Source of the DNA: a phage | Strand: one strand, 5' to 3' | Sequence record: PZ154897.1 | Length of the DNA: 64,000 nt | In this document: one piece after another, positions 1-64,000 of the stretch | Numbering within the stretch: position 1 is the stretch's first letter | Layout: every line of letters starts with the position of its first letter | Translations under genes and position numbers: made by a program | Notes under the pieces: generated by a model | Database searches by the model: none | The model's input: the letters and a program-made list of their open reading frames with translations, nothing else | Told to the model about the DNA's origin: nothing

Positions 1-150
1 GTAAACGGCTTTTTCTACGCTTTTAACGTAATCAATGTAGTCTTCCTGTTCGTACGAGTGTAAGGCTAAGAATGAGGCCAATAGTTCATTATAGACTAAA
101 GCCTCACGCTCACGTTCGGCCTCTACTACGTTCTGAAGATTATGACTCAT
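1..150 (-). CDS. hypothetical early protein, 5' part only (gene continues past window start)
   Basis: ATG at 150 preceded by AAGGA; frame open to position 1; overlaps 3' end of next ORF. Confidence 0.4.
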   Translation of the reverse strand, partial: MSHNLQNVVEAEREREALVYNELLASFLALHSYEQEDYIDYVKSVEKAVY

Positions 151-439
151 ATTGTTCCTTATAACTATCAATATAGTCCTGTATGTCGAAGAATGACATT
201 TCATATTCTAGGACATTAAGAGCCCGTTCTTCAGTATAGTCAGAACCAAAGACGATAGTGATTTCACCAGGCTTCATATGATTGAAATCGACACTAAAAG
301 GAATACGAGAACATACTTCGTCTGCCATATCTACGATAACACTACGACACACTTCTCGGTTAACCTGATAAAGCTCTGCAAGTTCTTCACATCGAATAAC
401 AAGTTCAGTGGCAGGATTTTCTTTGATTTTAGTAAGCAT
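140..439 (-). CDS. hypothetical small early protein (99 aa)
   Basis: ORF in minus-strand gene string downstream of motA. Confidence 0.55.
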   Translation of the reverse strand: MLTKIKENPATELVIRCEELAELYQVNREVCRSVIVDMADEVCSRIPFSVDFNHMKPGEITIVFGSDYTEERALNVLEYEMSFFDIQDYIDSYKEQYES

Positions 440-513
440 AGTCTTTACCCTTATGTTTTTGTTTGCGTTTAGATTGAAGTTCTGATTTCTTCTTGTCCTT
501 ATGGACAGAAGCC

Positions 514-741
514 TTATTGAAATCGTGTTTTGCTACAAGATTGTTCATAATGATTTATAACCTCGTTTAAACATTTACTAGTGAAAGAAAACTTTTTAGC
601 CACAGAACATTCGATAATGTGCTCTTTCAAATCTTTAGAGTCGGTATAACCCATCTCAGTAATAAAGTGGCGAATTAAAGCTTTATTCTTATCATTAACA
701 GAATTAAAATAATCTGCTTTAGAATCAATTATTCTCATCAT
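514..741 (-). CDS. hypothetical protein (75 aa)
   Basis: ORF; stop-start overlap with neighbour. Confidence 0.5.
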   Translation of the reverse strand: MMRIIDSKADYFNSVNDKNKALIRHFITEMGYTDSKDLKEHIIECSVAKKFSFTSKCLNEVINHYEQSCSKTRFQ

Positions 742-1006
742 CTAATTTCCTTAATTGATATTGCAACGAGCTAATAATTTCTTCGTTCATTTTAATATAC
801 ATGTCGCGCAAGAAAGGTTTTAACCCATCACGAATAATTGCTAACGTATCACCTTTACATAAATTAACCAAATAAGGATGGTCTAAAGCATCCCAACCAG
901 GCTGATTAGCATACATACCATAGTTTTCTTCCATCATATGATTAAGACGTTTGATATCTTGGATACGTGATTCAATAGCATCTTTCTGGAGTTGTTTAAT
1001 ATTCAT
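725..1006 (-). CDS. hypothetical protein (93 aa)
   Basis: ORF; stop-start overlap at 1006. Confidence 0.5.
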   Translation of the reverse strand: MNIKQLQKDAIESRIQDIKRLNHMMEENYGMYANQPGWDALDHPYLVNLCKGDTLAIIRDGLKPFLRDMYIKMNEEIISSLQYQLRKLDDENN

Positions 1007-1467
1007 TAATAAAGGTCCTCAGAGTAAAGTTCTTTTTCACTACCACCACGTTCAATACGCACTTGTCCAGCATAAGTTGCAATAATCATTGCTTCTTCAC
1101 GTGTCCAATAATTACTATATTGGTCAATAAACCCTTGGTCATCATCACAAACTTGCTGAGTAACTAATTGGGGTTTAACTACATCTAAAACTGCTGCCAT
1201 ATCTTTAGAATAATGACGAGCACCCGGAATAATAAGAGTTCGTCCATCTTTTAATTTAAAACGGTTGGCTGCGCAAACAATCCGTCGTTGGTACTTTTGG
1301 TTTTCATCCCAGTATGCAGACTGCCAACAGATTTCCGGAACTTCTGCAAGAATATCTTCTTCTGTGCATTTATAACCATGTGCTTTAAATTTTTCAACAA
1401 GACTTTCTGGAGTCTCACGAGATAAAGGAACATTCAGCATTTTTAAACGATTAATAAATGGATTCAT
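1006..1467 (-). CDS. hypothetical protein (153 aa)
   Basis: ORF; overlaps neighbours by 1-4 nt. Confidence 0.55.
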
Positions 1468-1793
1468 TTAAACCATCCTTTAATACGCTGCCATAAAGTT
1501 TTCTGTTGAGCTTTGTTAACACCAATTGAGCGAATAACTGGTTGAGATTCCTGGAATTCTTTATAATCAGCAAGGTAAATTTCGTAAGCTGCATCCGTAA
1601 ATGAACTTATCGCTGCCATAAAATTATTGCGAATACCTACTGGAGCATCTTTACTTTCACGAATAATCATGTATTTACCGGTCTTAATCTTTACGATAGT
1701 TCCAAGATAAGCTCCATGGTACCAGATATCCCACCCCTCTTGAGTGGGTTCTGCACAACGACGAAGTTCATTGATAATTTCTAACTTGTTCAT
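1464..1793 (-). CDS. hypothetical protein (109 aa)
   Basis: ORF immediately downstream of motA. Confidence 0.55.
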
Positions 1794-1803
1794 TATTTAT
1801 TCC

Positions 1804-2439
1804 TCACAGTTCAGATGCTACAGTAATTACAGCTTCAATGTTTTCTGCCGAGCGTTTAATGTCAAGATACACATTACCGTTTTTAGCGATTTTACATGAC
1901 ATTCCGATATCAGTAAATTTCTGAATATGATGTTCCATCATTTTGTATCCAAAAATTCGCATATTTCCATTGTTGTTAATTTCAAAATTACGAATTCCGT
2001 GAGTGCGTTTTTCTAAAATAGCAAGATAGTTACTACGATAAGTTTCAACCTTTTTAAGAACAAATCCATTTTCATCTAAAAGTTTTAACATGAAGTCTTT
2101 ATCTTCTTCCATATCAGAAGTAATCTCGCGAGCTTTACGAGTTGCTCGTTTTTTCAGCAGTTCAGGAGCGTTTTCCTGCGCGTATAAAGTTGCCGCATTT
2201 GAAATAATATCCTGAGCTTCACCTGTAATGATTAATCCATCACCAGATTTCTCTACCAGGCCTTTTTTAATCAATACCCCAATATTACTATTAACTACTG
2301 CATTACCTAAATCTGGATGCACCTCACGAACTTCTGCAGCTGTAATGAAATCTTTCTTAGCAATGGTAATTAAAATCGCAGCAGTTTTTTCATTCAGAAC
2401 ATCGTTAGAAGCTTTGATGATGTAAGTTACTTTAGACAT
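1804..2439 (-). CDS. motA: MotA, activator of middle transcription
   Basis: 211-aa ORF, length and sequence as recalled for T4 MotA; synteny next to gene 52. Confidence 0.85.
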   Translation of the reverse strand: MSKVTYIIKASNDVLNEKTAAILITIAKKDFITAAEVREVHPDLGNAVVNSNIGVLIKKGLVEKSGDGLIITGEAQDIISNAATLYAQENAPELLKKRATRKAREITSDMEEDKDFMLKLLDENGFVLKKVETYRSNYLAILEKRTHGIRNFEINNNGNMRIFGYKMMEHHIQKFTDIGMSCKIAKNGNVYLDIKRSAENIEAVITVASEL

Positions 2440-2460
2440 TTTCTAATCTCCGTAATTCTG

Positions 2461-2490
2461 TATCAGTAGTTGATAGTTGTATAGTACCAC
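2461..2490 (-). promoter_or_regulatory. conserved -10/leader module (tggTACTATAcaactatcaactac) upstream of motA, no clear -35
   Basis: same ~30-bp module recurs at 6057, 13451, 32432, 60915, 62351. Confidence 0.4.
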
Positions 2491-2519
2491 AGTATGCTTT
2501 GGTCGGCTCTCCCTAAAAT

Positions 2520-2669
2520 TTACTGCATGACTGTGATAACTGTCATAATAACACGTTGAATTCCGAATGCAAGAAGACCTCCTGCTACGGCTTGAACAAC
2601 ACCTAAACCCGCCAGTAAAATACTACCGGATACTAATGCAGCGCTTGTAATACCTATGAATGGACTCAT
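2520..2669 (-). CDS. small hydrophobic peptide (49 aa), start overlaps gene 52 stop
   Basis: hand-translated: ATG at 2669 overlapping TGA of gene 52 (ATGA); continuous ORF to TAA at 2520. Confidence 0.45.
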   Translation of the reverse strand: MSPFIGITSAALVSGSILLAGLGVVQAVAGGLLAFGIQRVIMTVITVMQ

Positions 2670-3994
2670 TTGATTTCCTCTAAATCTTTGGTGTATTCTG
2701 TAACTACATCAGTAGTTTTCCAATATTCGTTTTCTTCTTTTTTAGCTTTAGCTTCTTCAGCAAGTTTCTTTGCTTCGTCAGAAGTCATATGAAAAATGTT
2801 CATTCCAACTAGTTTATCAACATAAGAAGAATACATATCAATTTTAGAAAGTTCTTCGGTCAGTTCTTTGCGAGTTTTACCTTGTACAACAATTTCACCT
2901 GAAATTACTTTCTTAATGAAATGTGCCTTAGCAAAAGCTAAACGAAATGCTGATTCAGTTTCTTTGATTTTGTTATCAATTCGTTTTTGGACATAAGTTT
3001 TACGAACTTCAACGAAGTCTTTAATTAAATCAACTACGTTATCGTAAACTTGCAGCTTTCCTTTCTCATTAATAACGGTAATATTCTGGGAACGACGCTC
3101 AATCAACCCGAAGTCTTTCATAATTTTTGCATGGCGTTCTTCTTCGTTATCACTCAAAGAGTATTCTTTACGGATTTTAACTTTGAAGCCAAAGCCATGC
3201 TCACCACAAGCATCATCCCATGTAATGAAGCCTTTATCTTCAAGTGGGTCTAAGATTTTACTCACATAAGTTTCACGATCATACTTATACGGAATCTCAG
3301 TGATATTCATTTGAGTTCGTGAAGTAAACTTGTACGTTCCACGAATTTCATATTGACCGTCAATTTCAACGACTTCACCACGAAATTCTGGGAATTCTAC
3401 CTTCGGTTTAGTTACTTTCTTTCCTTGAAGAGCTTGTAGTACAGCTTTCTTGACAGAAGAAACACTATGAGGAAGAATGTAAGTTGCATAACCAGTTGCA
3501 ATACCGGAAACACCATTAAGAAGAACAGTAGGAATAATAGGCAAATAGAAAGCAGGCGGAATGTGTTCTTTATCTTGATGTACCGGAGCATATTCAGTAT
3601 CTTTATATACGTTATAGAAATTTTTACTTACGCGAGCAAAAATATAACGACTTGCCGCTGCTTTTTGAACGGTACGAGAACCAAAGTTTCCTTGACCGTC
3701 TAACAGAGGAAAGTTATTATTCCAAGTGTTAGCCATCAAAGCCCCCGCATCTTGTGCAGAGTTTTCACCATGATGATATCCAAGGTCTGCTACACCACCT
3801 GCAATAGAAGCAAGTTTGTGAAACTTATCTTTATTTCCTCGCGCCAAATCAAGAGCTCGAGCAATAACAAATCGTTGGACTGGCTTAAATCCATCAATCA
3901 TATTTGGAATAGCACGATTTTCAACCGTGTACATAGCATAAGCCAGTGCTTCATTATCAATGATACTTTTTAAATCGCGATTATTCAGTTGCAT
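2666..3994 (-). CDS. 52: DNA topoisomerase II medium subunit (GyrA-like)
   Basis: 442-aa ORF, T4 gp52 length; breakage-reunion domain residues; synteny. Confidence 0.93.
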   Translation of the reverse strand: MQLNNRDLKSIIDNEALAYAMYTVENRAIPNMIDGFKPVQRFVIARALDLARGNKDKFHKLASIAGGVADLGYHHGENSAQDAGALMANTWNNNFPLLDGQGNFGSRTVQKAAASRYIFARVSKNFYNVYKDTEYAPVHQDKEHIPPAFYLPIIPTVLLNGVSGIATGYATYILPHSVSSVKKAVLQALQGKKVTKPKVEFPEFRGEVVEIDGQYEIRGTYKFTSRTQMNITEIPYKYDRETYVSKILDPLEDKGFITWDDACGEHGFGFKVKIRKEYSLSDNEEERHAKIMKDFGLIERRSQNITVINEKGKLQVYDNVVDLIKDFVEVRKTYVQKRIDNKIKETESAFRLAFAKAHFIKKVISGEIVVQGKTRKELTEELSKIDMYSSYVDKLVGMNIFHMTSDEAKKLAEEAKAKKEENEYWKTTDVVTEYTKDLEEIK

Positions 3995-3998
3995 AAAT

Positions 3999-4139
3999 TT
4001 ACCATACTAGTGAATGTAGTGCCATAATAACATCAGAAATGAAAAGCACGACTTGAATTAATCCGAACATTACTCCATAATATAGTGCTATCAATAAAAT
4101 AGCAAGGGCTACCGAGTAGCCCAAGATTTTCTTAATCAT
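3999..4139 (-). CDS. small membrane peptide (46 aa)
   Basis: hand-translated; ATG overlaps ac stop; ends 5 nt before gene 52 ATG. Confidence 0.45.
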   Translation of the reverse strand: MIKKILGYSVALAILLIALYYGVMFGLIQVVLFISDVIMALHSLVW

Positions 4140-4287
4140 TAGATAACAACGCAAATGTTAAATATGCACACATACCCTGGGCTAAAGCTTGTGAAAACAC
4201 ACTGCTAGCATCGATACAGATAGTTAAAACACATGCTACTATCCAACAAATAAATGAAATAACTCCTAATAGTTTTGCGATATTCAT
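4132..4287 (-). CDS. ac: Ac-like membrane peptide (51 aa)
   Basis: 51-aa hydrophobic ORF with GAGGA SD, between stp and 52 as in T4. Confidence 0.7.
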   Translation of the reverse strand: MNIAKLLGVISFICWIVACVLTICIDASSVFSQALAQGMCAYLTFALLSND

Positions 4288-4294
4288 ATTTTCC

Positions 4295-4375
4295 TCACTG
4301 GCGTCCGAAGACGCCTTTAGTTTTAAGATTGTTACGATAGAACTGCATCACATGTTCATTATGGAAATTACTCAT
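4295..4375 (-). CDS. stp: Stp peptide (26 aa)
   Basis: hand translation gives [26 protein letters not shown], matching T4 Stp as I recall it; TAATG overlap with ndd stop. Confidence 0.9.
4300..4315 (-). other. UUCG-tetraloop RNA hairpin inside stp coding sequence
   Basis: ggcgtc-cgaa-gacgcc on + strand = GGCGUC UUCG GACGCC on mRNA. Confidence 0.5.
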
Positions 4376-4830
4376 TAATATGCCTGCAAAACAAATTTAA
4401 AGTTATCAGCCAACATACGGTTCATTTCTTCAAGCGTTTGATACTCAGAATGATGATTACGAGTAAACGCTAAAGCTAACTGACCTTTTCCAAATCCCGT
4501 CGTCAGAGGTTTCATCTTAGAAGCAGGTAGATAAAATACTGTGTATGGAACATTATTATTTGCAATAGTACGCGCAAGCTGAGATCGACGCTGGCGAATA
4601 TGACTTAGAACTGCACTGAATCCTTGCTTAGAACGCTGATTACCTACATAAAATCGTGCAGATACACATGGACTATCAAATGGACCACCAAATTTGCTCA
4701 CTAAAAAGTAAAATCCAGGGTTAGACAAAATGTCTTTATGCGGAGTTCCAAAAACCCATTCACCGCCCTTGATTGTACCAATAACAGTTGCGCCTGCATT
4801 ATTCAAATCAGTAACAGTCATATATTTCAT
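4375..4830 (-). CDS. ndd: Ndd, host nucleoid disruption protein
   Basis: 151-aa ORF, T4 Ndd length; position next to stp. Confidence 0.8.
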
Positions 4831-4889
4831 GTTAATTTCCTCTAATTATTTTCTACTCCAAGGCCGCATGAATGCACACGGCCGATAAA

Positions 4890-5105
4890 TTAATCGTCGC
4901 AGTCGACGCTCAATTCCCAGAACTCTTCTACAGTATAAGTTTCAGTATCATTTTCAATACAGAAACGTTCATTGCTGTTGTTTGCTAAAGTAGCGTTAAC
5001 TGTCATTTTCTCGCTAGTGCTCTTAAGAGGAGAAATACGAATTAACTGATCACCATTATCTAAGCAAAAAATTTCGCCAACTTTTATATCTTTAAAAAAT
5101 TTCAT
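4890..5105 (-). CDS. hypothetical protein (71 aa)
   Basis: ORF. Confidence 0.5.
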   Translation of the reverse strand: MKFFKDIKVGEIFCLDNGDQLIRISPLKSTSEKMTVNATLANNSNERFCIENDTETYTVEEFWELSVDCDD

Positions 5106-5113
5106 AATTCACC

Positions 5114-5221
5114 TCAAGGAGTATAAAATCCAAATGCAGTTGTTGACCATCCCATCCAATATGGGATATTTGCGCCAATGTAAAATACAAGAATATAAAA
5201 CCAAATGCTTAGTAAATTCAT
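5114..5221 (-). CDS. micro-ORF, hydrophobic peptide (35 aa)
   Basis: hand-translated; ATG overlaps stop of upstream ORF (TAATG). Confidence 0.35.
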   Translation of the reverse strand: MNLLSIWFYILVFYIGANIPYWMGWSTTAFGFYTP

Positions 5222-5418
5222 TATTTTACACCATTCCAAATTGTTTCAACCACAGATTTCAAACCATTTTGGTGAATATCCATTCCGACAACCGCCATCA
5301 AATAGATTCCAACCACAACTGAACCCAAGGCGAAAATCAGCATGAAAATGAATAAAGCTGGAAAAATATTATCGAAAAACCATTCCATAAATGTAAAAGC
5401 ACTGCGTTTACGCTTCAT
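5221..5418 (-). CDS. small membrane protein (65 aa)
   Basis: ORF-track 5221..5439 trimmed to ATG with GAGGA SD. Confidence 0.5.
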   Translation of the reverse strand: MKRKRSAFTFMEWFFDNIFPALFIFMLIFALGSVVVGIYLMAVVGMDIHQNGLKSVVETIWNGVK

Positions 5419-5425
5419 ATTTTCC

Positions 5426-5539
5426 TCACATAAATCCAAAGTAAGCGTTTAATACATCAATCATTAAAATGATTGGGAATATACTTAAAACTACTAGTAT
5501 TATAACTACATTCCATATAGCTTTAACAATCTTTTTCAT
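5426..5539 (-). CDS. small membrane peptide (37 aa)
   Basis: internal ATG of ORF 5426..5674; GGAGG SD; early promoter directly upstream. Confidence 0.5.
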   Translation of the reverse strand: MKKIVKAIWNVVIILVVLSIFPIILMIDVLNAYFGFM

Positions 5540-5559
5540 TTTCTGTTCCTCCGTAGTTG

Positions 5560-5598
5560 ATAGGGTAATAATACCACAGAGGAACAGTCTTGTAAACA
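5560..5598 (-). promoter_or_regulatory. T4-type early promoter (GTTTAC -35 / TATTAT -10) with flanking 9-bp inverted repeat
   Basis: minus strand reads GTTTACaagactgttcctctgtggtATTATTA; near-identical to cassette at 60905-60962. Confidence 0.6.
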
Positions 5599-5604
5599 AC
5601 TTTT

Positions 5605-5703
5605 TTAAAAATATTCGTAATAAATGTGAATACCAACTACTACTGCTGAAACTTGCGCAACCCACCATGCACAAGCAATAAGTACAGAATTCAAAATTTT
5701 CAT
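5605..5703 (-). CDS. micro-ORF, hydrophobic peptide (32 aa)
   Basis: hand-translated; GAGG SD; ATGA overlap with upstream micro-ORF. Confidence 0.4.
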   Translation of the reverse strand: MKILNSVLIACAWWVAQVSAVVVGIHIYYEYF

Positions 5704-5786
5704 AATAACCTCATCACAAAAGTAAATGTTAAACAAATTAATGGAATACTAATTAACCAAACGAAACACCACCATAATGAACTCAT
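5700..5786 (-). CDS. micro-ORF, hydrophobic peptide (28 aa)
   Basis: hand-translated; ATGA overlap with stop of ORF 5783..6046. Confidence 0.4.
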   Translation of the reverse strand: MSSLWWCFVWLISIPLICLTFTFVMRLL

Positions 5787-6046
5787 AGTTCAATCTCAGC
5801 GATTTTCATTTCATTACTATTAATAGCCGCTTTAAGACTATCTGAAAGAATTACATTCCAGTGGTCATTCATATGACCATTAACTAAGCGTGTAATTTCT
5901 TCGGGAGTTGAAAAATAAGGCGTATCAGACTCCCAATGCGATAGTCCCAAGCGAGTATAAATCATACCTTCATCACCGCTAGAATATTCAACTGACACAA
6001 ACTCATCAGTTATTTTATGTTTAGCGTAATAAAATTTAAATTTCAT
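5783..6046 (-). CDS. hypothetical protein (87 aa)
   Basis: ORF with GGAGG SD and early promoter upstream. Confidence 0.55.
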   Translation of the reverse strand: MKFKFYYAKHKITDEFVSVEYSSGDEGMIYTRLGLSHWESDTPYFSTPEEITRLVNGHMNDHWNVILSDSLKAAINSNEMKIAEIEL

Positions 6047-6069
6047 TTTTACTCCTCCGTAGCTGATAG

Positions 6070-6104
6070 TTGTATAGTACCACGGTCCTTGTGGTATGTA
6101 AACT
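6070..6104 (-). promoter_or_regulatory. T4-type early promoter (TTTACA -35 / TACTAT -10)
   Basis: minus strand reads cagTTTACAtaccacaaggaccgtggTACTATA then conserved leader. Confidence 0.6.
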
Positions 6105-6119
6105 GTTTTGTGAAAATTT

Positions 6120-6677
6120 TTAAATGGAAAGATACCATCCGTTGTAGTTGCTTTTTCTTACAACCTTACGAAGGTCTTCTCTATCACCGATGAACTTCGG
6201 AGTGTACTGGATGACACCTGGATGAATTTCTTTAGTGTTGAATATAATTATACAGTCAGCGACTTGGTGATTCAGAATGGGCCCTAGATTTATTCCAGAA
6301 CCGTATGGATACTCTCCGCTGCATCCGGTTGTTACCGAAATCCAACGTGAGTCAGTTTGGTGTGTCTTAACTTCTACACGAAGCCCACAGTATTTTGGAT
6401 GCGCCAATACATCCCATGCGTATGTATACGGGTCATTAACATCCTCTTGGCCTTTGTTAACATACCCGCTTAGCCAATCTGCTACAAAAAACTCTGCATA
6501 TACAGCGATACGACATCTTTCAATAACTTCTGCTTTATCCTGATTAGGATTTTGTTTTAAAGAGTATCTTGCTGTATCAGCAATTTTGACCTTCATTTCA
6601 CTAGTCAAATCATTGTTCGATAGGGTAAATGTTGGAATCTGAAATAGTCTCTGTAAACCCGGATTCGTTTTCTGCAT
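6120..6677 (-). CDS. denB: endonuclease IV (DenB)
   Basis: 185-aa ORF, T4 DenB length; synteny between ndd region and rIIB. Confidence 0.75.
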   Translation of the reverse strand: MQKTNPGLQRLFQIPTFTLSNNDLTSEMKVKIADTARYSLKQNPNQDKAEVIERCRIAVYAEFFVADWLSGYVNKGQEDVNDPYTYAWDVLAHPKYCGLRVEVKTHQTDSRWISVTTGCSGEYPYGSGINLGPILNHQVADCIIIFNTKEIHPGVIQYTPKFIGDREDLRKVVRKSNYNGWYLSI

Positions 6678-6742
6678 TAAACTTTCCTTTTACGTCGGAA
6701 TCACTGATATTCATATAATAAATCATAGTTTCTCTTAAAACA

Positions 6743-6760
6743 AAAGGGCCGAAGCCCTTT
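6743..6760 (-). terminator. intrinsic terminator, UUCG-tetraloop hairpin plus U-tract
   Basis: aaagggc-cgaa-gcccttt; mRNA AAAGGGC UUCG GCCCUUU followed by UGUUUU. Confidence 0.6.
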
Positions 6761-6763
6761 ATT

Positions 6764-6958
6764 TTATTTGAATTGTGCAATTCTTTTCTCTAAACAATCT
6801 GCATAAGATTTCATTGAGATAAACTGCGAAAGCAACAGTTCTTGCTCAACTGCATTAACCGTTGAAAACTTTTCACTTTCTAAAAATTTGCTCAATGCAT
6901 TAATTTTGAGCATTAATTGATCGTATTCTTCTTTTACTCGTGCTTGATAACCTAACAT
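6764..6958 (-). CDS. hypothetical protein (64 aa)
   Basis: ORF between rIIB and denB. Confidence 0.5.
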   Translation of the reverse strand: MLGYQARVKEEYDQLMLKINALSKFLESEKFSTVNAVEQELLLSQFISMKSYADCLEKRIAQFK

Positions 6959-6971
6959 AATTTTCCTTAGT

Positions 6972-6989
6972 TAAGGGCCGAAGCCCTTA
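6972..6989 (-). other. UUCG-tetraloop RNA hairpin overlapping rIIB stop
   Basis: taagggc-cgaa-gccctta. Confidence 0.5.
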
Positions 6990-7925
6990 TTTAAATTGTT
7001 CAGTAACGTCTTCAACTACTTCGTATTGGCAGGTACGCATTTTAGCATCGTTGTAATCAATTGGAATTGATACTACATCGCGAGGATGTACTTTAACTTT
7101 TACAACTCGGCTGGTTGAACTGCCAAAGTGACGAATATAAGATTTAGAACACACATGCAGACCATGAGAACAAGTTTGTGTATCATCGTCATTCACACGA
7201 GTACGTGGCATTTTAACTACTTTACCCGGACTGTTATCAAAGGTGTTTGAGTGACAGTCAAAGTAATTGCTACGAACTACTTTCCAAGCATAGAAGTAAC
7301 CATCTTCTGTAATTTCAATATCGTTTGCTACCAAGAAATCAAAGAGTCGAGATACCGCTTTTTGGCTTGGGTTTTCCAACAGATTTTCCAAGAACGGAAA
7401 ATAAAATTCAAAGTTTTCGCCTTTTTCCATCGAGTCAAGAATACGATCAACCAAACCAGACCGCAATTCAATATTTTGATAGAACAGGCTTCCACCTTCA
7501 ATTCGAACATCGCCGGAAATATATTTTTCAACAGCGCGACGAACATTAATTTTTTGTGCCGCTTCTTCCAATTTATCTGCAACAAGCAGATTAAGAATTT
7601 CCTGGAAGTTTGAATGAGTATTAGGAGTTGCGTTATAAGTTACACCGTCAACAGTAATTGAAATGAATTTTTTAGATGCATTCCAAATAATGTCAGATTT
7701 AGCAACTGGAGCAATAACTGCATCGCTATTAACTTTAACTGTAATATCACCGCTAATAGTAACTTTAGGGCGTTTAGCTTCTTCAGCATTTTTCAAAACA
7801 CGACGGATTGTGTCAACCGATACATCCTTCCAATAAGCCAATTCCTGTTGGGTGTAATTACCGCTTGAATACAGTTTAACAATTTCAGCTTGTTCGTTTT
7901 TGGTCAGGCATTTAATATTGTACAT
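6987..7925 (-). CDS. rIIB: rIIB membrane-associated protein
   Basis: 312-aa ORF, T4 rIIB length; adjacent to rIIA. Confidence 0.9.
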   Translation of the reverse strand: MYNIKCLTKNEQAEIVKLYSSGNYTQQELAYWKDVSVDTIRRVLKNAEEAKRPKVTISGDITVKVNSDAVIAPVAKSDIIWNASKKFISITVDGVTYNATPNTHSNFQEILNLLVADKLEEAAQKINVRRAVEKYISGDVRIEGGSLFYQNIELRSGLVDRILDSMEKGENFEFYFPFLENLLENPSQKAVSRLFDFLVANDIEITEDGYFYAWKVVRSNYFDCHSNTFDNSPGKVVKMPRTRVNDDDTQTCSHGLHVCSKSYIRHFGSSTSRVVKVKVHPRDVVSIPIDYNDAKMRTCQYEVVEDVTEQFK

Positions 7926-7936
7926 AATTTTCCTTA

Positions 7937-10114
7937 TTAGGCCGCAAGGGCCTTCATAGTTTTAGCGATTTGAGAAACTTCATCATCACTTAAAGAGTTG
8001 CGATATCCGATGAAGTCGGAAACAATACGGAATTTCTTGGTAAACTCAGCAACCATTTTATCACTGTTTTTTGAAGCATTATTTGATAATACATCAAAAA
8101 GATTAGTTACTGTCCAGATGTCATGACCGATGGTATCTCTTCCACCATTAAAATATACACCCTGTAATGAACTAACCATATTAGCAAGTCGTGTATATTC
8201 TTCAGAAACTTCATCTACACTGAAGTACTTCATCATAAAATCTAACTCAGGATACTTGATAATTTTATCAATATATCGTTTAGCTGAACTTGAATAACCT
8301 ACATACTTATCATAATCTACATCATCAAAAGCATCTACATATAAATCACGCAGAGTTTCAAAAATACATTGGCACTGACCGAGTTCTTTTACCTTTTTCT
8401 GTAAAAGCGGACGAATAACATAAAATTCATTAATGCCAATAAGATTAGCCATACGAATCAAAATATTCATAGATGGATGACAGAGAGATGTAGTACCATC
8501 CATAGAGAAAATATCAGAACGATGCATATACGCTACATAACCAGTAATTTCATCTGCTTCTGATGTGAGCGTAAACAGTTCCTCTTTTTCCCAGCGCCCA
8601 TCTTTAATTTCAAACTTAAATACTGTAGCAGCTTTAGGACGAGGAGCTTTACTTTTAACTACCTTTGGAATATAGCTTTTAACTAAAGCTTCAATTTCTG
8701 ACAAATAATGAATGTTAACTTCATCACTTTCAAACATTGCCATAATATCAGGAAGTAAATCAATCTGTGATTCTACTTCCGGATTAATAAACAGAAGACG
8801 CTCGTTGTGATGAATATTTAAAGTGTTATTAAATTCACTATCATCTAATGCACGTGCTAATCCACGGACAATATTAACACGATTTTTAATATTATCAATA
8901 ACGATATTAATTTTTGTTGTATTAATACCAAACAGACGATAACTTGATGCAACGGCTGAAGTTTCATGGCTTTGCTTAATGCGTTTCAGTCGAGGGTCAA
9001 GATTTACTTCATACACAACCCCTGCATTGCATAACTTACTGTCAGGTTCAAACATGCTTTGCATCTTCTTATATGACAGATTTTTAGTCGTGAATTTGAC
9101 CGAATTACTAATCATATAATCTCGAGCAGAATATCCCATCTTCATCAATTCACGGTATGTATGACGAGGAGATGTAGATTCTTTAAATCGTTTTACATCT
9201 TCATTAAATGCCTTCTCACTGAGCTCTTTAACACGCTCAATAATATTTTTACGAGTACGATCATCTAGTGAAAGAGCCTCACGCGATGGAGCAATATCAA
9301 GTGAACCCATTGGAAACTTAATGTAATTCACTTCATTACGAATGCTTAACCAGTTACGGTCTCTAATAACACCGTCTATAGGATAAACAATACCACCATA
9401 GATAGCATATAATCCACCACGATCTGGCCAGTATCTTTCTGGATTTACGCCGTAATAATCATCAAAATCAGGAAAATAATCAATTTCGCGGTCAAGACCA
9501 TTAATGATAGCCAAATCTTTGAATGGTCGCATGATATAAGAAACTTCATAAGCAAAGTTTCTAAAGTCTTTTTCTTCAACTGGAACTACGATTTCAATAC
9601 CAGTTTTATCGTCTGGACCCATTTCTTTTACGAATGTAGGTTTAATCTGCGGACCGTCACCATCCATGTAAGCTACATAACCACGAATTTCGCCTTTATG
9701 ATATGAAGTGATACTAAACGTATCAGTATAACTAAACGGAGATTTAGAACCTAAACCAAATCCACCAATGAAATCATTAGATTCAGCCTTAGATGAACTG
9801 AAGTATGAATTATACAACCCAGGAGAATTATCATCACCCTGAATATCAAAATCGCTCATACCCGGACCAAAATCTCGACAAACAAATCGCGGATCTAATC
9901 GTCCTGGAACTTGAATGATAAATTTTTCAGGATTTCCATTAAGAGCATGGGCATCAATCATGTTGGTAATCAATTCACGAACCACTGCGCGAATCTTGTT
10001 TGTATACAAATCAGATGACAGAATTTTAAATACTTTAGGAGACGCTGTGATGCTAAATGCTTTTGATTTAGAACCATTACCAAGAATTGTTTCTTTTTCA
10101 GTGGTGATAATCAT
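7937..10114 (-). CDS. rIIA: rIIA protein with GHKL-type ATPase domain
   Basis: 725-aa ORF, T4 rIIA length; N-terminal [10 protein letters not shown] / GLGSKSPF ATPase motifs. Confidence 0.95.
7939..7953 (-). other. short GC hairpin at rIIA/rIIB junction
   Basis: aggcc-gcaag-ggcct. Confidence 0.4.
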
Positions 10115-10124
10115 AATTTCCTCA

Positions 10125-10328
10125 TTAATTCATATTGCGTTTAATAACTTCAGCAACTTCTAGTAGTTCATCTTTAGTTGCAGTGTCGGATTGAATTTTA
10201 TCTCTAATATCCTTAAAGCGGTTTTTAAACTCTTCGGCTTCTCCCATATCGAAAAAGCGTTGAATGATTCTATATTCTCGATGAACTGCTTTATCAAATA
10301 GTTCTAAATTTACTTTATATGATTTCAT
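10125..10328 (-). CDS. hypothetical protein (67 aa), rIIA.1 position
   Basis: ORF between gene 39 and rIIA with early promoter upstream. Confidence 0.55.
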
Positions 10329-10351
10329 TTCAATATCCTCATTTGCCCAAT

Positions 10352-10384
10352 TAATTATACCACATCCTTGTGGTAAAGTAAACT
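10352..10384 (-). promoter_or_regulatory. T4-type early promoter (GTTTAC -35 / tggTATAAT -10)
   Basis: minus strand GTTTACtttaccacaaggatgtggTATAAT; 29/30 identical to promoter at 57950. Confidence 0.65.
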
Positions 10385-12200
10385 ATTGGCTCATCCATTC
10401 TTTACGAAGGTCAGCATTATCTCCCATGAGCATTTCAAAAAGCTCTTTCCAGTTCTCAGGAAGTTTAACAACATCATAAACTGGGTTTTGAATCATCTCA
10501 CGATATTCAGATTTTTCCAAAGAGCCAAGTCCCTTAATATAACGGATGCTATGTTTAGGTAGAGCATCTTTGGCACTCTCATATTCAGCGACTGTATAAA
10601 ACCATTCTTGTTTTTTACCGACCTGAGCGATGATTACAGGAGTTTTGACAAAGCGAATTCTTCCTTGTTCAAACAGTTCTGGCCAATTACTAAAAAATCC
10701 GAGCAGAGAAGGATAAATGCTTCCTAGACCATCATGGTCAGCATCGGTCATAATTGCAATATTATGATAATTCAAGTTTTCGGCTTTTTCACCAAGAACT
10801 AATCCAGTGATTGCGCAAATATCAAACAGTTCTTTGTTTTTAAGCATATCAGCATATGACATACCCCAACTGTTGAGAACTTTACCACGTAATGGATAAC
10901 CACCATGAAGTTCTTTATCACGAACATCAATAAGATATCCAATAGCAGAATCACCCTCAGTCAAGAAAAGAGTAGTATCAGCATCTTTACCACAAAGATT
11001 CGCTTTAATATGTTTATGAACCTTAGCTTTAGAAGCCTTTTTAGCTGCTTTAGTTTCTGCTGCTTTTTCTGCCGCCAATTTACGAGCAAGGGCAGCTTCA
11101 ATGATTGGCATTAAAATTGCTTCATTATTTAAAATAGCACGTGAAATCTTTTTAGCATCAAGCTGAATATGACTACGGATTTCACCAAATGGAGAAGTAA
11201 GTCGTTCTTTAGTTTGAGAATCAAATCGCATGTTTTTCATATCACGGACAAACATAACGATAGTCAAACATTCTTTGACACGTGCTTTAGTTACATCAAT
11301 TTTGAATTTACGTTTGATTTGTGGAATAAGGTCTTCACAAATATCATCCATAACGCAGTCAATGTGATGGCCACCATTCTTAGTATGAATGTTATTGACG
11401 TATGTTAATTGACGAAAACCATCCGGTGAACGACCAACAGCAATAGAACAATTTTCTTGTTCTTGAACGATAGCATGTTCATCATACTGTCGTGCATATT
11501 TCTTAAAATTACCCTGAACCTTTTTACCATTAAAGGTAAATTGAATATCAGGATAAACTACTGCAAGTGTCTGGAGACGATCCAGTGTAATGTCAAGATA
11601 AACTTGAGATAGCTCATTAGTTTCAAATGACATAAAATCAGGAATGAAAGTAACGCGAGTTCCTTTCCATTTTCCAGGAATAGTTTCCCACGATTTATTT
11701 TCCATGCCATTTGAACAACGAACTACAATATTATTTTGACCATCGCCGGTTTCACCGACAAACATCACAGAAAAAATATTAGTTAAACTAGAACCAACAC
11801 CATTCATACCACCAGTGACGCGTTCTTTATCATCACCGAAGTTACCACCTGCTTTTGGAATAGTCCATGCAGCAACTGGACCAGGAATTTCTTCACCGGT
11901 AGGTGTTTTAACCATCGCCTGTGGAATACCGCGACCGTTATCTTCAACTGTTACTTGATTGTTTTTAATAGTAACATTAATTTTATTTGCGAATTTAAAC
12001 TTAGTACGAATACCTTCATCTACTGAGTTATCGATAATTTCATCAATAAGCTTAACAAGACCAGGTACATACTGAACACTTTCCCATTTACCAAACAGAA
12101 AGCGCTCATGCATTTCATTAGCTGAAGAGCCAATGTACATGCCGCTACGCTTTTTGATATGTTCAATATCGCTCAGAATTTTAATTTCATTCTTAATCAT
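10383..12200 (-). CDS. 39: DNA topoisomerase II large subunit (GyrB-like ATPase), contiguous 39+60
   Basis: 605 codons from first ATG (ORF track starts at GTG 12203); GHKL ATPase and TOPRIM-like motifs; single uninterrupted ORF. Confidence 0.95.
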   Translation of the reverse strand: MIKNEIKILSDIEHIKKRSGMYIGSSANEMHERFLFGKWESVQYVPGLVKLIDEIIDNSVDEGIRTKFKFANKINVTIKNNQVTVEDNGRGIPQAMVKTPTGEEIPGPVAAWTIPKAGGNFGDDKERVTGGMNGVGSSLTNIFSVMFVGETGDGQNNIVVRCSNGMENKSWETIPGKWKGTRVTFIPDFMSFETNELSQVYLDITLDRLQTLAVVYPDIQFTFNGKKVQGNFKKYARQYDEHAIVQEQENCSIAVGRSPDGFRQLTYVNNIHTKNGGHHIDCVMDDICEDLIPQIKRKFKIDVTKARVKECLTIVMFVRDMKNMRFDSQTKERLTSPFGEIRSHIQLDAKKISRAILNNEAILMPIIEAALARKLAAEKAAETKAAKKASKAKVHKHIKANLCGKDADTTLFLTEGDSAIGYLIDVRDKELHGGYPLRGKVLNSWGMSYADMLKNKELFDICAITGLVLGEKAENLNYHNIAIMTDADHDGLGSIYPSLLGFFSNWPELFEQGRIRFVKTPVIIAQVGKKQEWFYTVAEYESAKDALPKHSIRYIKGLGSLEKSEYREMIQNPVYDVVKLPENWKELFEMLMGDNADLRKEWMSQ

Positions 12201-12225
12201 CACTTATCCTCGTTTGGTTTCGGGA

Positions 12226-12254
12226 ATATTATACTCCAGTAATCATAAAGCTAA
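12226..12254 (-). promoter_or_regulatory. possible middle-type promoter for gene 39 (MotA-box-like AGCTTTA, 12 bp, TATAAT)
   Basis: minus strand tAGCTTTAtgattactggagTATAAT; box has one mismatch to TGCTT. Confidence 0.35.
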
Positions 12255-12270
12255 AGGCCCGAAGGCCTTT
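12253..12270 (-). other. UUCG-tetraloop RNA hairpin
   Basis: aaaggcc-cgaa-ggccttt immediately after lipoprotein gene stop. Confidence 0.55.
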
Positions 12271-12530
12271 TATTTAAAACGAATAGTCGAATCCTTGAAG
12301 AATAGTCCAGAACATACTGTTCCTTCTACTTTCTGCCCAGTAGGTCCAATAGCACGAAATCCAGTATGTTGGAAATCATTTTCAGAGCAACCGAACCAAT
12401 TATATCCAGTGATTTCAATATTAGTAAAACCACTTGAAGACAAAACTTTAGTTGCATTATCAGCATCAGTACATCCTACTAAAGACACTGCTAATACTAA
12501 TGCTGCAATAGAACGATTAATATATTTCAT
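12270..12530 (-). CDS. putative lipoprotein (86 aa)
   Basis: N-terminal signal peptide ending LVGC (lipobox). Confidence 0.55.
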   Translation of the reverse strand: MKYINRSIAALVLAVSLVGCTDADNATKVLSSSGFTNIEITGYNWFGCSENDFQHTGFRAIGPTGQKVEGTVCSGLFFKDSTIRFK

Positions 12531-12532
12531 AA

Positions 12533-12709
12533 TTACCCTTTAAGCAAGTCGTAAAATCCACCATTCACATGCTTAGGAGCGGAAACTAACCGAATAGCAA
12601 TCCGATGACAATCAGGACATACATCAGTATCCCTTTCAGAAATTTTCTTGATTTTTTCGTATTCTTTTGCACAGTCTTTGGATTGACATTTATAATCATA
12701 AAGCGGCAT
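12533..12709 (-). CDS. small zinc-ribbon protein (58 aa)
   Basis: hand-translated; CxxC...CxxC pattern; AAGGA SD; fills gap between ORFs. Confidence 0.45.
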   Translation of the reverse strand: MPLYDYKCQSKDCAKEYEKIKKISERDTDVCPDCHRIAIRLVSAPKHVNGGFYDLLKG

Positions 12710-12711
12710 AA

Positions 12712-13137
12712 TTATTCCTTAAAGTGAGCTTTCAACATCTGATACAAGGACCATGCTTGTTCATTATTTTCAATAGTAACTTTCATTACCGGGAATTCTG
12801 TGAAATCTTCTATTTGTTCTTGCTCTTTCTCTTCCTGCTCTTGCTCTTCAGCTGCCTGGTATGGATTTTCAACTTCATCAAAGAATTCAGCTTCGCTCGC
12901 TGAAAGCCAGATAAAATCTTCATCCAAAATATCTTTACCAGAAGATAACGCCAATTTTCCACTAGATGTCACAAGTTTAGTAGGACGACCAAGATAGTCA
13001 ATATCTGTAACTCTAAAAGGTTCCATACCTAAACGTCGTGCATAAATTCCGTTTTCAGTATGATATTTAATAAATTTTTCTTGAGCTTGTTTATTTTTAA
13101 ATTGATACCATTTATTAACTTCAAATTTAATAGCCAT
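12712..13137 (-). CDS. hypothetical acidic protein (141 aa), possibly GoF-like by size and position
   Basis: ORF; acidic E/Q-rich tract. Confidence 0.5.
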
Positions 13138-13352
13138 TAATAAATTTCCTTCCAGTAAGTTGTACCGTCTTCAGTGATTTCACGAAATACGCCATAAATT
13201 GGTTGTTTATCACCGACTTTCTCATACACATAAACAGAAGTCAAGTGAGTAAACTTGCTAGTATGTTCCTTTTGAACTACTACCAAATTTGGATCAAATA
13301 ATACATCTTCAAATTCATCATTAGTGCAATTCTGAACAATTTTACGTTTCAT
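13137..13352 (-). CDS. hypothetical protein (71 aa), possibly Cef-like by size and position
   Basis: ORF; ATGA-type overlap with upstream gene. Confidence 0.5.
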
Positions 13353-13449
13353 TACAATTTCCTCATTAATTGAACATTGGAGCGATGCGTTTCAGAAGAG
13401 TATCAGCACCTTTAACGAATTATCCATTTTATTCTCCAAGTTGTTTTCT

Positions 13450-13496
13450 GTATCAGTAGTTGATATTGATATAGTACCATAATCAACTACTGATGT
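13450..13496 (-). promoter_or_regulatory. promoter-associated stem-loop: 13-bp perfect inverted repeat enclosing tggTACTATA
   Basis: atcagtagttgat ... atcaactactgat with 17-nt loop holding the conserved -10-like module. Confidence 0.5.
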
Positions 13497-13523
13497 ATAT
13501 AGTTTTATGAAAAATTTTAAACT

Positions 13524-14021
13524 TTATGCACAGCGAGCTTTGCTATAGTGTTTAATCCAACTTTCAGGAATGGCTTTGTATGTTCCTAAAAATACCGCAT
13601 TGTACAACTTAACGCCATCTTCTACCCACTGATCGGTAATGTATGCGCACATAGCACGAGTACGGTGTTTTTGAACAACCCCTTCCTCATCTTCAGTAAA
13701 TTCGAATTCATAAGGAGCAATGAACTTAATAGCTTGACCGAGTTTCCACTTAAAGTCTACACCTACATGCGAAGTATCAATCGTTTCAATTCCTTTAGCG
13801 GGAACAGCTTTCAAAAACGCAGATTCAAGAAATTTCGCACGAACATAGCCAAACTGAGGTTTAGACTTTCCATCTTTAGGAATGATACGCACTTTTACTT
13901 CAGAATCTTCATCTTTAACACCATGTTTAAGCTGAATGCTTACAATTTCGACCAATTTTCCTGCTGCTTTAGAACGGGATTTATCAGATACACGAGCAAT
14001 TTCACCAATATTAATAATCAT
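13524..14021 (-). CDS. hypothetical protein (165 aa), paralog of next gene
   Basis: ORF; shares DQWVEDGVKLYNAV-type segment with ORF 14098..14640. Confidence 0.55.
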   Translation of the reverse strand: MIINIGEIARVSDKSRSKAAGKLVEIVSIQLKHGVKDEDSEVKVRIIPKDGKSKPQFGYVRAKFLESAFLKAVPAKGIETIDTSHVGVDFKWKLGQAIKFIAPYEFEFTEDEEGVVQKHRTRAMCAYITDQWVEDGVKLYNAVFLGTYKAIPESWIKHYSKARCA

Positions 14022-14062
14022 AGTTATCTCTCACTTGTTAAAAAGATTTTATACTCCACAGG

Positions 14063-14095
14063 ACCATTATACTCTGGCCCCAAGAGTTTGTAAAC
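14063..14095 (-). promoter_or_regulatory. T4-type early promoter (TTTACA -35 / TATAAT -10)
   Basis: minus strand TTTACAaactcttggggccagagTATAAT. Confidence 0.6.
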
Positions 14096-14097
14096 TA

Positions 14098-14640
14098 TTA
14101 ATTCAAAATAGCTACCACTGCACTACGAGGTACTACACTAAAATCACCTGCATGAACAACATTCAGAAGTTCAACGCCATCTTCAATCCACTGGTCTGTT
14201 ACCCAACCACAGACCGAAACAAATGGGGTCTTAATAGCTACAGCACGAGTTAGAAGGTCAGTAGGGTCTTGTTCTTCAACTTCTTGGAACAGGATGAACC
14301 CTTCTTCATAAACCAGGATTTTCTCTATTTTGTTATTGTCTAAACGACGACCGTGGACAATATAAGATTTAGTAAACCATTTACTTTTTTCAAAGTCTTC
14401 AACAATAAATTCGCCTTCGCCAAAAACAACAGTCAGAGTTTTATGGCCGGAAATCAAGGCATTAGTTTTAATTTTAGGTTCAACCAGTTTGTAAGTTTTG
14501 CCGATTTCAATAGCGGTAGTCATAGTAGGTTCCTTAATTTCCAGCGGTTTAACAGGGCATACATAAGTGCTTACAACATCAAAATCAATCAGTTTAGCTA
14601 CCGGATTTGGAGTGTATTCAGGATTATAATTAAATTTCAT
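14098..14640 (-). CDS. hypothetical protein (180 aa), paralog of previous gene
   Basis: ORF; conserved DQWIEDGVELLNVV segment. Confidence 0.55.
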   Translation of the reverse strand: MKFNYNPEYTPNPVAKLIDFDVVSTYVCPVKPLEIKEPTMTTAIEIGKTYKLVEPKIKTNALISGHKTLTVVFGEGEFIVEDFEKSKWFTKSYIVHGRRLDNNKIEKILVYEEGFILFQEVEEQDPTDLLTRAVAIKTPFVSVCGWVTDQWIEDGVELLNVVHAGDFSVVPRSAVVAILN

Positions 14641-14642
14641 AA

Positions 14643-15143
14643 TTATCTCATTTCAATAAAATCTACGAGTTCAGCATGCGATTTGCGGAACATTACTTGG
14701 CGTCCGCCAATGATAACTTGGTCATCTGGCACTTCGTATACAGCAAGATAAAATCCCTTAGAAGATAATTCTTCACGCTCTTCTCGTGTGAACCATCTCA
14801 TCATATCATATTCGCTAGCGAAAGCAAAATGATAAAGACCTATAAACCATCCTGGAATATGATATTCTACTCCAACATAATCTTTCTTGAACTTAGTATT
14901 AATTACGATATTAGCATTTTTAACTAATAATTTGTCTTCATGTGGAAGAGGAATTCTTTTATTATCATTACTATGATGCATAAAATTAGGTCTGTCATAA
15001 CCTACGTGTAATAACCACTCTTCGCTCCATGAATCTATTATACTCCTGTATGGCGTTATTTGACCACAAAGATTTCGACGTATTGTTATAGCATCTTCAT
15101 TATTAAGAATACTAAAAGATGATTCAACACGATAAATTTTCAT
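14643..15143 (-). CDS. hypothetical protein (166 aa)
   Basis: ORF-track 14643..15182 trimmed to ATG with GAGGA SD downstream of promoter. Confidence 0.5.
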   Translation of the reverse strand: MKIYRVESSFSILNNEDAITIRRNLCGQITPYRSIIDSWSEEWLLHVGYDRPNFMHHSNDNKRIPLPHEDKLLVKNANIVINTKFKKDYVGVEYHIPGWFIGLYHFAFASEYDMMRWFTREEREELSSKGFYLAVYEVPDDQVIIGGRQVMFRKSHAELVDFIEMR

Positions 15144-15167
15144 TTTATTATCCTCAGTAGCTATGGT

Positions 15168-15201
15168 GTTATAATACCACAACTAACCGAGGAAGTAAAC
15201 A
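15168..15201 (-). promoter_or_regulatory. T4-type early promoter (GTTTAC -35 / TATTAT -10)
   Basis: minus strand GTTTACttcctcggttagttgtggTATTAT. Confidence 0.6.
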
Positions 15202-15206
15202 ACTTT

Positions 15207-15890
15207 TTATCGTTTTGTTGGAAGAGATAGAGGATCGCAATCTTCCTCTGATGGAGCATCTTCAAGACCCATAGCGTATCGCAAAGCATACTTCATCATC
15301 AGGATGTCTTTCGCACAGTCATGAATAGAATTATGCGCAACAAATCCATCTAAAGTTCCCTTTGGAAGGGGACACGTTGTCATATCACGAACAAGTAGAA
15401 GTGCTTCAATTCTGGTACGAATATCACGCTGATTCCAGAATTTACATGGTTCTAACTTAAATGTGTCAAGTTCATTCTCAGAAACGCCATTAAGACGTTG
15501 AATATCGCGAATGAGATCGACTAAAATTGGAAAATCAAACGACATTCCACGGCACCAGCCTTGAGATTTCCAAGGATCGATGTTATGTGCATTGATGTAA
15601 TCATTAAATTTTACAATACCATCGATAGTGCTTACATCTTCATCTGATGGCGCAATATTTTTTCGAGCTTCAGGAGACTGATTTTTCCACCATTCGATAG
15701 TGCTTTTAGTAAAAAGACGATGTCCTTTTTGGCTTTTTAAATCAAATTTGATTTTAATGCCACGTGAAACTAATTCATCAAATGTTTCAACTACTTCTGG
15801 GTTAGGGTCAAAGGCAATAACAGCCAAATCAATAACAGCTGCCTTTTCACCGCTTCCCATTGTTTCAAAATCTATAATAAAATCAAACAT
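15207..15890 (-). CDS. dexA: exonuclease A (DnaQ-like 3'-5' exonuclease)
   Basis: 227 codons from first ATG; FIIDFETMG exonuclease motif I. Confidence 0.8.
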   Translation of the reverse strand: MFDFIIDFETMGSGEKAAVIDLAVIAFDPNPEVVETFDELVSRGIKIKFDLKSQKGHRLFTKSTIEWWKNQSPEARKNIAPSDEDVSTIDGIVKFNDYINAHNIDPWKSQGWCRGMSFDFPILVDLIRDIQRLNGVSENELDTFKLEPCKFWNQRDIRTRIEALLLVRDMTTCPLPKGTLDGFVAHNSIHDCAKDILMMKYALRYAMGLEDAPSEEDCDPLSLPTKR

Positions 15891-16128
15891 TAATAATCGC
15901 CTTATAAAGATTGCTAATTTCACCTAAAATGTAATCACTGATTGTAACAGTTTTCACTTCACCACAAAAGAATTCTAACGCAATCAAATCTCGTTCAATT
16001 TCTTCTAGTTGAAGCATTAACTTGCCTGATTTAATTTTTACATTTGTACAATTTTTACTATAAGCTATTTCATAAATTTCGCTCACTTTATCTTGGAGCA
16101 GATAAAACTGATCTTTAGTTATTTCCAC
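15883..16128 (-). CDS. hypothetical protein (81 aa)
   Basis: ORF between dda and dexA. Confidence 0.5.
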   Translation of the reverse strand: MEITKDQFYLLQDKVSEIYEIAYSKNCTNVKIKSGKLMLQLEEIERDLIALEFFCGEVKTVTISDYILGEISNLYKAIINV

Positions 16129-16149
16129 GAATAGCTTCCTTAAATTTAA

Positions 16150-17469
16150 TCATACATAAAACACATCATAACGACCACGAGTGACACCAACATAAAGAAG
16201 CTGCTGAGCTAGTTCAGCATCTGCATAATGAATACAAGGCGTATAGATGAAAGCACGATCTACAGACATGCCCTGAGCTTTGTGGAATGTTGATGCAGGA
16301 AGTGCTTTCACTTTACTAAACTGTGATTTAGCATCCCAAAAATCACTCCACGGAGCTTTTCCGCCTTTATTCCAATTTTTATAAGTTTCTGCCGTTTTAC
16401 CTAAAAATAAGTTAAACTTATACAGCTCTTCATCAGATGAAATTATTTTAATCTTTTCACGATAATATTCATCATCGCCGTAAGTTTCTACTGTTAAATC
16501 CCAATGACGAATTAGATATTCTCCAGAAACACCGCGAGCTTTAACAAATGTTGATGTATACTCTGCTTCTATAATACGAACTAATTGTCCGTTATTAAAA
16601 ATAATTTCTGACACAGGCTTTCCATCAATTTTATATGTTTTAATTAACGGTTCCTGCATTACAATAATTTCACCGACAATAAAATCTTTATCAGTTTCAA
16701 AAATCTTTTTACGAATAATGCTATTTAACTTATCAACAGATTTATTCGTAAATGCCATTACACGATTTTCAAACAAATCATCTAAAGATTTGACGATTGA
16801 AAAATAATTTACCATAAAATCGCGTAAAGCGGTATCACCAGTAAATCCACGTACTCCATGTCCGTCAACAATTTTATCATAAATCCACTTACCGTTACGA
16901 ACATCAGTAGCTACATCAATAATAGGAGCATTACTGCGTTTAACTTCAGTAAGTTCACACTGATAAAAATCTTTGTGTGTAAAGAATGGACTGATATAAG
17001 CAGTATTTTCTCCTGGGTCAACAGGTCTAATTTGCTTATTATCGCCTATTCCAATTATAGTACACCACGGCGGGATAGTTGAAAGCAGAATTTTAAATAG
17101 CTTTCTATCATACATTGACACTTCGTCGCAGATTAATACCCTGCATTTAGCTAAATCTGGTACTTCCTTCTGTTCAAAAAGAACGTTTTCTTCATACGTA
17201 ACTGGGTTAATTTTAAGAATACTATGAATAGTACTTGCTTCTTTCCCCGACAGTTTTGAAAGAATCTTTTTAGCTGCATGTGTAGGAGCTGCTAAAATAA
17301 TACCAGTTTCACCCGTAGATATTAAAGCTTCAATGATGAACTTAGTAAGAGTAGTCTTACCAGTACCAGCAGGTCCATTAATAGTTACATGATGTTTCTT
17401 TTCTTTAATAGCCCTCATAACAATGTTAAAGGCATTTTTCTGGCCTTCGGTCAAATCATCAAATGTCAT
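16150..17469 (-). CDS. dda: Dda DNA helicase (SF1)
   Basis: 439-aa ORF, T4 Dda length; Walker A GPAGTGKTT. Confidence 0.93.
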   Translation of the reverse strand: MTFDDLTEGQKNAFNIVMRAIKEKKHHVTINGPAGTGKTTLTKFIIEALISTGETGIILAAPTHAAKKILSKLSGKEASTIHSILKINPVTYEENVLFEQKEVPDLAKCRVLICDEVSMYDRKLFKILLSTIPPWCTIIGIGDNKQIRPVDPGENTAYISPFFTHKDFYQCELTEVKRSNAPIIDVATDVRNGKWIYDKIVDGHGVRGFTGDTALRDFMVNYFSIVKSLDDLFENRVMAFTNKSVDKLNSIIRKKIFETDKDFIVGEIIVMQEPLIKTYKIDGKPVSEIIFNNGQLVRIIEAEYTSTFVKARGVSGEYLIRHWDLTVETYGDDEYYREKIKIISSDEELYKFNLFLGKTAETYKNWNKGGKAPWSDFWDAKSQFSKVKALPASTFHKAQGMSVDRAFIYTPCIHYADAELAQQLLYVGVTRGRYDVFYV

Positions 17470-17777
17470 CGTAAATTCCCTGCAATTGGTATACTAACAA
17501 TACGCCCAGTATCTAAAATTCGCTGATATAATCTTTGTGTGTCTACATCAGGCTTAACATGTTTAACTTCTATTTTATTAAACCAAAATTTACGTGGAGT
17601 CTCAACTAATCTTGGAATTCCCTTGCCTAAAGCTAGTTGATACTGCTCTTTAAGAGTGGTAAATACTTTGTCAGCAATATTCCATTCAAAAAATACAGCA
17701 GGACGATGTTCATCAAGTGGAACTGGCGCCGTAAATCCGTCTTTGTCTCGGTAAACTATCGCATATACATAAACCAT
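17466..17777 (-). CDS. hypothetical protein (103 aa)
   Basis: ORF; ATGA overlap with dda. Confidence 0.55.
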   Translation of the reverse strand: MVYVYAIVYRDKDGFTAPVPLDEHRPAVFFEWNIADKVFTTLKEQYQLALGKGIPRLVETPRKFWFNKIEVKHVKPDVDTQRLYQRILDTGRIVSIPIAGNLR

Positions 17778-17778
17778 A

Positions 17779-18525
17779 TTATCCTCGGATAAGTTTAAAA
17801 ATTGAACAATTCAGCGGGTATCCTCTTTTCAGTTTAAGTTTATCAATAAAAGACAAATTTTGATACCGCTCTACACCTTGAATAATTTTATCACACATAT
17901 CATATTGCATTTCTGCTTCTGACAGCTTTTTCACAGTTTTCCAATCCGAGCCTTTAAGAAGAACGTTCAATTTAACAACTTCAGCGCCTTCTGCTATACG
18001 AGAACCATCAATACGAGCTTTGAGTGCTACAATCGTTAGCTTAACGTCAGAAGTTTGTTTTGATTTAGAAAGCTGAGAAATGTGTTCAATTCGGTTTTCA
18101 CGTTTTTTCTGTATAGCTTTAATTTGATTATAAGTCTTTTTGATTTTAGCCCATTTCTTTTCATCTAAATTTAGTTTATGAACTTTTTTCGCAGATGAAC
18201 GACCAATTCGCAAAGCAAATAAATCACGCTTTTCAATCAACTCTTCTAAAGTATAATCAGAACGAAATGTATTATACTTTTTCTTTACTGCAATAACATT
18301 CCCTTTAATGTATCCAACATTATTATCAAAACGTTCTAATGATAATTTCTCTCCTTCAATACGATTATCAAAAGGTTCTCCTGAGTAAGCGCAAACTTTC
18401 TGATCTAAAATGTTCTTAATGTAATTGAAGTCTAAGTTAAAATCTTTAGAACGTCTTTTAGCAGATGCCTGAGTATGCTCTAAACGACGTGTAATTTTAC
18501 GAATTTGATTTTTAGACAGTTTCAT
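17779..18525 (-). CDS. srd: Srd-like protein (248 aa)
   Basis: size and position between modA and dda as in T4. Confidence 0.6.
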   Translation of the reverse strand: MKLSKNQIRKITRRLEHTQASAKRRSKDFNLDFNYIKNILDQKVCAYSGEPFDNRIEGEKLSLERFDNNVGYIKGNVIAVKKKYNTFRSDYTLEELIEKRDLFALRIGRSSAKKVHKLNLDEKKWAKIKKTYNQIKAIQKKRENRIEHISQLSKSKQTSDVKLTIVALKARIDGSRIAEGAEVVKLNVLLKGSDWKTVKKLSEAEMQYDMCDKIIQGVERYQNLSFIDKLKLKRGYPLNCSIFKLIRG

Positions 18526-18551
18526 ATTTTTCTCACGGACGGGTTAACTAC

Positions 18552-18586
18552 TTATACTATAACATTTTTACTTCAGCTTGTAAACA
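18552..18586 (-). promoter_or_regulatory. T4-type early promoter (GTTTACA -35 / TATAGT -10)
   Basis: minus strand GTTTACAagctgaagtaaaaatgtTATAGT. Confidence 0.55.
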
Positions 18587-18641
18587 ACTTTATGAAAAAT
18601 GCTTTAAAACTTTCATGGTATAATGAATCTAAGTCCTTCCA

Positions 18642-19244
18642 TTATAGATTAAATCCTTCAAAGTCAAGAGTATAGATAGTGTACGTTGAATACTTTTTAT
18701 ACTCATATCTATCTGCAATTCTAAATACACTTCCAGCTGGTATCATTACTTCTTGTTCATCTGAAACTAATTCCATATTACGATAACGATGGCTATCTGG
18801 AAACTTAAAACTCGGACTATATTCTTTACAACGTAGAGCTTTTATAGCATACTCCTGAAAATTAAATACCATAGGAGCTTTGAATTCAAAAATAACCTGT
18901 GTGTTATACTCTAAACCGGAAGCAAAATGTAGAGCTATATTTTTATCATATGAAGCTGATACTACTTTATCAAATGTAATAATATCAATTCCTTGATTTA
19001 ATATTTGTTTAGTCTCAACTGGAACACCTCTCCAAAGAGGTTTATCGTTTGGAACCAAACGAGATTTGATTATTTCATTTAACCAAGTATGGTCATCTGG
19101 CTTATTAGTAATACAATGAATTAAAAGTTCAATTTCAGATAAATTAAACCCTTCAGAAAGTAATTCTTCACGAATAGAAGCACGCACCGATGCATCCATT
19201 GATTTTATTTTAAAATCTTTTAGTTGCATTACTGAGTATTTCAT
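18642..19244 (-). CDS. modA: ModA ADP-ribosyltransferase
   Basis: 200-aa ORF, T4 ModA length; tandem with paralog. Confidence 0.7.
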   Translation of the reverse strand: MKYSVMQLKDFKIKSMDASVRASIREELLSEGFNLSEIELLIHCITNKPDDHTWLNEIIKSRLVPNDKPLWRGVPVETKQILNQGIDIITFDKVVSASYDKNIALHFASGLEYNTQVIFEFKAPMVFNFQEYAIKALRCKEYSPSFKFPDSHRYRNMELVSDEQEVMIPAGSVFRIADRYEYKKYSTYTIYTLDFEGFNL

Positions 19245-19864
19245 TCAACTACCTCAATATCATACACTTTAAATGTTCCAAATGAATCGTGTAATTTTTC
19301 TTTTGAAATAGAAGTTATTTTATACTTTCCAATTGGAATCATCCATTCTTGTTCACGCACAATCATCATTAAGTTATCAGTGCGTTCTGAATCTAATCCA
19401 TCAGTATCTTCATATGTGTACTTAAATTCAGTATTAGGAGAAGAAAGTATAATATCGCTGATATGGTCAGAGTAATTAAAAGCTTTATCAGTTTTTAAGC
19501 GAAATATTATTTCAGTGAAATACTCAACATAAGAAAAACCGCACGCTGTGTGCAAACTAGTAGTAAATGAATCTACTCTGTTCGTTGAAAACACTTCTTC
19601 AACTTGTAAATCTTTAATGAGTTCTTTTGTCGATTTTGATATACCACGATATAGCTGATAAGGTGATTTAGTTAAATGCTTTTTGACGATTTTATTCAAC
19701 TGCCGATGAAGAGCTTCATTCTTTTTGGCTTCCATACATTGCCAAAGAACTGACTGTTCAAAGTCAGTAAATTTTTCACAGACCTTTTTATACATATCAT
19801 ATTGAAAATCAACGCTTTCAGCTTTTATAGATAACTGTTCAACATCTGCAAGATTAATAATCAT
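19241..19864 (-). CDS. modB: ModB ADP-ribosyltransferase
   Basis: 207 codons from ATG with GGAGG SD; tandem paralog of modA. Confidence 0.7.
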   Translation of the reverse strand: MIINLADVEQLSIKAESVDFQYDMYKKVCEKFTDFEQSVLWQCMEAKKNEALHRQLNKIVKKHLTKSPYQLYRGISKSTKELIKDLQVEEVFSTNRVDSFTTSLHTACGFSYVEYFTEIIFRLKTDKAFNYSDHISDIILSSPNTEFKYTYEDTDGLDSERTDNLMMIVREQEWMIPIGKYKITSISKEKLHDSFGTFKVYDIEVVE

Positions 19865-19885
19865 GATAGCCTCCATATACTTCAG

Positions 19886-19921
19886 AAGCTATCATATCAT
19901 TGTTAGGAAGGAAAGTAAACA
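19886..19921 (-). promoter_or_regulatory. T4-type early promoter (GTTTAC -35 / TATGAT -10)
   Basis: minus strand GTTTACtttccttcctaacaatgaTATGAT. Confidence 0.55.
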
Positions 19922-19931
19922 ACTTTTTGAA

Positions 19932-20114
19932 TTATTTTGCCCAGGGAGCCCAGGGCGGAGGGTCAAGATGGTATGAAGCTAGTTCTTCTAGAAGAGCATC
20001 TGGGGCTTCAATTCCATAATTCTGTAATACTATACGGTACTCTTTCTTATAATCACTGGAATCATTCTGGATATTCGTAGAATGATTATCTTCTAACATC
20101 TCAAATAAATCCAT
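19932..20114 (-). CDS. hypothetical protein (60 aa)
   Basis: ORF. Confidence 0.45.
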   Translation of the reverse strand: MDLFEMLEDNHSTNIQNDSSDYKKEYRIVLQNYGIEAPDALLEELASYHLDPPPWAPWAK

Positions 20115-20122
20115 ATTAATTC

Positions 20123-20593
20123 CTAGCGATAAAAACCAAAATGACGATTAGCTTCAGCAATCTTTCTTTCTTCTTCGGACATTCTCCAGCGTAGTCCAAC
20201 ATCAAAATGAGCCCAGACCATCCTAACAAATGCATTTATATCTTTAATATCTTCAATAATGAATGTTTTACTTTTAAAAGGCTGACTCGCTAATTTAACT
20301 TTATCATCTTCAAACAGGTCAAAAAGACCATATTCATGAGCTCTTTTATAGCCTTTAATAGTTAAAGCTTCAGAAGAAGAAAACGGTGAATCAGTATTCT
20401 GCAAAATATCTTCAGTATGCTTTATAATTAGAATAATATTTTCTGGATATTTTCTTTCCTTTATATCTTTAATTAAAATATCCGGATTTTCTGCTAAAGG
20501 AATAATTAACGAGCAATTTTTATCAAGTGTATTTACCGATTTACCTTCTTTAGACATAAATTCTATTGAATAATGTTTTGCTACTTCAATCAT
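20123..20593 (-). CDS. hypothetical protein (156 aa)
   Basis: ORF. Confidence 0.55.
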
Positions 20594-20738
20594 GGGATTT
20601 CCTTTTGCCTACTAATGGACCATCAGGAATTTTGTTTTCCTGGATATATTTCTCATTTTCTTCCATCATTTTACTACCGATTTTAAGAAGCAAATCCAGT
20701 GCTTCATTTGCTTTAGCTTTAGCCTCTTCCAGCGTCAT
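20586..20738 (-). CDS. possible small charged protein (50 aa)
   Basis: hand-translated ORF filling a gap; weak SD; overlaps next start by 8 nt. Confidence 0.3.
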
Positions 20739-20746
20739 ATCTTTGT

Positions 20747-20950
20747 TCACGATTTATCCCCATAGATGTCTCTCATCAATTTAAGCGCTGAGCGTTCTAA
20801 TTTCTTTTCTTTCTCAGCACTAATCATTGATTTCATCCATTCTTCCGATTCGTTCTGCATTTCTTTATTTGCTTGTTCAACCCAACCATCGTCAATATAC
20901 ATTGAGTTTGGTCTATTGAACCATTCAAGCATTTTCTTCAGAACTTTCAT
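20747..20950 (-). CDS. hypothetical protein (67 aa)
   Basis: ORF. Confidence 0.5.
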
Positions 20951-21422
20951 TTGTTTTACCTAAAACAATAGTAGGAGCATCGTCAAATTCATGAATTTTT
21001 AGCAATTTTGGATTTAAATTATTCCATACATAATAAATAAAGTATGATAAAGCATCTTCACTCGCAATTATAAATTTATTTCCTTCATTTATTTTCCAGT
21101 CATATACTGAATCGTACGAATAAAAAGATAAAGGATTACCATTATATTGTTCTGCGCTAACATTAATGTATTCGGATTTAGTAAATGCTTCAATTGCTCT
21201 AAACGGACTATTTGGCACAGTTTCAATAATTCCGATCTTTTTAAGTTTTATTTCAGCATCTTCTGGAACTGGCATTGAAACGAAATTTTCTACGAGATAC
21301 ATAGGGTTACGATAACCCTTATCAATCATTACGGCTACAGTAATTGGAACATCTTTAGCAAACGACATGCTATTACTGCTAATATACATTTCAAACAAAA
21401 TCGCTTCCATAATTTTCCTCAA
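20925..21422 (-). CDS. hypothetical protein (165 aa)
   Basis: ORF. Confidence 0.55.
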
Positions 21423-21751
21423 TCACAAGATGTAGATGAACAGCTAGAATCACAAGAACTTCCGCATGAATCACCTGCCCATACATGAACAGGGACATTT
21501 GTATCATATGAATCAGAACTAGACTGTGTGTTAGATGATGTAGTAGGTGTTGACCAGCGCCAAGGATTTTTATAATATTCTTGGGCTTCTTCATAAGTCA
21601 TAGTAACTGCTTCTACTGTTCCATCTCCCATATAAACATACTCAACTACAGTTAAAGGAAGGTAGTCATTTGAAATAGGAACTACACCTTCTCCAGGAGT
21701 CGTAGAGAAAAAATCCGTAAAGAAACTTTTAAACCAATTAAAGATAAACAT
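21419..21751 (-). CDS. hypothetical protein (110 aa) with Cys/Ser-rich C-terminal tail
   Basis: ORF; C-terminus [18 protein letters not shown]. Confidence 0.5.
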
Positions 21752-21963
21752 TACAAAAAGCCTCTTTGAAATTCGACTCTTTGAAATCCACCCCAGTCAG
21801 TATATCGCATTTCAGCATTGAACTCGACTGAACCATCTGCATGCATCATGAATGAATGCGTGACGACATCACAATCCCAGCTTTTCATACCCCATTTATC
21901 AGAGATAGCTTTATCAAGAACCTTCTGAAGGTCTTCATTTGGTTTAATCCAACGATTTAACAT
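21751..21963 (-). CDS. hypothetical protein (70 aa)
   Basis: ORF. Confidence 0.5.
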   Translation of the reverse strand: MLNRWIKPNEDLQKVLDKAISDKWGMKSWDCDVVTHSFMMHADGSVEFNAEMRYTDWGGFQRVEFQRGFL

Positions 21964-22032
21964 AGTGCTCTCCTCTATAAGATAATTCTATTATACCATA
22001 CTCATTTTGGAAAGTAAACCATAAAATGAAAA

Positions 22033-22054
22033 AAGGACTCCCGAAGGAGTCCTT
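22033..22054 (-). terminator. intrinsic terminator after soc (9-bp stem, UUCG loop, U-tract)
   Basis: aaggactcc-cgaa-ggagtcctt followed on mRNA by UUUUCAUUUU. Confidence 0.7.
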
Positions 22055-22060
22055 GAATTA

Positions 22061-22297
22061 TTAACCACCTATTGCTGTAGGCGTAAACATTGCAGCATTC
22101 TTAGTTTTCCAGTCAGCTGCATCAGAAACTACAGTAGAATATGCCGCCTTTTCAGAAGGAAAGGTCTGATAATGAGAATCTGCAATACGATGCTCGTTAG
22201 AATAAATTTCAAACGGAACAGAAACTTCCATACCTTTAACTTCTTTGCCTTCACCCGCTGGATGAGTAAAGGTCTTGATGTTAACGAAACCACCCAT
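22061..22297 (-). CDS. soc: small outer capsid protein Soc
   Basis: 78-aa ORF; VNIKTF and YQTFPSEKAAYSTV segments match T4 Soc as I recall it. Confidence 0.88.
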   Translation of the reverse strand: MGGFVNIKTFTHPAGEGKEVKGMEVSVPFEIYSNEHRIADSHYQTFPSEKAAYSTVVSDAADWKTKNAAMFTPTAIGG

Positions 22298-22506
22298 AAT
22301 AAACTCCTTTATTGTTTAATTACAGATGTATTTATATCAATCTTCAATGAAAACTTGTGCCAGGAATTCATGCTCATCTTGAATTTGTTTATATAAAGCC
22401 ATTACAGCATTTATGTTAGAGCTATCTACTTTAAGTTGATAAGCATACCACTCATATAAATTAATTAAAGCTTTTTGACGTCTAATAAATTCTTCTTTGG
22501 ATATTT

Positions 22507-22707
22507 TCATTTTGAATGCTCTATAATTAATTTTAAGGCTTCTTCACTTACAAAAATTTCGTCAGGGCTTTCTTCTGCAACCCAATCAACCATACGAAGC
22601 TGATTAGATAAGAGCTCATATGTGAGCTCCTTGTCATAATCTTTAAATAGCTGGTCAATACGTTTCTTGTGGGCTTTCTTAAGTTGACGTTTATTTAAAC
22701 GAGCCAT
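22507..22707 (-). CDS. hypothetical protein (66 aa)
   Basis: ORF. Confidence 0.5.
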   Translation of the reverse strand: MARLNKRQLKKAHKKRIDQLFKDYDKELTYELLSNQLRMVDWVAEESPDEIFVSEEALKLIIEHSK

Positions 22708-23225
22708 TAATAACCTCGGTCTTGACGAGCGAAATTTTCAGCATTTTTCAGATAATAAAGTTTAAAGATTTCTTCAGCTGACATTCCAAGAGCAATGAAT
22801 TTATTCATGAAAAAGTGAAATTGATCAATCAGTTCAAATTTAATTTCAAGTTGATCTTCAGGAGATAAATCTTGAATTTTCTTGGATTGCATTTCAGAAT
22901 AACGTTTCTTCCAAGGTTTCCATACAGCAGAAGCTTCTTTTTCACCATTACTCATACCACCAAGAGAAGTATATAACTCGCGAGTTTCGTCTGCGATATA
23001 ATCGTCTTGGTTTCGCAGCCAAGCAAGAACTTCTCCTGCAGTTTCAAGTGAATCGGGATGACGATTTGTTTCTGGTTTATCATTAGCCAAACGAATCTGT
23101 AAATGCCGCTGCATGTCAAGCATAACCTGCAATGGGTCAATACTGTGCATAATATACTCAGCATATGCACGATTTGCTTTATCAACACCTTCGATCAAAT
23201 GAGCACATTCATTAAAGTGAGCCAT
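22707..23225 (-). CDS. 56: dCTP pyrophosphatase (dCTPase/dUTPase)
   Basis: MazG-like ORF; size and synteny next to dam; start at internal ATG uncertain. Confidence 0.8.
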   Translation of the reverse strand: MAHFNECAHLIEGVDKANRAYAEYIMHSIDPLQVMLDMQRHLQIRLANDKPETNRHPDSLETAGEVLAWLRNQDDYIADETRELYTSLGGMSNGEKEASAVWKPWKKRYSEMQSKKIQDLSPEDQLEIKFELIDQFHFFMNKFIALGMSAEEIFKLYYLKNAENFARQDRGY

Positions 23226-23285
23226 TAGTTTTCCTTTCAATTCATTAATAAGTTAAATAATTATATCATTTGAGTATGTAAGCAA

Positions 23286-24077
<792 letters not shown>

Positions 24078-24134
24078 TCATTTATTGCAGCAAAAACGAA
24101 TTGTGATAAATATTATTTTTAAGGAGGACAGCGC

Positions 24135-24335
24135 ATGGTACAAAAATTAATGGCACTTGTTAATGCCATCAAAGGTAATAAAAAACGTATAGCTTTTACT
24201 ATTTCTGCTATGATAGGAATTTTACTTTGGAATTTTGTTTTATCGCCAGTTGCTATTGCTCATGGCGTTAGTATTCCAGTAATTACTCTTGATACATTCG
24301 TAGATTTAGCATTTGCTTTGGTTGGGTTAATTTAA
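24135..24335 (+). CDS. small membrane protein (66 aa), plus strand
   Basis: strong SD taAGGAGGacagcgcATG; two hydrophobic segments; convergent with gene 61. Confidence 0.5.
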   Translation: MVQKLMALVNAIKGNKKRIAFTISAMIGILLWNFVLSPVAIAHGVSIPVITLDTFVDLAFALVGLI

Positions 24336-25360
24336 ATCTTAGCATATTTAGATAGCCGCATTTTAGCCATCAGCCCCTGCGCAATATTATTTTTCATATA
24401 TTCCATAATTTGTTCAGGGGTTGCACCTTCCTTTCTAATCATATCATTGACATCTTTTGATTTCCAGGGAGATTTATCCCAAAACATAACCCTTTCTCCT
24501 GCATCAACTAATTTAGTCATTCGTTTAATAGTGTCAGGGTGACGAGGTTCATTATCTAAAACCCATACACGTCTATCTTTAAATGGAACAATTTCTAGGT
24601 CTAATTGACCACCAGTAATAGCTATACCATTTTCAATAAAAAGTGAATCTATAGGTCCTTCTAGAACATATACATCACCATCTTTAACCCGTTCGACACC
24701 ATAGATTTTTGTTGCCTCAGGATAAGCTTTGATGGTGATATATTTTTGAGGAGCATCTTTCTTTAATGCGCGTCCTTGAAAAGACTCAGCTTTTCCATTA
24801 GCATTATAAATTGGAATAACAAGACGAGGCTCAGGTATTTCCTTTTTATATGTTCCTGGCGCTATACTATTAACTAATTTAGGCCATTCGGTTGTAAACC
24901 AAAGATATTTCCATTTATCCTTTGGAATACAGCGAGCTTTTACATATTTTATAATTGGATGGCCTTCCGCCAGTTTATCTAATCTAACACATGACGGAAG
25001 AGATTTAATTATTTTCTTCTCAGGTTGTTTAGGAAGTTCTTTAGGTTTTTCTACTGGACGACTTTTACCTTTTTCTTTTCTTATTTCAAAGATATACTCA
25101 CGATATAAATCAGGTTCAAACTCCTTTAGATATATTCCGATTGGTGCATGATAGTTACAGTTATAACAATGAATATTTCCTTCATTATTATCACCATAAT
25201 ACCATCCACGGGCTTTATTTTGGTCGGTTTTTGAATCTCCACAAACAGGACATCTAAACCGCAATTTAAAAGTTGAACTATTATTTACTTGTGTGAATTT
25301 AGGTAAATGAGCTAATGCACGGTATGCAAACTCATTATCAATCCAAGGTATTGATGACAT
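24332..25360 (-). CDS. 61: DNA primase
   Basis: 342-aa ORF, T4 gp61 length; N-terminal Cys4 zinc motif; TOPRIM region. Confidence 0.93.
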   Translation of the reverse strand: MSSIPWIDNEFAYRALAHLPKFTQVNNSSTFKLRFRCPVCGDSKTDQNKARGWYYGDNNEGNIHCYNCNYHAPIGIYLKEFEPDLYREYIFEIRKEKGKSRPVEKPKELPKQPEKKIIKSLPSCVRLDKLAEGHPIIKYVKARCIPKDKWKYLWFTTEWPKLVNSIAPGTYKKEIPEPRLVIPIYNANGKAESFQGRALKKDAPQKYITIKAYPEATKIYGVERVKDGDVYVLEGPIDSLFIENGIAITGGQLDLEIVPFKDRRVWVLDNEPRHPDTIKRMTKLVDAGERVMFWDKSPWKSKDVNDMIRKEGATPEQIMEYMKNNIAQGLMAKMRLSKYAKI

Positions 25361-25362
25361 TT

Positions 25363-25527
25363 TTACTCTTCTTTTTCTTTAGATTCCTCTTTTTTCTTTT
25401 TAGGAATCTGTTCAGGGCCTTTATTTACTACAGCGCCTGATGTTGTTCCAGTAGAGATATTTTCAGGACTACCACCTGAATCTCCAGCGACCATATCTTC
25501 TTTGATAAATTCTTTATATGTTTTCAT
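25363..25527 (-). CDS. small charged protein (54 aa)
   Basis: hand-translated; fills gap upstream of primase. Confidence 0.4.
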   Translation of the reverse strand: MKTYKEFIKEDMVAGDSGGSPENISTGTTSGAVVNKGPEQIPKKKKEESKEKEE

Positions 25528-25528
25528 A

Positions 25529-26155
25529 TTAACCTCTATTCATAAAAGCATTAAAAATTTGGTCATCAATAGAAACATTTACTTTAGACTGTTTTTCTGA
25601 TGGTAATTCATATCCACATATTACAATTTTGTGATCAATATCAAAATACACAGAAGCAATATGATTAATGATGTTTTCAGTAAAGTCTAAATCAACATCA
25701 ATATCTTTTTGACCAAAGCCCAAAGGATAAATAATGCGAGTAATTCGATTATCTTTAACAAAGATTCCACCGACATACTCTGTACTGCGTTTAAAGTCTA
25801 CACGCCGACGAAATGAAAAATATTCAGGCTCTTTATGAGCTCGGCTCATAGGGCACAACGAATAACTAGAATAAGAGATGTCAAATCCTACGCCTTCAAT
25901 ATGAACTAAATTGTCATGATTAAACCAATTATAATCATATGCCAAGTCCATTAGATTGTCATATGTGAAAGGCACCGGATTAACATCATTGGTCACAAGC
26001 ATATAATTAGCAACTGCTATAATTTCATTATTTTTAACGAATACAAACCGTGGCTGATGCGAATGGCCTGGACCTGCGTTTTCACGATTAATGATATAAC
26101 ACTGGGCACCTTTATATTTGTACGTGTCTTTACACTTGTGCATTTGATAAAGCAT
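25529..26155 (-). CDS. hypothetical protein (208 aa)
   Basis: ORF. Confidence 0.55.
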   Translation of the reverse strand: MLYQMHKCKDTYKYKGAQCYIINRENAGPGHSHQPRFVFVKNNEIIAVANYMLVTNDVNPVPFTYDNLMDLAYDYNWFNHDNLVHIEGVGFDISYSSYSLCPMSRAHKEPEYFSFRRRVDFKRSTEYVGGIFVKDNRITRIIYPLGFGQKDIDVDLDFTENIINHIASVYFDIDHKIVICGYELPSEKQSKVNVSIDDQIFNAFMNRG

Positions 26156-26448
26156 TATTCACCTACCACTTCAGCGATGATATTTTTATTATTAAAGTTT
26201 TTATCGCAATACAGAACATAATTATACTGCATTACACCACCAGACTTAAGTTGTTTTTGCACTTCAGCTTTCATTTCAGGACGATCACGCTCAACGATAT
26301 TCATAATATCTGCTTCAATTTGAGTTTCAACCTCAGTCTGATCCGCAGTCATAGACCATTCGCACAAATCTTTATCATAACCTGCCATAGCAGGCTGAGC
26401 AGCACAAGAAGCTAAAGCAAAAATTGCAGCAAAAACAAATTTTTTCAT
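26155..26448 (-). CDS. sp: Spackle-like periplasmic protein (97 aa)
   Basis: internal ATG with GGAG SD; signal peptide MKKFVFAAIFALASCAAQPAMA; size as T4 Sp. Confidence 0.65.
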   Translation of the reverse strand: MKKFVFAAIFALASCAAQPAMAGYDKDLCEWSMTADQTEVETQIEADIMNIVERDRPEMKAEVQKQLKSGGVMQYNYVLYCDKNFNNKNIIAEVVGE

Positions 26449-26509
26449 GATTAATCTCCTCAGTAGTTTATGTTTATATAGTATCTCAATTTCCAATAAA
26501 AGTAAACAG

Positions 26510-26767
26510 TTATTTTAAAACTTTTGCGTAATCACATGTTACAAACTGTTTCTCTAGCTTAACGATCTTACGAAAATACCTTTTACACTGACGAATCTGC
26601 CGCTTCGTAGGGCGAACAGCAAACTTAATAAATTCCACTCGACCAAATGGAGGACTTTCTTCTGCTGGAATATCTAGCACCAATTCCCACGTATCTGCAA
26701 TAAGTGCTTTGAATTGAGTATTTTTCCTGACGTTATACGGAGTAGGTTTAAATAAAACAATATGCAT
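26510..26767 (-). CDS. hypothetical protein (85 aa)
   Basis: ORF-track 26510..26809 trimmed to ATG just after dmd stop, GAGGA SD. Confidence 0.5.
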   Translation of the reverse strand: MHIVLFKPTPYNVRKNTQFKALIADTWELVLDIPAEESPPFGRVEFIKFAVRPTKRQIRQCKRYFRKIVKLEKQFVTCDYAKVLK

Positions 26768-26768
26768 A

Positions 26769-26951
26769 TTATCCTCGGCAATCCACTTCACATACTTTCT
26801 TGTCATCAATGAAAGCTTTAACTAATGCTTTATTAACTTCAGCATATTGAGTAGTAGCCCATTGAACGTCATCTTTCATCATTGTGATTTCTTTAGTAAA
26901 CATGCTTTCATTCTTAAACCACCCCATAAAAACTACCTTTACCAATTCCAT
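26769..26951 (-). CDS. dmd: Dmd-like protein (60 aa), antitoxin against host RnlA/LsoA
   Basis: 60-aa ORF immediately downstream of gene 41, size and position as T4 dmd. Confidence 0.6.
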   Translation of the reverse strand: MELVKVVFMGWFKNESMFTKEITMMKDDVQWATTQYAEVNKALVKAFIDDKKVCEVDCRG

Positions 26952-27009
26952 AACGATCTCCTCATTTAACCAACAAGACTACTATACCATAGTCTTGTCA
27001 GCTTGTAAA

Positions 27010-28437
27010 CTAAAATTTTAATTCATTTGCCAAAGCATCTAACTGGGCTCGAGTAGATTCATTTCTTTGATAGCGATTCTGTTCAGCCTGAATCTGTTGT
27101 GAACCTGCTACTTCGTTCACTTCAGTTGGAGTAGAATCTTGTTCAATTTCTACCCATTTCTGATTTCCTTTTTGAACACCCATCAAAAACTTATTCCATT
27201 TATTCTTATCACCATATCGTGATTTGATTTGCTTAATGAGTTGTTGTTCAGCAGCTGCTAGCTCCTCGGTTTCAATGACCGCAAGCATAAAATCAGCTGT
27301 TGCTGGAAGACCGGCAGATTCTGCGATATCACTCATGTTAACATCAGAAGAATCCCAAGCTTGTTTACCAACCTGTGCTGCAGTCCAAAGAACAGTTTCG
27401 GTTTCAACAGCCAGAGCACGCAATTCTTCTGCAATAGCTTTAACAGTTGTGTAACTATTTTCTGAATAAACTCTAATGCGGCAAGATTTACAAATACCTA
27501 GATAGTCGACAATAATGATTGTTGGAACAAAATTCTTCTTGAGCTTCAATTCATTCAAGAGAGACCTGAATGTGTTAGCATCTGCTCCACCAGTAGGATA
27601 CTGTTTAACGATTAAACGACCAAGAGTAGATTTCTCACGCCATTTTTCCATTTTTCCTTTATATTCAGCGTAAGAAATATGCCCATCATCAATGTCATCA
27701 AGAGAAACATCGAGCATATTAGCGTCAATACGTTTAGCACAGACTTCTTCAGCCATTTCCATGGAAATGTAAAGAACATTATGTCCGAGCTGCAAATAAT
27801 CTGCTGCCAATGAACACAGACCTAATGACTTACCGACGTTAACACCAGCCATTAAAACGTTCAGTGTTCCAGTTTCAGCTCCGCCTTTAGTAATTTTATT
27901 TAGAATTTTGAGTTTAAATGGAACCTTACGAGCTTTATTCATATAAGATAGCCAACGTGCTTCATAGTCATCCATCCAATCATGACCAACGTAGCTATCA
28001 AATGAAATTGATAATGCTTGGCGCATGATGTCAGGAATAGCACCAACATCCGGCATTTTCTTATTTCGTTTTTCCGGAGGAAGCTCAGCATTAGTTTGAA
28101 TTTCGATTATTTTAGACGTAGCATTAAACATCGCCTTTTGCTGAACATATTTTTCTGTTTCTTTTACTAACCAGCTGTGGTCTTCCGGAGAATCAGCCAG
28201 TTTTGAAATAAGTGTTTTTACACCAGAATATTCTGTTTCAGTAAATGAACTATTTTCTAATGCAACATTTAACGCATTAATAGATGGAACGCTATGATAC
28301 TCATTGACATGAGATTTAATTAATTTGAATGTATTTTTAGCTGGACCACTTTCAAAATATTCTGAATCCATATATGGCCAAACTTTTGAAAAATAAGCTT
28401 GATCAAATATGAGATGAGAAAGAATAATTTCTACCAC
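27010..28437 (-). CDS. 41: replicative DNA helicase (DnaB-like)
   Basis: 475-aa ORF, T4 gp41 length; Walker A GVNVGKS. Confidence 0.95.
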   Translation of the reverse strand: MVEIILSHLIFDQAYFSKVWPYMDSEYFESGPAKNTFKLIKSHVNEYHSVPSINALNVALENSSFTETEYSGVKTLISKLADSPEDHSWLVKETEKYVQQKAMFNATSKIIEIQTNAELPPEKRNKKMPDVGAIPDIMRQALSISFDSYVGHDWMDDYEARWLSYMNKARKVPFKLKILNKITKGGAETGTLNVLMAGVNVGKSLGLCSLAADYLQLGHNVLYISMEMAEEVCAKRIDANMLDVSLDDIDDGHISYAEYKGKMEKWREKSTLGRLIVKQYPTGGADANTFRSLLNELKLKKNFVPTIIIVDYLGICKSCRIRVYSENSYTTVKAIAEELRALAVETETVLWTAAQVGKQAWDSSDVNMSDIAESAGLPATADFMLAVIETEELAAAEQQLIKQIKSRYGDKNKWNKFLMGVQKGNQKWVEIEQDSTPTEVNEVAGSQQIQAEQNRYQRNESTRAQLDALANELKF

Positions 28438-28446
28438 ACTTACTCC

Positions 28447-28791
28447 TTAAAAGAATTTAAATTTTTTCTTTGACCTTTTATTAAATGCATCTTGTAGTTG
28501 CATTGTAATACATTTTTCTACATGAGGAGCTAACTCAGCTTTTCTTTCTTGGTCAAGAACAGCAAAGTCCATTACAACCTTTCCATCAACCCAATCCAGT
28601 TTAGTTACATACACTATATGTGTAGAACCATCTTCTAGTTTAATGACAATCTCCTGGATAACATTTTCCATGGCAGATTTAATTATCTTAAGAGATTCAT
28701 TAAAAAGACGTTCTTTTCTTTCTTCTTCCCCCTCCGAAGAGGGGGATTCATCGATAATTTCTAGATCTAAATCTAAATCATCTTTATTCAT
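28447..28791 (-). CDS. 40: gp40-like head vertex assembly chaperone
   Basis: ORF downstream of uvsX; first ATG overlaps uvsX stop (ORF track starts at GTG 28809). Confidence 0.55.
   Translation of the reverse strand: MNKDDLDLDLEIIDESPSSEGEEERKERLFNESLKIIKSAMENVIQEIVIKLEDGSTHIVYVTKLDWVDGKVVMDFAVLDQERKAELAPHVEKCITMQLQDAFNKRSKKKFKFF
28728..28745 (-). other. stable UUCG-tetraloop hairpin inside gene 40 coding sequence
   Basis: ccccctc-cgaa-gaggggg (7-bp GC-rich stem). Confidence 0.5.
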
Positions 28792-29965
28792 TAAATTCTT
28801 CCATATCACTTAACTGATCTAGGTCAGTTTCTAAATCAGCTGCTGATTTGTTTTTACTTTCTGGAGATTTAAATTTTTCAACCTTTGAGTTAATCAATTC
28901 ATCAACTTCAGCTTCAACAATTTCATTACTATCAATAGCACCTAACTGATAAGCACGTTTAATAGCATCTCGGAATGGCTGATGCTTAAATAAAGGACCC
29001 CAGAATGTAGTGCAGTTGGTATCTTTTGCACGCCAAGATTTTTCTTCGCGAATCATCTCGCCTGTTTCTTCGTCAAGAAATTCACGAGCATACCAGCCAT
29101 TTTTAGGTTTTACTACAAATCCTAATTCAAGAGCCATATCTAACAATCCAGAATAAGGATCGATACCACCGTCAAATTTAACATCAATAAAGAATTTACT
29201 TTTTTCTTTAACAGTACGAGATTTTTCTACATTTAGAACAAATTGATACCCCTGAAGATCAGAACCATCTTTAATCTGGCGCTTACCGATAATGAATACA
29301 GTATCAGCCGAATACATTACGCCTGTACCACCTGTCATCACGGTTTTACTAAACATTTCAATTGTTTCAATTGTATGGTTAACCGCAACACATGGAATAT
29401 TTTTAATGCTAAAATAAGGAGTAACAATACGGAATAATGACTTCAGTGATTTAGCACGAGTCATATCTGCCACAGATTTTTCATTCAAGGCATCTTCCGT
29501 TTCTTTCTTAGAAGCCATATTACCGATTGAGTCGATGAATACAATAACTTTTTCACCGCGCTCAATAGCTTCAAGCTGATTCACCATATCAATTTTCAGC
29601 TGTTCAACTGACTGGATTGGCGTATGAATTACTCGTTCCGGGTCAACCCCCATGGATCGCAAATAAGCTGGAGTAATACCAAATTCACTATCATAGAATA
29701 GACAAACCGCGTCAGGATATTTGTTCAAATATGCCGCAACCATAGTCAAAGACATATTTGATTTAAAGTGTTTAGAAGGCCCTGCGAAAATAGTTAAACC
29801 AGACTGCATACCGCCATCAATCGCACCAGAAATAGCAATATTGAGCATTGGAATTTTTGTACGGATTACATCCTTTTCATTAAAGAATTTAGATGTAGTC
29901 AGTTCAGCAGTCATTTTAGAAGTGGAAGCTTTAATCAAACGGGATTTTAAATCTGCAATAGACAT
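28784..29965 (-). CDS. uvsX: UvsX recombinase (RecA-like)
   Basis: 393-aa ORF; RecA-fold Walker motifs; synteny 41-40-uvsX. Confidence 0.95.
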   Translation of the reverse strand: MSIADLKSRLIKASTSKMTAELTTSKFFNEKDVIRTKIPMLNIAISGAIDGGMQSGLTIFAGPSKHFKSNMSLTMVAAYLNKYPDAVCLFYDSEFGITPAYLRSMGVDPERVIHTPIQSVEQLKIDMVNQLEAIERGEKVIVFIDSIGNMASKKETEDALNEKSVADMTRAKSLKSLFRIVTPYFSIKNIPCVAVNHTIETIEMFSKTVMTGGTGVMYSADTVFIIGKRQIKDGSDLQGYQFVLNVEKSRTVKEKSKFFIDVKFDGGIDPYSGLLDMALELGFVVKPKNGWYAREFLDEETGEMIREEKSWRAKDTNCTTFWGPLFKHQPFRDAIKRAYQLGAIDSNEIVEAEVDELINSKVEKFKSPESKNKSAADLETDLDQLSDMEEFNE

Positions 29966-30018
29966 TCATTTTTTCCATAGGCATCATTATATTTTCCTCA
30001 CTGGTTAAAGATAGAGTA

Positions 30019-30044
30019 ATTATAACACAATAAATTTAGGCATT
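30019..30044 (-). promoter_or_regulatory. possible MotA-dependent middle promoter for uvsX
   Basis: minus strand aaTGCCTAaatttattgtgtTATAAT (box one mismatch from TGCTT, 12-bp spacing). Confidence 0.45.
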
Positions 30045-30891
30045 AATCAACCGCTATTGGATGAATAGCATTAAACTTATGAAACGCTTCTGATTTTTCT
30101 TTGCGCGAAACACACATGCGAAGAACCTTTAATGGCTCGTCTTCTTCACCCAACGATTTTCGTTTTTCAATATTAGAAGTTTTCCAACGAGCTTGCTCTG
30201 GAAACTCTTTATTGATTTGCTCAAGAGCTCTATTATGTTTTGAATTACTACGAATTGAGCTGCATCCACCGGGAGCCTGCGCTTTTCCAGATACAACCAA
30301 ATATTTGAACAAGGCCAAATGCGGATAACCTTGATTAATTAAATTGAGAAATGCATACATATCTTCGCATAAATCAATTTTTCCATACCCAATTTGTTCT
30401 GTTGTAAGTTTTCCAAGGTCATACCATGTATTCGTGAATCCATATGAATTTTCACGGTAATTACCCCAAGATGAAGTAATTTTAAAAATAGGTAGACGAG
30501 CATGGCCATGATAATACCCGCAATCCATGGCATCTTCAACGTATTGAATCAATTCATAGAACTGCTCACGGGTTAACTGATTAATTTTATCTACGCAGCG
30601 ACGATCATCTTTCTTTCGCATTGAACTCATACGAATAGTAGTATCATCATCAATCATCCAAATTCGTTGACCTGCATACATATCAGTAATCGCTTTACGA
30701 GTACCAGCAATTCCATTGACATCATCAGGAATAGTTATAATTTTAGCTCTAGACCCATAGGCATCATAATAAGCTTTTTCTTCATGTTCACGCACTACAA
30801 TATGGGGTTCATAATCAGTCGGAAACATATCAAGGGCAGAAACTGCCCCTACACGTTGATAACTTGGAATTACAAATTGAATCATTTCCAC
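30043..30891 (-). CDS. glycosyltransferase with DxD motif, candidate HMC-DNA glucosyltransferase (not T4 beta-gt)
   Basis: 282-aa ORF between 42 and uvsX; MIDDDT motif; T4 beta-gt as I recall it is 351 aa and unlike this sequence. Confidence 0.6.
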   Translation of the reverse strand: MEMIQFVIPSYQRVGAVSALDMFPTDYEPHIVVREHEEKAYYDAYGSRAKIITIPDDVNGIAGTRKAITDMYAGQRIWMIDDDTTIRMSSMRKKDDRRCVDKINQLTREQFYELIQYVEDAMDCGYYHGHARLPIFKITSSWGNYRENSYGFTNTWYDLGKLTTEQIGYGKIDLCEDMYAFLNLINQGYPHLALFKYLVVSGKAQAPGGCSSIRSNSKHNRALEQINKEFPEQARWKTSNIEKRKSLGEEDEPLKVLRMCVSRKEKSEAFHKFNAIHPIAVD

Positions 30892-31622
30892 TCACCGTTA
30901 TAATCTTTTTTCATAATATGAGTTTCGCCAGTATTCCACCAATGATCAACCAAGTAAAAATGACGAGAATATACATGAAGACTTCCAACATTCCATATAA
31001 TAGAACCTGCTTTATACTGACGAGTTGAATCGCCTGCATTCAAATCAGATACTAATTTATCTAATACGTATTTTTGCCATGCATAATCATTACGGAATCC
31101 GAAGACCACGTCATTTGAGCGCATGCTTACTACTGCATTGACTTTCTTATCACGAATCAGGTACTGTACTGTATTAGTACACATGAAATCTGACATGCCA
31201 TCTTTATTGTAGTCAAACTGCATAGATGGACGAGTATAAATCATGATACCACGTCGAGAATCAGGATTTTGACCAAGTTCAGCTAAACACATGTCATATT
31301 GAGCATAGTTATCTTCTGACCAGATAGCCCAACCATAATTCGAGTTAATTTCACCTTTAGAAGATGCTACCTGTTGCCAAATCTTTGGTGTTTCACCTGG
31401 AATATCTTTAACAAACAGACTTTGAGACTTGTACCATTCAAGTTCACGCTGAATGTATTCATCATTAAGAGCGCCAAAAATAAACGGTTCATCTGCTACA
31501 AATGATGCGCCAATAATTTCAATAGTTTTAACACCAGTTTTATCAACTACGAAATCTTTTTCCTTTAATGCAGTTCCCAAATGAAGACGGATTTCTTCAA
31601 CTGTCATAGAGTCACTAATCAT
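30882..31622 (-). CDS. 42: dCMP hydroxymethylase
   Basis: 246-aa ORF, T4 gp42 length; thymidylate-synthase-like fold. Confidence 0.92.
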   Translation of the reverse strand: MISDSMTVEEIRLHLGTALKEKDFVVDKTGVKTIEIIGASFVADEPFIFGALNDEYIQRELEWYKSQSLFVKDIPGETPKIWQQVASSKGEINSNYGWAIWSEDNYAQYDMCLAELGQNPDSRRGIMIYTRPSMQFDYNKDGMSDFMCTNTVQYLIRDKKVNAVVSMRSNDVVFGFRNDYAWQKYVLDKLVSDLNAGDSTRQYKAGSIIWNVGSLHVYSRHFYLVDHWWNTGETHIMKKDYNGEWK

Positions 31623-31775
31623 TTAAACCTCAATTGATACATTCATATTTAACTTGTAACAGTAATAAACCCCAACCTAAAATAATAGTTGGAATCATAA
31701 GAGGAACCGTTACACTATAGTATATACTTATTATAATCATCAAGATTAAAAGCAATGCTGATATAATTTTGCTTT

Positions 31776-32027
31776 TCATTCCTTCTCTCTGATGATAATT
31801 ACCTGATTTGGCTGCGCAGACTTTTTAGTTTCACCTGCAATTGACCAAATAAATGTAATAAACCAACCAATAATTGACCAGTTAAACAGTAAAGATGTGA
31901 AAAAGATTCCTACTGTCGATTTTGACCCACGCATCAAGGCGATAAACCATGGAAGCATGTATATAATAATAGCCAACACGCCTGAAACTAAAACCACAAA
32001 AATTGAACCTGCTACTAAAGTTTCCAT
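31776..32027 (-). CDS. imm: Imm superinfection immunity membrane protein
   Basis: 83-aa ORF with two hydrophobic helices; T4 Imm length and position. Confidence 0.8.
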   Translation of the reverse strand: METLVAGSIFVVLVSGVLAIIIYMLPWFIALMRGSKSTVGIFFTSLLFNWSIIGWFITFIWSIAGETKKSAQPNQVIIIREKE

Positions 32028-32034
32028 GTTTTCC

Positions 32035-32415
32035 TCACTTAGTCAAATTTTTTACGCATGAATTATAAGAATTTACTACATACTCCATCGGAGCATTTTT
32101 ACCGGTACGCCATTGGTAATTATTAGCCCAATTTGCCCAAAGTTCAGCACAGTAGTTTTCAATTTTTTCTTCACGTGTAATCACATCTGAATTACGATAT
32201 GCTTGGGCAGATTCATCTGGACGAATAGCTTCGTCAAAATTCGCCTGCATTTGTTCTACTGTCTGTTTTGGAGCCTCTTTATAACACTTAACATTAGGAT
32301 TATAAAATTTGCTTGAACAGTTTACAATTTTTCCTACATCAGACTGATTTACTACTGGTCCTTGAGCTACACAACCAGTAAGACCCAATGCAATAACCAA
32401 AATAGCGATTTTCAT
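32035..32415 (-). CDS. putative lipoprotein (126 aa)
   Basis: internal ATG with GGAGA SD; signal peptide with lipobox LTGC. Confidence 0.55.
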   Translation of the reverse strand: MKIAILVIALGLTGCVAQGPVVNQSDVGKIVNCSSKFYNPNVKCYKEAPKQTVEQMQANFDEAIRPDESAQAYRNSDVITREEKIENYCAELWANWANNYQWRTGKNAPMEYVVNSYNSCVKNLTK

Positions 32416-32445
32416 TTCATTCTCCAAATCCGTATCAGTTGATAG

Positions 32446-32480
32446 TTATATAGTACCATAAAGGAACCGGGATGTAAACC
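32446..32480 (-). promoter_or_regulatory. T4-type early promoter (GTTTACA -35 / TACTAT -10)
   Basis: minus strand GTTTACAtcccggttcctttatggTACTATA then conserved leader. Confidence 0.6.
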
Positions 32481-32566
32481 ATTTTGTGAAAAAATTTTTA
32501 ATGAATTCAAAGGGCCCAGAATCATCTATTTTTCCTAAGTATAGATTTATATTACTTGTATGAAAA

Positions 32567-32584
32567 AGGGACCCGGAGGTCCCT
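32567..32584 (-). terminator. intrinsic terminator after gene 43 (hairpin plus U-tract)
   Basis: gggacc-cgga-ggtccc followed on mRNA by UUUUUCA. Confidence 0.65.
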
Positions 32585-32596
32585 AGATTTATTCTA

Positions 32597-35293
32597 TCAG
32601 CCAAACAGGAAGTCTAACGAAGCTTTTTCCTCATAGTCCATACCTGCCGATTCACACATGCCCGCAAGCGGTTTAACAAACGATTTTTGGAACAAAGTTG
32701 AGTAGTCAATCCAAGACAGTACATCAGAACGAATTTCTTTTGGAAGTTCCGTACCCGACGGCCAAGCAATGCACTTATCACCAAATGGATTTCCTTCACG
32801 TAATGGAAGAACCATTACCTTATTTCCATCCAAAATTGGAGCTACACCTAAACCATTAACAGCTCGACGATAAGTTAGCACCCCACGAATGTGGAACGGG
32901 CATTTAAATCCTGGCCAACCTTTATCATCATATTTCGCTATATCGTTCGCAGTTTTTACTTCAGCAATAACTTTATAGTCAAGTTGACGATATTCTTTCT
33001 CAAAGTTCTTGTAGTATTCTTGGACAGACTCTTCACCTTCCTGAAGAATACGACGAATACTTTCTTCGAGAGCTTCTTGTACTGCTTTTGGTGTTGAACT
33101 CTGCTGAGTTTCCATACCCATGATTTTTAGATGTGGTTCAGCAAATCGTTTATCTTCCATATCATAAACGTTCAGAGCATAACGCTTTTTCGCTTTCCAA
33201 AATCCACCAACACCCTTTGAACCAAGTGGAGGGCAAGAAATAGCTTCACGGTCCATATGCATCAGATGCTCGCGGTTATTCATATAATCACATAACTCAC
33301 GATATGCAACATCAATCATAGGTTCCATCTTTTTCTTACCAAACTGATTCATGAATTCAACTAAATCGTTCTGCTCTTTGAATCGGTCAAGACCAACTTT
33401 TTCAACAACTTTATCTACGCAAACATATACCGAATCAGTATCACCTGCTGCGATGAAATCTTCACCATTAGTTCCACACACTTTATTCAGATACTCATTA
33501 ATTTTACGAGCAATCCACTGAATACCGACTTGACCGAAAATTGTGATAGCAGTAGCATTTCGCAAATCATAGTAACGGAAATGAATATTACCAAGAGCAC
33601 CATAAAGACTGTTAATAAGAATTTTACGGTTCAGTTGATTTGTGTTAGCAAGTGTAGCCGCTTTTTCACATTCTTCAATCAGACTATTGAGAACGGATTC
33701 GGTGTAATTCGATAGTTCATTTAAGAAATCATCATTGAACTTAACATATCGTTCAACTTCTGGTTTAGTTGAACAAGACCCTGCGCCTTTCATAATAATC
33801 TTTTTAATAGCTTCGGCATTCATTTCTTCAGCGAACATTTTCTTTTTCCAATCTTTACGCTGGAAAAATACTTTAGCGATTTCCTTTGGAATGATACCTT
33901 CTTGATGCTTATCATACATCCATCCATTCGGAGAGCAAGAATATTCATCACTCGGTTTAGGAGCTGTTCCTGCAATATATTCATGAATTGGATGAACTTT
34001 AAACTGCCCACGAATAGTCTCAGGACTAATGTTAACCTGACGAATAATGCTAGGATACAGAGACGTCAAGTCAAAACTCATAATATATCGACGAGCAATT
34101 GGTTTAGGTTCAAACACAAATGCACCCGGAAAACTCTGTTTAACGTGCGAACCCTGTTGAGGAATAACCTTATGTTCACCTTTCAATGAGTTAAAAATAA
34201 TAGCATCCCAAGTTTTAATAGGACTCATTACACCAGAAAAAGGCATTTTAGCGTAATAAGACATACTTAAAACTAGATCGATAAACCCACGAATTTTATC
34301 AATTGCTTGAACTGATTCTACGTCAATGATGTTATAACTAATGTATCGTTGATGATTAGTCTCACGAAGTTTATTAATAGGACCATCGTACGGCAATTTA
34401 CCTTTTTTGGTTTCATGTTGAGCAACTGATTCCAAAGAGAACGATGGCAAATTAGTAAATGCGAACTTCTTGTATAAATCTAAATAATCAAGAATAGATA
34501 CGCCATCAATAGAATAAATTTCTTTGCTACCGTACATATTTTGAATTAGTTTAGATTTTACTCGACCGATTGGAGAGAAACGTTTCATACTGCGTTCGCC
34601 GAGAACCATTTTAACACGGTTCATGATATACGGAACGTCAAACCCCTCAATATTCCAACCAGTAAAAATAGCAGGTCGTTTCTGTTCCCAGAGATTGATA
34701 TATTCCATGAGCATATCACGCTCATTATCGAATGGCATATAAATTACTCGGTCAAGAATTTCTTGAGGAACTTCATCACCACCTTCACAGTCAAGCTTAG
34801 CAGCTAACTTTGCATCCCATTTTGATACTGAACCGTACATTGAATTCAACAAATCAAAGACGTAAAAACGGTCGTCAATTGAATCATAATGAGTGATAGC
34901 ATCAATTTCATATTCTGCTTTCATTGGGTCAGGAAATTTATCGCCAGTAACCTCAATGTCACAATTAGCTACACGAACAAATTTTCGGTCATAAACAATT
35001 TCTGAACCATACGTATCACTGATATAAGCGAGTTTAAAATCGTTCATACCGAGAGCTTCGAGACCGATGTCTTCCATTCGCTTCATCCAGTCTCGTGCAT
35101 CTTTCATTGATGGAAATTTTTGAGGAGCGCAATTTTTACCATAAATGTCTTTGTATTTTGACTCTTCCTTACAATGCCTAAACATAGTCGGAAGATATTC
35201 TACTTCGCGAGTACGTTCCTTTCCATTTTCATCAATATAACGTTCAACAATATTATTTCCGACTGTTTCGATAGAGATATAAAATTCTTTCAT
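32597..35293 (-). CDS. 43: DNA polymerase (family B) with 3'-5' exonuclease
   Basis: 898-aa ORF; N-terminus MKEFYISIETVGNNIVERYIDENGKERTREVEY as recalled for T4 gp43; DTDS polymerase motif. Confidence 0.97.
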   Translation of the reverse strand: MKEFYISIETVGNNIVERYIDENGKERTREVEYLPTMFRHCKEESKYKDIYGKNCAPQKFPSMKDARDWMKRMEDIGLEALGMNDFKLAYISDTYGSEIVYDRKFVRVANCDIEVTGDKFPDPMKAEYEIDAITHYDSIDDRFYVFDLLNSMYGSVSKWDAKLAAKLDCEGGDEVPQEILDRVIYMPFDNERDMLMEYINLWEQKRPAIFTGWNIEGFDVPYIMNRVKMVLGERSMKRFSPIGRVKSKLIQNMYGSKEIYSIDGVSILDYLDLYKKFAFTNLPSFSLESVAQHETKKGKLPYDGPINKLRETNHQRYISYNIIDVESVQAIDKIRGFIDLVLSMSYYAKMPFSGVMSPIKTWDAIIFNSLKGEHKVIPQQGSHVKQSFPGAFVFEPKPIARRYIMSFDLTSLYPSIIRQVNISPETIRGQFKVHPIHEYIAGTAPKPSDEYSCSPNGWMYDKHQEGIIPKEIAKVFFQRKDWKKKMFAEEMNAEAIKKIIMKGAGSCSTKPEVERYVKFNDDFLNELSNYTESVLNSLIEECEKAATLANTNQLNRKILINSLYGALGNIHFRYYDLRNATAITIFGQVGIQWIARKINEYLNKVCGTNGEDFIAAGDTDSVYVCVDKVVEKVGLDRFKEQNDLVEFMNQFGKKKMEPMIDVAYRELCDYMNNREHLMHMDREAISCPPLGSKGVGGFWKAKKRYALNVYDMEDKRFAEPHLKIMGMETQQSSTPKAVQEALEESIRRILQEGEESVQEYYKNFEKEYRQLDYKVIAEVKTANDIAKYDDKGWPGFKCPFHIRGVLTYRRAVNGLGVAPILDGNKVMVLPLREGNPFGDKCIAWPSGTELPKEIRSDVLSWIDYSTLFQKSFVKPLAGMCESAGMDYEEKASLDFLFG

Positions 35294-35351
35294 AGATATT
35301 CCTTAGTTTATAGCCCGAGTTATTAGGCTCTTGATATATTATACTCCAAAT

Positions 35352-35369
35352 AAGGGGCCGAAGCCCCTT
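35352..35369 (-). other. UUCG-tetraloop RNA hairpin upstream of gene 43
   Basis: aaggggc-cgaa-gcccctt followed on mRNA by tggagTATAAT. Confidence 0.55.
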
Positions 35370-35371
35370 GC

Positions 35372-35593
35372 TTAAATTAATACCAGTTGTCGGTGAAAAA
35401 TTGTCAATCCATCTGCATTAATTGACTTAACCACTGCGGTAAAGTGTTTTTGTTCTGGGTGAACTAATTTTTGAAATTCTACCTGAAATTTTAGTTGGAG
35501 GTTTTCTGGTAAATCAAAAAGTGTTTCTGTTGCAGAAAGATTATATTTTTCTTTAAGAGACGCCATGTATTCTTGCGGAGTTATAGCAGTCAT
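35372..35593 (-). CDS. hypothetical protein (74 aa) between regA and 43
   Basis: ATG 1 nt after regA stop; weak SD; ORF track extends it to 87 aa overlapping regA. Confidence 0.4.
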   Translation of the reverse strand: MTAITPQEYMASLKEKYNLSATETLFDLPENLQLKFQVEFQKLVHPEQKHFTAVVKSINADGLTIFHRQLVLI

Positions 35594-35594
35594 A

Positions 35595-35963
35595 TTAATT
35601 ACCAATCGTATATTTAGGAACGAGTTTCCATTCATGTTTTTGTTTAAAAGAAATAACTCGGAAGTTATTAGTTAAATCTTTCATAAAAGTTCTTTGACCA
35701 GGAACGATTTCAATTAGTCCCCAATCTTCTAATAGCCATGCGATTGAATCACGACGAACTTCATCTTCTTCTGTCATTTCAACCTGGCGACCATCCATAC
35801 GAAGCATTTCTTTAAAATGAACGATATAGTATAGTCCTTTTTTCTGAAGAATATGACAGGACTGATACAGAACTTTATCTTTATTATTAGCAATTCCCAT
35901 ACGAGTCAAAGTTTCTTTTACTTTCAGAAAATCTTCAGGTTTTTTAAGAGTAATTTCAATCAT
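35595..35963 (-). CDS. regA: RegA translational repressor
   Basis: 122-aa ORF matching T4 RegA as recalled; synteny 62-regA-43. Confidence 0.92.
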   Translation of the reverse strand: MIEITLKKPEDFLKVKETLTRMGIANNKDKVLYQSCHILQKKGLYYIVHFKEMLRMDGRQVEMTEEDEVRRDSIAWLLEDWGLIEIVPGQRTFMKDLTNNFRVISFKQKHEWKLVPKYTIGN

Positions 35964-35964
35964 T

Positions 35965-36528
35965 TTACCATTCCAATGCTAGTTTTTTGAGTTGTTTCTG
36001 TTCTTTTACGTTCTTAGTCACTTCTTTCAAAAAATCATCCGTGACTAATCCTTTTAGTTCTTTTAATACTAAAGGTAGTTTTCCGTTTTTAGTAAGAATT
36101 GATTTATAGTTAATTGCATCATTTGTATTAACTTGATACCGTTTAGCAAGTAACTTAATAATCAATACTTCGGTGGAATCTTCAACCAGTTTTGCCCATT
36201 TACCATATCTTTTACCCCGAGGAACAGCAGCCATCAGATAATTAAAATGAGCTTCATCACTTAAACCTGATCCAATTAAATTCATAGCATATACAGCTGG
36301 CATGCACTCTGGAAATTGTGATAATGCATTCTCAACCATGTATTTTGAATAATCTTTTTGAGCAATAGAGCATTTAGTTTTATTATTAATAGCTCCAATT
36401 ATTTCAAAAAACTCATTTTCAGCTTTTTCTTTAAAAGAATCAGCAGCGGATTGGACAGCTGTCCAATCTTTAGAATACCAAGCAACTTGATGCTCGTTTA
36501 ATTGAATATCATCTTCAAATAAGCTCAT
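35965..36528 (-). CDS. 62: clamp loader small subunit
   Basis: 187 codons from first ATG; synteny 44-62-regA. Confidence 0.88.
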
Positions 36529-36529
36529 A

Positions 36530-37489
36530 TCACTTCCACTGCATTTCACATGCCAATTGAATGAAAAGATATGCTAAATGTAATTCAGTATTAGCCGCAA
36601 TTCCATGATACTGGTTATTTTCACCAACAATTTCATACATACGAATAATACTTTGCGGAGTTACGCGTGTATAGATTTCTTCGGCAAGTTTACCTACGAA
36701 CCACGAATAATCAGCCGCATATTTTGGTGCTAAAGCTCTGAGTTGTTTAACATCTTTATTTTTGAGAGACTCAAGAACATCATCAATAGCACCACGATCG
36801 TTAGTAACCAGTGATAAAATACCAGCATCCAAAACACCTTTAGATGAATAACTATCGAGCTCACCAATAGTTTTACGAAAATCAGGAAAATTCTTTTTAA
36901 CCAAAGCTGCTACAACTTTCATATCAGCTATAGCAATTCCTTCATGCTTACAGATTTCAGTCAATCGACGAATCATCTGCTTCATCATTTCAATTTTATC
37001 TTCATCGGTCGGTTGACCGAACGTAATAACTCGACAGCGTGACTGAAGTGGTTTAATAATACCATCAATATTGTTAGCAGTAATAATAATACTACAGTTT
37101 GAACTATAAGCTTCCATAAAGGAACGAAGATGTCGCTGAGACTCTGCTAACCCTGAACGGTCAAATTCATCAATAACGATTACTTTTTGACGACCATCAA
37201 ATGAAGCGGCGCTGGCAAAATTAGTCAAAGGACCACGAACGAAATCAATTTTACAATCTGACCCATTCACAAACATCATATCAGCATTTACATCATGACA
37301 CAATGCTTTTGCTACAGTTGTTTTACCTGTTCCTGGAGAAGGAGAATGAAGAATAATATGTGGAATCTTACCTTTACTTGTAATAGATTTAAAGGTTTCT
37401 TTATCAAAGGCGGGAAGAATACATTCATCGATAGTAGATGGACGATATTTCTGTTCAAGAATGTGTTCTTTTTCATTTATAGTAATCAT
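36530..37489 (-). CDS. 44: clamp loader ATPase (RFC-like AAA+)
   Basis: 319 codons from first ATG (ORF track starts at TTG); Walker [11 protein letters not shown]. Confidence 0.93.
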
Positions 37490-37523
37490 AATTTCCTCAT
37501 TCAAGTTTTAGTGTAAATTATAA

Positions 37524-37537
37524 AGGGCCGAAGCCCT
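37524..37537 (-). other. short UUCG-tetraloop hairpin between 45 and 44
   Basis: agggc-cgaa-gccct. Confidence 0.45.
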
Positions 37538-37540
37538 CTA

Positions 37541-38227
37541 TTAAAAATCGTGGGTAGAATCAGCTTCAAGAGCTACTACATAATTCGCATGTTCACCTTC
37601 AAATTTAGCAGCGCCTTGTTTACCTTTTGCCCAGAGAAGAAGTTTATAATTTCCTGGTTGCATTTTCATATTTGCCATATTGATAATGAAATTAAATGTA
37701 TTTTCACCATCATAATCACCAAGAGTCAAAGAATATTTAACACGGGTCAAAGCAGAATCTTCTACTTTGTTAAAACCGTTAATTACAATTTTACCTTCTT
37801 TTACTGTGATAGCAATTGTATCAATCTGCAGACCGCGAGATACACGCAACAGCTGTTGAAGGTCTTCAGCTTTAATTTCAGTAACAACAGATGCTACCGG
37901 GAATGGAATTGGTTTATTAGGAGCAACTACTGTACTCGGATCGGCTGCTGGCCAAAAAATTGTTGAGCGAGCATCAGCAATTTTAATATTACCATCTTCT
38001 GACTGGGAAATTTCTGCATCATCATTAACTAGAGACAGAATACCGAGAAAACCGTTCAAATCGTAAATCGCTACATCAAAATCAATAACGTCAGAAATAT
38101 TTGCTTCCGCATAAGTGGTACCATTAACCGCGCGAGTCATAATAAATTGACCGGATTTAAGCATAATACCGGAGTTAATAGTAGCGAAATTTTTCAAAAT
38201 ATTCAGCGTATCTTTAGACAGTTTCAT
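37541..38227 (-). CDS. 45: sliding clamp
   Basis: 228-aa ORF, T4 gp45 length; synteny. Confidence 0.93.
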   Translation of the reverse strand: MKLSKDTLNILKNFATINSGIMLKSGQFIMTRAVNGTTYAEANISDVIDFDVAIYDLNGFLGILSLVNDDAEISQSEDGNIKIADARSTIFWPAADPSTVVAPNKPIPFPVASVVTEIKAEDLQQLLRVSRGLQIDTIAITVKEGKIVINGFNKVEDSALTRVKYSLTLGDYDGENTFNFIINMANMKMQPGNYKLLLWAKGKQGAAKFEGEHANYVVALEADSTHDF

Positions 38228-38282
38228 GTAATTTCCTTCAATTCAAATGAGATTTAATTTTATAACTAATTTAATAAAGCAA

Positions 38283-38672
38283 TTAACGATTAAAATCAGC
38301 CGCAATTGTTTCCGCAACAAGTTGAGCAGCAACAATTAGACGTTCATCTGCATTACCGCAATATTCATCTTCAAGGCGTTCACCACATGAAGTCATAATA
38401 AATTTAGCACCGGCGTTTAGGGATTCTGTAGTATGTTTGCGCATTAGTTCAATCCATTTATTACTTACTTCACGATCGATAGCTTCATAATACGCATGAC
38501 GAGCAGGTGCAGATTTAATTTTGTTCTGAATAACTTCCATTGCGTTATCAGAAAGAGACAAAACCCATGCTCGACGAATTTTATTTTGGTTTTGTGGATT
38601 TGAATCAGAACGCACGTGTTTTGGCTGAATATCTTTTACATCAACAGTATAATTCACAGTAATTTTAGTCAT
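38283..38672 (-). CDS. rpbA: RNA polymerase binding protein RpbA
   Basis: 129-aa ORF, T4 RpbA length; between 46 and 45. Confidence 0.75.
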
Positions 38673-38681
38673 AATACACCT

Positions 38682-38873
38682 TTAGTCATAATAATCAGTA
38701 ACAGTCCAAGCTTCATTTCTGTTGGACATTATTTTCGTATATTCTGATTTAAATGCATTCTTAAGCATAGATTCAGTAACTATATGCTCTTCATTAGAAA
38801 AATTATTTCTCAGAATATATCGTTTTATTTCAGGAATAGTTAATAGATGCTGTCCAGTTGAATATTCTGCCAC
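38682..38873 (-). CDS. hypothetical protein (63 aa), 45.2 position
   Basis: ORF. Confidence 0.55.
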   Translation of the reverse strand: MAEYSTGQHLLTIPEIKRYILRNNFSNEEHIVTESMLKNAFKSEYTKIMSNRNEAWTVTDYYD

Positions 38874-38883
38874 AGTTCCTCCG

Positions 38884-38891
38884 TATAAATA
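38884..38891 (+). promoter_or_regulatory. T4 late-promoter box TATAAATA upstream of plus-strand HNH gene
   Basis: exact TATAAATA about 34 nt before the ATG at 38925, then AAGGA SD. Confidence 0.5.
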
Positions 38892-38924
38892 TGTTTATCA
38901 CTCGCTGTATCAAAAGGATATGTT

Positions 38925-39641
38925 ATGAATTATAAACTAATTTATGAAAAGTTAATCTCTAATGCTAAATCTCGAAAACTTGATTGCTATACTGAATCTC
39001 ATCACATTATACCACGCTGTTTAAACGGTAGTGATGATGCTTCAAACTTAGTAGATTTAACGCCAGAAGAGCACTATGTAGCTCATCAACTTTTAGTAAA
39101 AATTTATCCTTCTGAACCAAAATTAGTCTATGCTGCTAACATGATGACAGTTTCTACGAAATACGCTAAACGTAACAATAAAACTTTCGGCTGGATTCGT
39201 CGTAAACTCTGGGAAATAGAAAAGAATAAAGAGTTCTCCAAAGAGACACGAAAGAAAATGTCCGACGCAGTAGCTAATAAAGCAAGACTAACTTGTCCAC
39301 ATTGCGGTAAGTCTGGATTAAGCGGGAATATGAATCGATGGCATTTTGATAACTGCCCAAATCATCCCAATCCTAAAGTTAGACCGCCAATGTCTAAAGA
39401 ACACAGAAATAATATCTCAAACGGGCTTAAAGCAATCGTTCTTGAAGAAACATCCTGCGAATTCTGCGGAATGATAGGCAAGAAATGCGTTATCGCAGCG
39501 CATAGAAATTTCTGCAAGAAAAATCCAAATGGACGCAAGAAAACTGAAAAGACTGGTACTTGCGTCCATTGTGGTAAAGTTACCACTTTCGGAAATTTAT
39601 CAAGATGGCATAATGATAATTGTAAATATAAACCTAGCTAA
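38925..39641 (+). CDS. free-standing HNH homing endonuclease with C-terminal zinc-finger repeats
   Basis: ESHHIIPRCLNGSDDASNLVDLTPEEHYVAH HNH motif; repeated CxHCGK...RWHxDNC units; opposite strand to all neighbours. Confidence 0.8.
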   Translation: MNYKLIYEKLISNAKSRKLDCYTESHHIIPRCLNGSDDASNLVDLTPEEHYVAHQLLVKIYPSEPKLVYAANMMTVSTKYAKRNNKTFGWIRRKLWEIEKNKEFSKETRKKMSDAVANKARLTCPHCGKSGLSGNMNRWHFDNCPNHPNPKVRPPMSKEHRNNISNGLKAIVLEETSCEFCGMIGKKCVIAAHRNFCKKNPNGRKKTEKTGTCVHCGKVTTFGNLSRWHNDNCKYKPS

Positions 39642-41322
39642 TCTTAGCTAAACTAAATCTACCAACTTTTTCCATTTGAATGTGCTGACCATATTCCTGT
39701 GGGTCATGGTCTTTATGCGAAATTATGAAGAAGTTGGTATCCTTCAAACCATCTAAAATTTTAGCCACATTTTTAATACCTTCAGCATCAAATGCACCGT
39801 CATACACTTCATCAAGAAATAAACAACTTATTTTAACACCTGAAACTTTTTCAGCAATATCACGCCAAGTAAATAAAAGAGCAATATCAATTCGTGCTTT
39901 TTCACCTTGACTAAATGAAGCATAACTAAAATCTTCACGACCACGGGATTTAATTGTCTCATTAAATTCTTCATCTAATGTAAACACATAATCCGCTTCC
40001 ATTATTTTAAGATAATGGTTAATCTGCTTATTAAATAATGGAATGTACTTTTTAATAATAGCACCTTTAATACCAGAATCTTTGAGCATATCAGTCAAAA
40101 TTCCTCGGTGGTATTTTTCCATTACTAAATTAGTTTTTGTCTTAACAATTTTATCAAGTTCTTCTTGAAGCAGTGCTATTTCATCAGCATGGTCAATAAA
40201 CTCAGAAGATGCTTTTTCTATAGCCGCTTTAACCTTTTTAGCTTTATCTACCGTCGTGATTAGAGATTGCTTTTTATTGCGAATATCATTTGCCAACGTC
40301 TGTTGGGTTTTAATATTATCTCGGTATTCATCAACGAGAACTTTTAAATTATCACGATGTGTTGAAAGCTGTTCAAACGAATGCGTGCATTCAGAAACTT
40401 TATCTTTAATTTTAGAAACAACTTTATCACCGGAACTTAATTGTGACAAACAGGTTGGACATAATCCACCTTCGTGATACATATTAATGACTTTATTATA
40501 CGAGTCAATTTTTGATTTAATTAAAAATGCTTCTTGACCGATTTTATTAAATGCATCAGTCGGGTCTTCATCCAAAACAATATTAACTAATCTTTCATTA
40601 GCTTCTTCTATTTCCGATTTTAGCGTTCTAGCTTCTTTTGCCAAATCATCATACATATTCTGCAGACGAGTAAGGTTATCACCAGTTAATTTTTTCTGGC
40701 GTTCAACGTTATCATTATATATTTTAATTTGTTGGATAATACTATCTTTTTTAACATCAAGCACTTGGTTTTGTGAATTTAATTCACGTATTAGTGCTTT
40801 ATTAAGCTTATCCATTTCAGCTAATGTTCCTACCTCAAGCAGGTCTTCCACAAGCTTTCTTCGCGCAGGGGTCGACAAACCCATGAAAGGGGTATACCCT
40901 GCTGTACCAAGGACAACAATCTGCTTGAAACTGGCATATGACATTCCGATAAGCTGTTCAAATTCTGCTTGGAAATCTTTACTGCTGGCAGATTCATTAA
41001 GACGTGTACCGTTAACGGTGATTTCGAAAACGTTTGGTTTTTGTCCTCTTTTGATATAGTACTTTTTCTCATCATATTCCATCCACAGTTCAACTAAAAG
41101 TTCTTTCTTATTTGTGCTGTTTATTAATTGACCTTTCTTTACATCACGGAATGGCTTGCCAAAAAGCCCAAATGTGATGGCTTCTAACATAGTAGACTTA
41201 CCACCGCCATTTCGTCCAGTAATAAGAGTTTTTTGAACCTTATCTAATTGAATGTCAACTCCATTTTGACCAACTGACATTATATTTTTATATTTTACTC
41301 TATTAAGTTTAAATGATTTCAT
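39634..41322 (-). CDS. 46: recombination endonuclease subunit (Rad50/SbcC-like ATPase)
   Basis: 562-aa ORF; Walker A GRNGGGKST; coiled-coil middle; ABC signature near C-terminus. Confidence 0.93.
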   Translation of the reverse strand: MKSFKLNRVKYKNIMSVGQNGVDIQLDKVQKTLITGRNGGGKSTMLEAITFGLFGKPFRDVKKGQLINSTNKKELLVELWMEYDEKKYYIKRGQKPNVFEITVNGTRLNESASSKDFQAEFEQLIGMSYASFKQIVVLGTAGYTPFMGLSTPARRKLVEDLLEVGTLAEMDKLNKALIRELNSQNQVLDVKKDSIIQQIKIYNDNVERQKKLTGDNLTRLQNMYDDLAKEARTLKSEIEEANERLVNIVLDEDPTDAFNKIGQEAFLIKSKIDSYNKVINMYHEGGLCPTCLSQLSSGDKVVSKIKDKVSECTHSFEQLSTHRDNLKVLVDEYRDNIKTQQTLANDIRNKKQSLITTVDKAKKVKAAIEKASSEFIDHADEIALLQEELDKIVKTKTNLVMEKYHRGILTDMLKDSGIKGAIIKKYIPLFNKQINHYLKIMEADYVFTLDEEFNETIKSRGREDFSYASFSQGEKARIDIALLFTWRDIAEKVSGVKISCLFLDEVYDGAFDAEGIKNVAKILDGLKDTNFFIISHKDHDPQEYGQHIQMEKVGRFSLAKIS

Positions 41323-41337
41323 TTTGTATCCAATTGT

Positions 41338-42192
41338 TCACAATGAAGAAAATTCTTTAACTAAAGCCTGTAATGAAGCCTCTATTGGATATCCATTCTT
41401 AACTAACATTTTCCTAAACATCACATGTTTAGGACGATTATATGATATCCACAATTCATACAATTTATCTTTATTATCCCAATGATAGCCTTTTCGTCGA
41501 GATGCTATATGAGCTTTTCTAATCTCCGGATTTTTCCAACTAGCAGCTACTGAATTTGATATAGCTATTTTATATTCAGGTTTTGATAAAGCAGCGCGAA
41601 CAGCCCTTTGGTGTTTAATTTTATTTTCTTCGTTATTAAACCATTCCCTTGAAGCCATTGAAATTTTTTGTTTTGTTTTAAAATTATTTAATCTTTCTTT
41701 GTTATCTTTTCTATTTTTTGCTACTGAAAAATATTTTAATGCCCTTTCTCTAGCAGCATTTCTATTTTGCGGATTTGAATAATACTGTTGAAGCCTTTTT
41801 GATATTGTGTCACTTACATCTTGTTTTATAAAACTATATTCAGCAGCTATTAAATCAACTTCGGCTAAAGATAAATTTTTATATGTTTTTCCTGACATCA
41901 TTCTATTTAAAGCATTTAGCATTTTTCCATTTTTACCTTTTGCTAATAAGAAATGTGCTTTGAAATGATTGAAATGACTTAAATTAACTAAATTCCATGT
42001 AGATTTTAAATATTCAGGAAATATTGATTTAGGAAGCACGTGATGTGCTTCCGTTTTACCTGGAGTTTTAACAGTTGAATTCATAGAAATAAAATTAATG
42101 TAAGACTTGGCGTCTTCTTCGCTCAACACTAATTTTTCAACTAATTCCTTTATTAAAAATTCATCATTAATATCAAGTTTAAAATTCTTCAC
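41338..42192 (-). CDS. free-standing HNH homing endonuclease with NUMOD-like repeats
   Basis: TEAHHVLPKS...NLVNLSHFNHFKAH HNH motif; repeated basic helix units; GTG start with AAGGA SD. Confidence 0.7.
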   Translation of the reverse strand: MKNFKLDINDEFLIKELVEKLVLSEEDAKSYINFISMNSTVKTPGKTEAHHVLPKSIFPEYLKSTWNLVNLSHFNHFKAHFLLAKGKNGKMLNALNRMMSGKTYKNLSLAEVDLIAAEYSFIKQDVSDTISKRLQQYYSNPQNRNAARERALKYFSVAKNRKDNKERLNNFKTKQKISMASREWFNNEENKIKHQRAVRAALSKPEYKIAISNSVAASWKNPEIRKAHIASRRKGYHWDNKDKLYELWISYNRPKHVMFRKMLVKNGYPIEASLQALVKEFSSL

Positions 42193-42452
42193 AAAAGATT
42201 CCTTTTAATGTATCTTTTAGACCATTCTATCATATCATCATAATCTAAAAAGTATTCATCAAATTCAGCCATGCAAACAACACCTTGTGCTGCTTTTGAT
42301 GTGATATAAATTATTCCAACATATCTAGAATCTTCTTCGGTGTAATCAATATTTGCTATGAATTCATCGTTAATGTCAAATGTCGAAAACTTCACAGTAT
42401 GCATCCTTAATACAAGATACAGCCATATCTTGTAATGATTTAGGTGTGTCAT
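42189..42452 (-). CDS. hypothetical protein (about 87 aa, start uncertain)
   Basis: ORF overlapping next ORF by 77 nt. Confidence 0.45.
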   Translation of the reverse strand: MTHLNHYKIWLYLVLRMHTVKFSTFDINDEFIANIDYTEEDSRYVGIIYITSKAAQGVVCMAEFDEYFLDYDDMIEWSKRYIKRNLL

Positions 42453-42639
42453 TATCTAAAATGTTGAAGTTAAAAGATACAGCCCAGTCAGTGCAGACCG
42501 TGACCTTTTTAATACAATTATCTTCAACCTCTAACGGTTCAAACCAATATTCAATAATTTCTTTATGCCCAATATCATCTTTTACTTCACATTCAAAATG
42601 CTGACTCATCATAACATTTTTAAATTCATCAAAAGTCAT
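42376..42639 (-). CDS. hypothetical protein (87 aa)
   Basis: ORF; ATGA overlap with gene 47 stop. Confidence 0.5.
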   Translation of the reverse strand: MTFDEFKNVMMSQHFECEVKDDIGHKEIIEYWFEPLEVEDNCIKKVTVCTDWAVSFNFNILDNDTPKSLQDMAVSCIKDAYCEVFDI

Positions 42640-43655
42640 TGTGTTGCCTCTACATATAACTGATTTGCATATTGAATAAGTGCTTCGCGATCAGAATCAG
42701 TGATGTCTGGAATTGCATTAATGTATTCTTCCATCAACGTCTGAAGAGATTGAACTTCAACTTCTTCGCTATCATCTGACTCGACAGAGTTATCAATCTT
42801 TGACACAACTCGTAATGAATGCACAACTTTTTCTAGTTCAGATTCGAACTTCGTTAGATTTTTGTCTACCTCAGTTACTATAACACGCACTGATAGATTT
42901 GTAAAATCTTTATAGTCAATTTTTCCCTTAAATGGATACTGAATTCGACGATGCCAGGTAGTGTTGTTTGGAATAAATTCCATTCGTTCTGTTTCTGTAT
43001 CAAACATCCAGAACCCGCGAGGGTCATTCTCGTCACCTGCAGTTAGTGTCCATGGTGTCCCAATATATCTGACGTTAGCAGCCTCAGAGATAGTATGGAA
43101 GTGACCAGACCACACCTCTTTATAAGTCTTAAGGAAATCAGGTTCAAGACCGTGAGATTTCATTCCTTTATAAAAATAAAATCCATTCAACTCCCAGTGA
43201 CCAACACAAAAAGAAGCAGATGAAGTTTTGATGTGTTCAAGAATTTCACCAGTATTTTCTTCGCACATCCAAGGAATTAAATCAATCAAACATCCGTCAA
43301 AATCTACTGTAGTAGGCTTATCATATACTTTAACATTAGGATATTTAGCCAAAAGCTCAGTAGAGGCATTTGGATGCATTACATTTTTATAGTGGAGATC
43401 GTGATTTCCTACAATAGTATGTAATGTGATTCCAACGTCATCAAGCATTTGAACTATTTCGCGAGCAAACTCCATAGTTTTATGCGTGATCGCTTTTCGC
43501 ACATCAAAAATATCACCATATTGAATCCATACAGTAATTCCGTTTTTCTTAGAATATTCTATCGCTTGCTTAATTCCATCAATTTGAATACCGCGAATCC
43601 ACTCATCATCAGCTTTAACGCCTAAATGCCAATCACCTAAATTTAAAATTTTCAT
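42636..43655 (-). CDS. 47: recombination endonuclease subunit (Mre11/SbcD-like phosphoesterase)
   Basis: 339-aa ORF, T4 gp47 length; GDWH and GNHD phosphoesterase motifs. Confidence 0.93.
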   Translation of the reverse strand: MKILNLGDWHLGVKADDEWIRGIQIDGIKQAIEYSKKNGITVWIQYGDIFDVRKAITHKTMEFAREIVQMLDDVGITLHTIVGNHDLHYKNVMHPNASTELLAKYPNVKVYDKPTTVDFDGCLIDLIPWMCEENTGEILEHIKTSSASFCVGHWELNGFYFYKGMKSHGLEPDFLKTYKEVWSGHFHTISEAANVRYIGTPWTLTAGDENDPRGFWMFDTETERMEFIPNNTTWHRRIQYPFKGKIDYKDFTNLSVRVIVTEVDKNLTKFESELEKVVHSLRVVSKIDNSVESDDSEEVEVQSLQTLMEEYINAIPDITDSDREALIQYANQLYVEATQ

Positions 43656-43792
43656 ATATCAAGAACCGTCATTGAAATGCAAAATAAAATTATTGAAATA
43701 AATCCATCTGGAGTGCTAAAGAACCCAATCCAACATGCTCTAGTGAATAGATAAAATGCAAGAAAAAGTATCACATATCCAAGAAATATCAT
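43652..43792 (-). CDS. small membrane peptide (46 aa)
   Basis: hand-translated; GGAG SD; ATGA overlap with gene 47 start. Confidence 0.4.
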   Translation of the reverse strand: MIFLGYVILFLAFYLFTRACWIGFFSTPDGFISIILFCISMTVLDI

Positions 43793-43815
43793 TATATCAA
43801 ACTCCGTATAAAGCT

Positions 43816-43833
43816 AAAGGGCCGAAGCCCTTT
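43816..43833 (-). other. UUCG-tetraloop RNA hairpin at a-gt stop
   Basis: aaagggc-cgaa-gcccttt. Confidence 0.55.
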
Positions 43834-45034
43834 ATTTTGTAATAATGTCAAACTGTTCTTTAAAGCAGAAGCTTGAATCTTGATGCTGATACAAAAATTC
43901 ATAAGCTTTTTCACGTTCACGGTCATAAAGAGCTCGGTCAGATGACAGTTCTTTAATACGTTCAAATGTTGATTCCATGTCATTTTCATCAAACCAAACG
44001 ATACCGCTATCGTGTGAAATTAATGGAGTATTATCAACACGGAATTTTAAATTTTCGCCAGTACATTTCCAAAATACCGGAATTGTTCCACATGCACCAA
44101 GCTCGAGATGAGTATATTCTAAAGAACGTTGTAGATATTTTTTGTCCAACTTACTCAGCTGATAACCAAATCCGGATTTACTCATGCGTTCAAGCATTTC
44201 GCTATTTACATAACGGTCGAGAATTTGCGTCGGCAAATTAGGAGCAATTTTAATTTGGTCTACTTGGTGAAGACGATAATACTCGTATGGAATTCCTTTT
44301 TCTTTAATAGGAATGAACGCTGGAGAACGTTCCAGACCTTCCATAATAGTACTTAGTCCTGCAGGTTTAAGATGTTTTTCATGAAAATCAAACATCTGAT
44401 AAAAACCTTTCCATGTAGTCGTACGACCAATCCAACGGTTGATATTCATGTTAATTTCAGAAACATCTTTCCAGTAGGTTGACCGAACCTTCGCAATATC
44501 CATAGGAGGCTGAAAGTTATATACTGCCGGTGCTTCTTCAATATCATCAAACAGAGAAACTGTTTCAGGATACCATTCTTTCATCAGAACTTTATTAAAA
44601 TCACCATTATCAGAATGGCTAAAAATAACATCAGCTCGACGAACAGTTTCTTCTAATCCCAAATTTCGGCGCAAAGAAAGAGAAGAATGGTCATGTTGAT
44701 AAACTACAACACGAACAGAAGGTTTAATGTTATCAATAATTTTTTTATAGTTATTAATAGTGTCTTCTTCAACCGAAGTAGCAGGAACTGAATTGATAAT
44801 TAGAATATCACAATCATTTACCAGCTTAAGTGTTTTATCGTATTCTTTTGCCAATAAAACTGGAATTGAAAATGATTTATAATCATGCGCGCAATTACGA
44901 GTAAATGATTTATCTTTAGCATAAACCAAAGTCACTTCATGACCATTTTTAATAAACCAATCACGTTGCTCGAGTGAGAATTTTGTTACACCACAACCTT
45001 CAAGACCTCGAGCCATAAAAATACATACTTTCAT
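43832..45034 (-). CDS. a-gt: alpha-glucosyltransferase for HMC-DNA
   Basis: 400-aa ORF, T4 alpha-gt length; synteny 47 - a-gt - 55. Confidence 0.85.
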   Translation of the reverse strand: MKVCIFMARGLEGCGVTKFSLEQRDWFIKNGHEVTLVYAKDKSFTRNCAHDYKSFSIPVLLAKEYDKTLKLVNDCDILIINSVPATSVEEDTINNYKKIIDNIKPSVRVVVYQHDHSSLSLRRNLGLEETVRRADVIFSHSDNGDFNKVLMKEWYPETVSLFDDIEEAPAVYNFQPPMDIAKVRSTYWKDVSEINMNINRWIGRTTTWKGFYQMFDFHEKHLKPAGLSTIMEGLERSPAFIPIKEKGIPYEYYRLHQVDQIKIAPNLPTQILDRYVNSEMLERMSKSGFGYQLSKLDKKYLQRSLEYTHLELGACGTIPVFWKCTGENLKFRVDNTPLISHDSGIVWFDENDMESTFERIKELSSDRALYDREREKAYEFLYQHQDSSFCFKEQFDIITK

Positions 45035-45085
45035 TTAATATCCTCTTTGTTTTGGTTTATTTTACCAAAAATTTATAAAGCAATA

Positions 45086-45103
45086 TAGGAGCCGAAGCTC
45101 CTA
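45086..45103 (-). terminator. UUCG-tetraloop hairpin followed by U-rich tract
   Basis: taggagc-cgaa-gctccta; 7-bp stem. Confidence 0.5.
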
Positions 45104-45271
45104 TCCACATAATACGTCATACAGAGGCTCATTTGAACTTTTAAATCGAATGGGCTTGTACGTAATAGTTCCTTCGGCTTTAGCTTTATCATAAGACTCT
45201 TTAAAACGTCTCATTCTTTCTGCTTTGCCTTTACGGATTTTATCGAAATTTTCAGAAGTCTGGGTGTTCAT
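45101..45271 (-). CDS. possible small basic protein (56 aa)
   Basis: hand-translated ORF filling a gap. Confidence 0.35.
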   Translation of the reverse strand: MNTQTSENFDKIRKGKAERMRRFKESYDKAKAEGTITYKPIRFKSSNEPLYDVLCG

Positions 45272-45274
45272 CTT

Positions 45275-45481
45275 TCACAGTTGCCACCATTTTTTGACTT
45301 GATAAGAATCAACCCACACTTTCATATTAGGGTCTGCTCTTACAATAGGAGGATTAACTTCTTTAATTGAACTATCATGGTATTCTTTTTCAGAAATTTT
45401 CACACAAAGATGACCGTTCAAAGATTCAGTAAATCCTGCATTAATTTTAAGACGCTTGAATTTTACGTGTGTAAGCATCAA
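45275..45481 (-). CDS. hypothetical protein (68 aa)
   Basis: ORF. Confidence 0.45.
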   Translation of the reverse strand: MMLTHVKFKRLKINAGFTESLNGHLCVKISEKEYHDSSIKEVNPPIVRADPNMKVWVDSYQVKKWWQL

Positions 45482-45764
45482 TCATATCCTCAATCTGCGA
45501 TCTAGTAGTCTTCCAAAGAATACTAATGAGTTCATCGTTATATGGCTGTTTTAGAATATCCCGACTTTTCTTGATAGCATATTCGTATTGAGCAAAATTA
45601 TTGTTTTCGGCTGCAATCTGAGCATGTTTATAAAGACGGTTCAGTTCGCGTTTATTTTTAGACAATAACTTATTTGCTTTTCTTTCTGCTTCAAGACGGT
45701 TCTTTTCTTCAATAGAAGAAATAAGCTTTTCAACTTCATCATTAATTTCGGATTTATCAGTCAT
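45447..45764 (-). CDS. hypothetical protein (105 aa)
   Basis: ORF. Confidence 0.5.
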   Translation of the reverse strand: MTDKSEINDEVEKLISSIEEKNRLEAERKANKLLSKNKRELNRLYKHAQIAAENNNFAQYEYAIKKSRDILKQPYNDELISILWKTTRSQIEDMIDAYTRKIQAS

Positions 45765-45765
45765 A

Positions 45766-45984
45766 TTATTTCTCTAATATAAAATAAAAATCATCATCTG
45801 TTAAATGATACCGATAGTTTAATTCTACACCATTAGATTTAAAAGCGGTATCATACGGATTTTCTGGATCAATATCAATGTCAAGAGCTAAAACTTCCCT
45901 GAGATACATTTTAAGTAAATAGGGAATAGCTTCAACTTCAGGTATTTCTTCCAAGAATCCGGAGAGGTTAATCGTTAGCCTCAT
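45766..45984 (-). CDS. hypothetical protein (72 aa)
   Basis: ORF directly downstream of gene 55. Confidence 0.5.
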
Positions 45985-46525
45985 ATAAAAAATCCAAACT
46001 AGGAGAATCGTCTACAACACTTTTCTTTTCAGCCCCCGGTGTTCTATAGGTTGATTCTTCGTAATGCGTCATTTTATCGTAGATGTCTTGAATAAAAGTT
46101 TCATCTACTAACGCAACCATATCGTCGTCACGGCTGTCATAGACATTGTGAACGAAGTAACTATATTTCTTTGCAACTTCCTTACGTTCTTTTTTAATAC
46201 GCTGGACGAATGCATTAAAACAAGCTTGAGTTATATACGCATGTGGGTTTTTATATTTCGTTTCATCAAAATTATGAAGCCCCTTAATAGAAGCTTCTAT
46301 ACCATCTGCAATCATTTCTTGTTTCCAAGACTGGGTGTATCCTGAAAAGTTGAAACGTTTAGATAAGCCTTCTGCAATAAGCATAATGGCTAATCCGATA
46401 GTATCATTCTGACGAACTACTTTATTTGGGTCTTTATTATTTGCTAATTCTGTTTTCCAATCAATAATAGCTTGTAAAAGCTCTTTATTGTTTACGTAAT
46501 TATATTTAGGCTTAGTTTCTGACAT
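45968..46525 (-). CDS. 55: late-transcription sigma factor
   Basis: 185 codons from internal ATG, T4 gp55 length; synteny. Confidence 0.9.
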
Positions 46526-46603
46526 TTTCACCTCTTAGCTCAATTCATAGATCTATTATATCATAATATTTGAAGATCTATCTTAAAGCATAGAGGATAT
46601 CAG

Positions 46604-46873
46604 TTATCTAAGTAAACAGTATGCTTGGAACACTTTCTCCATCATCTTTTTAAATTCATGAATATCTATGTAATGATCATTAATATCAGCACGATATAAA
46701 AAGTCTAAAAACTTTTTATGGGTGTTAGAATATTTACTTTCATTTAATTCAGAAACATGGCTTTCCCAATATCCAACACCAATCTTATTTGGGAAAAATG
46801 AAATTTTCATGTATTGGTCAACATAGAAAATACCAAAATTTTCAATAGCAATAGAAATATTAATTAATTTCAT
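46604..46873 (-). CDS. hypothetical protein (89 aa)
   Basis: ORF. Confidence 0.5.
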   Translation of the reverse strand: MKLINISIAIENFGIFYVDQYMKISFFPNKIGVGYWESHVSELNESKYSNTHKKFLDFLYRADINDHYIDIHEFKKMMEKVFQAYCLLR

Positions 46874-47085
46874 GCATTCATCAACTTAGCCGCTTCAAGA
46901 GCTGCATCTAGTGAATCAAATTGGTCAACGTATTCAATCAATTCGCCGTAATTAGCGTATAACCACCATTGGCTAAATTCATACTCAAGGATGAATCCAT
47001 TTCCTTCAATTTGAGTTAAACCAATACCGTTTGTATTTACTTCATATCCGGCAAGACGCAAATCGTTAATAAGAGCTTCGTTCAT
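46870..47085 (-). CDS. hypothetical protein (71 aa)
   Basis: ORF; ATGA overlap. Confidence 0.5.
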   Translation of the reverse strand: MNEALINDLRLAGYEVNTNGIGLTQIEGNGFILEYEFSQWWLYANYGELIEYVDQFDSLDAALEAAKLMNA

Positions 47086-47087
47086 AA

Positions 47088-47414
47088 TTATACCTTAGCA
47101 ATTTTCAGGTCTGCAAATTTTTTCTTGCGTTGATTTTTCATGCGACGAATAGTTTTATCGGAAATTTCATGCTTTTGATAAGCTTTAGATTCTACACCAA
47201 AAGCTTTAACATCAAATTCTGACAAGATATATTGAACCAACAATTCACGGACAGTATTGCGTCCAATCTTCTGATCATTCTGTTTCATCATTTGATGAAG
47301 CTCTTTTTCCCATTTATCCAAAATTTGAGGAGTTACAATATCGCCTTTTTCTAGCAAAGAAACTACTTTATCATATGCGTAAGAATTAATGACGTTTTTA
47401 ATTTGAATAGTCAT
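47088..47414 (-). CDS. hypothetical protein (108 aa)
   Basis: ORF. Confidence 0.55.
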   Translation of the reverse strand: MTIQIKNVINSYAYDKVVSLLEKGDIVTPQILDKWEKELHQMMKQNDQKIGRNTVRELLVQYILSEFDVKAFGVESKAYQKHEISDKTIRRMKNQRKKKFADLKIAKV

Positions 47415-47452
47415 ACATTATCCTCAATTACGTTAAAATTTTATTATCCAAA

Positions 47453-47468
47453 AAGGGCCGAAGCCCTT
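47453..47468 (-). other. UUCG-tetraloop RNA hairpin
   Basis: aagggc-cgaa-gccctt. Confidence 0.5.
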
Positions 47469-47667
47469 AGCTAAACCGTTTGGCACCCTTCCAGCCTTCG
47501 TACATCATTGCGGCTGATATTAATATTGCTCCTGAGCAACTTGAATATTTGTGATTCCAAAACCAGTTTAGAAAAACTTCATCATCAATACCTTGGGCTA
47601 TCATATTTTCAAAGAACTGACGACGAGCTTCGGCAATTCGTTGTGATAATTTAGATTCAGGATTCAT
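47467..47667 (-). CDS. hypothetical protein (66 aa)
   Basis: ORF. Confidence 0.5.
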   Translation of the reverse strand: MNPESKLSQRIAEARRQFFENMIAQGIDDEVFLNWFWNHKYSSCSGAILISAAMMYEGWKGAKRFS

Positions 47668-47799
47668 TTAAATTTTCCAGTTACCGTTTTCATCAATAAA
47701 TTTAATCCAGTCATTTACTGACCACTTAGTTGTATCACCTTTTGGAGTAACATTTAAAGTGTATAATCCTTGTTTAAAAAGCATTCGTTTGATATTCAT
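47668..47799 (-). CDS. small protein (43 aa)
   Basis: internal ATG of ORF 47668..47883 with GAGGA SD. Confidence 0.45.
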   Translation of the reverse strand: MNIKRMLFKQGLYTLNVTPKGDTTKWSVNDWIKFIDENGNWKI

Positions 47800-47806
47800 A
47801 TTTTCC

Positions 47807-48100
47807 TCAGCTGTAACGATAACACTCGTTTGATTTACGCTTAGCAACTCGTTGAGAAGTATTATAATCAAAATCATCGTCAATGTAAACTGATTTTTTC
47901 AACTTTCTTACTTCACTACGTAATTGACGATTTAGCTCATCTTTAACTTCTGAATCAATGCCTTTCATTCTACGCCATTTATCAGAGCGAAAAATGTTTT
48001 CAACCATATCTTTATGACTTACACCATCAGGAGCTTTGCGCTTTCCAAAATAGTCATAATCACGTACTTTTAAATCTTTACGACGATATGTTTTACCCAT
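47807..48100 (-). CDS. highly basic small protein (97 aa)
   Basis: ORF-track 47807..48145 trimmed to ATG after upstream stop; K/R-rich. Confidence 0.5.
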   Translation of the reverse strand: MGKTYRRKDLKVRDYDYFGKRKAPDGVSHKDMVENIFRSDKWRRMKGIDSEVKDELNRQLRSEVRKLKKSVYIDDDFDYNTSQRVAKRKSNECYRYS

Positions 48101-48275
48101 GGAGTTTAATTTCCTTAGCAACTGAACTAAATACAGCACGATCACAAATCATCTGTTTATGTAACTTGAGTATAAGATAATAAACTTCAAAACCGTTTAC
48201 GTAAGTAACACGAACAACATTACCATTAATAAAATAATATTGTCCCTTTTTAATTTCTTTATCAACCACAACCAT
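48093..48275 (-). CDS. hypothetical protein (60 aa)
   Basis: ORF with early promoter upstream. Confidence 0.5.
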   Translation of the reverse strand: MVVVDKEIKKGQYYFINGNVVRVTYVNGFEVYYLILKLHKQMICDRAVFSSVAKEIKLHG

Positions 48276-48301
48276 ATCAAATCCTCAAAGGCAATTCATA
48301 T

Positions 48302-48336
48302 GTTAATAATACCACAGTTTGAACTTCTTGTAAACA
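48302..48336 (-). promoter_or_regulatory. T4-type early promoter (GTTTACA -35 / TATTAT -10)
   Basis: minus strand GTTTACAagaagttcaaactgtggTATTAT. Confidence 0.6.
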
Positions 48337-48415
48337 ACTTTGTGAAAATTATTTTAGGGAACGATAAGAAGGGAACGATAGCTTAGAATGGTAATATACA
48401 GAATGTGAGAAAGAA

Positions 48416-48430
48416 AGGCCCAGAGGGCCC
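48416..48430 (-). other. short GC hairpin after nrdH-like gene
   Basis: ggccc-aga-gggcc. Confidence 0.35.
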
Positions 48431-48433
48431 GTC

Positions 48434-48757
48434 TTAGTCTTCTATGATATCTCTATCATATCCAAGTGAAATGAGAGTTTCTTTGAAGTGTTTAATGTTC
48501 TTTTGTCTAGAATCATTAATGAAAATGACTGGATAACGAATGTTAAGAGATGTGAATCCAGCGCGTTTAGCAAGAGATACAATCAATGGACGATCATACT
48601 CGATCTTACCATTATTTGTAAGAACTTTATAGAAAGTAAAAGGAGCATTGAGCTCCTTTAGAAGTTTTGTAACTGATTGACATCCAGGACAACGACCTAC
48701 TTCATCTGGAATTCCATAGACTTCAATCTTATTCTTTAAGTTCGAGTTTTGTTCCAC
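48434..48757 (-). CDS. nrdH: glutaredoxin-like protein (NrdH-like), start uncertain
   Basis: CPGC redox motif; proposed GTG start with AAGGA SD; ORF track extends to 150 aa. Confidence 0.55.
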   Translation of the reverse strand: MEQNSNLKNKIEVYGIPDEVGRCPGCQSVTKLLKELNAPFTFYKVLTNNGKIEYDRPLIVSLAKRAGFTSLNIRYPVIFINDSRQKNIKHFKETLISLGYDRDIIED

Positions 48758-49040
48758 GAGAAATAATTCCTTGATAAGCCCAGTATGGCGGGTTAACAGA
48801 ATCATCGCCAGAATTTTCTTCAGGAAAATAAACCTGGATAACAAATCCAGATGCATCAAAGGTAAAATAAACCGTAGGCAGTTCACCTAACAATTCAGCA
48901 CGAGCATTAATTTCTTCGAGATCTCGTTCACGTCCAGCCCAAAAACTAGGATTTAGACTACATTCATAGAAATAATAGTCATTACCAAACATATCAAACC
49001 CCTTCCAACTCTCTACCACATACTGCTCAAAACTAATCAT
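48729..49040 (-). CDS. hypothetical protein (103 aa)
   Basis: ORF. Confidence 0.5.
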   Translation of the reverse strand: MISFEQYVVESWKGFDMFGNDYYFYECSLNPSFWAGRERDLEEINARAELLGELPTVYFTFDASGFVIQVYFPEENSGDDSVNPPYWAYQGIISRGTKLELKE

Positions 49041-49042
49041 AA

Positions 49043-49282
49043 TTAAGCCTTTTTATCAAGAACAGCATTAAGCTTGTTAGTAATTTTATCCAGACGCTCA
49101 TTGAACTCGCTAGAAGATAAGCCTTTTTCTGGAGAAATTAAGCTAATTACGAAAAATATAGCAATAAAAGGAATAAGAAAAATAGCACCAACTGCCATAA
49201 ACAAAAAGAACGTTACAGTTGTAAGAAAATCAGCTAAACCTTTACGAAATTTATACATATTTACCCTTAATTGATTAACCAA
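49043..49282 (-). CDS. small membrane protein (79 aa)
   Basis: ORF with long hydrophobic segment. Confidence 0.5.
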   Translation of the reverse strand: MVNQLRVNMYKFRKGLADFLTTVTFFLFMAVGAIFLIPFIAIFFVISLISPEKGLSSSEFNERLDKITNKLNAVLDKKA

Positions 49283-49372
49283 GCATTGATAAGTACTAAA
49301 CTATACTGCGAATAAAATTCTGGACCAAAATGAAAAATCATATCATTTATAGTATCAATAATATAATTCAGT

Positions 49373-49843
49373 TTAATCATGTTTCCACACCCCATCGGTA
49401 TTTGACCAAAGTCGCTGATTATCTGAACCTCGCCACAGCTTTTTGGTTGGAAGATTTTTCTCATACTTCCCATCAATAATAACATCAACATATTTAAGCA
49501 TTTCTAGTTGTTTAATATCTTCAAACTTGTACCCTGTCCACAACCAAATGCTTTTATTTGGATAAAGATTTTTTACAGTTTGAACAATGCAATGAACATC
49601 ATCTCGGTTATCAGGATAAAGAGGGTCACCTCCAGTTATAGTTAATCCTTCTATATAATCATTATTCAAACATTCAATTAATTGTTCTAGTGTTTCACCA
49701 GTAAATGGAACGCCATTTCTAGCATTCCATGTTGATTTATTATAACACCCTTCGCATTTATGCAAACAACCTGTAACGAAAAGAACTGTCCTGCATCCAG
49801 GACCATTAACAAAGCAGCACGGGTATATTCTGTCATAATTCAT
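49373..49843 (-). CDS. nrdG: anaerobic ribonucleotide reductase activating protein (radical SAM)
   Basis: CxxxCxxC cluster motif; 156 codons from internal ATG; adjacent to nrdD. Confidence 0.88.
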   Translation of the reverse strand: MNYDRIYPCCFVNGPGCRTVLFVTGCLHKCEGCYNKSTWNARNGVPFTGETLEQLIECLNNDYIEGLTITGGDPLYPDNRDDVHCIVQTVKNLYPNKSIWLWTGYKFEDIKQLEMLKYVDVIIDGKYEKNLPTKKLWRGSDNQRLWSNTDGVWKHD

Positions 49844-50670
49844 AATAATATCCAATTTTTCCAAGCTTCATCAGTAGAATTACAGCGTTTTAGTATAAGA
49901 TGTCTAGAAACTTTTATGGCATTTGAGCACTTTTTAATTGAATCATATTTAATACCGTCAACTGAAACGGTTTTGCTAGTTGGAGAAATTTTTCCATACA
50001 TTGGATTTTTTGAACCAACTTGAAGTCCTTTTAAAGCTTTTGAAAGCTTTTGTCTAGATTCCAATGACATGGGAGAATTCTTTTTACCTTCAATAATTCG
50101 CTTGCGATGAAGTTCGCGTTCTTCTTCACTCAAAGAATTGTAATATTTTTTAACACCGTTTGATATAGATAATTTATCTTTCTCAGACCGCTCTCCAGCT
50201 AATTTACTTCTAACATCTTTTCGCTTCATAGCTATGCTTACGGCTTTATTTAAATTTGCTTGATGCTCTGGCGTACGTTTATATTTCTTTAAAGCACGTG
50301 AAATAGCTATTTTAGTTTCTTCTGTTCTCTTTTTACCTTTATTTGCTAAACTATTTTTGCGGCGATGTTCAAGTGTCTGTTCATAGGCAGTTCCACCTTT
50401 TCCACCAGGTTTAATATTATATGTATTTTCTTTTAGACAATACTCTTCGGTTACAAGTTCAGCTTCTTTATCATACATTTGTTTTTCATTATCAAAAACA
50501 TGTAAAATTTCTTTATTAAAATTTTTTCTACCATATTTTAATAAAGCGGCACGAATCAATGTTCCTGACCCCATATAACCGTCATTTATGTTATCGGTGC
50601 TATGCGCACCGATATATTCCTTTGAATTAATTATATTTGTTATTTTATAAATTATATAATACCTATGCAT
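49840..50670 (-). CDS. free-standing GIY-YIG homing endonuclease with NUMOD repeats and C-terminal HTH
   Basis: YIIYKITN...YIGAHS...GYMGSG GIY-YIG module; overlaps nrdD 3' end by 8 nt. Confidence 0.8.
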   Translation of the reverse strand: MHRYYIIYKITNIINSKEYIGAHSTDNINDGYMGSGTLIRAALLKYGRKNFNKEILHVFDNEKQMYDKEAELVTEEYCLKENTYNIKPGGKGGTAYEQTLEHRRKNSLANKGKKRTEETKIAISRALKKYKRTPEHQANLNKAVSIAMKRKDVRSKLAGERSEKDKLSISNGVKKYYNSLSEEERELHRKRIIEGKKNSPMSLESRQKLSKALKGLQVGSKNPMYGKISPTSKTVSVDGIKYDSIKKCSNAIKVSRHLILKRCNSTDEAWKNWILL

Positions 50671-52480
50671 GTTTTACTCGTTTTACCATTTCTTTCATTT
50701 TACCTAAATTCCATGGAACAACGCTAGGAGTTCCAAGATATCCGCATGTTCTTCTTATTGTGTTCATCTTTTTAGGATCAGTTTCTCCACAAATAGAACA
50801 AACAAATCCGTTTTCAGTAGGAGTCATTTCATGGGTACTTCCGCATGTAAAACATTTATCTACCGGCATGTTAACACCAAAATAATCTAAATGTTGTGCA
50901 GCATAATCCCATATGGCCTCAAGGCCTTTTAAGTTATTTTTCATATCAGGAAGTTCAACATAAGAAATGTGACCACCTGTCGCAATGAAATGATATGGCG
51001 CTTCACGAGAAATCTTTTCAAACGGAGTAATATTTTCTTCTACTGAAACGTGGAAACTGTTAGTGTACCAGCCTTTATCAGTAACATCCTTTACACTTCC
51101 ATATTTTTCAGTATCAAGTTTACAGAAGCGATAGCACAGGTTTTCAGCAGGTGTAGAATACAAGCTAAAAGCAAAACCGGTTCTTTCAGTCCACTGCTTA
51201 AGACGAGTATTCATTTTAGTTAAAATTTCTTGTCCAATATCACGACCAACAAGAATATTCAATTCGTGAATACCAATGTATCCTAGGGACACTGAACTTC
51301 TACCGTTTTTAAATAACTCAATTATATCATCATCGGGTTTAAGACGAACCCCGAATGCACCTTCTTGGTAAAGAATAGGAGCAACAGTAGCTTTAACTCC
51401 TTTTAAGGAACTAATTCTACACATCAATGCTTCAAAACATAAATCAATTCGTTCATTGAACAATTCGGCAAATTTCTGTTCATTGAACTGTGTTCCAATA
51501 TAAGAATCTAGCGCAATGCGAGGAAGATTCAGTGTTACAACGCCAAGATTATTACGTCCATCAAGAATTTCATTACCAGTCGAATCTTTCCATACGCTCA
51601 AGAAACTGCGGCAACCCATTGGAGAAACAGGAATAGATGAACCTGTGATAGCTTTATTGTTCTTAGCCGAAATGATGTCAGGATACATTCTTTTGCTTGC
51701 ACACTCTAAAGCAAGCTGTTTAATATCATAGTTCGGATCGTCTTTATAAAGATTAACACCTTCTTCAACGAACATAACAAGTTTAGGGAAAATAGGAGTT
51801 ATCCCGTCACGACCAAGACCTTTAATACGATTTTTCAGAATTGCTTTCTGAATCATTCGTTCAGTCCAGTCAGTTCCCGTACCAAATGTAATTGTTACAA
51901 AAGGCGTTTGTCCGTTTGAACTAAAGAGAGTATTTACTTCATATTCATAAGCTTGGAACGCATCGTATACATCTTTTTCTGTTTTAGATTGGGCATAATT
52001 CAATGCATCTGCGATTTGCCATTTTTCCGCGTCCTCAATATGTTTCGCATAGGTGCGTTTAACATAAGGAGAAAGTACTTTATCTACATTCGCAAAAGTC
52101 GTTCCACCATATTGATGGGAAGCAACCTGTGCAGTAATTTGTGCCATAATTGCAGTAGCAACACCGATTGATTTAGGAGTTTCAATCTGTGCATTACCGA
52201 GCTTAAACCCGTTCTCAAGCATTCCTTTTAAATCTACTAAACAACAATTAGTAAAAGGCAATGATATACTGTAATCTAAATCATGAAAATGAATTAATCC
52301 GACGTTATGAGCATTTACAATATGGCTTGGAAGAATACTACAAGCGATATGTTTAGAAACAATACCAGCCATTAAATCTCTTTTTGTTGGAAAGACACGA
52401 GAATCTTTGTTGGCATTTTCGGTATTTAATTCTTTATCTTTATTTGAAATAAAATTTAAAACATCTTTCTCTAAAGACAT
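50663..52480 (-). CDS. nrdD: anaerobic ribonucleoside-triphosphate reductase (glycyl radical enzyme), intron-less
   Basis: 605-aa continuous ORF; C-terminal RRTCGYLG glycyl radical motif; Cys4 zinc site. Confidence 0.95.
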   Translation of the reverse strand: MSLEKDVLNFISNKDKELNTENANKDSRVFPTKRDLMAGIVSKHIACSILPSHIVNAHNVGLIHFHDLDYSISLPFTNCCLVDLKGMLENGFKLGNAQIETPKSIGVATAIMAQITAQVASHQYGGTTFANVDKVLSPYVKRTYAKHIEDAEKWQIADALNYAQSKTEKDVYDAFQAYEYEVNTLFSSNGQTPFVTITFGTGTDWTERMIQKAILKNRIKGLGRDGITPIFPKLVMFVEEGVNLYKDDPNYDIKQLALECASKRMYPDIISAKNNKAITGSSIPVSPMGCRSFLSVWKDSTGNEILDGRNNLGVVTLNLPRIALDSYIGTQFNEQKFAELFNERIDLCFEALMCRISSLKGVKATVAPILYQEGAFGVRLKPDDDIIELFKNGRSSVSLGYIGIHELNILVGRDIGQEILTKMNTRLKQWTERTGFAFSLYSTPAENLCYRFCKLDTEKYGSVKDVTDKGWYTNSFHVSVEENITPFEKISREAPYHFIATGGHISYVELPDMKNNLKGLEAIWDYAAQHLDYFGVNMPVDKCFTCGSTHEMTPTENGFVCSICGETDPKKMNTIRRTCGYLGTPSVVPWNLGKMKEMVKRVKHA

Positions 52481-53292
52481 AATTCTAATTTATCCTTTTG
52501 AAATTCTTCGTCTAAATATGGGTTCCAACCCATTTTAAACCTTTTGATGAAATTATCAATTCTAAATTTCGGTAAGTTTAAATCCGCAAAAATAGATGAT
52601 TTACTTTTAAAATATGGACCTAAATAATCATATAAAATTTCTGCGTATTTTAACCATAATATACAAGTACCAGATTTAATTGCTCTCGGAGTTTTCCAAG
52701 GTTTTACACCATACATCGGATTTCCACTTCCTTTATGCCTGATAGAAGATGAAATTCCAATTTTAATTTTAGCTTCCTTTGTGTGCGAAAATCCATGATG
52801 TGGATTTTCTTTCCAGTATTTTTTAGAAGCTTCTGATATTTTCTTTCTGGCTAAATTAGTATGATGCTTTCCATAAAATCCATGATTTTTACCTTTATTA
52901 CGATTTCTTTTAATCATGGTTATTGATTGCTTTTCTCTAGTTTCTTTAGAAGGAGAAATACCATACGTTGTAAATTGACCGTCAGCATATGCTAAATTGA
53001 AATACTCTTTATTCCATATATCTTTTTCTATATTCTTTTGAAATTCAGCTTCAATGCTAGTTATTTGTTCATCTCCGACTAATTGAAAATATAATATTTC
53101 AACTTTCGGCGTTTCTTTCAACAGGGCTTTTTGAAATTCGGAAGATGACGAAGACGAATAATAAAATTTACCATTTTTATCAATAATATTCGTTCCGTCA
53201 AAAGTGCAATTGGTTTTACTTCCAATATAATAATATGGCGGGGTTTTAGCATTAATTCTACTAATAAATGATAGTTTATATACTACATTCAT
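52471..53292 (-). CDS. free-standing GIY-YIG-like homing endonuclease
   Basis: VYKLSFISRI...YYYIGS module plus basic repeat units; ATGA overlap with gene 49 stop, 10-nt overlap with nrdD start. Confidence 0.65.
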   Translation of the reverse strand: MNVVYKLSFISRINAKTPPYYYIGSKTNCTFDGTNIIDKNGKFYYSSSSSSEFQKALLKETPKVEILYFQLVGDEQITSIEAEFQKNIEKDIWNKEYFNLAYADGQFTTYGISPSKETREKQSITMIKRNRNKGKNHGFYGKHHTNLARKKISEASKKYWKENPHHGFSHTKEAKIKIGISSSIRHKGSGNPMYGVKPWKTPRAIKSGTCILWLKYAEILYDYLGPYFKSKSSIFADLNLPKFRIDNFIKRFKMGWNPYLDEEFQKDKLELCL

Positions 53293-53762
53293 TTTAAACT
53301 CTTTCTAAGCTGCTTCTTGAATGAAGCTATTAATTGTGTTTTGGTGTCAGATTCATTATATTCAAATCCTCTTTGAAGCATCTCGGCCATCATTTCCTCT
53401 TTTCCTAAACGAGAAAATTCCTTTGATTTATCTCCAACGAAGTTAGGGTGAATATTATTTTGGGTGTAATCGGATTTTAAATAAGTAAGTAAATTTTCTA
53501 ACCATTCAAGATAATCAACACCTTGTCCCTTTAAGCCAGAACGATTAAATTTGTGCTTCATTTGACCTTCTGCGGCATTGCATAGATTACAAAGCAATCC
53601 ACGTACCTTTCCTGCTTTTGGTCCATTTAATTCATGGTCATGATCGAGGTGATTAGCTTGAACGTCAGGATTTAGTTCTCGTTGGCAAATTAAGCATTTA
53701 CCATTTTGTGCATCATAAAATTTCTGTTTTTCTTCTTTATATAATTTGCCAGTCAATAACAT
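53289..53762 (-). CDS. 49: endonuclease VII (Holliday junction resolvase)
   Basis: 157-aa ORF, T4 endo VII length; Cys4 zinc motif and H-N-H catalytic region. Confidence 0.9.
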   Translation of the reverse strand: MLLTGKLYKEEKQKFYDAQNGKCLICQRELNPDVQANHLDHDHELNGPKAGKVRGLLCNLCNAAEGQMKHKFNRSGLKGQGVDYLEWLENLLTYLKSDYTQNNIHPNFVGDKSKEFSRLGKEEMMAEMLQRGFEYNESDTKTQLIASFKKQLRKSLK

Positions 53763-53803
53763 AATAAACCCTTACCTTAAATAGATAAGGGTATTTATTA
53801 TTT

Positions 53804-54307
53804 TCAAGTATTGTAAAACATTTGATTCAATCGCTTATATTGCCGAATCTTTTGGTCAGAAAAAGAAATTTGAGTTTCAAGCCATTCAATATATTCTGCC
53901 GCAGCTTGCATCAAATTTCCTTCATAGCCATCATTGTTTTCTTGCGCAGCTAATTTAGCTAATGCATATGAAATGCGTTCACCTTGAAAAGCGGCTTTAG
54001 GTTTATGAATAGCTTGATCAACTCGTTCTACAACTTCTTCAATTTCGCCGTTTTCTACTGATTCAGTATTCCATAGGCACCAATATGTAATTGGCTTATC
54101 ATAGATGTTAATAACCTTTCCGTCAGAAAGTTCAATTTCAATAATTCCAGTATCAGGTTCTATATCATCTTCACATTCTTTTGCAAGTTCACGAACTTTA
54201 AAGACAGTACCTGCACTAAGTTCCGGCCAGTAATTACACAGCCCTTTATCAGCACGATTAATTCTAAACCACTTATCTACTGTAATCATGTCCCATCTCC
54301 ATATCAA
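53804..54307 (-). CDS. hypothetical protein (167 aa)
   Basis: ORF downstream of nrdC block. Confidence 0.55.
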   Translation of the reverse strand: MIWRWDMITVDKWFRINRADKGLCNYWPELSAGTVFKVRELAKECEDDIEPDTGIIEIELSDGKVINIYDKPITYWCLWNTESVENGEIEEVVERVDQAIHKPKAAFQGERISYALAKLAAQENNDGYEGNLMQAAAEYIEWLETQISFSDQKIRQYKRLNQMFYNT

Positions 54308-54412
54308 TTATGTCATTTATTGTAGGTTCATTATATACTGTTTCTTCATCAGTGTAAACCGGTTCTTCCGGTTCTGGCTCTACTGTTTCCCATCTAGCCG
54401 CCCACCAAGGTT

Positions 54413-54733
54413 TTATAGCGTAATCCATTCTCGTATTGTCTGAGTTACTACACGTTCACGGGGCTCGACTAATTCAACAGTCGGAACTGCATAATACCAG
54501 TCAGAATGGTAAGAACCTGAGCGAGATTCATTTACAGACACATGAACGTTATGTTTTGGACTAAAATAAACACACTGACGATATTGACATTTACCGTCTT
54601 GCACCCAGTCTTCTATTTCGACAGGTTTAAGATAATCGGAAAAATCGAAATCATAGTTTTCTGAAAATGCATCATGGTCTTCAATGATTTCACTCAGAAC
54701 TGCATCAACATCTAATTTATTTTCAATATTCAT
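54413..54733 (-). CDS. hypothetical protein (106 aa)
   Basis: ORF. Confidence 0.5.
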   Translation of the reverse strand: MNIENKLDVDAVLSEIIEDHDAFSENYDFDFSDYLKPVEIEDWVQDGKCQYRQCVYFSPKHNVHVSVNESRSGSYHSDWYYAVPTVELVEPRERVVTQTIREWITL

Positions 54734-54743
54734 TTGTCACCAA

Positions 54744-54953
54744 TTAATTTCGCAATTTATTAAGTTCTTCATAATCAATCCAGGATTCTAGTCCTGATGG
54801 CAAATCAGATTCAATTTCCCAAAGAAGCTCTTCAATTTTCTGAAGACGATCTAATTCTTCGGCTGGAATAGTAACCATTGACGGAGTTCTTGATACACTA
54901 ATATCGTAAATCATATTTACCCCAGTTTGACCATGCAATCGCCATATTTCCAT
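54744..54953 (-). CDS. hypothetical protein (69 aa)
   Basis: ORF. Confidence 0.5.
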   Translation of the reverse strand: MEIWRLHGQTGVNMIYDISVSRTPSMVTIPAEELDRLQKIEELLWEIESDLPSGLESWIDYEELNKLRN

Positions 54954-55132
54954 TTAGAAATAGACTTTTCACCATTAGAATAATAAACTTCGAGTTTAGC
55001 ACGATTATTTTTAATTTGAATAACCTTTGCTGTCATCAAAGTTCCATACCCATAATAAACTGCAACCTCATCACCTACATATACCGCGCTTCCGCGGTAG
55101 TCATGGATATAATCAGTTCCTTCGAGCATCAT
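54917..55132 (-). CDS. hypothetical protein (71 aa)
   Basis: ORF. Confidence 0.5.
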   Translation of the reverse strand: MMLEGTDYIHDYRGSAVYVGDEVAVYYGYGTLMTAKVIQIKNNRAKLEVYYSNGEKSISKWKYGDCMVKLG

Positions 55133-55392
55133 TTAAAGTATTCCCGCAATTGGTCAAATCCACCAATATGACTTCCATCAGGAGCAAATACTTGTGGCAT
55201 CGTCAGTCCAATTTGAGTATCACGACCTAGTTTCGTCAGAAGCTCAGCGATTTTCTCATCATCAAAAACACCTTTTTCCGGCATAATGTTGATAAATTCA
55301 AACGGCTGTTTCTTCACAGTCAAGAGACGTTTTGCATTATCGCAATACACACATTTGTGGATGTTGCTATCATAACCATATACTTTAAACAT
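55129..55392 (-). CDS. nrdC: thioredoxin/glutaredoxin (NrdC)
   Basis: 87-aa ORF MFKVYGYDSNIHKCVYCDNAK... matches T4 thioredoxin as recalled; CVYC active site. Confidence 0.9.
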   Translation of the reverse strand: MFKVYGYDSNIHKCVYCDNAKRLLTVKKQPFEFINIMPEKGVFDDEKIAELLTKLGRDTQIGLTMPQVFAPDGSHIGGFDQLREYFK

Positions 55393-55393
55393 A

Positions 55394-55651
55394 TTATTCC
55401 TTAATTCCTAGTACTTGTTTAAAAGTCTCGTCGTAATCAAGACTTTGGCCCGTTTGTTCTTTATGTTTGTATATAATATCACTTACTTCTGATAGCATAT
55501 TTTTATATGAACGAGTTAAAGCAGATTTAAGCACGCTGTATCTATCAGGAAATTTACCGTGTTCATTATAATACGCTATTGCTAATTCACGGACTGCCTT
55601 TTCAGCAATCTCCATATATTCTTTACGCTTTTTCATTTTCTTCTCGGTCAA
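55394..55651 (-). CDS. hypothetical protein (85 aa)
   Basis: ORF. Confidence 0.5.
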
Positions 55652-55940
55652 ATCGGTGTTTGCAATGACGACATTTATAACGAAGAATACTAGTCTGCCA
55701 ATGAACTAATTGTACCTGTTCAGTACCACATTTTGGGCAGTTCGGAACATTCTTAGAAGCCCTTTCGCGGCGTTCAACCATAACCATAATAGCATCCCAT
55801 GCCGGAGGTTTAAAATCTAAATCGTCACAACCATGAATCTTTCCACGCATTTCCAGATCGTCTTCTTCACCAGCCATAATAATTTTAATTAGACTAGAAT
55901 TACTTGAAGCTGCAATGTCTTCTAATAGACGCTTTTTCAT
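55623..55940 (-). CDS. zinc-ribbon protein (105 aa)
   Basis: CPKCG ... CRHCKH zinc-ribbon pattern. Confidence 0.5.
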
Positions 55941-56866
55941 TTCAATACCTCAATAGCATTACGTAAACCATTTGCTTTTGCATTAAGAGCTTTTAACAAT
56001 TTGGTGTGTTCGGCAATCTGGGCTTCAACTTCAACCAATCGAGATTTGAGATATTCACGTTCTTCACTCAGGTTATCAACCTTTTCTACTTTAGGTTCTT
56101 TTACATCTGGCTTATATGTATTAGGGTTCTTCAGTTTAATTAGAATGCGTGAACTGTATAACATTGAACCATTATCTTCGGTTTCGTCATACATTTCCAC
56201 TACGTCCATAATTTTTAGCATCATGCGGAGTTTATAAGACAACGAACGAATAGTTTTGTTATGCTTATTAATTTCTCTAGCATTCATGGTGCCGAGATTA
56301 CGTGAGTAATAATAAGGAACCTGGATATTAATTAATACTGATGAACCACCTGGCTTGTGTGTTACTTCATCAGCAATAACCCAATCCTTAACATGAACTG
56401 TATTTGTACGGTCATCACCCGCGGTAAACAGTTTGCGAGCATGCTTAAAAAGCATATTCACTTGGTCATTGAATTGACAAGCAAATTTATCAGCAAATTT
56501 AGTTTCAGGAATGGTAGATAACCAATCAGCCAAATGAGTCTTTTTAACATCGTTAACAATAGTAAATTCAACCAAATCAGTTATAGATGTCTCAGATTTA
56601 ATAAAGCTCGGCTTCATAAAGTTTTTAATGTTATCGCGAGCTACAGTAGAAGATAACATACGAGAACGTTTAAACCATTCAAGCAAATTGCCTAACGAAT
56701 GAGAATAAGCGTTTTGAGTATCTTTACAGATATGATTTTCCTGGCCAACATATTGAAGGAAATCACGAAGAATATTATTGATTACTGCTCTGTGCCCGAT
56801 TTGATAATTACGGTGTTTAGTAATAAGACTGTCAAAATAATCAATATAATGTTTACGAGTTTTCAT
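55937..56866 (-). CDS. hypothetical protein with C-terminal coiled coil (paralog family member)
   Basis: 309-aa ORF; shares LFKHARKLFTAGD-type motif with neighbours; heptad-rich tail. Confidence 0.55.
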   Translation of the reverse strand: MKTRKHYIDYFDSLITKHRNYQIGHRAVINNILRDFLQYVGQENHICKDTQNAYSHSLGNLLEWFKRSRMLSSTVARDNIKNFMKPSFIKSETSITDLVEFTIVNDVKKTHLADWLSTIPETKFADKFACQFNDQVNMLFKHARKLFTAGDDRTNTVHVKDWVIADEVTHKPGGSSVLINIQVPYYYSRNLGTMNAREINKHNKTIRSLSYKLRMMLKIMDVVEMYDETEDNGSMLYSSRILIKLKNPNTYKPDVKEPKVEKVDNLSEEREYLKSRLVEVEAQIAEHTKLLKALNAKANGLRNAIEVLK

Positions 56867-56918
56867 GTTCTTCTCACTTGGTTAATGATTTATACTCCGA
56901 GCCATCCTTGGCTTTAAA

Positions 56919-57920
56919 TTACTTAATTAATTGTAAAGCTTGTTCCAGACGATCCAGACGATTAACAGATTCTTCCCAAATCCTTTTAGTCTTCTCATAT
57001 TCTTTCTGTGCTTTATTAGAAATTTCTAGAGCTTCTTTATAAGCTTTTTCTAATGCAATAACTTCTGGACGAATTTCTACCGGTTCAGGTGAATCGTCAA
57101 GACATTCCATTAGTTCCTCAAGGGTAGTTTCTTCTTTAGGAGTATTCACAATTTCTTCGCATTTTTGTTGATAAATTTCTTTATCAGTCGGTGAGTACGC
57201 ACGCTTTACTTCACGAAGGCTAATTATAATTTTATATCCTTCCCAACCACACATATTTTTGAAAGGATATGTATGAATACTTTTTACAGTTTCCATACAG
57301 CCCAAAGCCGCCTCTAATTGATAAGTTATAGTGCTAGCAATTGAGAAAAATTTATTAATATTCTTTTGGTTAGCGTTTGGTGTAAAAAATCCATAATTCA
57401 CAAAAATAGCTACTTTATTTTTATCAAGCTCATATTCTTTTACGATAATCATATCAGAAGCCAAAGGATGAATTTGACGATAATCGCCATAGCATAATTT
57501 AGAAGCTGATTTTAGAATTTGTCCTTTAAAAAGTCTGAAATTACTAATCCAACGACGAGTAAAAATATTCTCAGGGTCTTCTTTATTATTAAGATGATAA
57601 GAATTAACATCACCGAACCAATTATATCCTACTACATCTTTAGTTCGTTTAATTTCTTTCCCAAATTTACTAAGAATATCTCTGTTGACTAAGTATGAAA
57701 GAAGACGAGACCCTTTAAAGGTTTTCTTAATGTCTTCTTTATCTGTACGACTAGAAATTTCACGAACTTCATGAATAAATTTGCCAGAAGAAACAATACT
57801 TGCATCAGTATTATTGAGCCATTGATTGATAATAGAAATCAAACTATTCTGACTAGACATAGGTTTAACTTTATCATCAATAACGCTGTTGAACGATTTG
57901 ATATATTCGTTGCGAGTCAT
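56919..57920 (-). CDS. hypothetical protein with C-terminal coiled coil (paralog family member)
   Basis: 333 codons from ATG with GAGGAG SD; RRWISNFRLFKGQILKSASKL motif. Confidence 0.55.
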   Translation of the reverse strand: MTRNEYIKSFNSVIDDKVKPMSSQNSLISIINQWLNNTDASIVSSGKFIHEVREISSRTDKEDIKKTFKGSRLLSYLVNRDILSKFGKEIKRTKDVVGYNWFGDVNSYHLNNKEDPENIFTRRWISNFRLFKGQILKSASKLCYGDYRQIHPLASDMIIVKEYELDKNKVAIFVNYGFFTPNANQKNINKFFSIASTITYQLEAALGCMETVKSIHTYPFKNMCGWEGYKIIISLREVKRAYSPTDKEIYQQKCEEIVNTPKEETTLEELMECLDDSPEPVEIRPEVIALEKAYKEALEISNKAQKEYEKTKRIWEESVNRLDRLEQALQLIK

Positions 57921-57949
57921 ATTAATCTCCTCAGTAGAAAGTAAGAACA

Positions 57950-57979
57950 TTATACCACATCCTTGTGGCAAAGTAAACT
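57950..57979 (-). promoter_or_regulatory. T4-type early promoter (TTTACT -35 / tggTATAAT -10)
   Basis: minus strand TTTACTttgccacaaggatgtggTATAAT; near-identical to promoter at 10352. Confidence 0.65.
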
Positions 57980-59006
57980 AGTTTAGTGCATTTAGTGCAT
58001 TGTTCAGTTTAGAACGTTGCTTCGTGAGATTTTTGACTTTTTCTTGAGCTTTTTCTAGCATCTTTTCAGCTTCTAGCACTTCATTAGTTGCTTTAACGAG
58101 TTCATCATCTACTGCCTTGATAGACTTCTCAATCGCATCTGCATGCCATTTTTCAACAGGTTTAAGACTCGGATTTTCAACAGGAAGAAAATTCACTTTA
58201 TTGAATTTCCATTCATCCTTATTACCTGAACTATACATCCAAAATTTAGGATCGTTTGATAAGTAATTGGATAAATTTAAATTTAAGTTATCTTGCACTT
58301 CCTGCTTTTTCTCTTGCGTGACTTCGTCCTTTCTCAAAAAATCGTATTTAAATGAAACGATCATATCAAGTTCATATGTTGTTGTGTCTAATTTAAATCG
58401 TTCGAAATGCTGTGAAATCTTAGACTGAACAGCAGCAACAACATCCATATACTTAAATGCTTCTGTCAACTGCGATTTAAGGCATTCGCAAATTGAAAGA
58501 GAATTTTTTGTATTAGGTTTAAAGCTAATTCGTGCGGTTCTATTATTTTCTTTTAATGGTCTTACTTCCATCTGAAGAGTATAACCATCAAATTTCAGAT
58601 TCTTTAAATTAATATCAGAACCTTTTAATCGACTCGCAGTTGATAAAATTTGCTTTAATTGCCTACGGAACAGAGCAATAAATCTCCATTCAATACGATA
58701 ATGATTTGGATTGAAAAATCCAGATGATAAATCGACCTTACTTTGGCCAACGCCTTGAACAAATAGAGGATTTTTATAATCAATAGTTTTACAGAAATCG
58801 GTGAGCTGCTCACGAGCAGTCATTTGTGTAATATATCCCGCTTTATTAAAATTACGCACCCATTCACTGCTATTCGTATACTTAAAGTGATGAATAACAC
58901 GATTAACTTTATCAGGGTCTAAATTATTTTCACACAAAAATGTCATAACATCACGAGTATAGCTGGCATTACGAACCATATCTTCAATTTGAGAACGAGT
59001 TTTCAT
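57978..59006 (-). CDS. hypothetical protein with C-terminal coiled coil (paralog family member)
   Basis: 342-aa ORF; RIEWRFIALFRRQLKQILSTASRL motif. Confidence 0.55.
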   Translation of the reverse strand: MKTRSQIEDMVRNASYTRDVMTFLCENNLDPDKVNRVIHHFKYTNSSEWVRNFNKAGYITQMTAREQLTDFCKTIDYKNPLFVQGVGQSKVDLSSGFFNPNHYRIEWRFIALFRRQLKQILSTASRLKGSDINLKNLKFDGYTLQMEVRPLKENNRTARISFKPNTKNSLSICECLKSQLTEAFKYMDVVAAVQSKISQHFERFKLDTTTYELDMIVSFKYDFLRKDEVTQEKKQEVQDNLNLNLSNYLSNDPKFWMYSSGNKDEWKFNKVNFLPVENPSLKPVEKWHADAIEKSIKAVDDELVKATNEVLEAEKMLEKAQEKVKNLTKQRSKLNNALNALN

Positions 59007-59014
59007 GGTATTCC

Positions 59015-59941
59015 TTAAGATTTAAGTAAATCAACAATTTTAATTAACTTTTCACGCTCAGATTTAGCTTTACTACTCAGTCCAGATAGTCTGAAAATTT
59101 CATCGTCATATTGTTGAATAGAAATATTCAGCTCTTCAATCTGCTTATTAAAATAATCAATTTGTTCAGAATGTTTTTCGTTACTACGAACTGGTACAGG
59201 TTTTGTAGGCAATTTAGTTGAACTGGATTCATCCGGGCGATAAATTAAAATACAACTTGAACCAATAGGGCATTTAGCACCAGATGAATATTCTAGTGTT
59301 CCAGCTTCTTTTAAAACTTCAAAAGCTAAACAGAGATGATGACCCATATTGACATAATCTGTAGAGCGAGCTCTGATGTAATAATCATCTCCGCGAATAC
59401 TAAATTTAAAGCATTTAAGGTCTTCTGTATTATTGGTCTTAAAAATCATTTGTTTATCTAGACCTTTAGCTAATCGAGCGCCCAATGCTAATAATCGTCG
59501 TTGATTTTCCCACAAATCCGCAATCATTTGATCGAATGATAATTTTGGCATTAGTCGACCATAAAGGTCATATCCTTTATTATAATTACGAAGGATTTCG
59601 CTCGCATTAATACGAGACAACGCTCCAATTTTATTAAGGGCTTTCATAATGCGATTAGATAAACTCATTCCAGACCCGGTTGTTCGCTGCAAATGTTTTT
59701 CTAATCCAAATCCAATATCAACTTTAAACTTATCTAAAATTTCTGCATGAACATCTTTGTCGATAACATTCAAATCCAAAGTTGGGTTAAATCTATGAAA
59801 AAATTTATCTGGCTCTCCACGGCGAAGTACAGTCCATTCATTCATCATTTTTTTATTAACTAATGATTTAATTACTGCATTGACATTATTAATTACTACT
59901 GACATATTTTCCTCACTCAATTTCAATTTTACTAAATACAC
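59015..59941 (-). CDS. hypothetical protein with C-terminal coiled coil (paralog family member)
   Basis: 308-aa ORF; LWENQRRLLALGARLAKG motif. Confidence 0.55.
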   Translation of the reverse strand: MYLVKLKLSEENMSVVINNVNAVIKSLVNKKMMNEWTVLRRGEPDKFFHRFNPTLDLNVIDKDVHAEILDKFKVDIGFGLEKHLQRTTGSGMSLSNRIMKALNKIGALSRINASEILRNYNKGYDLYGRLMPKLSFDQMIADLWENQRRLLALGARLAKGLDKQMIFKTNNTEDLKCFKFSIRGDDYYIRARSTDYVNMGHHLCLAFEVLKEAGTLEYSSGAKCPIGSSCILIYRPDESSSTKLPTKPVPVRSNEKHSEQIDYFNKQIEELNISIQQYDDEIFRLSGLSSKAKSEREKLIKIVDLLKS

Positions 59942-60320
59942 AGAATATGATTGAACAGACTACATAAGCGCCACACACGGATTGAACTAATACCATCCCA
60001 AAGAACCAAACAATATTATCAAACAGTGTCTGTTTTACGTCGAAAGGACGTAAACTTACAGTAATATTATCACCCTTTTCTATTGAAGAATACATCTCTG
60101 GGGAAATATATTCACTAAATCTATAACCGTCTTTGAGTTCATATACGGCAATAAACGATAAACTAGACCCCTTTCCTTGTGTTCCTGTAATGGTATTAAC
60201 TACAGTAACATCATAATCTTTATAATGCATATAATCATTAATTGCGTAATAACCGTATGCAACTACTACACATAAACAACATATCAATAAATTCAATCTT
60301 TTAATTATCAACTGTTTCAT
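59913..60320 (-). CDS. membrane protein (135 aa)
   Basis: hydrophobic segments at both termini. Confidence 0.5.
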   Translation of the reverse strand: MKQLIIKRLNLLICCLCVVVAYGYYAINDYMHYKDYDVTVVNTITGTQGKGSSLSFIAVYELKDGYRFSEYISPEMYSSIEKGDNITVSLRPFDVKQTLFDNIVWFFGMVLVQSVCGAYVVCSIIFCVFSKIEIE

Positions 60321-60375
60321 AATAATCTCAATTAAAAGGGCTTAGAACCATTATACCATCCTTGGTATAAAGCGG

Positions 60376-60903
60376 TTATGCGAGTACCGTCTTTAACCGT
60401 TCTTCAAACTTCCGAAGAGTATTTTGGCGTTCAGCTCTTTGCTTTTTGTAAGTTTCAATACGCTCTGAAATGAGAGTGTATCGTTCATTTACTGATTCTT
60501 TCATAAAATCAGGAATTTCACGAGAAGCTTTAATCTCATCAAATTTATCAATAACAGCTTGCTCTTCAGCAATTAAGTTATCATACATTAAAATATCTTT
60601 CTTGATGAACTCAATATCTTCTTGAGTTACACGAGATAATTTAGATGCTTTATCCTTTTTGTACTGTTCGTTAGTATCACGAGACCAGTGTAATGTACGA
60701 TTTTTATTCGTATTCTTGTAAATTTCTACAATACCAATCTCATCAATAATAACGATCCAATTCCAACGGGATTTGTAAATTTGTCCTCCATCAACAGTGA
60801 TTTCACCTCCGATTGAGATGTCGTTAAAGAACTTACTCTGTACTTCAGATTTAAATTTACCATCGTTGTAATTTACTAAGTTGAAAATATCTTTAGCGTT
60901 CAT
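60376..60903 (-). CDS. hypothetical protein (175 aa) with C-terminal coiled coil
   Basis: ORF with GGAGG SD and early promoter cassette upstream. Confidence 0.55.
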   Translation of the reverse strand: MNAKDIFNLVNYNDGKFKSEVQSKFFNDISIGGEITVDGGQIYKSRWNWIVIIDEIGIVEIYKNTNKNRTLHWSRDTNEQYKKDKASKLSRVTQEDIEFIKKDILMYDNLIAEEQAVIDKFDEIKASREIPDFMKESVNERYTLISERIETYKKQRAERQNTLRKFEERLKTVLA

Positions 60904-60927
60904 TTTCTGTTCCTCCGTAGTTGATAG

Positions 60928-60962
60928 TTGTATAGTACCACAGAGGAACAGTCTTGTAAACC
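60928..60962 (-). promoter_or_regulatory. T4-type early promoter (GTTTAC -35 / TACTAT -10) with 9-bp inverted repeat
   Basis: minus strand GTTTACaagactgttcctctgtggTACTATA; 5' UTR near-identical to that at 5537-5598. Confidence 0.65.
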
Positions 60963-60963
60963 A

Positions 60964-61278
60964 CTAAAAGAAACTTCTTTCACAATTTTTTCCACTGAAC
61001 CATGCACTCACTGCTTTCTTAGTCTCAGGAGCAGTGTTATCCATAAACCATTCAAAGGCAGCCTTTTTATGATTCTGGAGGGCTTCTCGGGCTTTAATCT
61101 GCTCACGGTCTATTAACACTAACATATGAGCCTTTCTTGTCACCATGGGCTTCTTATGATTTTTTGAATACTCCCAGTCATTTGTCCATCGCATTGTCGT
61201 TGCGAATTGAAATACAGCTTCTTTAATCTTAGTTTCGTAAATTTCACGAGCCTTTGAGTATAACATCACTACCTCCAT
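60964..61278 (-). CDS. hypothetical protein (104 aa)
   Basis: ORF. Confidence 0.5.
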   Translation of the reverse strand: MEVVMLYSKAREIYETKIKEAVFQFATTMRWTNDWEYSKNHKKPMVTRKAHMLVLIDREQIKAREALQNHKKAAFEWFMDNTAPETKKAVSAWFSGKNCERSFF

Positions 61279-61367
61279 TCACCAGTTTAATTCTAGTCAT
61301 CTTTTTAATGGCAGTCCATATAATCTATTTCTGAACTGCCTTTTTGTCATAGAAGTCCTCTTATGAA

Positions 61368-62336
61368 TTATTTCAGAAGAGTAACCTCAGCAATTTCTTC
61401 CCAACCGTTTTTGTCGGTCATAATAAAGTCAGCAAGATAAAGAGCAGTACGCAGTGAAACATTGCGTAAACGGTTAACATTAACTTTCATCCATGATAAT
61501 GCTTTATAAGTTTCTTCATCAGAAAGACCGCGCTTTTGCATCATGTCAGTTGAAAGAATAACATCTTCAACCCTGACCATAATTTCTTCATTAGTGTGAA
61601 CACCCAAATCTAAATAAACCGAGCGGGACACTAATGCTTGTAAGTGTGGAGCAAGTTTAGTACCACGGTCTAATTCGCGGTCAATGTCAACGTTTGTGAT
61701 AAAAACAATCGTTCCTTTAAATTCAAACTCACGCTCAATGCCTTTTTCTTCTAAGTAAGAAGATGCAGTGCTCCAGCAGACTTTACGGGTTTCTCCGGTG
61801 TCCAGAGCGGCTTTTAGAAGATTAAGAATGTCCATATCAGAGAAAACATCCACATCATCAATCAAAAGGACAGAATTCTCTTCACGATTATTCCAAAGCT
61901 GCTCATAAAGACCAATACCAGAGATTTTACCATTAATGCTTTTATATTCAATGTATCCAATATCATTTGCTTTATTTAAAGCTTTATCTAAAGAATACGT
62001 TTTACCAATACCTGCTGCGCCAGAGATAATTAATGAACGAATATTTCCATTAATAATACCATTCGTCATCATTCCCATAACATTAAATCTTTTATTAATG
62101 CGGGTTTTCATATCTTCATATGATTCTTTAACTTCTTCAACTTTTACACCATCATATGAAATATCTGATTTGTAAACCCAAACACCGCGACGTTTACCGT
62201 CAATTTCAACAAAAACTTTACCATCTCCTTGTGCATCTACCGGAGCATTATCTGGGAACCATTCGCCTAAGAGCTCAAAAGTTCCAGAGATTTCTTTACC
62301 GAAGTAGATACCCTTATTGATAGTTACAGTTTTCAT
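61368..62336 (-). CDS. P-loop NTPase (Walker A and B)
   Basis: 322 codons from ATG with GGAGA SD; GAAGIGKT Walker A, VLLIDDVD Walker B. Confidence 0.65.
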   Translation of the reverse strand: MKTVTINKGIYFGKEISGTFELLGEWFPDNAPVDAQGDGKVFVEIDGKRRGVWVYKSDISYDGVKVEEVKESYEDMKTRINKRFNVMGMMTNGIINGNIRSLIISGAAGIGKTYSLDKALNKANDIGYIEYKSINGKISGIGLYEQLWNNREENSVLLIDDVDVFSDMDILNLLKAALDTGETRKVCWSTASSYLEEKGIEREFEFKGTIVFITNVDIDRELDRGTKLAPHLQALVSRSVYLDLGVHTNEEIMVRVEDVILSTDMMQKRGLSDEETYKALSWMKVNVNRLRNVSLRTALYLADFIMTDKNGWEEIAEVTLLK

Positions 62337-62350
62337 TTTATTCTCCAAAT

Positions 62351-62380
62351 CCGTATCAGTTGATAGTTGTATAGTACCAT
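62351..62380 (-). promoter_or_regulatory. conserved -10/leader module preceded by a short hairpin instead of a -35 box
   Basis: ccgtatcagttgatagttgtatagtaccat; same module as at 2461 and 32432. Confidence 0.4.
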
Positions 62381-62398
62381 AAGCCCGAAGGCTCCCTA

Positions 62399-63412
62399 TC
62401 ATTTATAATAACTTCGATGGTTTTCAAGATAGACCTTCTCAAGGAAGTCATCCCAGAAACTCATGTCTACTGTTTTAGGCATACCGTTCTTAGAAGCTTC
62501 AGTAGATGCTGCTTCTACTTGATCGACCACATCTTCCAAAAACTCTTGAACGGTTTTAAATGGATGTTTACCCAACTTCACGTCGAGAATAAATGGAGCG
62601 TCTTGAAGTGGATAAACCAAGTCACCAGTTTTGTAAATTTCCAATAGTTGAAGTCCACCACGACAAGCATGGCTCAGAGCTTTCCAGTCGATGCCTTCAT
62701 TGGCTTCGGCCTTACGAGCGCGTTCACCATATTCAGCATTTAATTTGTTCAGTGACTGCTTAAGCTCAATAAGAGAAAGCGTTGTCTGATATTTACGACC
62801 CAATACAGTATAGAACGTTTGTGGGCCTGTTTTCTCATGATCATGGAACACCCATTCACAGAATTCGTTTTTTGGAAGACGATGCTTAATATCTTCAACT
62901 TTAGTACGACGCTGCTTAATGGAACCGTCTTCTTGGTAATCAACCCATTGCTCAGGGATTTGATTAACTACTTTCAATACATCACGTAATGCAGCCAAAC
63001 GAGAACCCTTGACACCGTATTTAGAAGCTTGCTTACGGACATATCCTAAATAGGATTTCATGTTAGTCGTATAAAAACGAGAACGGTTGTCTTGAATAAA
63101 CTTCCACACATCAGGCAAATCAGATTTAACCACTAGTTCAGGTGGAGTGTGAAGCATATCCAATGCTACAGTTTCACCATCTGCTGCTAATTTAAAGAAA
63201 TACTTAAGACTATACAATTCGTGGTCAATATCATCTTTAGTGTTTTTAGATGATGTGTTGTTGGTGTTTTTACTCATGTGCTCTTTGACGTTTCCGATAA
63301 GAATATCACGAGCAGGAGGAACAAAAATTTCTTTAAAATCTACATCAGATTCTGGAGTAGAAGTTCCATAAAGATGACTACCAAAATAGCTTTTCATTAC
63401 TGTTTTCATCAT
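62399..63412 (-). CDS. Pol-beta-superfamily nucleotidyltransferase-like protein
   Basis: 337-aa ORF; N-terminal FGSHLYGTSTPESDVDF fits the GS-x10-DxD NTase signature, with a downstream acidic residue (ALDMLH). Confidence 0.55.
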   Translation of the reverse strand: MMKTVMKSYFGSHLYGTSTPESDVDFKEIFVPPARDILIGNVKEHMSKNTNNTSSKNTKDDIDHELYSLKYFFKLAADGETVALDMLHTPPELVVKSDLPDVWKFIQDNRSRFYTTNMKSYLGYVRKQASKYGVKGSRLAALRDVLKVVNQIPEQWVDYQEDGSIKQRRTKVEDIKHRLPKNEFCEWVFHDHEKTGPQTFYTVLGRKYQTTLSLIELKQSLNKLNAEYGERARKAEANEGIDWKALSHACRGGLQLLEIYKTGDLVYPLQDAPFILDVKLGKHPFKTVQEFLEDVVDQVEAASTEASKNGMPKTVDMSFWDDFLEKVYLENHRSYYK

Positions 63413-63870
63413 TCAGCCTTATATTCAATAACAGGACATACTTTAGCTTTACGCGCTTTTAAAAATTCGACGATAATAGATTTCTTGGGTTGAATAGGTG
63501 GTAAACCTTTATACGCCCTATCAATATTTTCTACATGTAAAGCATAATCCTTTTTCCATTTATAATCTTTATATTTTTCATGCAGCTGTGCAGGAATAAC
63601 AAATGAACCAATAATAAGTAAAACAAGCAAAATGGCAAGTACAAATGCTGATGGAATAAGAGTCCATAAACTACCAAAAATAAGCCATTTCTGTATGATT
63701 TCTGCGCAGATGATAGTTAGACCTGCGAGTATAGTACATCCGAAAAAAGAAACGAAAAATGTAGGGATAACAATAGACCAAAAGTATGCACACAGTGTCT
63801 TAGGTCGTTTCCATTCATCATTAAACATTTTGAATAATTTATAGTGCCAAGAGCTTTCATTAATAATCAT
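63409..63870 (-). CDS. membrane protein (153 aa)
   Basis: several hydrophobic helices; AAGGA SD. Confidence 0.55.
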   Translation of the reverse strand: MIINESSWHYKLFKMFNDEWKRPKTLCAYFWSIVIPTFFVSFFGCTILAGLTIICAEIIQKWLIFGSLWTLIPSAFVLAILLVLLIIGSFVIPAQLHEKYKDYKWKKDYALHVENIDRAYKGLPPIQPKKSIIVEFLKARKAKVCPVIEYKAE

Positions 63871-63872
63871 AA

Positions 63873-64000
63873 TTATCCTTTCATTGAAGGTGTAACAGTT
63901 GTTAAATACTTAATCATAGCTTCAGCTTCTGATTTTGATAATGAAATTTCTCCATTGTTTTGACGAATAGAAATAAAATCCGGATGACGGTCACCACCAG
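63873..64000 (-). CDS. hypothetical protein, 3' part only (gene starts beyond window end)
   Basis: frame open from window edge to TAA at 63873-63875. Confidence 0.4.
   Translation of the reverse strand, partial: GGDRHPDFISIRQNNGEISLSKSEAEAMIKYLTTVTPSMKG

What the first reader, a model, noticed from the sequence alone, without database searches (positions are those of the whole stretch)
18595..18630. MotA-box plus extended -10 element on the plus strand, pointing antisense into modA
Seen in sequence: the plus strand reads aaTGCTTTA then 12 nt then TGgTATAAT (18598-18624), which fits the established T4 middle-promoter architecture (MotA box about 12 bp upstream of a sigma70 -10) and also has an extended-10 TG. 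It is oriented to transcribe the plus strand into the modA/modB genes. It may be a chance match in AT-rich DNA, but the combination of box, spacing and extended -10 is unusually complete. It could produce an antisense RNA that down-regulates the early ADP-ribosyltransferases at middle times.
Basis: inference. Interest (0 to 1): 0.35.

Follow-up and report, generated by a model that had tools for sequence, protein, structure and literature searches.

The report
Conserved antisense MotA-type promoter behind modA
Just downstream of the toxic ADP-ribosyltransferase gene modA, this T4-type phage carries a perfect "middle-period" promoter motif that points backwards into modA. The motif is kept in at least ten related phage genera that encode the activator MotA, so it is very probably a real, unmapped promoter making antisense RNA, though no transcript has been shown.

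Summary
On the plus strand, AAATGCTTTA (18597-18606), a 12-nt spacer ending in TGg, and TATAAT (18619-18624) form a perfect T4 middle-promoter motif. It points into modA/modB, which lie on the minus strand.

- **Not chance.** It is the only perfect match in the 64-kb window (expected 0.01).
- **In T4, but unmapped.** It is identical in T4 (start about 11,897 +), yet absent from the published list of 58 mapped T4 middle promoters.
- **Conserved.** A strict version of the motif sits on the antisense strand of the same intergenic region in 9 of 11 MotA-encoding genera sampled, with a chance of at most 0.3% each. The other two have near-variants. A Krischvirus, whose genus (RB49 group) is reported to lack motA, has none.
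- **Previously predicted once.** The RB69 orthologue appears in a 2006 supplementary table as "Pm:12081 +", without comment.
- **Resembles a validated promoter.** Positions -16 to +8 match T4 PnrdC.7 at 21 of 24 bases, which predicts a start at A18631.
- **Varies in placement.** Its position relative to the sense-strand early promoter differs between genera, which argues that the plus-strand promoter itself is what is conserved.

Transcription and any role in shutting off modA/modB remain inferred. I classify it as a new member of a known kind, of moderate interest.

The parts
18597..18606 (+). MotA box with its A/T leader, AAATGCTTTA (core TGCTTTA 18600-18606), centred near -30 of the predicted start
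   Evidence: Sequence. Perfect match to the published consensus (a/t)(a/t)(a/t)TGCTTtA. Kept, or varied only as TGCTTCA/TGCTTTT/TGCTTTC/CGCTTTT, in other genera. The only change among 14 Tequatrovirus sequences is TGCTTCA.
18607..18618 (+). 12-nt spacer; its last three bases TGg (18616-18618) form an extended -10 (TGn)
   Evidence: The consensus spacing is 12 +/- 1. Spacing is 12 or 13 in ten genera and 14 in Minot. No indel falls inside it among 14 Tequatrovirus sequences.
18619..18624 (+). sigma70-type -10 hexamer TATAAT
   Evidence: Invariant in every element-bearing phage examined.
18625..18639 (+). Discriminator and initially transcribed bases GAATCT-A-AGTCCTTC; predicted start at A18631 (A18632 also possible)
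   Evidence: The mapped start of T4 PnrdC.7 (53325) is the first A of TATAATGGTTCT-A-AG, 7 nt after the -10. P24.3 follows the same 7-nt rule. The G(G/A)(T/A)T(C/T)..A(A)GG pattern is conserved across genera.
18642..19244 (-). modA (RNA polymerase alpha ADP-ribosyltransferase), the first gene the predicted RNA would be antisense to
   Evidence: ORF. Identity to T4/Tequatrovirus modA.
19241..19876 (-). modB (ADP-ribosyltransferase), reached if the antisense RNA is longer than about 600 nt
   Evidence: No strong intrinsic terminator on the plus strand within 1.5 kb; only weak terminator-like sites at 19026-19062 and 19749-19768.
18556..18585 (-). Early promoter of srd on the opposite strand, back-to-back with the element: GTTTAC 18585-18580, 18-nt spacer ending TGt, TATAGT 18561-18556 (TTTACA-17-TATAGT in the tool's register)
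   Evidence: The same promoter is annotated in X98695, fPS-90 and DalCa.
18587..18606 (-). A/T tract upstream of the srd early promoter (minus strand TTAAAGCATTTTTCATAAAGTT). It resembles an UP element and contains the reverse complement of the MotA box.
   Evidence: Read and compared by eye with the UP consensus nnAAAWWTWTTTTnnnAAAnnn recalled from the literature (11 of 14 specified positions); an inference, not a tool result.
17779..18525 (-). srd, the gene served by the back-to-back early promoter
1804..2439 (-). motA, the activator this promoter class needs, encoded in the same window
   Evidence: A 211-aa ORF. By tblastn it is 97-100% identical to genes annotated as MotA in Tequatrovirus genomes.
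60343..60374 (-). Orthologue of the validated T4 middle promoter PnrdC.7 (CGCTTTA-12-TGG TATAAT GGTTCT-A), the closest relative of the element within the window
   Evidence: 21 of 24 identical over ATGGTATAATG..TCTAAG.CCTT. Sequence. The T4 counterpart and its mapped start 53325 are.

Best explanation
This is a genuine MotA/AsiA-dependent (sigma-appropriation) middle promoter. It lies in the srd-modA spacer and is oriented against the leftward early genes.

Proposed sequence of events:
- At middle times, AsiA-remodelled sigma70 RNA polymerase with MotA bound to AAATGCTTTA would open the DNA at TGgTATAAT and start at about A18631.
- The product would be a non-coding RNA complementary to the 3' end of modA, and possibly to modB as well.
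- The likely consequence is that expression of the toxic early ADP-ribosyltransferases is curtailed. This could happen through head-on interference with polymerases arriving from the modB early promoter, through sense-antisense pairing that targets the mRNA for cleavage, or both.
- In T4-type genomes the MotA box also occupies the UP-element-like tract of the back-to-back srd early promoter. In three other genera the early promoter faces the element and is predicted to start at the same base pair or within 4 bp. The same roughly 70 bp would then direct leftward transcription early and rightward transcription in the middle period.

Shown: the motif, its uniqueness in the window, its conservation, its absence from the one sampled phage of a genus reported to lack motA, and its similarity to a mapped promoter. 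Inferred: that it fires in vivo, that it depends on MotA, the length of the RNA, and any effect on modA/modB.
For: - Every sequence criterion of the published consensus is met: box, 12-bp spacing, TATAAT, TGn, and no usable -35.
- It is the only perfect match in 64 kb, against 0.01 expected, and the best of 24 relaxed hits.
- It is identical in T4. The 60-mer is at least 95% identical in 496 phage records.
- A strict motif is present on the antisense strand of the syntenic spacer in 9 of 11 MotA-bearing genera; shuffled spacers contain it in 0-0.3% of trials. SP18 has CGCTTTT at 12 bp and Minot has a perfect box at 14 bp.
- It is absent in Krischvirus Makalu. Nolan 2006 found no motA or middle-promoter consensus in RB49, the type phage of that genus.
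- The surrounding spacer is not conserved between genera (consensus line).
- Its position relative to the sense-strand early promoter switches between back-to-back and face-to-face. In Marfavirus it stays beside the ADP-ribosyltransferase gene although dmd is inserted between it and srd.
- Among 14 Tequatrovirus sequences, the one box change is the permitted TGCTTCA, the 1-nt indel falls outside the box-to-(-10) interval, and -16..+14 is invariant.
- The core is 21 of 24 identical to validated PnrdC.7, whose mapped start gives the 7-nt rule.
- An independent HMM scan listed the RB69 orthologue as Pm:12081 +.
- motA is encoded in the window.
- The toxicity and early timing of ModA are documented.
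Against: - No 5'-end data could be consulted. The element is not among the 58 mapped T4 middle promoters, although that list came mostly from primer extension aimed at gene-sense transcripts.
- The RB69 HMM score was low (7.9).
- Hinton 2010 notes that some perfect-looking middle-promoter sequences in T4 are silent in vivo; these were GATT boxes, not GCTT.
- No intrinsic terminator, conserved ORF or significant RNA fold defines a product.
- In Minot a terminator at +128 would keep the RNA out of the neighbouring gene, and that phage has no modA-like gene there. Antisense control of an ADP-ribosyltransferase therefore cannot be the universal role.
- The conserved +1..+10 bases are not explained by promoter function alone.
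Confidence: 0.5

Rival explanations
1. The conserved bases serve the sense (minus) strand rather than a plus-strand promoter. They could act as the UP element of the srd early promoter, or as an RNA element in the modA-srd intercistronic region or srd 5' leader. On this view the match to a MotA promoter on the other strand is incidental.
For: In T4 and the window, the reverse complement TTAAAGCATTTTTCATAAAGTT lies directly upstream of GTTTAC and resembles the UP-element consensus (read). In Karam-, Gelderland-, Kagamiyama-, Jiaoda- and Marfavirus the reverse complement lies in the leader directly upstream of the Shine-Dalgarno sequence of srd or dmd. In every genus the region would also be transcribed by read-through from the ADP-ribosyltransferase gene.
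Against: The element lies upstream of the early promoter in six genera and downstream of it in four, so no single sense-strand role fits all of them. An UP element would not need the G/C pair of the box or an invariant TATAAT 12-13 bp away. The 1-nt indel within Tequatrovirus falls between the box and the early -35, not inside the element. The element is absent from the Krischvirus, which has both srd and an ADP-ribosyltransferase gene. No Rfam family matches.
Confidence: 0.12
2. It is a real MotA-dependent promoter, but its product is a discrete trans-acting small RNA or a short leader with its own function. The conserved 5' end (A-AGG-x-C...) would be what matters, not antisense pairing with modA.
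For: Conservation extends from the -10 through about +10 in all genera. In Acinetobacter phage Minot a bidirectional terminator at +128 would give an RNA of about 135 nt that does not enter the neighbouring gene.
Against: Beyond +10 the sequences are unrelated between genera. There is no intrinsic terminator within 1.5 kb in the window, T4 or most other genera. The first 160 nt have no significant fold (z = +0.9). No Rfam match. No conserved ORF with a ribosome-binding site.
Confidence: 0.1
3. MotA and RNA polymerase bind here mainly to switch off or insulate the neighbouring early promoter by occupancy or promoter competition. Any RNA made is a by-product.
For: The box overlaps the UP-like tract of P_E(srd) in T4-type genomes. 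In Karam-, Gelderland- and Kagamiyamavirus the two promoters face each other with coincident predicted starts and 13 bp between the -10 hexamers (Karam- and Gelderlandvirus), so they cannot be occupied together.
Against: In Minot the box is about 50 bp from the early -35, and in Marfavirus the early promoter of srd is about 230 bp away beyond dmd. The literature reports that early promoter shut-off does not require AsiA or ModA (citing Pene and Uzan).
Confidence: 0.1
4. It is an origin-type middle promoter. Its transcript would form a persistent R-loop that primes leading-strand synthesis, as at T4 oriF(uvsY) and oriG(34).
For: oriF and oriG each consist of a MotA-dependent promoter plus a downstream unwinding element, and their transcripts need not encode anything. 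Rightward orientation in a leftward-transcribed region has no obvious coding purpose.
Against: The mapped origins are oriA, C, E, F and G. oriA is placed near soc and linked to another nearby MotA promoter (P56/69 at 16,813), about 4-5 kb away. Downstream A+T content (68-72%) is no higher than in the flanks.
Confidence: 0.06
5. It is a chance or relic match with no function, for example a promoter cassette once inserted backwards and merely not yet decayed.
For: The DNA is AT-rich. The element is not in the mapped list. It is similar to PnrdC.7, which could reflect an old duplication.
Against: The chance expectation is 0.01 per window and at most 0.3% per spacer. It is retained in register in at least ten genera while the flanking spacer has diverged beyond alignment, and it is lost where the genus is reported to lack motA.
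Confidence: 0.05

Closest known systems
T4 MotA/AsiA-dependent middle promoters (sigma appropriation), in particular PnrdC.7 (mapped start 53325)
   Same: MotA box at -30, 12-bp spacing, TGG TATAAT, and start on the first A seven nt after the -10. It is 21 of 24 identical to PnrdC.7 from -16 to +8.
   Different: PnrdC.7 and, as far as I know, the other mapped middle promoters in this part of the genome drive protein-coding genes in the sense direction. This element points against all neighbouring genes, has no ORF to serve, and has no mapped transcript.
RB69 predicted middle promoter 'Pm:12081 (+), 1 bp ins' (Nolan et al. 2006, Additional file 4)
   Same: It is the positional orthologue, lying in the RB69 srd-modA spacer on the plus strand: TTCATAAAATGCTTTAATTTTTTATGTGTTATAATGGTTCTG.
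   Different: It appears only as a coordinate in an HMM output table, with a low score (7.9), and is not discussed in the passages I read. Neither its antisense orientation nor its conservation beyond RB69 was noted there.
T4 replication-origin promoters oriF(uvsY) and oriG(34)
   Same: These are middle-mode promoters whose RNA product has a non-coding role.
   Different: They need an A+T-rich unwinding element and map to known origins. This site is not a mapped origin and has no distinct A+T-rich element.
Phage lambda OOP RNA / cII (from my own knowledge, not tested here)
   Same: A promoter sits just beyond the 3' end of a tightly regulated early gene and points back into it, giving an antisense RNA over the gene's 3' end that promotes mRNA cleavage.
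   Different: OOP is a short, terminated 77-nt RNA from a constitutive sigma70 promoter. Here no terminator is evident and the promoter class is activator-dependent and timed.
Antisense transcription of T4 gene 32 (Belin et al. 1987, cited)
   Same: It is a precedent for antisense RNA in T4.
   Different: It is a different locus. I could not read that paper, so promoter class and function cannot be compared.

Membership tests
T4-type MotA/AsiA-dependent middle promoter | MotA box (a/t)(a/t)(a/t)TGCTTtA centred near -30 | tested here: met
   AAATGCTTTA at 18597-18606; consensus as given in Hinton 2010.
T4-type MotA/AsiA-dependent middle promoter | Box positioned 12 +/- 1 bp upstream of the -10 element | tested here: met
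   12 bp. It is 12 or 13 bp in ten other genera and 14 bp in Minot.
T4-type MotA/AsiA-dependent middle promoter | sigma70 -10 element TAtaaT, often with extended TGn | tested here: met
   TGg TATAAT at 18616-18624.
T4-type MotA/AsiA-dependent middle promoter | No functional sigma70 -35 hexamer (the box replaces it) | tested here: met
   The hexamer 17 bp upstream of the -10 is AAAATG, 1 of 6 to TTGACA. The sigma70 scan did not list the site.
T4-type MotA/AsiA-dependent middle promoter | The phage encodes MotA and AsiA | tested here: inconclusive
   motA is at 1804-2439 (-). asiA was not looked for. By T4 gene order (my recollection) it should lie just outside the window.
T4-type MotA/AsiA-dependent middle promoter | A transcript 5' end appearing at middle times and dependent on motA and asiA in vivo, or MotA/AsiA-dependent transcription in vitro | not testable with these tools
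   It is not in the list of 58 mapped promoters. A T4 dRNA-seq study reports 22 antisense TSSs, but its TSS table is not among the held files.
cis-antisense regulatory RNA | A defined RNA complementary to the target mRNA, with a measurable effect on target level or translation | not testable with these tools
   Only the geometry is shown: the predicted start is 11 nt before the modA stop codon on the opposite strand. No terminator or fold defines the RNA.
T4 R-loop replication origin (oriF/oriG type) | Middle promoter followed by an A+T-rich DNA unwinding element, at a mapped origin | tested here: not met
   No dip in G+C downstream relative to the flanks. Mapped origins are elsewhere; oriA is near soc.
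UP element of the srd early promoter | A/T-rich tract at about -38 to -59 of a sigma70 promoter, at a fixed position relative to that promoter | tested here: inconclusive
   The position and A/T pattern fit in T4 and the window (comparison by eye). The element is not at that position in Minot, Marfa-, Karam-, Gelderland-, Kagamiyama- or Jiaodavirus.

The most novel reading that the evidence does not exclude
The element and the neighbouring early promoter form a conserved direction switch that gives the ADP-ribosyltransferases negative feedback.
- Early on, unmodified polymerase uses the UP-like tract and GTTTAC -35 to transcribe leftward.
- Once Alt/ModA have ADP-ribosylated the alpha C-terminal domains (abolishing UP binding) and AsiA has blocked -35 recognition, MotA takes over the same DNA.
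- Polymerase is then sent rightward into modA/modB, silencing the genes that helped cause the switch.
- In Karam-, Gelderland- and Kagamiyamavirus the same logic would be built as two facing promoters whose predicted starts coincide or lie within 4 bp.
Probability: 0.12. Interest if true: 0.7.

Novelty: new member of a known kind. Interest (0 to 1): 0.45.

Why it matters
T4 middle transcription is a textbook case of promoter reprogramming, and its promoter catalogue is usually treated as nearly complete and gene-sense. If it fires, a deeply conserved middle promoter aimed backwards at the toxic ADP-ribosyltransferase genes would:
- add a timed antisense or interference layer to the early-to-middle switch;
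- suggest how ModA/ModB synthesis is confined to the first minutes of infection;
- provide a natural example of one short DNA segment that changes its direction of transcription when sigma70 is appropriated.

It can be tested cheaply. The -10 is intergenic in T4, and a strand-specific 5'-end data set already exists.

Tried and rejected
- **Chance match:** rejected by shuffles and by conservation across genera.
- **Known RNA family on either strand:** none in the window region at E up to 5, beyond noise, and none in nine related loci at gathering thresholds.
- **Small protein or terminated sRNA downstream:** no conserved ATG ORF with a ribosome-binding site and no intrinsic terminator within 1.5 kb, except in Minot.
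- **Structured 5' region of the predicted RNA:** z = +0.9.
- **Origin-type promoter:** no A+T-rich unwinding element, and oriA is mapped near soc.
- **A second minus-strand promoter at the modA stop codon (TTGACT-15-TATAAT):** the spacing is too short, and the TATAAT varies within Tequatrovirus to TATAAC or TGTAAT.
- **Hairpin around the box (ATGAAA...TTTCAT in T4, CATAAAA...TTTTATG in RB69):** not kept in other genera (by eye).
- **Literature:** searches for the exact sequence found nothing. Miller 2003, Tiemann 1999 and Tiemann 2004 are not held. The dRNA-seq TSS table is not held.
- **IMG/VR search with ModA:** returned only six near-identical loci, of little comparative use.

Full report
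**What is there.** The window is a Tequatrovirus, a close T4 relative. A 1.7-kb segment around the finding is 97.8% identical to the best GenBank phage and at least 95% identical to 493 others. The local genes are all on the minus strand:
- dda 16150-17469
- dda.1 17466-17777
- srd 17779-18525
- modA 18642-19244
- modB 19241-19876

The finding lies in the 116-bp srd-modA spacer. On the plus strand the sequence reads AAA-TGCTTTA (18600-18606), a 12-nt spacer ending in TGg (18616-18618), TATAAT (18619-18624), then GAATCTAAGTCC. The only correction is that the 12 nt between box and TATAAT include the TGg.

**Is it more than chance?** Yes.
- TGCTTTA-N12-TATAAT occurs once in the 64-kb window on both strands, against 0.01 expected from dinucleotide-preserving shuffles.
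- A relaxed scan (at most 1 mismatch in the box, at most 1 in the -10, spacing 11-13) gave 24 sites: 19 on the gene-sense minus strand and 5 on the plus strand. This site is the only one with no mismatch at all.
- It meets each sequence criterion of the published consensus, (a/t)(a/t)(a/t)TGCTTtA placed 12 +/- 1 bp from TAtaaT, with TGn in about half of the promoters (Hinton 2010, PMC2988021).
- It has no usable -35 hexamer (AAAATG).

**Status in T4.** The element is identical in T4 itself: box 11866-11872, -10 at 11885-11890, expected start about 11,897 on the plus strand. It is not among the 58 mapped T4 middle promoters in Hinton 2010 Table 1; the nearest entry is Pdda.1 at 11138. GenBank records annotate only the minus-strand early promoter of srd in this spacer: GTTTAC 18585-18580 and TGt-TATAGT 18561-18556 in window coordinates. 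A full-text search for the element's sequence found nothing.

**Comparative evidence.** I collected the spacer between the modA-like ADP-ribosyltransferase gene and srd from other genera.
- The spacers differ in length (44-374 bp) and are mostly unalignable between genera. Even so, the plus (antisense) strand keeps a box, a 12-13 bp spacer, an invariant TATAAT and a similar start region.
- This holds in Tequatro-, Mosig-, Dhaka-, Karam-, Kagamiyama-, Marfa-, Gelderland-, Jiaoda- and Kanagawavirus.
- Gaprivervirus has CGCTTTT at 12 bp. Acinetobacter phage Minot (Hadassahvirus) has a perfect box at 14 bp.
- Under a strict definition, 9 of 11 spacers carry the motif on that strand and none on the sense strand. 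Shuffled spacers carry it in 0-0.3% of trials.
- The Krischvirus Makalu has both srd and an ADP-ribosyltransferase gene but no such element. Nolan et al. 2006 found neither motA nor a middle-promoter consensus in RB49, the type phage of that genus.
- MotA homologues are present in the other groups, and motA is in this window at 1804-2439.
- Among 14 Tequatrovirus sequences, the single change in the box is TGCTTTA to TGCTTCA, the variant the consensus allows. The one indel lies between the box and the early promoter's -35, not between the box and the -10. Positions -16 to +14 are invariant.

**Which strand is being conserved?** The reverse complement of the box sits in an A/T tract directly upstream of the srd early promoter in T4-type genomes. 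That tract looks like an UP element, so a sense-strand role had to be considered. A scan of the minus strand in all genera shows two different arrangements.
- **Back-to-back.** In Tequatro-, Mosig-, Gapriver-, Dhaka-, Kanagawa- and Hadassahvirus the early promoter lies on the srd side of the element.
- **Face-to-face.** In Karam-, Gelderland- and Kagamiyamavirus it lies on the other side. It faces the element, the -10 hexamers are 13 bp apart in Karam- and Gelderlandvirus, and the predicted starts fall on the same base pair or within 4 bp. The early promoter is also on that side in Jiaodavirus pKp20, though less precisely aligned.
- **Marfavirus.** A dmd gene separates the element from srd, and the element stays next to the ADP-ribosyltransferase gene.

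A sense-strand role cannot be constant across these layouts, whereas the internal geometry of the plus-strand promoter is. This is the main reason I prefer the promoter reading.

**Relation to validated promoters.** A 60-nt query spanning the element hit a second place in most Tequatrovirus genomes. A local search of the window found a strong secondary match at 60336-60359 on the minus strand, which is probably that second place. It is the orthologue of T4 PnrdC.7: CGCTTTA-12-TGGTATAATGGTTCTAAGCCCTT, 21 of 24 identical to the element from -16 to +8. The mapped start of PnrdC.7 (53325) is the first A of TATAATGGTTCT-A-AG, seven nt after the -10. P24.3 follows the same rule.

Separately, the HMM scan of RB69 by Nolan et al. 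lists "Pm:12081, + strand, 1 bp ins, score 7.9". I confirmed that this interval is the RB69 orthologue of the element. The idea is therefore not wholly new for RB69, but I found no discussion of it.

**What the product might be.** Downstream on the plus strand I found the following:
- no conserved ORF with a ribosome-binding site;
- no strong intrinsic terminator within 1.5 kb in the window, T4 or most genera (only weak candidates);
- no significant fold in the first 160 nt (z = +0.9);
- no Rfam match;
- no A+T-rich unwinding element of the kind found at oriF/oriG, and the mapped oriA lies near soc, several kb away.

The simplest product is a non-coding RNA antisense to modA, beginning 11 nt outside its stop codon, and perhaps to modB. 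ModA is described as highly toxic and acts within the first minutes. A middle-period convergent promoter could therefore plausibly curtail its expression by collision with early polymerases, by duplex formation, or both. This step is inference.

Minot argues against it as a universal role. A bidirectional terminator at +128 would give an RNA of about 135 nt that never enters a gene, and no modA-like gene is present there. The conservation of +1 to about +10 (A-AGG-x-C) is also unexplained by promoter function alone.

**Verdict.**
- The promoter interpretation is well supported by sequence and comparative evidence. I put about 0.7 on it firing in a MotA-dependent way.
- The antisense-regulator function is plausible but untested. 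The combined statement gets about 0.5.
- It is a new, unmapped member of a known promoter class with an unusual, conserved orientation.
- A public dRNA-seq data set for T4 (GSE255091), which reports 150 phage TSSs including 22 antisense ones, could settle the first question at once. Its TSS table was not available here.

Noticed in passing
L019 (Karamvirus), L022 (Salmonella phage S16), L020 (EcS1): spacer between the ADP-ribosyltransferase gene and srd: An early-type promoter (GTTTAC-17/18-TAGAAT) on the gene-sense strand faces the MotA-type promoter. The -10 hexamers are 13 bp apart in Karamvirus and S16, and the predicted starts fall on the same base pair or within 4 bp. The two promoters cannot be occupied together and would transcribe in opposite directions from one point.
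   Followed up: partly
window 18536-18541 versus T4 (L001 2797-2810): The window and three related sequences held here (IMG/VR loci L004 and L007, and Salmonella phage Lv5cm) lack 6 nt (ATCTTA) of the srd leader. The deletion removes most of the motif CTTACGGACG, a small hairpin-forming sequence kept in the srd leader of T4, Mosig-, Dhaka- and Gaprivervirus and present in the promoter spacer of Jiaodavirus pKp20.
   Followed up: no
L026 (Acinetobacter phage Minot), 374-bp spacer upstream of srd: The element (perfect box, 14-bp spacing) is followed by GC-rich hairpins and a bidirectional terminator at +128, suggesting a discrete RNA of about 135 nt. An unannotated small hydrophobic ORF (about 31 aa, MIYVLFVILVLF...) lies between the early promoter and srd on the other strand.
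   Followed up: partly
window 2495-2519 (+): A weaker plus-strand MotA-like match (TGCTTTG-12-TAAAAT) lies just upstream of motA and points antisense into the next gene (2666-3994, -). It has one mismatch in each element and may be chance.
   Followed up: no
window 19862-19896 (-): A 14-bp hairpin spans the modB ribosome-binding site and start codon (TATGATAGCTTCTGAAGTATATGGAGGCTATCATG). It could sequester translation initiation of modB.
   Followed up: no
window 60343-60374 (-) and 18597-18639 (+); RB69 112020-112069 (-): Several middle promoters share an extended core, TGGTATAATG(G/A)(T/A)TCTAAG.CCTT, that reaches past the start site. This could reflect a common origin (a promoter cassette) or a constraint on initially transcribed bases.
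   Followed up: partly
L024 (PEi20) and L021 (Klebsiella phage Kpn BM7), srd early promoter: The early promoter of srd is embedded in an 8-bp inverted repeat (GGTGTAGA...TCTACACC) that spans the spacer and the -10.
   Followed up: no
window 18641-18646 (-): The codons for Asn-Leu-stop at the end of modA create a minus-strand TATAAT with TTGACT 15 bp upstream. The TATAAT is not conserved within Tequatrovirus, so this is probably incidental.
   Followed up: yes
L012 (OM982647.1, Escherichia phage ST2): The GenBank taxonomy line places this 171-kb T4-like (Mosigvirus-like) genome in Guernseyvirinae; Kagunavirus, which looks like a record error.
   Followed up: no

Follow-up and report, generated by a model that had tools for sequence, protein, structure and literature searches.

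The dam.1 locus and its neighbours

The window, that is, the whole 64-kb stretch of DNA analysed here, is a genome segment of a T4-like Tequatrovirus. A short ORF, dam.1, lies between the dam methyltransferase gene and the primase gene. The features of the locus are the following.

22707-23240, minus strand: gene 56
23286..24068, minus strand: dam methyltransferase gene, head-to-head with dam.1
24105..24112, plus strand: predicted late-promoter (gp55) box GATAAATA, 7/8 identical to TATAAATA, with G instead of T at -13
24118, plus strand: predicted late transcription start; with the box at -13..-6, +1 falls about 6 nt after the box, leaving a 17-nt leader
24121..24127, plus strand: Shine-Dalgarno (SD) sequence AAGGAGG, read directly from the sequence
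24135..24335, plus strand: dam.1 CDS, 66 aa, small membrane protein of phrog_2024; translation MVQKLMALVNAIKGNKKRIAFTISAMIGILLWNFVLSPVAIAHGVSIPVITLDTFVDLAFALVGLI
24147..24172, minus strand: terminator-like hairpin followed by TTTTTG, with an 11-pair stem (-15 kcal/mol, z -1.8), inside dam.1 codons 5-13
24332..25360, minus strand: primase gene 61, 342 aa, converging on dam.1

The minus strand carries all of the neighbours (56, dam, 61, 61.1, 61.2, sp, 61.4, dmd, and 41). The ORF map therefore bears out the sequence-only reading of the region, which had described a lone plus-strand gene converging on the primase gene. The overlap of the two stop codons, also pointed out there, is confirmed: the dam.1 TAA (24333-24335, plus strand) overlaps the primase TAA (24332-24334, minus strand). 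The dam/dam.1 intergenic region is 66 bp long and contains the late box and the SD sequence. The same reading had reported a strong SD with a 6-nt spacer. AAGGAGG is present, but the spacer to the ATG (24128-24134) is 7 nt, not 6.

Conservation, distribution and annotation

The homology search that had been proposed as a check placed the dam.1 product in the family phrog_2024 (E=1.9e-30, residues 2-66 on profile positions 1-65 of 65). By tblastn, 693 phage records were matched, 686 of which hold an intact ORF with a coverage of at least 80% of the protein. Tequatrovirus copies are 85-100% identical, those of Mosigvirus about 54%, and those of Gaprivervirus 46%. Absence or disruption in close relatives had been named as an outcome that would speak against the gene; the ORF is intact in relatives, including T4. 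Further loci, 13 in number, were checked, and an ATG-started ORF is intact in all of them. The SD core, (A)GGAG(G), is kept upstream of dam.1 in all lineages.

The dN/dS ratio (Nei-Gojobori) between the window copy and those of T4, T6, and OE5505 is 0.13-0.19, and it is 0.2-0.5 between genera. Nucleotide differences are concentrated at third codon positions (4/1/10 at the three positions against T4, for example). This pattern of substitution indicates that dam.1 is a genuine protein-coding gene under purifying selection. The short length and the lack of annotation in the reference T4 records would fit an ORF that arose by chance in non-coding DNA between dam and gene 61. Nine genera have, however, kept the frame, length, start, SD, and protein motifs, and by these comparative data the chance origin is effectively refuted.

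An exhaustive HMM/profile search of 1.84 billion representative proteins gave eight matches, all from the same family. Three of these (P0077, P0078, and P0079) are distant, 22-29% identical, and also match phrog_2024, at 1e-13 to 1e-19. Their contigs are from divergent T4-like phages with a single plus-strand gene between the gene-56 block and the primase gene. A word-indexed search with the single protein and with the profile returned Tevenvirinae copies alone and no informative relative. Using the distant members as tblastn queries added Klebsiella Jiaodavirus, Salmonella S16 (Gelderlandvirus), Citrobacter Moon, Proteus phages, Edwardsiella and Enterobacter Kanagawavirus, and Dhakavirus.

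In nine genera and three metagenomic lineages, no plus-strand gene other than dam.1 lies between the gene-56 block and the primase gene. The convergence with the primase gene is seen also in Mosigvirus, Gelderlandvirus, Kanagawavirus, and metagenomic relatives. The region downstream of the primase gene was examined in Krischvirus, Slopekvirus, Pseudotevenvirus, Muldoonvirus, and Lazarusvirus. In these five genera a gene on the same strand starts 7-36 bp past the primase gene, indicating that dam.1 is absent from the locus. This gene is gene 56 except in Lazarusvirus. The family thus appears to be restricted to Tevenvirinae, where, judging from its synteny, the gene goes together with the 3' end of gene 61. 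The presence of dam is not required, because T6, Mosigvirus, and Gaprivervirus have no dam at the dam.1 site.

The T4 sequence NC_000866 contains an intact dam.1 copy at 17738..17938, whose product is 92% identical to the window protein. Position, strand, length, and the overlap with the gene 61 stop are the same as in the window. The sequence-only reading knew of no gene between dam and 61 in T4. This holds for the reference annotation, as the 309 bp separating the two carry no gene in NC_000866 or AF158101, but not for the T4 sequence itself. The T4T record HM137666 does name the gene dam.1 and describes its product as a "hypothetical protein" (ADJ39749.1). Older names are RB32 ORF030w and VR7ORF033w. 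All NCBI records label the protein of this family hypothetical. Other labels are "putative membrane protein", meaningless PHASTER-derived names in T2 and T6 records, and the automatic UniProt name "Holin", which UniProt and BFVD give to the OE5505 copy (A0A482MZV5). Literature searches found no paper mentioning dam.1.

The gene is therefore already known as a hypothetical family in databases, named dam.1 in one T4 record, and it is ordinary in kind. It is not a new kind of system, and in hundreds of genomes automated pipelines have predicted the ORF as a hypothetical protein. Its omission nevertheless leaves a genuine hole in the annotation of T4, the reference phage. Most T4 transcriptomic and proteomic studies assign reads or peptides to the features of NC_000866, and since that record has no entry for dam.1, they do not see the gene.

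The surroundings of dam.1 vary. The spacer between dam and dam.1 is polymorphic, as seen between the window (24069-24134), T4 (L003 3127-3238), and the locus L001 (1669-2333). A 45-bp segment present in T4 between dam and the box is missing from the window; in X01416, this segment is annotated with the "potential early promoter P(E) 17.40". ZJUN4, OE5505, and T2-type Tequatroviruses have an extra 561-bp minus-strand gene between dam and dam.1. On the other side, a 124-aa ORF is inserted between dam.1 and the primase gene at the locus L010 (5204-5578, minus strand), and a homing endonuclease gene is inserted there in Bp7 (L029 1481-2236, minus strand). The extra genes in these two lineages mark the dam.1/primase junction as an insertion hot spot.

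Some copies deviate in other ways. In VR7 (L006), a second, unannotated copy of the Dhakavirus (Bp7) type, starting MGTLFYQIWKLTSKKDKKLIMGFLALDIFLWNLLVVPIAATQG, lies directly after VR7ORF033w at about 1701-1970 on the plus strand; it is without the usual stop and reads on into the primase gene. In VR25, tblastn gave two places for the family. Edwardsiella phage PEi20 has an intact member, MTKKPLFRLNNHKKKVVIVSVGVLVVLWNFIIIPVAASNGLVLPPVTIEHLRTAATLMLGF, at 1220-1405 of L028 on the plus strand, with a CATAAATA box and without annotation in NC_028683. In the T6 record AP018814 (L004 1501-1503), ATT replaces the ATG start of all other copies, and the annotation begins at Met6. Metagenomic contigs with a T6-type upstream region carry ATG. 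The T6 ATT may be a strain mutation or a sequencing error, and with such a start dam.1 may be poorly expressed in T6.

Promoter type and late boxes

T4 late promoters are recognised by gp55 through the sequence TATAAATA at -13..-6 relative to the start (PMC1524935). A list of 50 T4 late promoters contains 32 with the perfect sequence and nine with A at -13; most of the remainder deviate at one position (PMC2988020). T at -13 is poorly conserved in T4 relatives (PMC1524935). The dam.1 box GATAAATA matches the late promoter at seven of the eight positions. The deviating position is the variable -13, and no -35 element is required.

A NATAAATA sequence ends 15-33 nt before the dam.1 ATG, upstream of the SD sequence, in every lineage examined except S16. 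The core ATAAATA is identical in all lineages checked, again except S16, while the sequence around the box is unalignable between genera. The variants of the box are distributed as follows.

GATAAATA: window, T4, L010
AATAAATA: T6-type, Mosigvirus, Jiaodavirus
CATAAATA: Gaprivervirus, L009, L013, PEi20
TATAAATA, perfect consensus: Dhakavirus Bp7, Kanagawavirus Q7622
TATTAAATA, variant: S16

The orientation of the gene points in the same direction. T4 early and middle transcripts all run counterclockwise, which corresponds to the minus strand here (PMC2988020), so a plus-strand gene is expected to be late. It is most probable, with good support from this comparison, that dam.1 is a late gene transcribed in a gp55-dependent manner. 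The predicted 17-nt leader is no more structured than shuffled sequence (z = +0.98), and no 5' regulatory hairpin was found in it. A public T4 dRNA-seq data set is available (GSE255091, bioRxiv 10.1101/2024.04.04.588121); it is mapped to NC_000866.4 and gives 150 T4 TSSs, of which 22 are antisense.

Late boxes are rare in the window. On both strands, NATAAATA was found seven times against about 41 expected, which is a ~6-fold depletion. TATAAATA accounts for two of these (10.7 expected) and VATAAATA for five (30.5 expected). The seven sites are listed below.

1794-1801, minus strand
21032-21039, plus strand
22329-22336, minus strand
24105-24112, plus strand, upstream of dam.1
25726-25733, plus strand
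38884-38891, plus strand
53792-53799, minus strand

Four of the seven end 22-33 nt before an SD sequence and ATG, and the genes behind them are soc, the endonuclease VII gene 49, a homing endonuclease gene, and dam.1. The soc gene is a capsid gene, and gene 49 of T4 has a late promoter. The three other genes are late genes in early regions, and they resemble dam.1 in the distance between the box and the ATG (22-33 nt), the short leader, and the dispensability of a -35 element. They differ from dam.1 in having T at -13, as in TATAAATA, instead of G; for dam.1 the promoter is predicted here from sequence. The homing endonuclease gene is a second plus-strand gene among minus-strand genes (38925-39641, 238 aa, phrog_655 E=1e-68), preceded by a perfect TATAAATA box at 38884-38891. 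As to the remaining sites, those at 21032 and 25726 have no ORF behind them, and that at 1794 overlaps a start codon.

The sequence-only reading had proposed a sigma70-like promoter for dam.1. The quoted letters are all present, with TTGCAG at 24085-24090 and, after a 15-nt spacer, ATAAAT at 24106-24111. The proposal is not supported. A sigma70 consensus scan showed no site on the plus strand ahead of the ORF. The two hexamers are 15 nt apart rather than 16-18 nt, and ATAAAT fits TATAAT at only 3/6 positions. TTGCAG is not conserved as a -35 element either. In T4 it is separated from the -10-like element by the 45-bp insertion, and it is absent in T6, Mosigvirus, Gaprivervirus, and others. The upstream comparison showed no -35-like element in other genera. 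ATAAATA alone is conserved. A sigma70 early promoter was therefore rejected.

The membrane protein and its possible roles

The 66-aa product was described from the sequence as having two hydrophobic segments. Both are present. The first, at residues ~19-42 (Kyte-Doolittle 2.0 over 19 residues), has the length needed to cross a membrane, whereas the second, a helix of 13-14 residues at 52-65, does not. The AF2 model, built with a 23-sequence alignment, has a pLDDT of 80.7 and shows helices at residues 2-12, 16-42, and 52-65. In six lineages, the protein has one hydrophobic 19-mer (Kyte-Doolittle 1.8-2.7). The flank N-terminal to this 19-mer has 5-6 K/R, and the C tail of 25-28 residues has 0-1. 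The C-terminal 25 residues of the window protein have none and end in ...ALVGLI. Hydropathy and the positive-inside rule give good support for a location in the inner membrane with the N-terminus in the cytoplasm. The C-terminal helix could instead cross the membrane a second time as a short segment.

Twelve lineages, down to 17% identity, were compared. W32, P38, and G44 are invariant, and N33, A40, and P48 are nearly so. An acidic residue occupies position 52 in 11 of the 12. If the positively charged N-terminus is in the cytoplasm, the core, W-N-(F/Y)-x3-P-x-A-x3-G, would lie at the outer end of the transmembrane helix and in the loop that follows. Such a pattern of conservation suggests that the protein binds another membrane protein specifically, through helix-helix packing or an interface.

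Searches for a characterised relative gave little. Pfam (E up to 10), NCBIfam, and PADLOC showed nothing significant for dam.1. Foldseek comparison of the AF2 model with viral and PDB libraries, and comparison of the profile with PDB sequences, returned the own family or noise. The antiholin RI, Imm, and Spackle are likewise small phage proteins at the inner membrane or periplasm, which is the location predicted for dam.1, but their genes are on the early strand while dam.1 is on the late strand, and there is no detectable homology. The N-terminal membrane segment of RI contains FVLSP, a motif shared with dam.1. The likeness to T4 RI prompted by this motif was rejected, as the hhalign probability is 0.3%.

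Taken as a whole, the reading that we consider probable is that dam.1 encodes an inner-membrane protein expressed from a late gp55 promoter, which would contact a partner in the membrane, and that its transcript would run antisense into gene 61. The late promoter (GATAAATA, 24105-24112), dependent on gp55/gp33/gp45, would start the transcript at about 24118. The unstructured 17-nt leader with the strong SD sequence would drive translation. In the protein, the basic amphipathic N-terminal helix is predicted to stay in the cytoplasm, and the single transmembrane helix would carry the invariant core at its outer end. The K/R-free tail of ~25 residues, with its short hydrophobic helix, would lie at or in the periplasmic face of the membrane. 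The protein would then contact another membrane protein in the late, envelope-directed phase of infection. Candidate processes in this phase are lysis timing, lysis inhibition, membrane integrity, and membrane-bound head assembly. This mode of action is suggested by the placement of the conserved positions at the outer end of the helix and in the loop, and binding to a membrane partner during the late envelope programme is the most tentative part of the reading. If the prediction is correct, the few late envelope proteins listed for T4 are joined by a further one, a small membrane protein.

A more specific form of this reading, for which we see only a modest chance, is that dam.1 is an unrecognised late envelope factor. 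It might tune lysis timing or lysis inhibition as a partner of holin T, RI, or the spanins, or else be a membrane factor for head assembly; its transcript might also silence the primase mRNA. Were this so, the escape of dam.1 from 60 years of T4 genetics and omics could be ascribed to the absent reference annotation and to the composition of the protein. Residues 19-66 contain no K/R, and after residue 18 trypsin would leave one hydrophobic peptide of 48 residues, so tryptic proteomics would miss dam.1.

Other roles were weighed against these. The sequence-only reading took dam.1 for an early-region effector of superinfection exclusion or of the host envelope, of the Imm/Spackle type, driven by the sigma70 hexamers quoted above. 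A small membrane protein within an early-gene region, with the spackle gene about 2 kb away in the same cluster, would suit such a role. The promoter evidence opposes it, the gene is in the late-strand orientation, and no similarity to Imm, Spackle, or RI was detected, even though the Pfam library searched at E up to 10 includes the T4 Spackle model PF25676. The comparative evidence puts dam.1 in the late class, and an early effector is very improbable. A holin or pinholin-like lysis protein, in line with the UniProt and BFVD name of the OE5505 copy, is another possible role. Like class II holins and pinholins, the dam.1 protein is small, helical, membrane-embedded, and probably late, and it has an AxxxG-type motif. 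Distant members of the family weakly match phrog_11161 (E=0.012) and GTA_holin_3TM (E=0.1). Those matches are, however, below threshold, and with the window protein neither Pfam nor PHROG yields a holin match. Unlike holins, dam.1 ends in a hydrophobic C-terminus with 0 K/R and without a charged hydrophilic tail. It is also outside the lysis cassette: the neighbours are dam and the primase gene, and no endolysin or spanin gene adjoins. T4-type phages already possess holin T, and the NCBI records all say hypothetical. As the charged C-terminal tail, the lysis cassette, and a significant profile match are missing, dam.1 was not filed as a holin, and this role is considered unlikely.

It is also conceivable that the selected function is that of the RNA, with the ORF incidental: a late promoter antisense to gene 61 would shut off or destabilise the mRNA of early replication genes. 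The stop codons overlap, and no plus-strand terminator was found within about 650 nt after dam.1 in the window or in T4, so the late transcript should continue into gene 61 in the antisense direction. No non-coding element is better conserved than the promoter box, and both strands of T4 are transcribed at different times at several sites (PMC2988020). These points are set against a strong purifying selection on the amino-acid sequence, the conservation of the SD sequence and start codon, and protein motifs kept down to about 20% identity. L010, moreover, has a perfect hairpin with a U6 tract, an intrinsic terminator, directly past the dam.1 stop, and another gene separates dam.1 from the primase gene in L010 and Bp7. 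The constraint on the protein, the L010 terminator, and the intervening genes in the two lineages make it unlikely that antisense transcription is the main selected function. With the late membrane protein as the preferred reading, the antisense transcript may additionally help to silence early messages, that is, it may have an effect besides the function of the protein.

Two other structures were noticed around the convergent ends. The minus-strand hairpin at 24147-24172 lies about 160 nt past the primase stop; T4 has it, but Mosigvirus ST0 does not. Judging from its form, it may serve as an intrinsic terminator, or as an attenuator, for gene 61 transcripts ahead of dam. Within the last about 30 codons of the primase gene (24371-24424, either strand), AGCCCCUG pairs with CAGGGGUU in a stable long hairpin. 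The fold of 24320-24440 has -28.6 kcal/mol (z = -3.3), and only one of 200 shuffled sequences was as stable.

Follow-up and report, generated by a model that had tools for sequence, protein, structure and literature searches.

In phages T2 and T6, the ba-gt gene (also g-gt or TAGT) encodes an enzyme usually named beta-glucosyl-HMC-alpha-glucosyltransferase (EC 2.4.1.28). The T2 and T6 genes were reportedly cloned by Winkler and Rueger in 1993. The enzyme decides whether hmC in phage DNA bears a single glucose or two joined as gentiobiose and, with that, which bacterial defences act on the DNA, so that its recognition is of use for phage annotation and host-range prediction. A T2-type ba-gt together with a-gt was described by Thomas et al. 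in 12 of 14 T4-like RB phages (PMC6024577), and a 2026 survey reports the combination of alpha-GT and beta-GT in 6 of 753 phage genomes, with alpha-GT (or beta-GT) plus TAGT forming the vast majority (PMC13216743).

The products of the pathway have been measured by HPLC/MS in ten Tequatrovirus phages that possess alpha-GT and TAGT and lack beta-GT. Their DNA is reported to contain hmdC, alpha-glucosyl-hmdC, and alpha-gentiobiosyl-hmdC but to be free of beta-glucosyl-hmdC; in Geo, EL, and BGP the three forms occur at about 1:2:2, while QOTSP and six others have about one-third hmdC and two-thirds gentiobiosyl-hmdC (PMC13390438). In T2, gentiobiosyl-hmC is given as about 5% despite the presence of ba-gt (PMC6024577, PMC13390438, bioRxiv 10.64898/2026.02.25.707755).

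The biological role of the second glucose has been studied in T6. A delta-ba-gt mutant, described as having only alpha-glucosylated hmC (at about 75% of cytosines, as its authors presume), is more sensitive to Brig1, an enzyme that the DNA of wild-type T6 withstands in vitro (PMC11078745). Similarly, BapA is reported to release glucose from T6 delta-g-gt DNA, not from wild-type T6 DNA; gentiobiosyl-hmC cannot be deglucosylated by this enzyme (bioRxiv 10.64898/2026.02.25.707755). Other defences do act on such DNA: BrxU cut the DNA of all ten measured Tequatrovirus phages (PMC13390438), and GmrSD has been reported to target gentiobiosyl-hmC too (PMC13216743).

The locus between gene 42 and uvsX

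The corresponding locus was analysed in a 64-kb stretch of phage DNA (hereafter, the window) out of a genome of ~168 kb. The window as a whole belongs to Tequatrovirus; phages G28, Aplg8, and Lutter share ~96% identity with it, and none matches it exactly. Its relevant features are collected in Table 1.

Table 1. Features of the ba-gt locus, pathway partners, and other genes in the window
Feature	Position	Strand	Basis or remark
gene 56-like dCTPase (nucleoside triphosphate pyrophosphohydrolase)	22707..23225	-	PHROG 173, E 2.7e-44
dam-type DNA adenine methyltransferase	23286-24068	-	PHROG 56; 97% identical to Geo's
uvsX	28784..29965	-	flanks ba-gt
spacer, ba-gt stop to uvsX start, 77 nt	29966..30042	-	ORF listing
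ba-gt (g-gt / TAGT) coding sequence	30043..30885	-	ORF, PHROG 842, Pfam PF20691, PP01/T2 identity, predicted GT-A fold
D175 codon, E174-D175 pair, candidate catalytic base	30361..30363	-	D175 in 60/60 homologs, E174 in 49/60
D79-D80-D81 codons, DxD motif	30643..30651	-	conserved in diverged homologs
R11 codon (CGT), N-terminal IPSYQR motif	30853..30855	-	R in 60/60 homologs; CAT (His) in T2
ATGA, gene 42 TGA stop overlapping ba-gt start	30882..30885	-	read from sequence
gene 42, dCMP hydroxymethylase	30882..31622	-	Pfam thymidylate synthase family, PHROG 160
homing-endonuclease-like ORF, HNH or mob-like	38925-39641	+	PHROG 655; flanks gene 46
homing-endonuclease-like ORF, HNH or mob-like	41338-42192	-	PHROG 655; flanks gene 46
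alpha-gt, DNA alpha-glucosyltransferase, 400 aa	43832..45034	-	PF11440 780 bits, PHROG 2888
two seg-like ORFs, NUMOD3 motifs	49840-50670, 52471-53292	-, -	PHROG 314 and 7504; flank nrdD

The ORF listed at the locus (30043..30891, minus strand) begins with GTG and encodes 282 aa, and in this form the gene had been described in a sequence-only reading. The ORF and its flanks, gene 42 and uvsX, were borne out, but the length was not: two codons downstream of the GTG lies an ATG (30885), from which ba-gt comprises 843 bp with a TAA stop and encodes 280 aa. This ATG is more likely to be the true start than the upstream GTG because it overlaps the gene 42 stop within an ATGA, is preceded by a Shine-Dalgarno-like GGTGAG element, and reproduces the length of ba-gt annotated in T2 and PP01 (likewise 280 aa, 843 bp). 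The same 4-nt overlap is annotated in T2, PP01, QOTSP, and Geo, and through it the translation of ba-gt may be coupled to that of gene 42.

On the other side, the spacer between ba-gt and uvsX has the same length as annotated in T2, PP01, T6, QOTSP, and Geo, where the order uvsX, ba-gt, 42 is also the same; neither segA nor any other ORF lies within it. Two small plus-strand ORFs inside ba-gt (75 and 78 aa) are unsupported and were dismissed as chance. Scanning of positions 29700-31800 gave 12 promoter-like sites versus 9.5 expected and one terminator-like site versus 0.9 expected. The latter is a GC-rich hairpin, TAGGGGCAGTTTCTGCCCTTG, at 30831-30851 on the minus strand, inside ba-gt codons 12-18; given the number expected by chance, it is probably without meaning.

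The gene very probably encodes a beta-glucosyl-HMC-alpha-glucosyltransferase of the T2/T6 type, as was proposed in the sequence-only reading, and as such would make gentiobiosyl-hmC after the action of alpha-gt. The protein matches PHROG 842, ‘beta-glucosyl-HMC-alpha-glucosyltransferase’, over its full length (E 3.6e-89), and residues 3-207 match positions 2-205 of the 205-position Pfam profile PF20691 (TET-associated glycosyltransferase, TAGT) with 38.8 bits, the gathering score being 27.5. In tblastn comparisons, the PP01 counterpart proved 100% identical, and that of T2, annotated as ‘b-gt: beta-glucosyl-HMC-alpha-glucosyl-transferase’, 98.2% identical over 280/280 aa. The homology search suggested earlier against the T2/T6 glucosyltransferases agrees with the proposal; the T6 protein differs by six substitutions when lesions private to the T6 records are left out. 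The synteny with T2, T6, and PP01 and the presence of a full-length alpha-gt agree with this assignment; the type of enzyme was recognised properly, and solely its name has to be changed to the usual one given above.

Relatives are numerous: by tblastn, matches spanning 80% or more of the protein occur in 686 phage records, and near-identical ba-gt DNA is found in 491, mostly from Tequatrovirus phages of Escherichia, Shigella, Salmonella, and Yersinia. Besides the six substitutions relative to T6, the protein differs by five from T2, four from QOTSP, and eight from Geo; no difference from the latter two falls at a conserved family position. At the codon level, 34 synonymous and no non-synonymous changes separate the gene from that of PP01, and 34-43 synonymous and 3-8 non-synonymous changes separate it from six other relatives. 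Synonymous changes thus far outnumber non-synonymous ones, indicating that the intact gene is under strong purifying selection. The near-identical records and the PP01 comparison also rule out a chance ORF at 30043..30891.

Other genes required for the route from hmC through alpha-glucosyl-hmC to gentiobiosyl-hmC are all encoded in the window, namely gene 42, the dCTPase gene, and alpha-gt. At the DNA level, the segment 30900-33000, which includes gene 42, and the gene 42 region of T4 are 95.6% identical; the dCTPase gene shows ~96% DNA identity to a Geo region annotated as dCTP pyrophosphatase. The alpha-gt gene had been noticed from the letters alone, and its product indeed proved to be a full-length protein matching PF11440 and, from end to end, the T4 AGT structures 1XV5 and 1Y6F (E about 1e-255); its identity to Geo's alpha-gt is ~91%. 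Further modifiers may be encoded elsewhere in the genome.

In comparison with T4 (blastn), homology ends at window position 29953, six nt short of the T4 uvsX start, and restarts at 30900, within the last codons of gene 42, so that ~946 bp of the window stand where T4 has ~1.94 kb with segA and beta-gt. The supposed lack of resemblance to T4 beta-gt (351 aa) holds: the best blastp E between the two proteins is 5.4, T4 beta-gt has no tblastn match at E<=1 anywhere in the window, and a Pfam search of the ba-gt protein gives no match to PF09198 (beta-gt). There is also no detectable similarity of the ba-gt protein to T4 SegA (best E about 5), and tblastn with SegA reveals neither the gene nor a remnant of it between uvsX and ba-gt. 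The reported absence of segA is correct for this locus; seg-type genes are present elsewhere in the window, where T4 SegA has a tblastn match at 50326-50664 (46% identity).

Although one segment does replace the other, to see ba-gt as a substitute for the T4 segment is a T4-centred wording of the common state and turns the usual situation around. It is alpha-gt with ba-gt that represents the common arrangement and T4's that is rare, as follows from the 6/753 genomes of the survey and from the collection searched here, where the T4 beta-gt gene matches 29 phage records versus 491 for ba-gt. The GC content is 36.9% in ba-gt and 36.0% in its flanks; it is 30.9% in T4 beta-gt and 30.3% in T4 segA (T4 segment extract 4571-6456). 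These values suggest that the segA plus beta-gt cassette of T4, not ba-gt, was the later arrival at the locus.

Phages RB55 (KM607002) and RB59 (KM607003) carry, at about 24364-25419 each, a T4-type beta-gt 100% identical to T4 b-gt. Its product is misnamed ‘beta-glucosyl-HMC-alpha-glucosyl-transferase’, an annotation mix-up that could mislead surveys based on keywords.

The four free-standing homing-endonuclease-like ORFs in Table 1 lie where the window fails to align with phage Geo, and the one at 49840-50670 resembles T4 SegA in its N-terminal part (46% identity). The gene TRBGEO_034, adjacent to dam in Geo, is without a counterpart in the window. A ‘restriction enzyme-like’ gene has been reported to occur only in Geo, EL, and BGP (PMC13390438).

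Conserved residues, fold, and putative mechanism

An exhaustive search of representatives yielded 350 members of the TAGT family at E<=1e-3, while a word-indexed search gave 11 clusters. Residue conservation was derived from an alignment of 60 of the 350 representatives, 19-64% identical to the query. Residues R11, D80, D175, G186, and G207 are invariant in all 60 homologs, and D79, D81 (59/60 each), G206, and R212 (58/60 each) nearly so. The stretch RIWMIDDDTTIRM, in which a DxD motif had been seen, is indeed present and corresponds to residues 73-85 numbered from the ATG at 30885; its DDD is family-wide, D80 being invariant and each of its neighbours missing from one homolog.

An AlphaFold2 model of the protein was built on a 9-sequence alignment (mean pLDDT 70.5, pTM 0.72). 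According to this model, ba-gt has a GT-A fold with the conserved DxD, the DDD motif coming after a beta-strand. The model is confident at residues 1-80 and weak at 127-151 and 193-211, and so lends no support to the acceptor (DNA) surface or to the role of D175. A sequence search found no solved structure of a ba-gt relative, giving chance matches at E about 1; the nearest solved folds to the model are polysaccharide and teichoic-acid GT-A enzymes. By likeness to inverting GT-A/GT2 enzymes, DDD may bind a divalent metal and the diphosphate of UDP-glucose, and D175 is a candidate catalytic base.

The pathway may then be pictured as follows. The product of gene 42 would make the 5-hydroxymethyl-dCMP precursor, and the gp56-like dCTPase would remove dCTP, keeping the unmodified nucleotide out of phage DNA, into which the polymerase would put hmC. 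Alpha-gt (GT-B) would add an alpha-linked glucose to hmC in DNA, creating the acceptor for ba-gt (GT-A), which would transfer a second glucose from UDP-glucose to the 6-OH of the first in beta-1,6 linkage to give gentiobiosyl-hmC. In the putative inverting mechanism, D79/D81 would bind metal and UDP, D175 would serve as the base, and R11 would contact the nucleotide. Gentiobiosylation would mask alpha-glucosyl-hmC from the Brig1 glycosylase and the BapA deglucosylase, and the modified DNA would remain sensitive to the type IV enzymes GmrSD and BrxU.

Both the chemistry and the defence phenotype of the window phage are carried over here from the literature on orthologs. An effect on modification-dependent defence, which had been anticipated from the sequence, agrees with what is reported for T6 (Brig1, PMC11078745; BapA, bioRxiv 10.64898/2026.02.25.707755).

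Extent of gentiobiosylation and rival explanations

The extent of gentiobiosylation cannot be read from the presence of ba-gt: the reported values are about 5% in T2 and about 72% in T6, both with ba-gt, and ~40% in Geo versus ~67% in QOTSP, both with R11. In the T2 protein, compared in extracted loci (LC348380, 3501-4343; AP018813, 7283-8125), the sole departures from RB14 and G29 are R11H and P251S. When 120 nt around codon 11 were compared among 463 records, solely the T2 records and SV76 were identical to T2; RB14 and G29, the two records with one mismatch that were checked, differ from T2 at codon 11. The window allele has neither substitution, R11 and P251 being retained.

These observations allow a tentative idea, which we regard as possible rather than probable, that the ba-gt allele sets the gentiobiosylation level, with T2 being a natural hypomorph (R11H/P251S) and the window allele being fully active, as in T6. 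If true, it would explain the long-known difference between T2 and T6; the point concerns T2 and adds no new property to the ba-gt of the window. Discussion of T2 ba-gt as a hypomorph was not found in the available parts of the literature cited here. As the allele keeps both residues, substantial gentiobiosylation, roughly 40-70% of hmC, is predicted for the window phage, and we expect this rather than a T2-like low level. With respect to the Geo-like (1:2:2) and QOTSP-like (about two-thirds gentiobiosyl) groups, the signs are mixed: the window shares dam with Geo but not the additional gene beside it, its ba-gt is nearer to that of QOTSP (four substitutions versus eight), and its alpha-gt is only ~91% identical to that of Geo.

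Two T6 assemblies bear lesions in ba-gt. In MH550421 (extract 4138-4980), Q10 is changed to a TAG stop, and the gene is annotated from Met20 (261 aa), while in AP018814 (= NC_054907; extract 7135-7974), a 3-nt deletion removes one Asp of DDD. The assemblies are independent and the lesions private, neither occurring in any other record; they could be laboratory-stock changes or sequencing errors.

The most serious alternative is that the window enzyme is a weak ortholog like that of T2, in which case the DNA would contain mostly mono-alpha-glucosyl-hmC and a few percent of gentiobiosyl-hmC. T2, with its low reported value, does carry a gene 98.2% identical to it, and by substitution count the protein stands marginally nearer to T2 than to T6 (five versus six). 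However, R11H, at a position occupied by R in every aligned homolog, and P251S are private to T2 and absent from the window allele, and all ten measured Tequatrovirus phages, among them the R11-carrying QOTSP and Geo, are reported with at least 40% gentiobiosyl-hmC (PMC13390438); a weak enzyme is therefore improbable. Still less credible is a specificity unlike that of T2/T6 ba-gt, i.e., a different donor sugar, a different linkage, or transfer straight onto hmC. TAGT is a broad family, as its 350 representatives indicate, and its members are described with alpha-GT, with beta-GT, or alone (PMC13216743), so that specificities must vary within it; yet identity to the T2, T6, QOTSP, and Geo enzymes is 96-100%, none of the 4-8 substitutions touches a conserved family position, and the alpha-gt partner and the locus are unchanged, which makes such a departure very unlikely.

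One might also imagine a glycosyltransferase acting off DNA, on the host envelope or a protein, considering that the nearest solved folds belong to enzymes of polysaccharide and teichoic-acid synthesis and that close relatives are without a solved structure. The deletion of the T6 ortholog, however, is reported to alter DNA modification (PMC11078745; bioRxiv 10.64898/2026.02.25.707755), and the Pfam TAGT family is defined by association with DNA-base-modifying enzymes. A decaying gene, in turn, is at odds with an intact reading frame under strong purifying selection, and these two options, even taken together, have hardly any probability left. The preferred reading thus remains a T2/T6-type ba-gt that would add the second glucose of gentiobiosyl-hmC.

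Comparison with known systems

The window ba-gt is an ordinary representative of a family already characterised by experiment, and it is found where such genes normally lie. It belongs to established biology, being part of the majority arrangement among T4-like coliphages, and brings no new insight.

In the slot beside gene 42, T4 beta-gt (PF09198; PDB 1JG7, as cited in PMC13216743) is comparable in that it uses UDP-glucose and forms a beta-glycosidic bond on phage hmC DNA. It differs in fold (GT-B versus the predicted GT-A), in length (351 versus 280 aa), and in acceptor, which is the bare hydroxymethyl of hmC for beta-gt and would be the 6-OH of alpha-glucosyl-hmC for ba-gt. In T4, it is also accompanied by the homing endonuclease segA, absent at the window locus.

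With the GT2-type GT-A enzymes TarP (6h1j), the cellulose synthase BcsA (4p00), and SpsA (1h7l), the modelled protein has the Rossmann-like GT-A fold in common, and it also bears their N-terminal IPxY-type motif, post-strand DxD, and acidic ED pair. Within the TAGT family (PF20691), it possesses the family-wide R11, D79-D81, D175, G206-G207, and R212. Many members of this family are described with beta-GT or alone, their products being given as unknown (PMC13216743), whereas the window ba-gt is one of the Tequatrovirus subfamily, whose partner is alpha-gt.

The closest systems are T2 and T6 themselves, with which the 280-aa length, the gene 42/uvsX locus, the ATGA overlap, and the alpha-gt partner are all common and from which nothing of substance distinguishes the window gene. 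In detail, its residues 11 and 251 are R and P, as against H and S in T2, and it is free of the private lesions of both T6 assemblies, the stop at Q10 and the loss of one Asp of DDD.

Follow-up and report, generated by a model that had tools for sequence, protein, structure and literature searches.

Mosaicism among T-even phages, and the partial genetic isolation between them, are shaped by free-standing homing endonucleases, of which to our knowledge few have been studied (SegA-G, MobE and I-TevI-III). The homing endonuclease genes (HEGs) of T4 usually have late or middle promoters (PMC2988022). For I-TevI and I-TevIII, a late promoter directly upstream of the open reading frame leads to production of the enzyme late in infection (PMC2988022). 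The mobB gene is grouped with endonuclease genes that have a promoter in upstream non-coding DNA, its middle or late class not being given, and the activity of MobB is listed as putative (PMC2988022, Table 1). A single antisense HEG, segD, is present in T4, opposite to its surrounding genes (PMC2988022). T4 MobE, an HNH nickase encoded between nrdA and nrdB, nicks the conserved gene next to it at a specific site; the flank is co-converted, and polymorphisms near the site tell carrier alleles from target alleles (PMC2790892). Putative HEGs have also been tallied, as counts per phage and without loci, in Table 5 of Petrov et al. 2010 (PMC2993671).

Two predicted homing endonuclease genes flank gene 46

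The window analysed here is a 64,000-nucleotide stretch of phage DNA (PZ154897.1). Within it, gene 46 is bracketed by two open reading frames, referred to as HEG1 and HEG2:

38925..39641, plus strand: HEG1, predicted Mob-like HNH endonuclease, 238 aa (PHROG, MobB, profile and AF2 matches)
39634..41322, minus strand: gene 46, Rad50/SbcC-like recombination nuclease subunit, 562 aa (Pfam SMC_N, AAA_23)
41338..42192, minus strand: HEG2, predicted divergent Mob-like HNH endonuclease, 284 aa, GTG start (PHROG, hhalign)

The genes around HEG1 (44, 45, rpbA, 45.2, 46, 46.1, 46.2 and 47) all lie on the minus strand, and the ORF map confirmed that HEG1 runs against this operon, its stop codon sharing 8 nt (39634-39641) with that of gene 46. 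Comparison with T4 agreed with the initial annotation, which had taken T4 to lack endonuclease genes at both positions: T4 has no gene at the HEG1 position and none at the HEG2 position. Because they are absent from T4 and sporadic in close relatives, HEG1 and HEG2 are regarded as insertions, not core genes. The favoured reading, to which we assign a probability of about 0.8, is that gene 46 has acquired, one at each end and independently of each other, two free-standing homing endonuclease genes of the HNH type that belong to the T4 Mob family. Sequence comparison established the membership of this family, the integrity of the catalytic motifs, the sporadic occurrence, the fixed site, the flank linkage and the promoter conservation.

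Homing endonuclease annotations are already present on both genes in GenBank (RB51, RB68 and T2). HEG1 corresponds to RB32ORF054w in RB32 and RB51, with the remark 'similar to mobB' in the RB51 record; a literature search for RB32ORF054w found no paper. Both genes appear to be among the HEGs of Table 5 in Petrov et al. 2010 (PMC2993671), which gives counts, not loci. HEG1 and HEG2 are ordinary for T-even phages, neither new nor private to the present lineage, and leave the general picture of T-even biology unchanged.

HEG1 is a predicted Mob-type HNH protein with three CCHC modules

Two types of module were recognised in HEG1:

38994-39086, plus strand: HNH motif, in an HNH domain of about aa 1-95 (sequence motif)
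39294-39356, 39456-39515 and 39561-39623, plus strand: three CCHC zinc-finger modules (Cys/His pattern)

An HNH motif had been noted in this frame, and was found as ESHHIIPRC...N41...H50...H54. Homology searches supported the assignment of both genes as HNH homing endonucleases and placed them in the Mob type, with matches to phrog_655 ('homing endonuclease') at 1.3e-68 for HEG1 and 8.2e-45 for HEG2. In BLASTP searches HEG1 was 47% identical to T4 MobB over the N-terminal ~120 aa, the nuclease domain (E 1e-29), and 37% identical to T4 MobC in the HNH domain (E 3e-22). Residues E24, H26, H27, N41, H50 and H54 are invariant across 33 aligned homologues, sampled from about 2300 family members. 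HEG1 scored 16.9 bits against the Pfam HNH model (PF01844; E 0.0071), under the gathering threshold of 21.4; sub-threshold Pfam HNH scores are common among Mob-type enzymes. As single sequences HEG1 and HEG2 gave no significant match in the PDB, and the HEG1 family profile matched the HNH motifs of McrA (E 1e-3) and a group II intron maturase (2e-3), in the latter within the En domain. The AF2 model of HEG1 (pLDDT 88.8) contains four beta-beta-alpha units, and the models of both proteins suggest such a unit at the HNH motif. The ratio of synonymous to nonsynonymous changes between HEG1 and its relatives is 15-20 : 1-4, indicating purifying selection.

The initial annotation had described three C-terminal zinc-finger-like repeats bearing an RWHxDNC signature. 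Three CCHC units are indeed present, with Cys-Cys-His-Cys ligands at C124/C127/H140/C144, C178/C181/H193/C197 and C213/C216/H229/C233, but RWHxDNC occurs in units 1 and 3 only, not in unit 2. The ligands of the third finger are invariant in 33/33 aligned sequences, and the consensus of the full-length (three-finger) subfamily retains those of fingers 1 and 2. Each finger was modelled by AF2 as a beta-beta-alpha unit (pLDDT about 90) with predicted metal ligands Cys-x2-Cys...His-x3-Cys. The three fingers match no Pfam family; their best Foldseek matches, the zinc-finger arrays of CTCF, TRAF6 and Cep104, were not significant (E at least 0.026). Residues 102-116 scored 13.2 bits against NUMOD3 (PF07460; E 0.089), below the gathering threshold of 20.4, and NUMOD3 is present in many more distant relatives of HEG1.

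HEG1 and MobB belong to the same PHROG, share MNY..IY, TExHHIIPRC and NLV.LTPEEH..AH, and are both free-standing in an early-gene region. Their C-terminal parts are unrelated, HEG1 having three CCHC fingers and MobB repeats of its own (by eye IENR1/NUMOD-like). Their insertion sites also differ: mobB, between a-gt and a-gt.2, is co-oriented with its neighbours, whereas HEG1 is antisense to its own. The segD gene resembles HEG1 in its opposite orientation, but is of the GIY-YIG type, lacks a recognisable promoter and is probably hardly expressed, whereas HEG1 has a conserved late promoter.

HEG1 is preceded by a predicted late promoter

The region upstream of HEG1 contains the following elements:

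38884..38891, plus strand: T4-type late promoter box TATAAATA for HEG1 (exact match)
38892..38924, plus strand: conserved HEG1 leader TTATC-N-GTCGC-N-GTATCAAA (cross-lineage upstream alignment)

The exact late box, the AAGGA Shine-Dalgarno sequence and the 8-nt stop overlap that had been reported for HEG1 were all verified. The box lies 33 nt from the ATG, the Shine-Dalgarno sequence (38914-38918) ends 6 nt before it, and the late RNA would start at about 38897. On both strands of the whole window TATAAATA is depleted, with 2 copies observed and 10.65 +/- 3.2 expected. The second copy precedes a Soc-like ORF by 31 nt, so that both stand 31-33 nt ahead of ORF starts; this depletion and placement indicate that the HEG1 box is not a chance match. 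Nine HEG1-family loci were compared, from Tequatrovirus, Dhakavirus, Klebsiella and Erwinia phages and metagenomic T4-like contigs. An exact box was found 27-44 nt upstream of the start in seven of the nine and the near-variants TTAAATA and CATAAATA in the other two, giving strong comparative support for the predicted promoter. A scan of 38000-42800 for sigma-70 promoters and terminators gave counts at shuffle level and no HEG-specific signal.

I-TevI and I-TevIII resemble HEG1 in having a late promoter immediately upstream, but are intron-borne and possess an RBS-sequestering hairpin and a homing-site-like operator, neither of which was found for HEG1. A hairpin of the I-TevI / Aeh1 mobE style was rejected, as folding near the HEG1 RBS was no better than that of shuffles (z-scores of -0.78 for 38897-38960 and -0.46 for 38850-38960). 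An operator resembling the homing site was also rejected: when 20-mers of the HEG1 promoter and leader were compared with the T4 45.2/46 target region, the best match was 14/20, which was equalled in 55/100 shuffles.

The transcript had been thought to run antisense to the 45.2-rpbA region, which proved wrong. These genes lie upstream of the HEG1 promoter and diverge from it; the predicted plus-strand RNA, starting after 38891, heads right, away from 45.2-rpbA, into the convergent gene 46, its predicted antisense target. The terminator scan found no plus-strand terminator directly after HEG1; the first terminator-like site, a weak match at 40293-40306, lies about 650 nt inside gene 46. In the homologues from MX01, COW86c and L048 a GC-rich hairpin is located at the HEG stop.

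HEG2 is a divergent, promoter-less member of the Mob family

HEG2 (GC 28.5%) is intact and full length in the window, and the minus-strand motif previously reported for it is present:

41953-42054, minus strand: HNH motif of HEG2, TEAHHVLPKS...NLVNLSHFNHFKAH

Residues E48, H50, H51, N67, N70, H76 and H80 are invariant in 6 sequences. By hhalign HEG2 matched the HEG1 family with a probability of 97.8% (E 8e-13), and BLASTP matched it to T4 MobB (2e-8) and MobC (2e-7); a HEG2 profile had no match in the PDB. The HEG2 family comprises 6 clusters at E<=1e-5 in the databases. The NUMOD-like repeats that had been proposed for HEG2 were not supported by Pfam, which returned no HNH match and no NUMOD match even at E<=10; by eye, only three loose S-x6-[WYF]-x-N-[PE]-[EQ]-x-[RK] units are visible. 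Elsewhere HEG2 is frameshifted, in T2 (2-nt deletion), in RB51 (1-nt deletion) and also in RB68, and the T2 and RB51 copies are pseudogenes.

Outside its own cluster, the nearest relative of HEG2 is P0123 (37% identity), which occupies the MobC slot at nrdD/nrdG; a 165-nt stretch of mobC and HEG2 DNA is 75% identical. Both genes are promoter-less and co-oriented with their neighbours; HEG2 differs from MobC in its C-terminal region and in having inserted at the first codons of gene 46. MobE, like HEG2, is promoter-less and dependent on upstream transcription, whereas HEG1 has a promoter of its own.

Both genes are sporadic among related phages

At >=95% identity, HEG1 was found in 59 and HEG2 in 71 records of about 500 close relatives, each gene thus occurring in about 12-14% of them. 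The arrangement is not identical in all relatives: all four states occur, namely neither HEG, HEG1 alone, HEG2 alone and both. Among gp46 loci in IMG/VR, HEG1 was absent in 30/31 and HEG2 in 31/31. The slot of HEG1, antisense and convergent to gene 46, is identical in 9/9 family loci, and homologues in this slot and orientation are present in at least four other phage lineages. Across lineages the amino acid identity is 59-65% for HEG1 and 67-69% for gp46, an about equal divergence. Of the proposal that the two genes are lineage-specific insertions, sporadic insertion was upheld; restriction to one lineage was not, since HEG1 has homologues in several lineages and HEG2 occurs in T2.

Both ends of gene 46 are altered in carrier phages

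Three segments of the gene 46 region are involved:

39655..39852, minus strand: gene 46 3' end, last ~70 codons, foreign haplotype linked to HEG1 (divergence and record counts)
41305..41322, minus strand: replacement gene 46 start, ATG, codons MKSFKL, brought by the HEG2 cassette (HEG2+/HEG2- junction alignment)
42175..42192, minus strand: original gene 46 start, GTG, codons MKNFKL, now the HEG2 start (identical to T4 gene 46 start)

The 3' tract, about 200 nt in length (206 nt), is 21-25% diverged from that of HEG1-less phages, compared with 0-5% elsewhere. At >=95% identity it occurs in 60 records and HEG1 in 59; the remaining records are at <=90% with none intermediate, and linkage between tract and HEG1 is complete in about 1000 records. 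The pattern is repeated in Dhakavirus-like phages, beginning at the same codon and with mostly synonymous divergence; within Tequatrovirus the changes are 17-20 nonsynonymous versus 14-15 synonymous. Among HEG1-less phages the tract exists in two haplotypes that differ from each other by 23%, so its mosaic structure need not stem from HEG1 in every case. No donor was found, the HEG1-linked tract being roughly equidistant (67-75%) from all other lineages sampled. The gp46 C-terminus reads ...GRFSLAKIS here and ...GRFTVMV in T4; beyond this rewritten tail after ...KVGRF, no residue rule separated HEG1+ from HEG1- proteins, and comparison of carrier with empty alleles gave no consistent sequence difference to pinpoint the HEG1 target. 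The tract may represent a co-conversion or hitch-hiking tract, fitting the MobE pattern.

At the other end, gene 46 now begins with ATGAAATCA..., compared with GTGAAGAAT... in T4. The original GTG overlaps the 46.1 stop and has a Shine-Dalgarno sequence, AAGGAA, 6 nt upstream; the original and replacement starts form an imperfect direct repeat. A 45-nt flank haplotype is common to all HEG2+ phages but is also found in T4 and L008, and flank co-inheritance is weaker for HEG2 than for HEG1. Judging from these alignments, the gp46 tail is rewritten through the HEG1 insertion and the start codon region through the HEG2 insertion.

Proposed mechanism and alternatives

T4 needs gp46, a Rad50-like nuclease, to process the breaks on which homing depends. 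From the features above we infer enzymatic activity, a target site, late transcription and present-day mobility. The self-contained HEG1 cassette, with a gp55-type late promoter and its own Shine-Dalgarno sequence, would direct late expression of a MobB-like HNH protein with three CCHC fingers. In mixed infection with a HEG1-less relative, this enzyme would nick or cleave the allele that lacks the insertion, at a site within the 3' end of gene 46 or close to it. Repair by recombination off the HEG1+ genome would then copy the cassette and, with it, the final ~200 nt of gene 46. The diverged stretch would be too different for recombination inside it, and would also make the carrier allele a poor target. 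HEG2 would be read from the 47-46.2-46.1 polycistronic mRNA and translated from the start formerly used by gene 46, which is coupled to the 46.1 stop, while handing gene 46 a new ATG start; the window would represent the intact stage, and T2 and RB51 decay.

It is possible, though we do not favour it, that the two genes, HEG1 above all, are kept mainly as weapons against the essential gene 46 of co-infecting relatives, by marker exclusion or interference, their own spread being secondary. Both insertion sites flank a gene needed for recombination-dependent replication, and HEG-mediated exclusion has precedents (PMC2988022, PMC11620839). The purifying selection on HEG1, and its persistence at the slot in several lineages with a divergence close to that of gp46, would also fit. 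However, weapon and homing share one molecular mechanism, so that sequence alone cannot separate them, and a frequency of just 12-14% for either gene is unlike that of a strongly beneficial gene. Little credence is given to the idea that one or both HEGs are inactive hitch-hiking relics, with the gene 46 flank divergence due to ordinary mosaicism or diversifying selection on gp46. The frameshifted HEG2 of T2 and RB51/RB68, the two further tract haplotypes of HEG1-less phages and the nonsynonymous changes in the Tequatrovirus tract point in that direction; against it, both window ORFs are full length with all invariant catalytic residues kept, HEG1 is evolving under purifying selection, tract and HEG are completely linked, and the pattern recurs in a second genus with mostly synonymous divergence. 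A function of the late plus-strand RNA as antisense, silencing gene 46 late with the ORF secondary, would be in keeping with the missing terminator after HEG1 and the stop overlap. It is nevertheless very improbable: the hairpins at the HEG stop in MX01, COW86c and L048 indicate that read-through is not conserved, the ORF is conserved as protein, with synonymous changes far above nonsynonymous ones, and most relatives manage without the cassette.

HEG1 could be a natural 'zinc-finger nuclease', a Mob-type HNH nickase that three CCHC fingers would direct specifically to the gp46 gene, and in this phage its unterminated late RNA would also act as an antisense RNA on gene 46; this proposal is improbable. 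The 45.2/46 cassette is a natural system well suited to locating the target of a Mob-type enzyme because it combines a conserved late promoter, a fixed slot, a modular zinc-finger region and a sharply bounded, linked ~200-nt tract. It also illustrates how an essential recombination gene can have its ends rewritten by HEG cargo. In annotations, divergence at both gene 46 ends in carrier phages should be read as HEG-associated, and the HEG2 copies of T2 and RB51 as pseudogenes. The HEG1 insertion alters the start of 45.2 and, in the 46/45.2 spacer, the middle promoter of T4: the T4 spacer contains ATGCTTTA-N11-TATAAT, a sequence that the window lacks. One candidate element was found:

39409..39434, minus strand: candidate MotA-type middle promoter TGCTTTA-N13-TATTAT, antisense within HEG1 (only such match in 38874-39900)

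With low confidence, this element may replace the T4 middle promoter deleted by the insertion.

Organization of the gene 46 region

The window covers the early region of a Tequatrovirus (T4-like phage) and shares 98-99% identity with phages N2, SYGD1, Aplg8 and RB51. Gene 46 is bracketed by two extra open reading frames, the putative HNH homing endonuclease genes HEG1 and HEG2, in the following arrangement:

36530-37504, minus strand, gene 44
37541-38227, minus strand, gene 45
38283-38672, minus strand, rpbA
38682-38873, minus strand, 45.2
38925-39641, plus strand, HEG1, 238 aa, extra ORF on the 45.2 side of gene 46
39634-41322, minus strand, gene 46
41338-42192, minus strand, HEG2, 284 aa, extra ORF on the 46.1 side of gene 46
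42189-43655, minus strand, 46.1, 46.2 and 47

The initial annotation had described an HNH homing endonuclease insertion at each end of gene 46, one antisense with a late promoter, and this description holds. A sequence check reproduced its ORF coordinates, its T4-type late promoter box (TATAAATA, 38884-38891) and AAGGA Shine-Dalgarno sequence, and the 8 nt over which the HEG1 and gene 46 stops overlap. It was also right that T4 has no such gene at either position: in T4 both are absent, the 45.2/46 spacer measures 55 nt, and 46.1 overlaps the gene 46 start.

HEG1 and HEG2 belong to a Mob-type family

PHROG 655, 'homing endonuclease', was matched by HEG1 (1.3e-68) and HEG2 (8.2e-45). Over its first ~120 residues HEG1 shares 47% identity with T4 MobB (E 1e-29) and 37% with MobC; HEG2 is farther from MobB (2e-8). 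Profile alignment of the HEG2 family with the HEG1 family gave 97.8% probability (E 8e-13) over 113 columns, and neither family alignment shows any variation at the catalytic HNH residues. A PDB search with the HEG1 family profile returned the HNH motifs of McrA, a group II intron maturase, Cas8-HNH and IscB at E 1e-3 to 4e-2, and fold searches gave no significant match. With the Pfam HNH model, HEG1 scored under threshold and HEG2 did not match, so that HNH superfamily membership rests on the motif and on Mob homology, not on a curated threshold. Pfam likewise gives no support to the 'NUMOD-like repeats' previously described in HEG2. In the confident AlphaFold model of HEG1 (pLDDT 88.8), three beta-beta-alpha modules of the Cys-Cys-His-Cys type come after an HNH beta-beta-alpha unit; the last of these fingers is invariant in 33/33 aligned homologues.

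Judged by homology, both genes are members of the Mob-type family, uncharacterised but already annotated. Homing endonuclease is the existing GenBank and RefSeq label for both, HEG1 corresponds to RB32ORF054w, and the RB51 record carries the remark 'similar to mobB'. A literature search found no paper characterising HEG1 or HEG2. In the tally of Petrov et al. 2010 (Table 5; PMC2993671), T2 has a single 'other HNH' gene, whereas RB51 has two genes, a mob-like one and an other HNH; we infer that these entries are HEG1 and HEG2, the table giving counts and not loci. What is added here is the promoter comparison, the cross-lineage HEG1 slot with its linked gene 46 tract, and the taking of the gene 46 start by HEG2.

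Distribution of the two genes

Of about 500 close relatives in the phage collection, 59 records contain HEG1 and 71 contain HEG2 at >=95% identity. All four combinations of presence and absence occur among the Tequatrovirus loci compared:

Occurrence of HEG1 and HEG2 among Tequatrovirus loci
Neither gene: T4, L008-L011, L013 (compared phage loci)
HEG1 only: G4498, teqhad, fFiEco06
HEG2 only: KMB23, Lutter, T2
Both genes: window, N2, SYGD1, RB51, RB68, Aplg8, G28

The arrangement is polymorphic among T-even phages. Among IMG/VR gp46 loci (n=31), HEG1 was absent from 30 and HEG2 from all 31. Both genes appear to be mobile insertions.

HEG1 occupies a fixed slot and carries a predicted late promoter

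HEG1 homologues of 42-65% identity were inspected in Klebsiella phage Roth77, Erwinia phage COW86c, Dhakavirus MX01, IMG/VR locus L021 and three metagenomic T4-like contigs (L046-L048). All occupy one slot, with 45.2 (or rpbA) on one side and gene 46 on the other, and are antisense and convergent with gene 46. When the window and RB51 were added to these homologue loci to give nine HEG1-family loci, an exact TATAAATA was found 27-44 nt before the MNYxxIY start in 7/9, and one-mismatch variants in the other two. The leader from box to start is also conserved across loci. Within the 64-kb window the box occurs twice over both strands, against 10.65 +/- 3.2 copies expected from shuffles. One copy precedes the HEG1 ATG by 33 nt, and the other (22329-22336, minus strand) precedes ORF 22061-22297 (minus strand) by 31 nt. 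That ORF, of 78 aa, resembles T4 Soc on inspection by eye and was called Soc-like on this basis. The soc gene is a late gene sitting inside this early region, and the second box is presumably its late promoter.

At the level of sequence, the predicted HEG1 promoter has comparative proof, and HEG1 would be a self-contained cassette with predicted late expression. T4 homing endonuclease genes are co-oriented with their neighbours except segD, which has no promoter (PMC2988022); segD being the sole antisense example, the antisense-plus-late-promoter design is unrepresented in T4 itself. This design is a simple route to the late expression usual for T4 homing endonuclease genes. No RBS-sequestering hairpin was found at HEG1 by folding, and its promoter and leader showed no operator-like similarity to the target region.

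The direction of the predicted HEG1 transcript is into gene 46, and the antisense RNA toward 45.2-rpbA that had been proposed is therefore wrong. In a terminator scan, the first plus-strand terminator 3' of HEG1 was a weak site at 40293-40306. A GC hairpin is present at the HEG stop in MX01, COW86c and L048; in the window, a 7-bp AT-rich inverted repeat (TAGCTAA/TTAGCTA, 39635-39650) spans both overlapping stop codons and may be a degenerate bidirectional terminator.

A HEG1 relative of 45% identity, P0035, lies antisense beside uvsX (RecA_N) on another T4-like contig (L050 3001-3729). Its middle region is of the NUMOD3 type, it shares the C-terminal CCHC finger with HEG1, and TATAAATA is found 52 nt upstream, so that a second locus shows the antisense late-promoter design.

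HEG1 is linked to a diverged tract at the 3' end of gene 46

Sixteen Tequatrovirus loci were aligned from rpbA to 47 with the window as reference. Divergence from the window was 0-5 per 100 nt nearly throughout, the exception being a tract formed by the final ~200 nt of gene 46 (39655-39852), where all HEG1-less genomes differ by 19-27 per 100 nt and all HEG1-carrying genomes by 0-7. Across the whole phage collection, the 206-nt tract haplotype occurs at >=95% identity in 60 records, with the other ~935 all at <=90%; set against 59 records for HEG1, linkage is essentially complete. The 45.2 side of HEG1 showed no comparable diverged tract.

The pattern recurs independently among Dhakavirus-like phages. 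Here the HEG1 carriers L021 and MX01 were compared with five relatives that lack the gene, and divergence of 15-34 per 100 nt is confined to the last ~280 nt of gene 46; among the five, L023 is nearly identical to the carriers outside this 3' tract. In both genera the tract starts at the same codon, directly after the ultra-conserved block SFSQGEKARIDIALLFTWRDIA, which includes the ABC signature region. The fixed cross-lineage slot of HEG1 and its fully linked gene 46 tract are part of the added value of this comparison.

HEG1 differs from its copies in RB51, G4498, teqhad and fFiEco06 by 15-20 synonymous and 1-4 nonsynonymous changes, and is under purifying selection. In the MobE paradigm, a neighbouring conserved gene is nicked, its flank is co-converted, and polymorphisms separate carrier and target alleles (PMC2790892); the linked tract, the flank and the selection on HEG1 match this paradigm. 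Two points call for caution. Crossovers have no homology to use within a tract that is 21-25% diverged, so linkage should be complete whatever the position of the cut, and the exact HEG1 target is for that reason unreadable from sequence. In addition, HEG1-less Tequatroviruses (T4, T2, L011, L013) themselves carry T4-type and T2-type tract haplotypes, about 23% apart with many amino-acid changes, which may be footprints of past endonuclease gene visits or resistant alleles.

HEG1 insertion also has local effects. The gp46 tail reads ...GRFSLAKIS with HEG1, against the nearly universal ...GRFTVM[VE], and the 45.2 start is altered from ATG (MEY...) to GTG (MAEY...) (window 38866-38925). The T4 46/45.2 spacer (L002 5248-5302) is removed, including a textbook MotA-type middle promoter (ATGCTTTA-N11-TATAAT). 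Within HEG1, in antisense orientation, is a candidate replacement middle promoter, TGCTTTA-N13-TATTAT (39409-39434).

HEG2 has taken over the gene 46 start

Junction alignment placed the original gene 46 initiation region at the 5' end of HEG2, with the AAGGAA Shine-Dalgarno sequence, the GTG overlapping the 46.1 stop, and MKNFKL all as in T4. Gene 46 now starts from a duplicated, slightly differing copy, ATG AAA TCA TTT AAA CTT (41305-41322). HEG2 has thus captured the gene 46 start. Neither TATAAATA nor a near-variant was found upstream of HEG2, which seems to be a promoter-less cassette relying on the 47-46.2-46.1 message for its translation. In this it resembles T4 mobA, C, D and E, described as promoter-less in a T4 review and reliant on upstream message (PMC2988022).

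HEG2 is AT-rich (GC 28.5%, versus 33-35% in its neighbours) and has only six clusters of database relatives at E<=1e-5, the nearest being in the mobC slot between nrdD and nrdG. The gene is intact in the window, N2, KMB23 and Lutter, frameshifted in T2 (2-nt deletion) and RB51 (1-nt deletion), and without a full-length ORF in RB68; these broken copies are the usual stage of homing endonuclease gene decay. The ~45 nt (~15 codons) of gene 46 that follow its start (41259-41303) come as two haplotypes in close relatives, which differ by 11 substitutions over 45 nt. As the HEG2-linked haplotype is also present in T4 and L008, both without HEG2, the flank signal is weaker for HEG2 than for HEG1.

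The first 45 nt of HEG2 (MKNFKLDINDEFLIK, 42149-42193) are 73% identical to the early 46.1 frame (VKFSTFDINDEFIAN, 42352-42396), which hints at assembly of the HEG2 5' end from sequence nearby. The part of HEG2 coding for the HNH motif contains a GC-rich inverted repeat of 9 bp (GGAAGCACG...TGTGCTTCC, 42032-42052), with a T-run on the plus strand. An internal terminator is known in T4 mobE (PMC2790892), whereas the minus-strand tail of the HEG2 repeat is not U-rich.

The gene 46 neighbourhood is a hotspot for extra genes. Two of these are lacking in the window: an additional gene of 624 bp that separates 47 from a-gt in teqhad (L040 7439-7917+, labelled 'HNH endonuclease') and Lutter (L043 5896-6519, labelled 'hypothetical protein'), and an 888-bp ORF between 45 and rpbA in N2 (L044 111-998).
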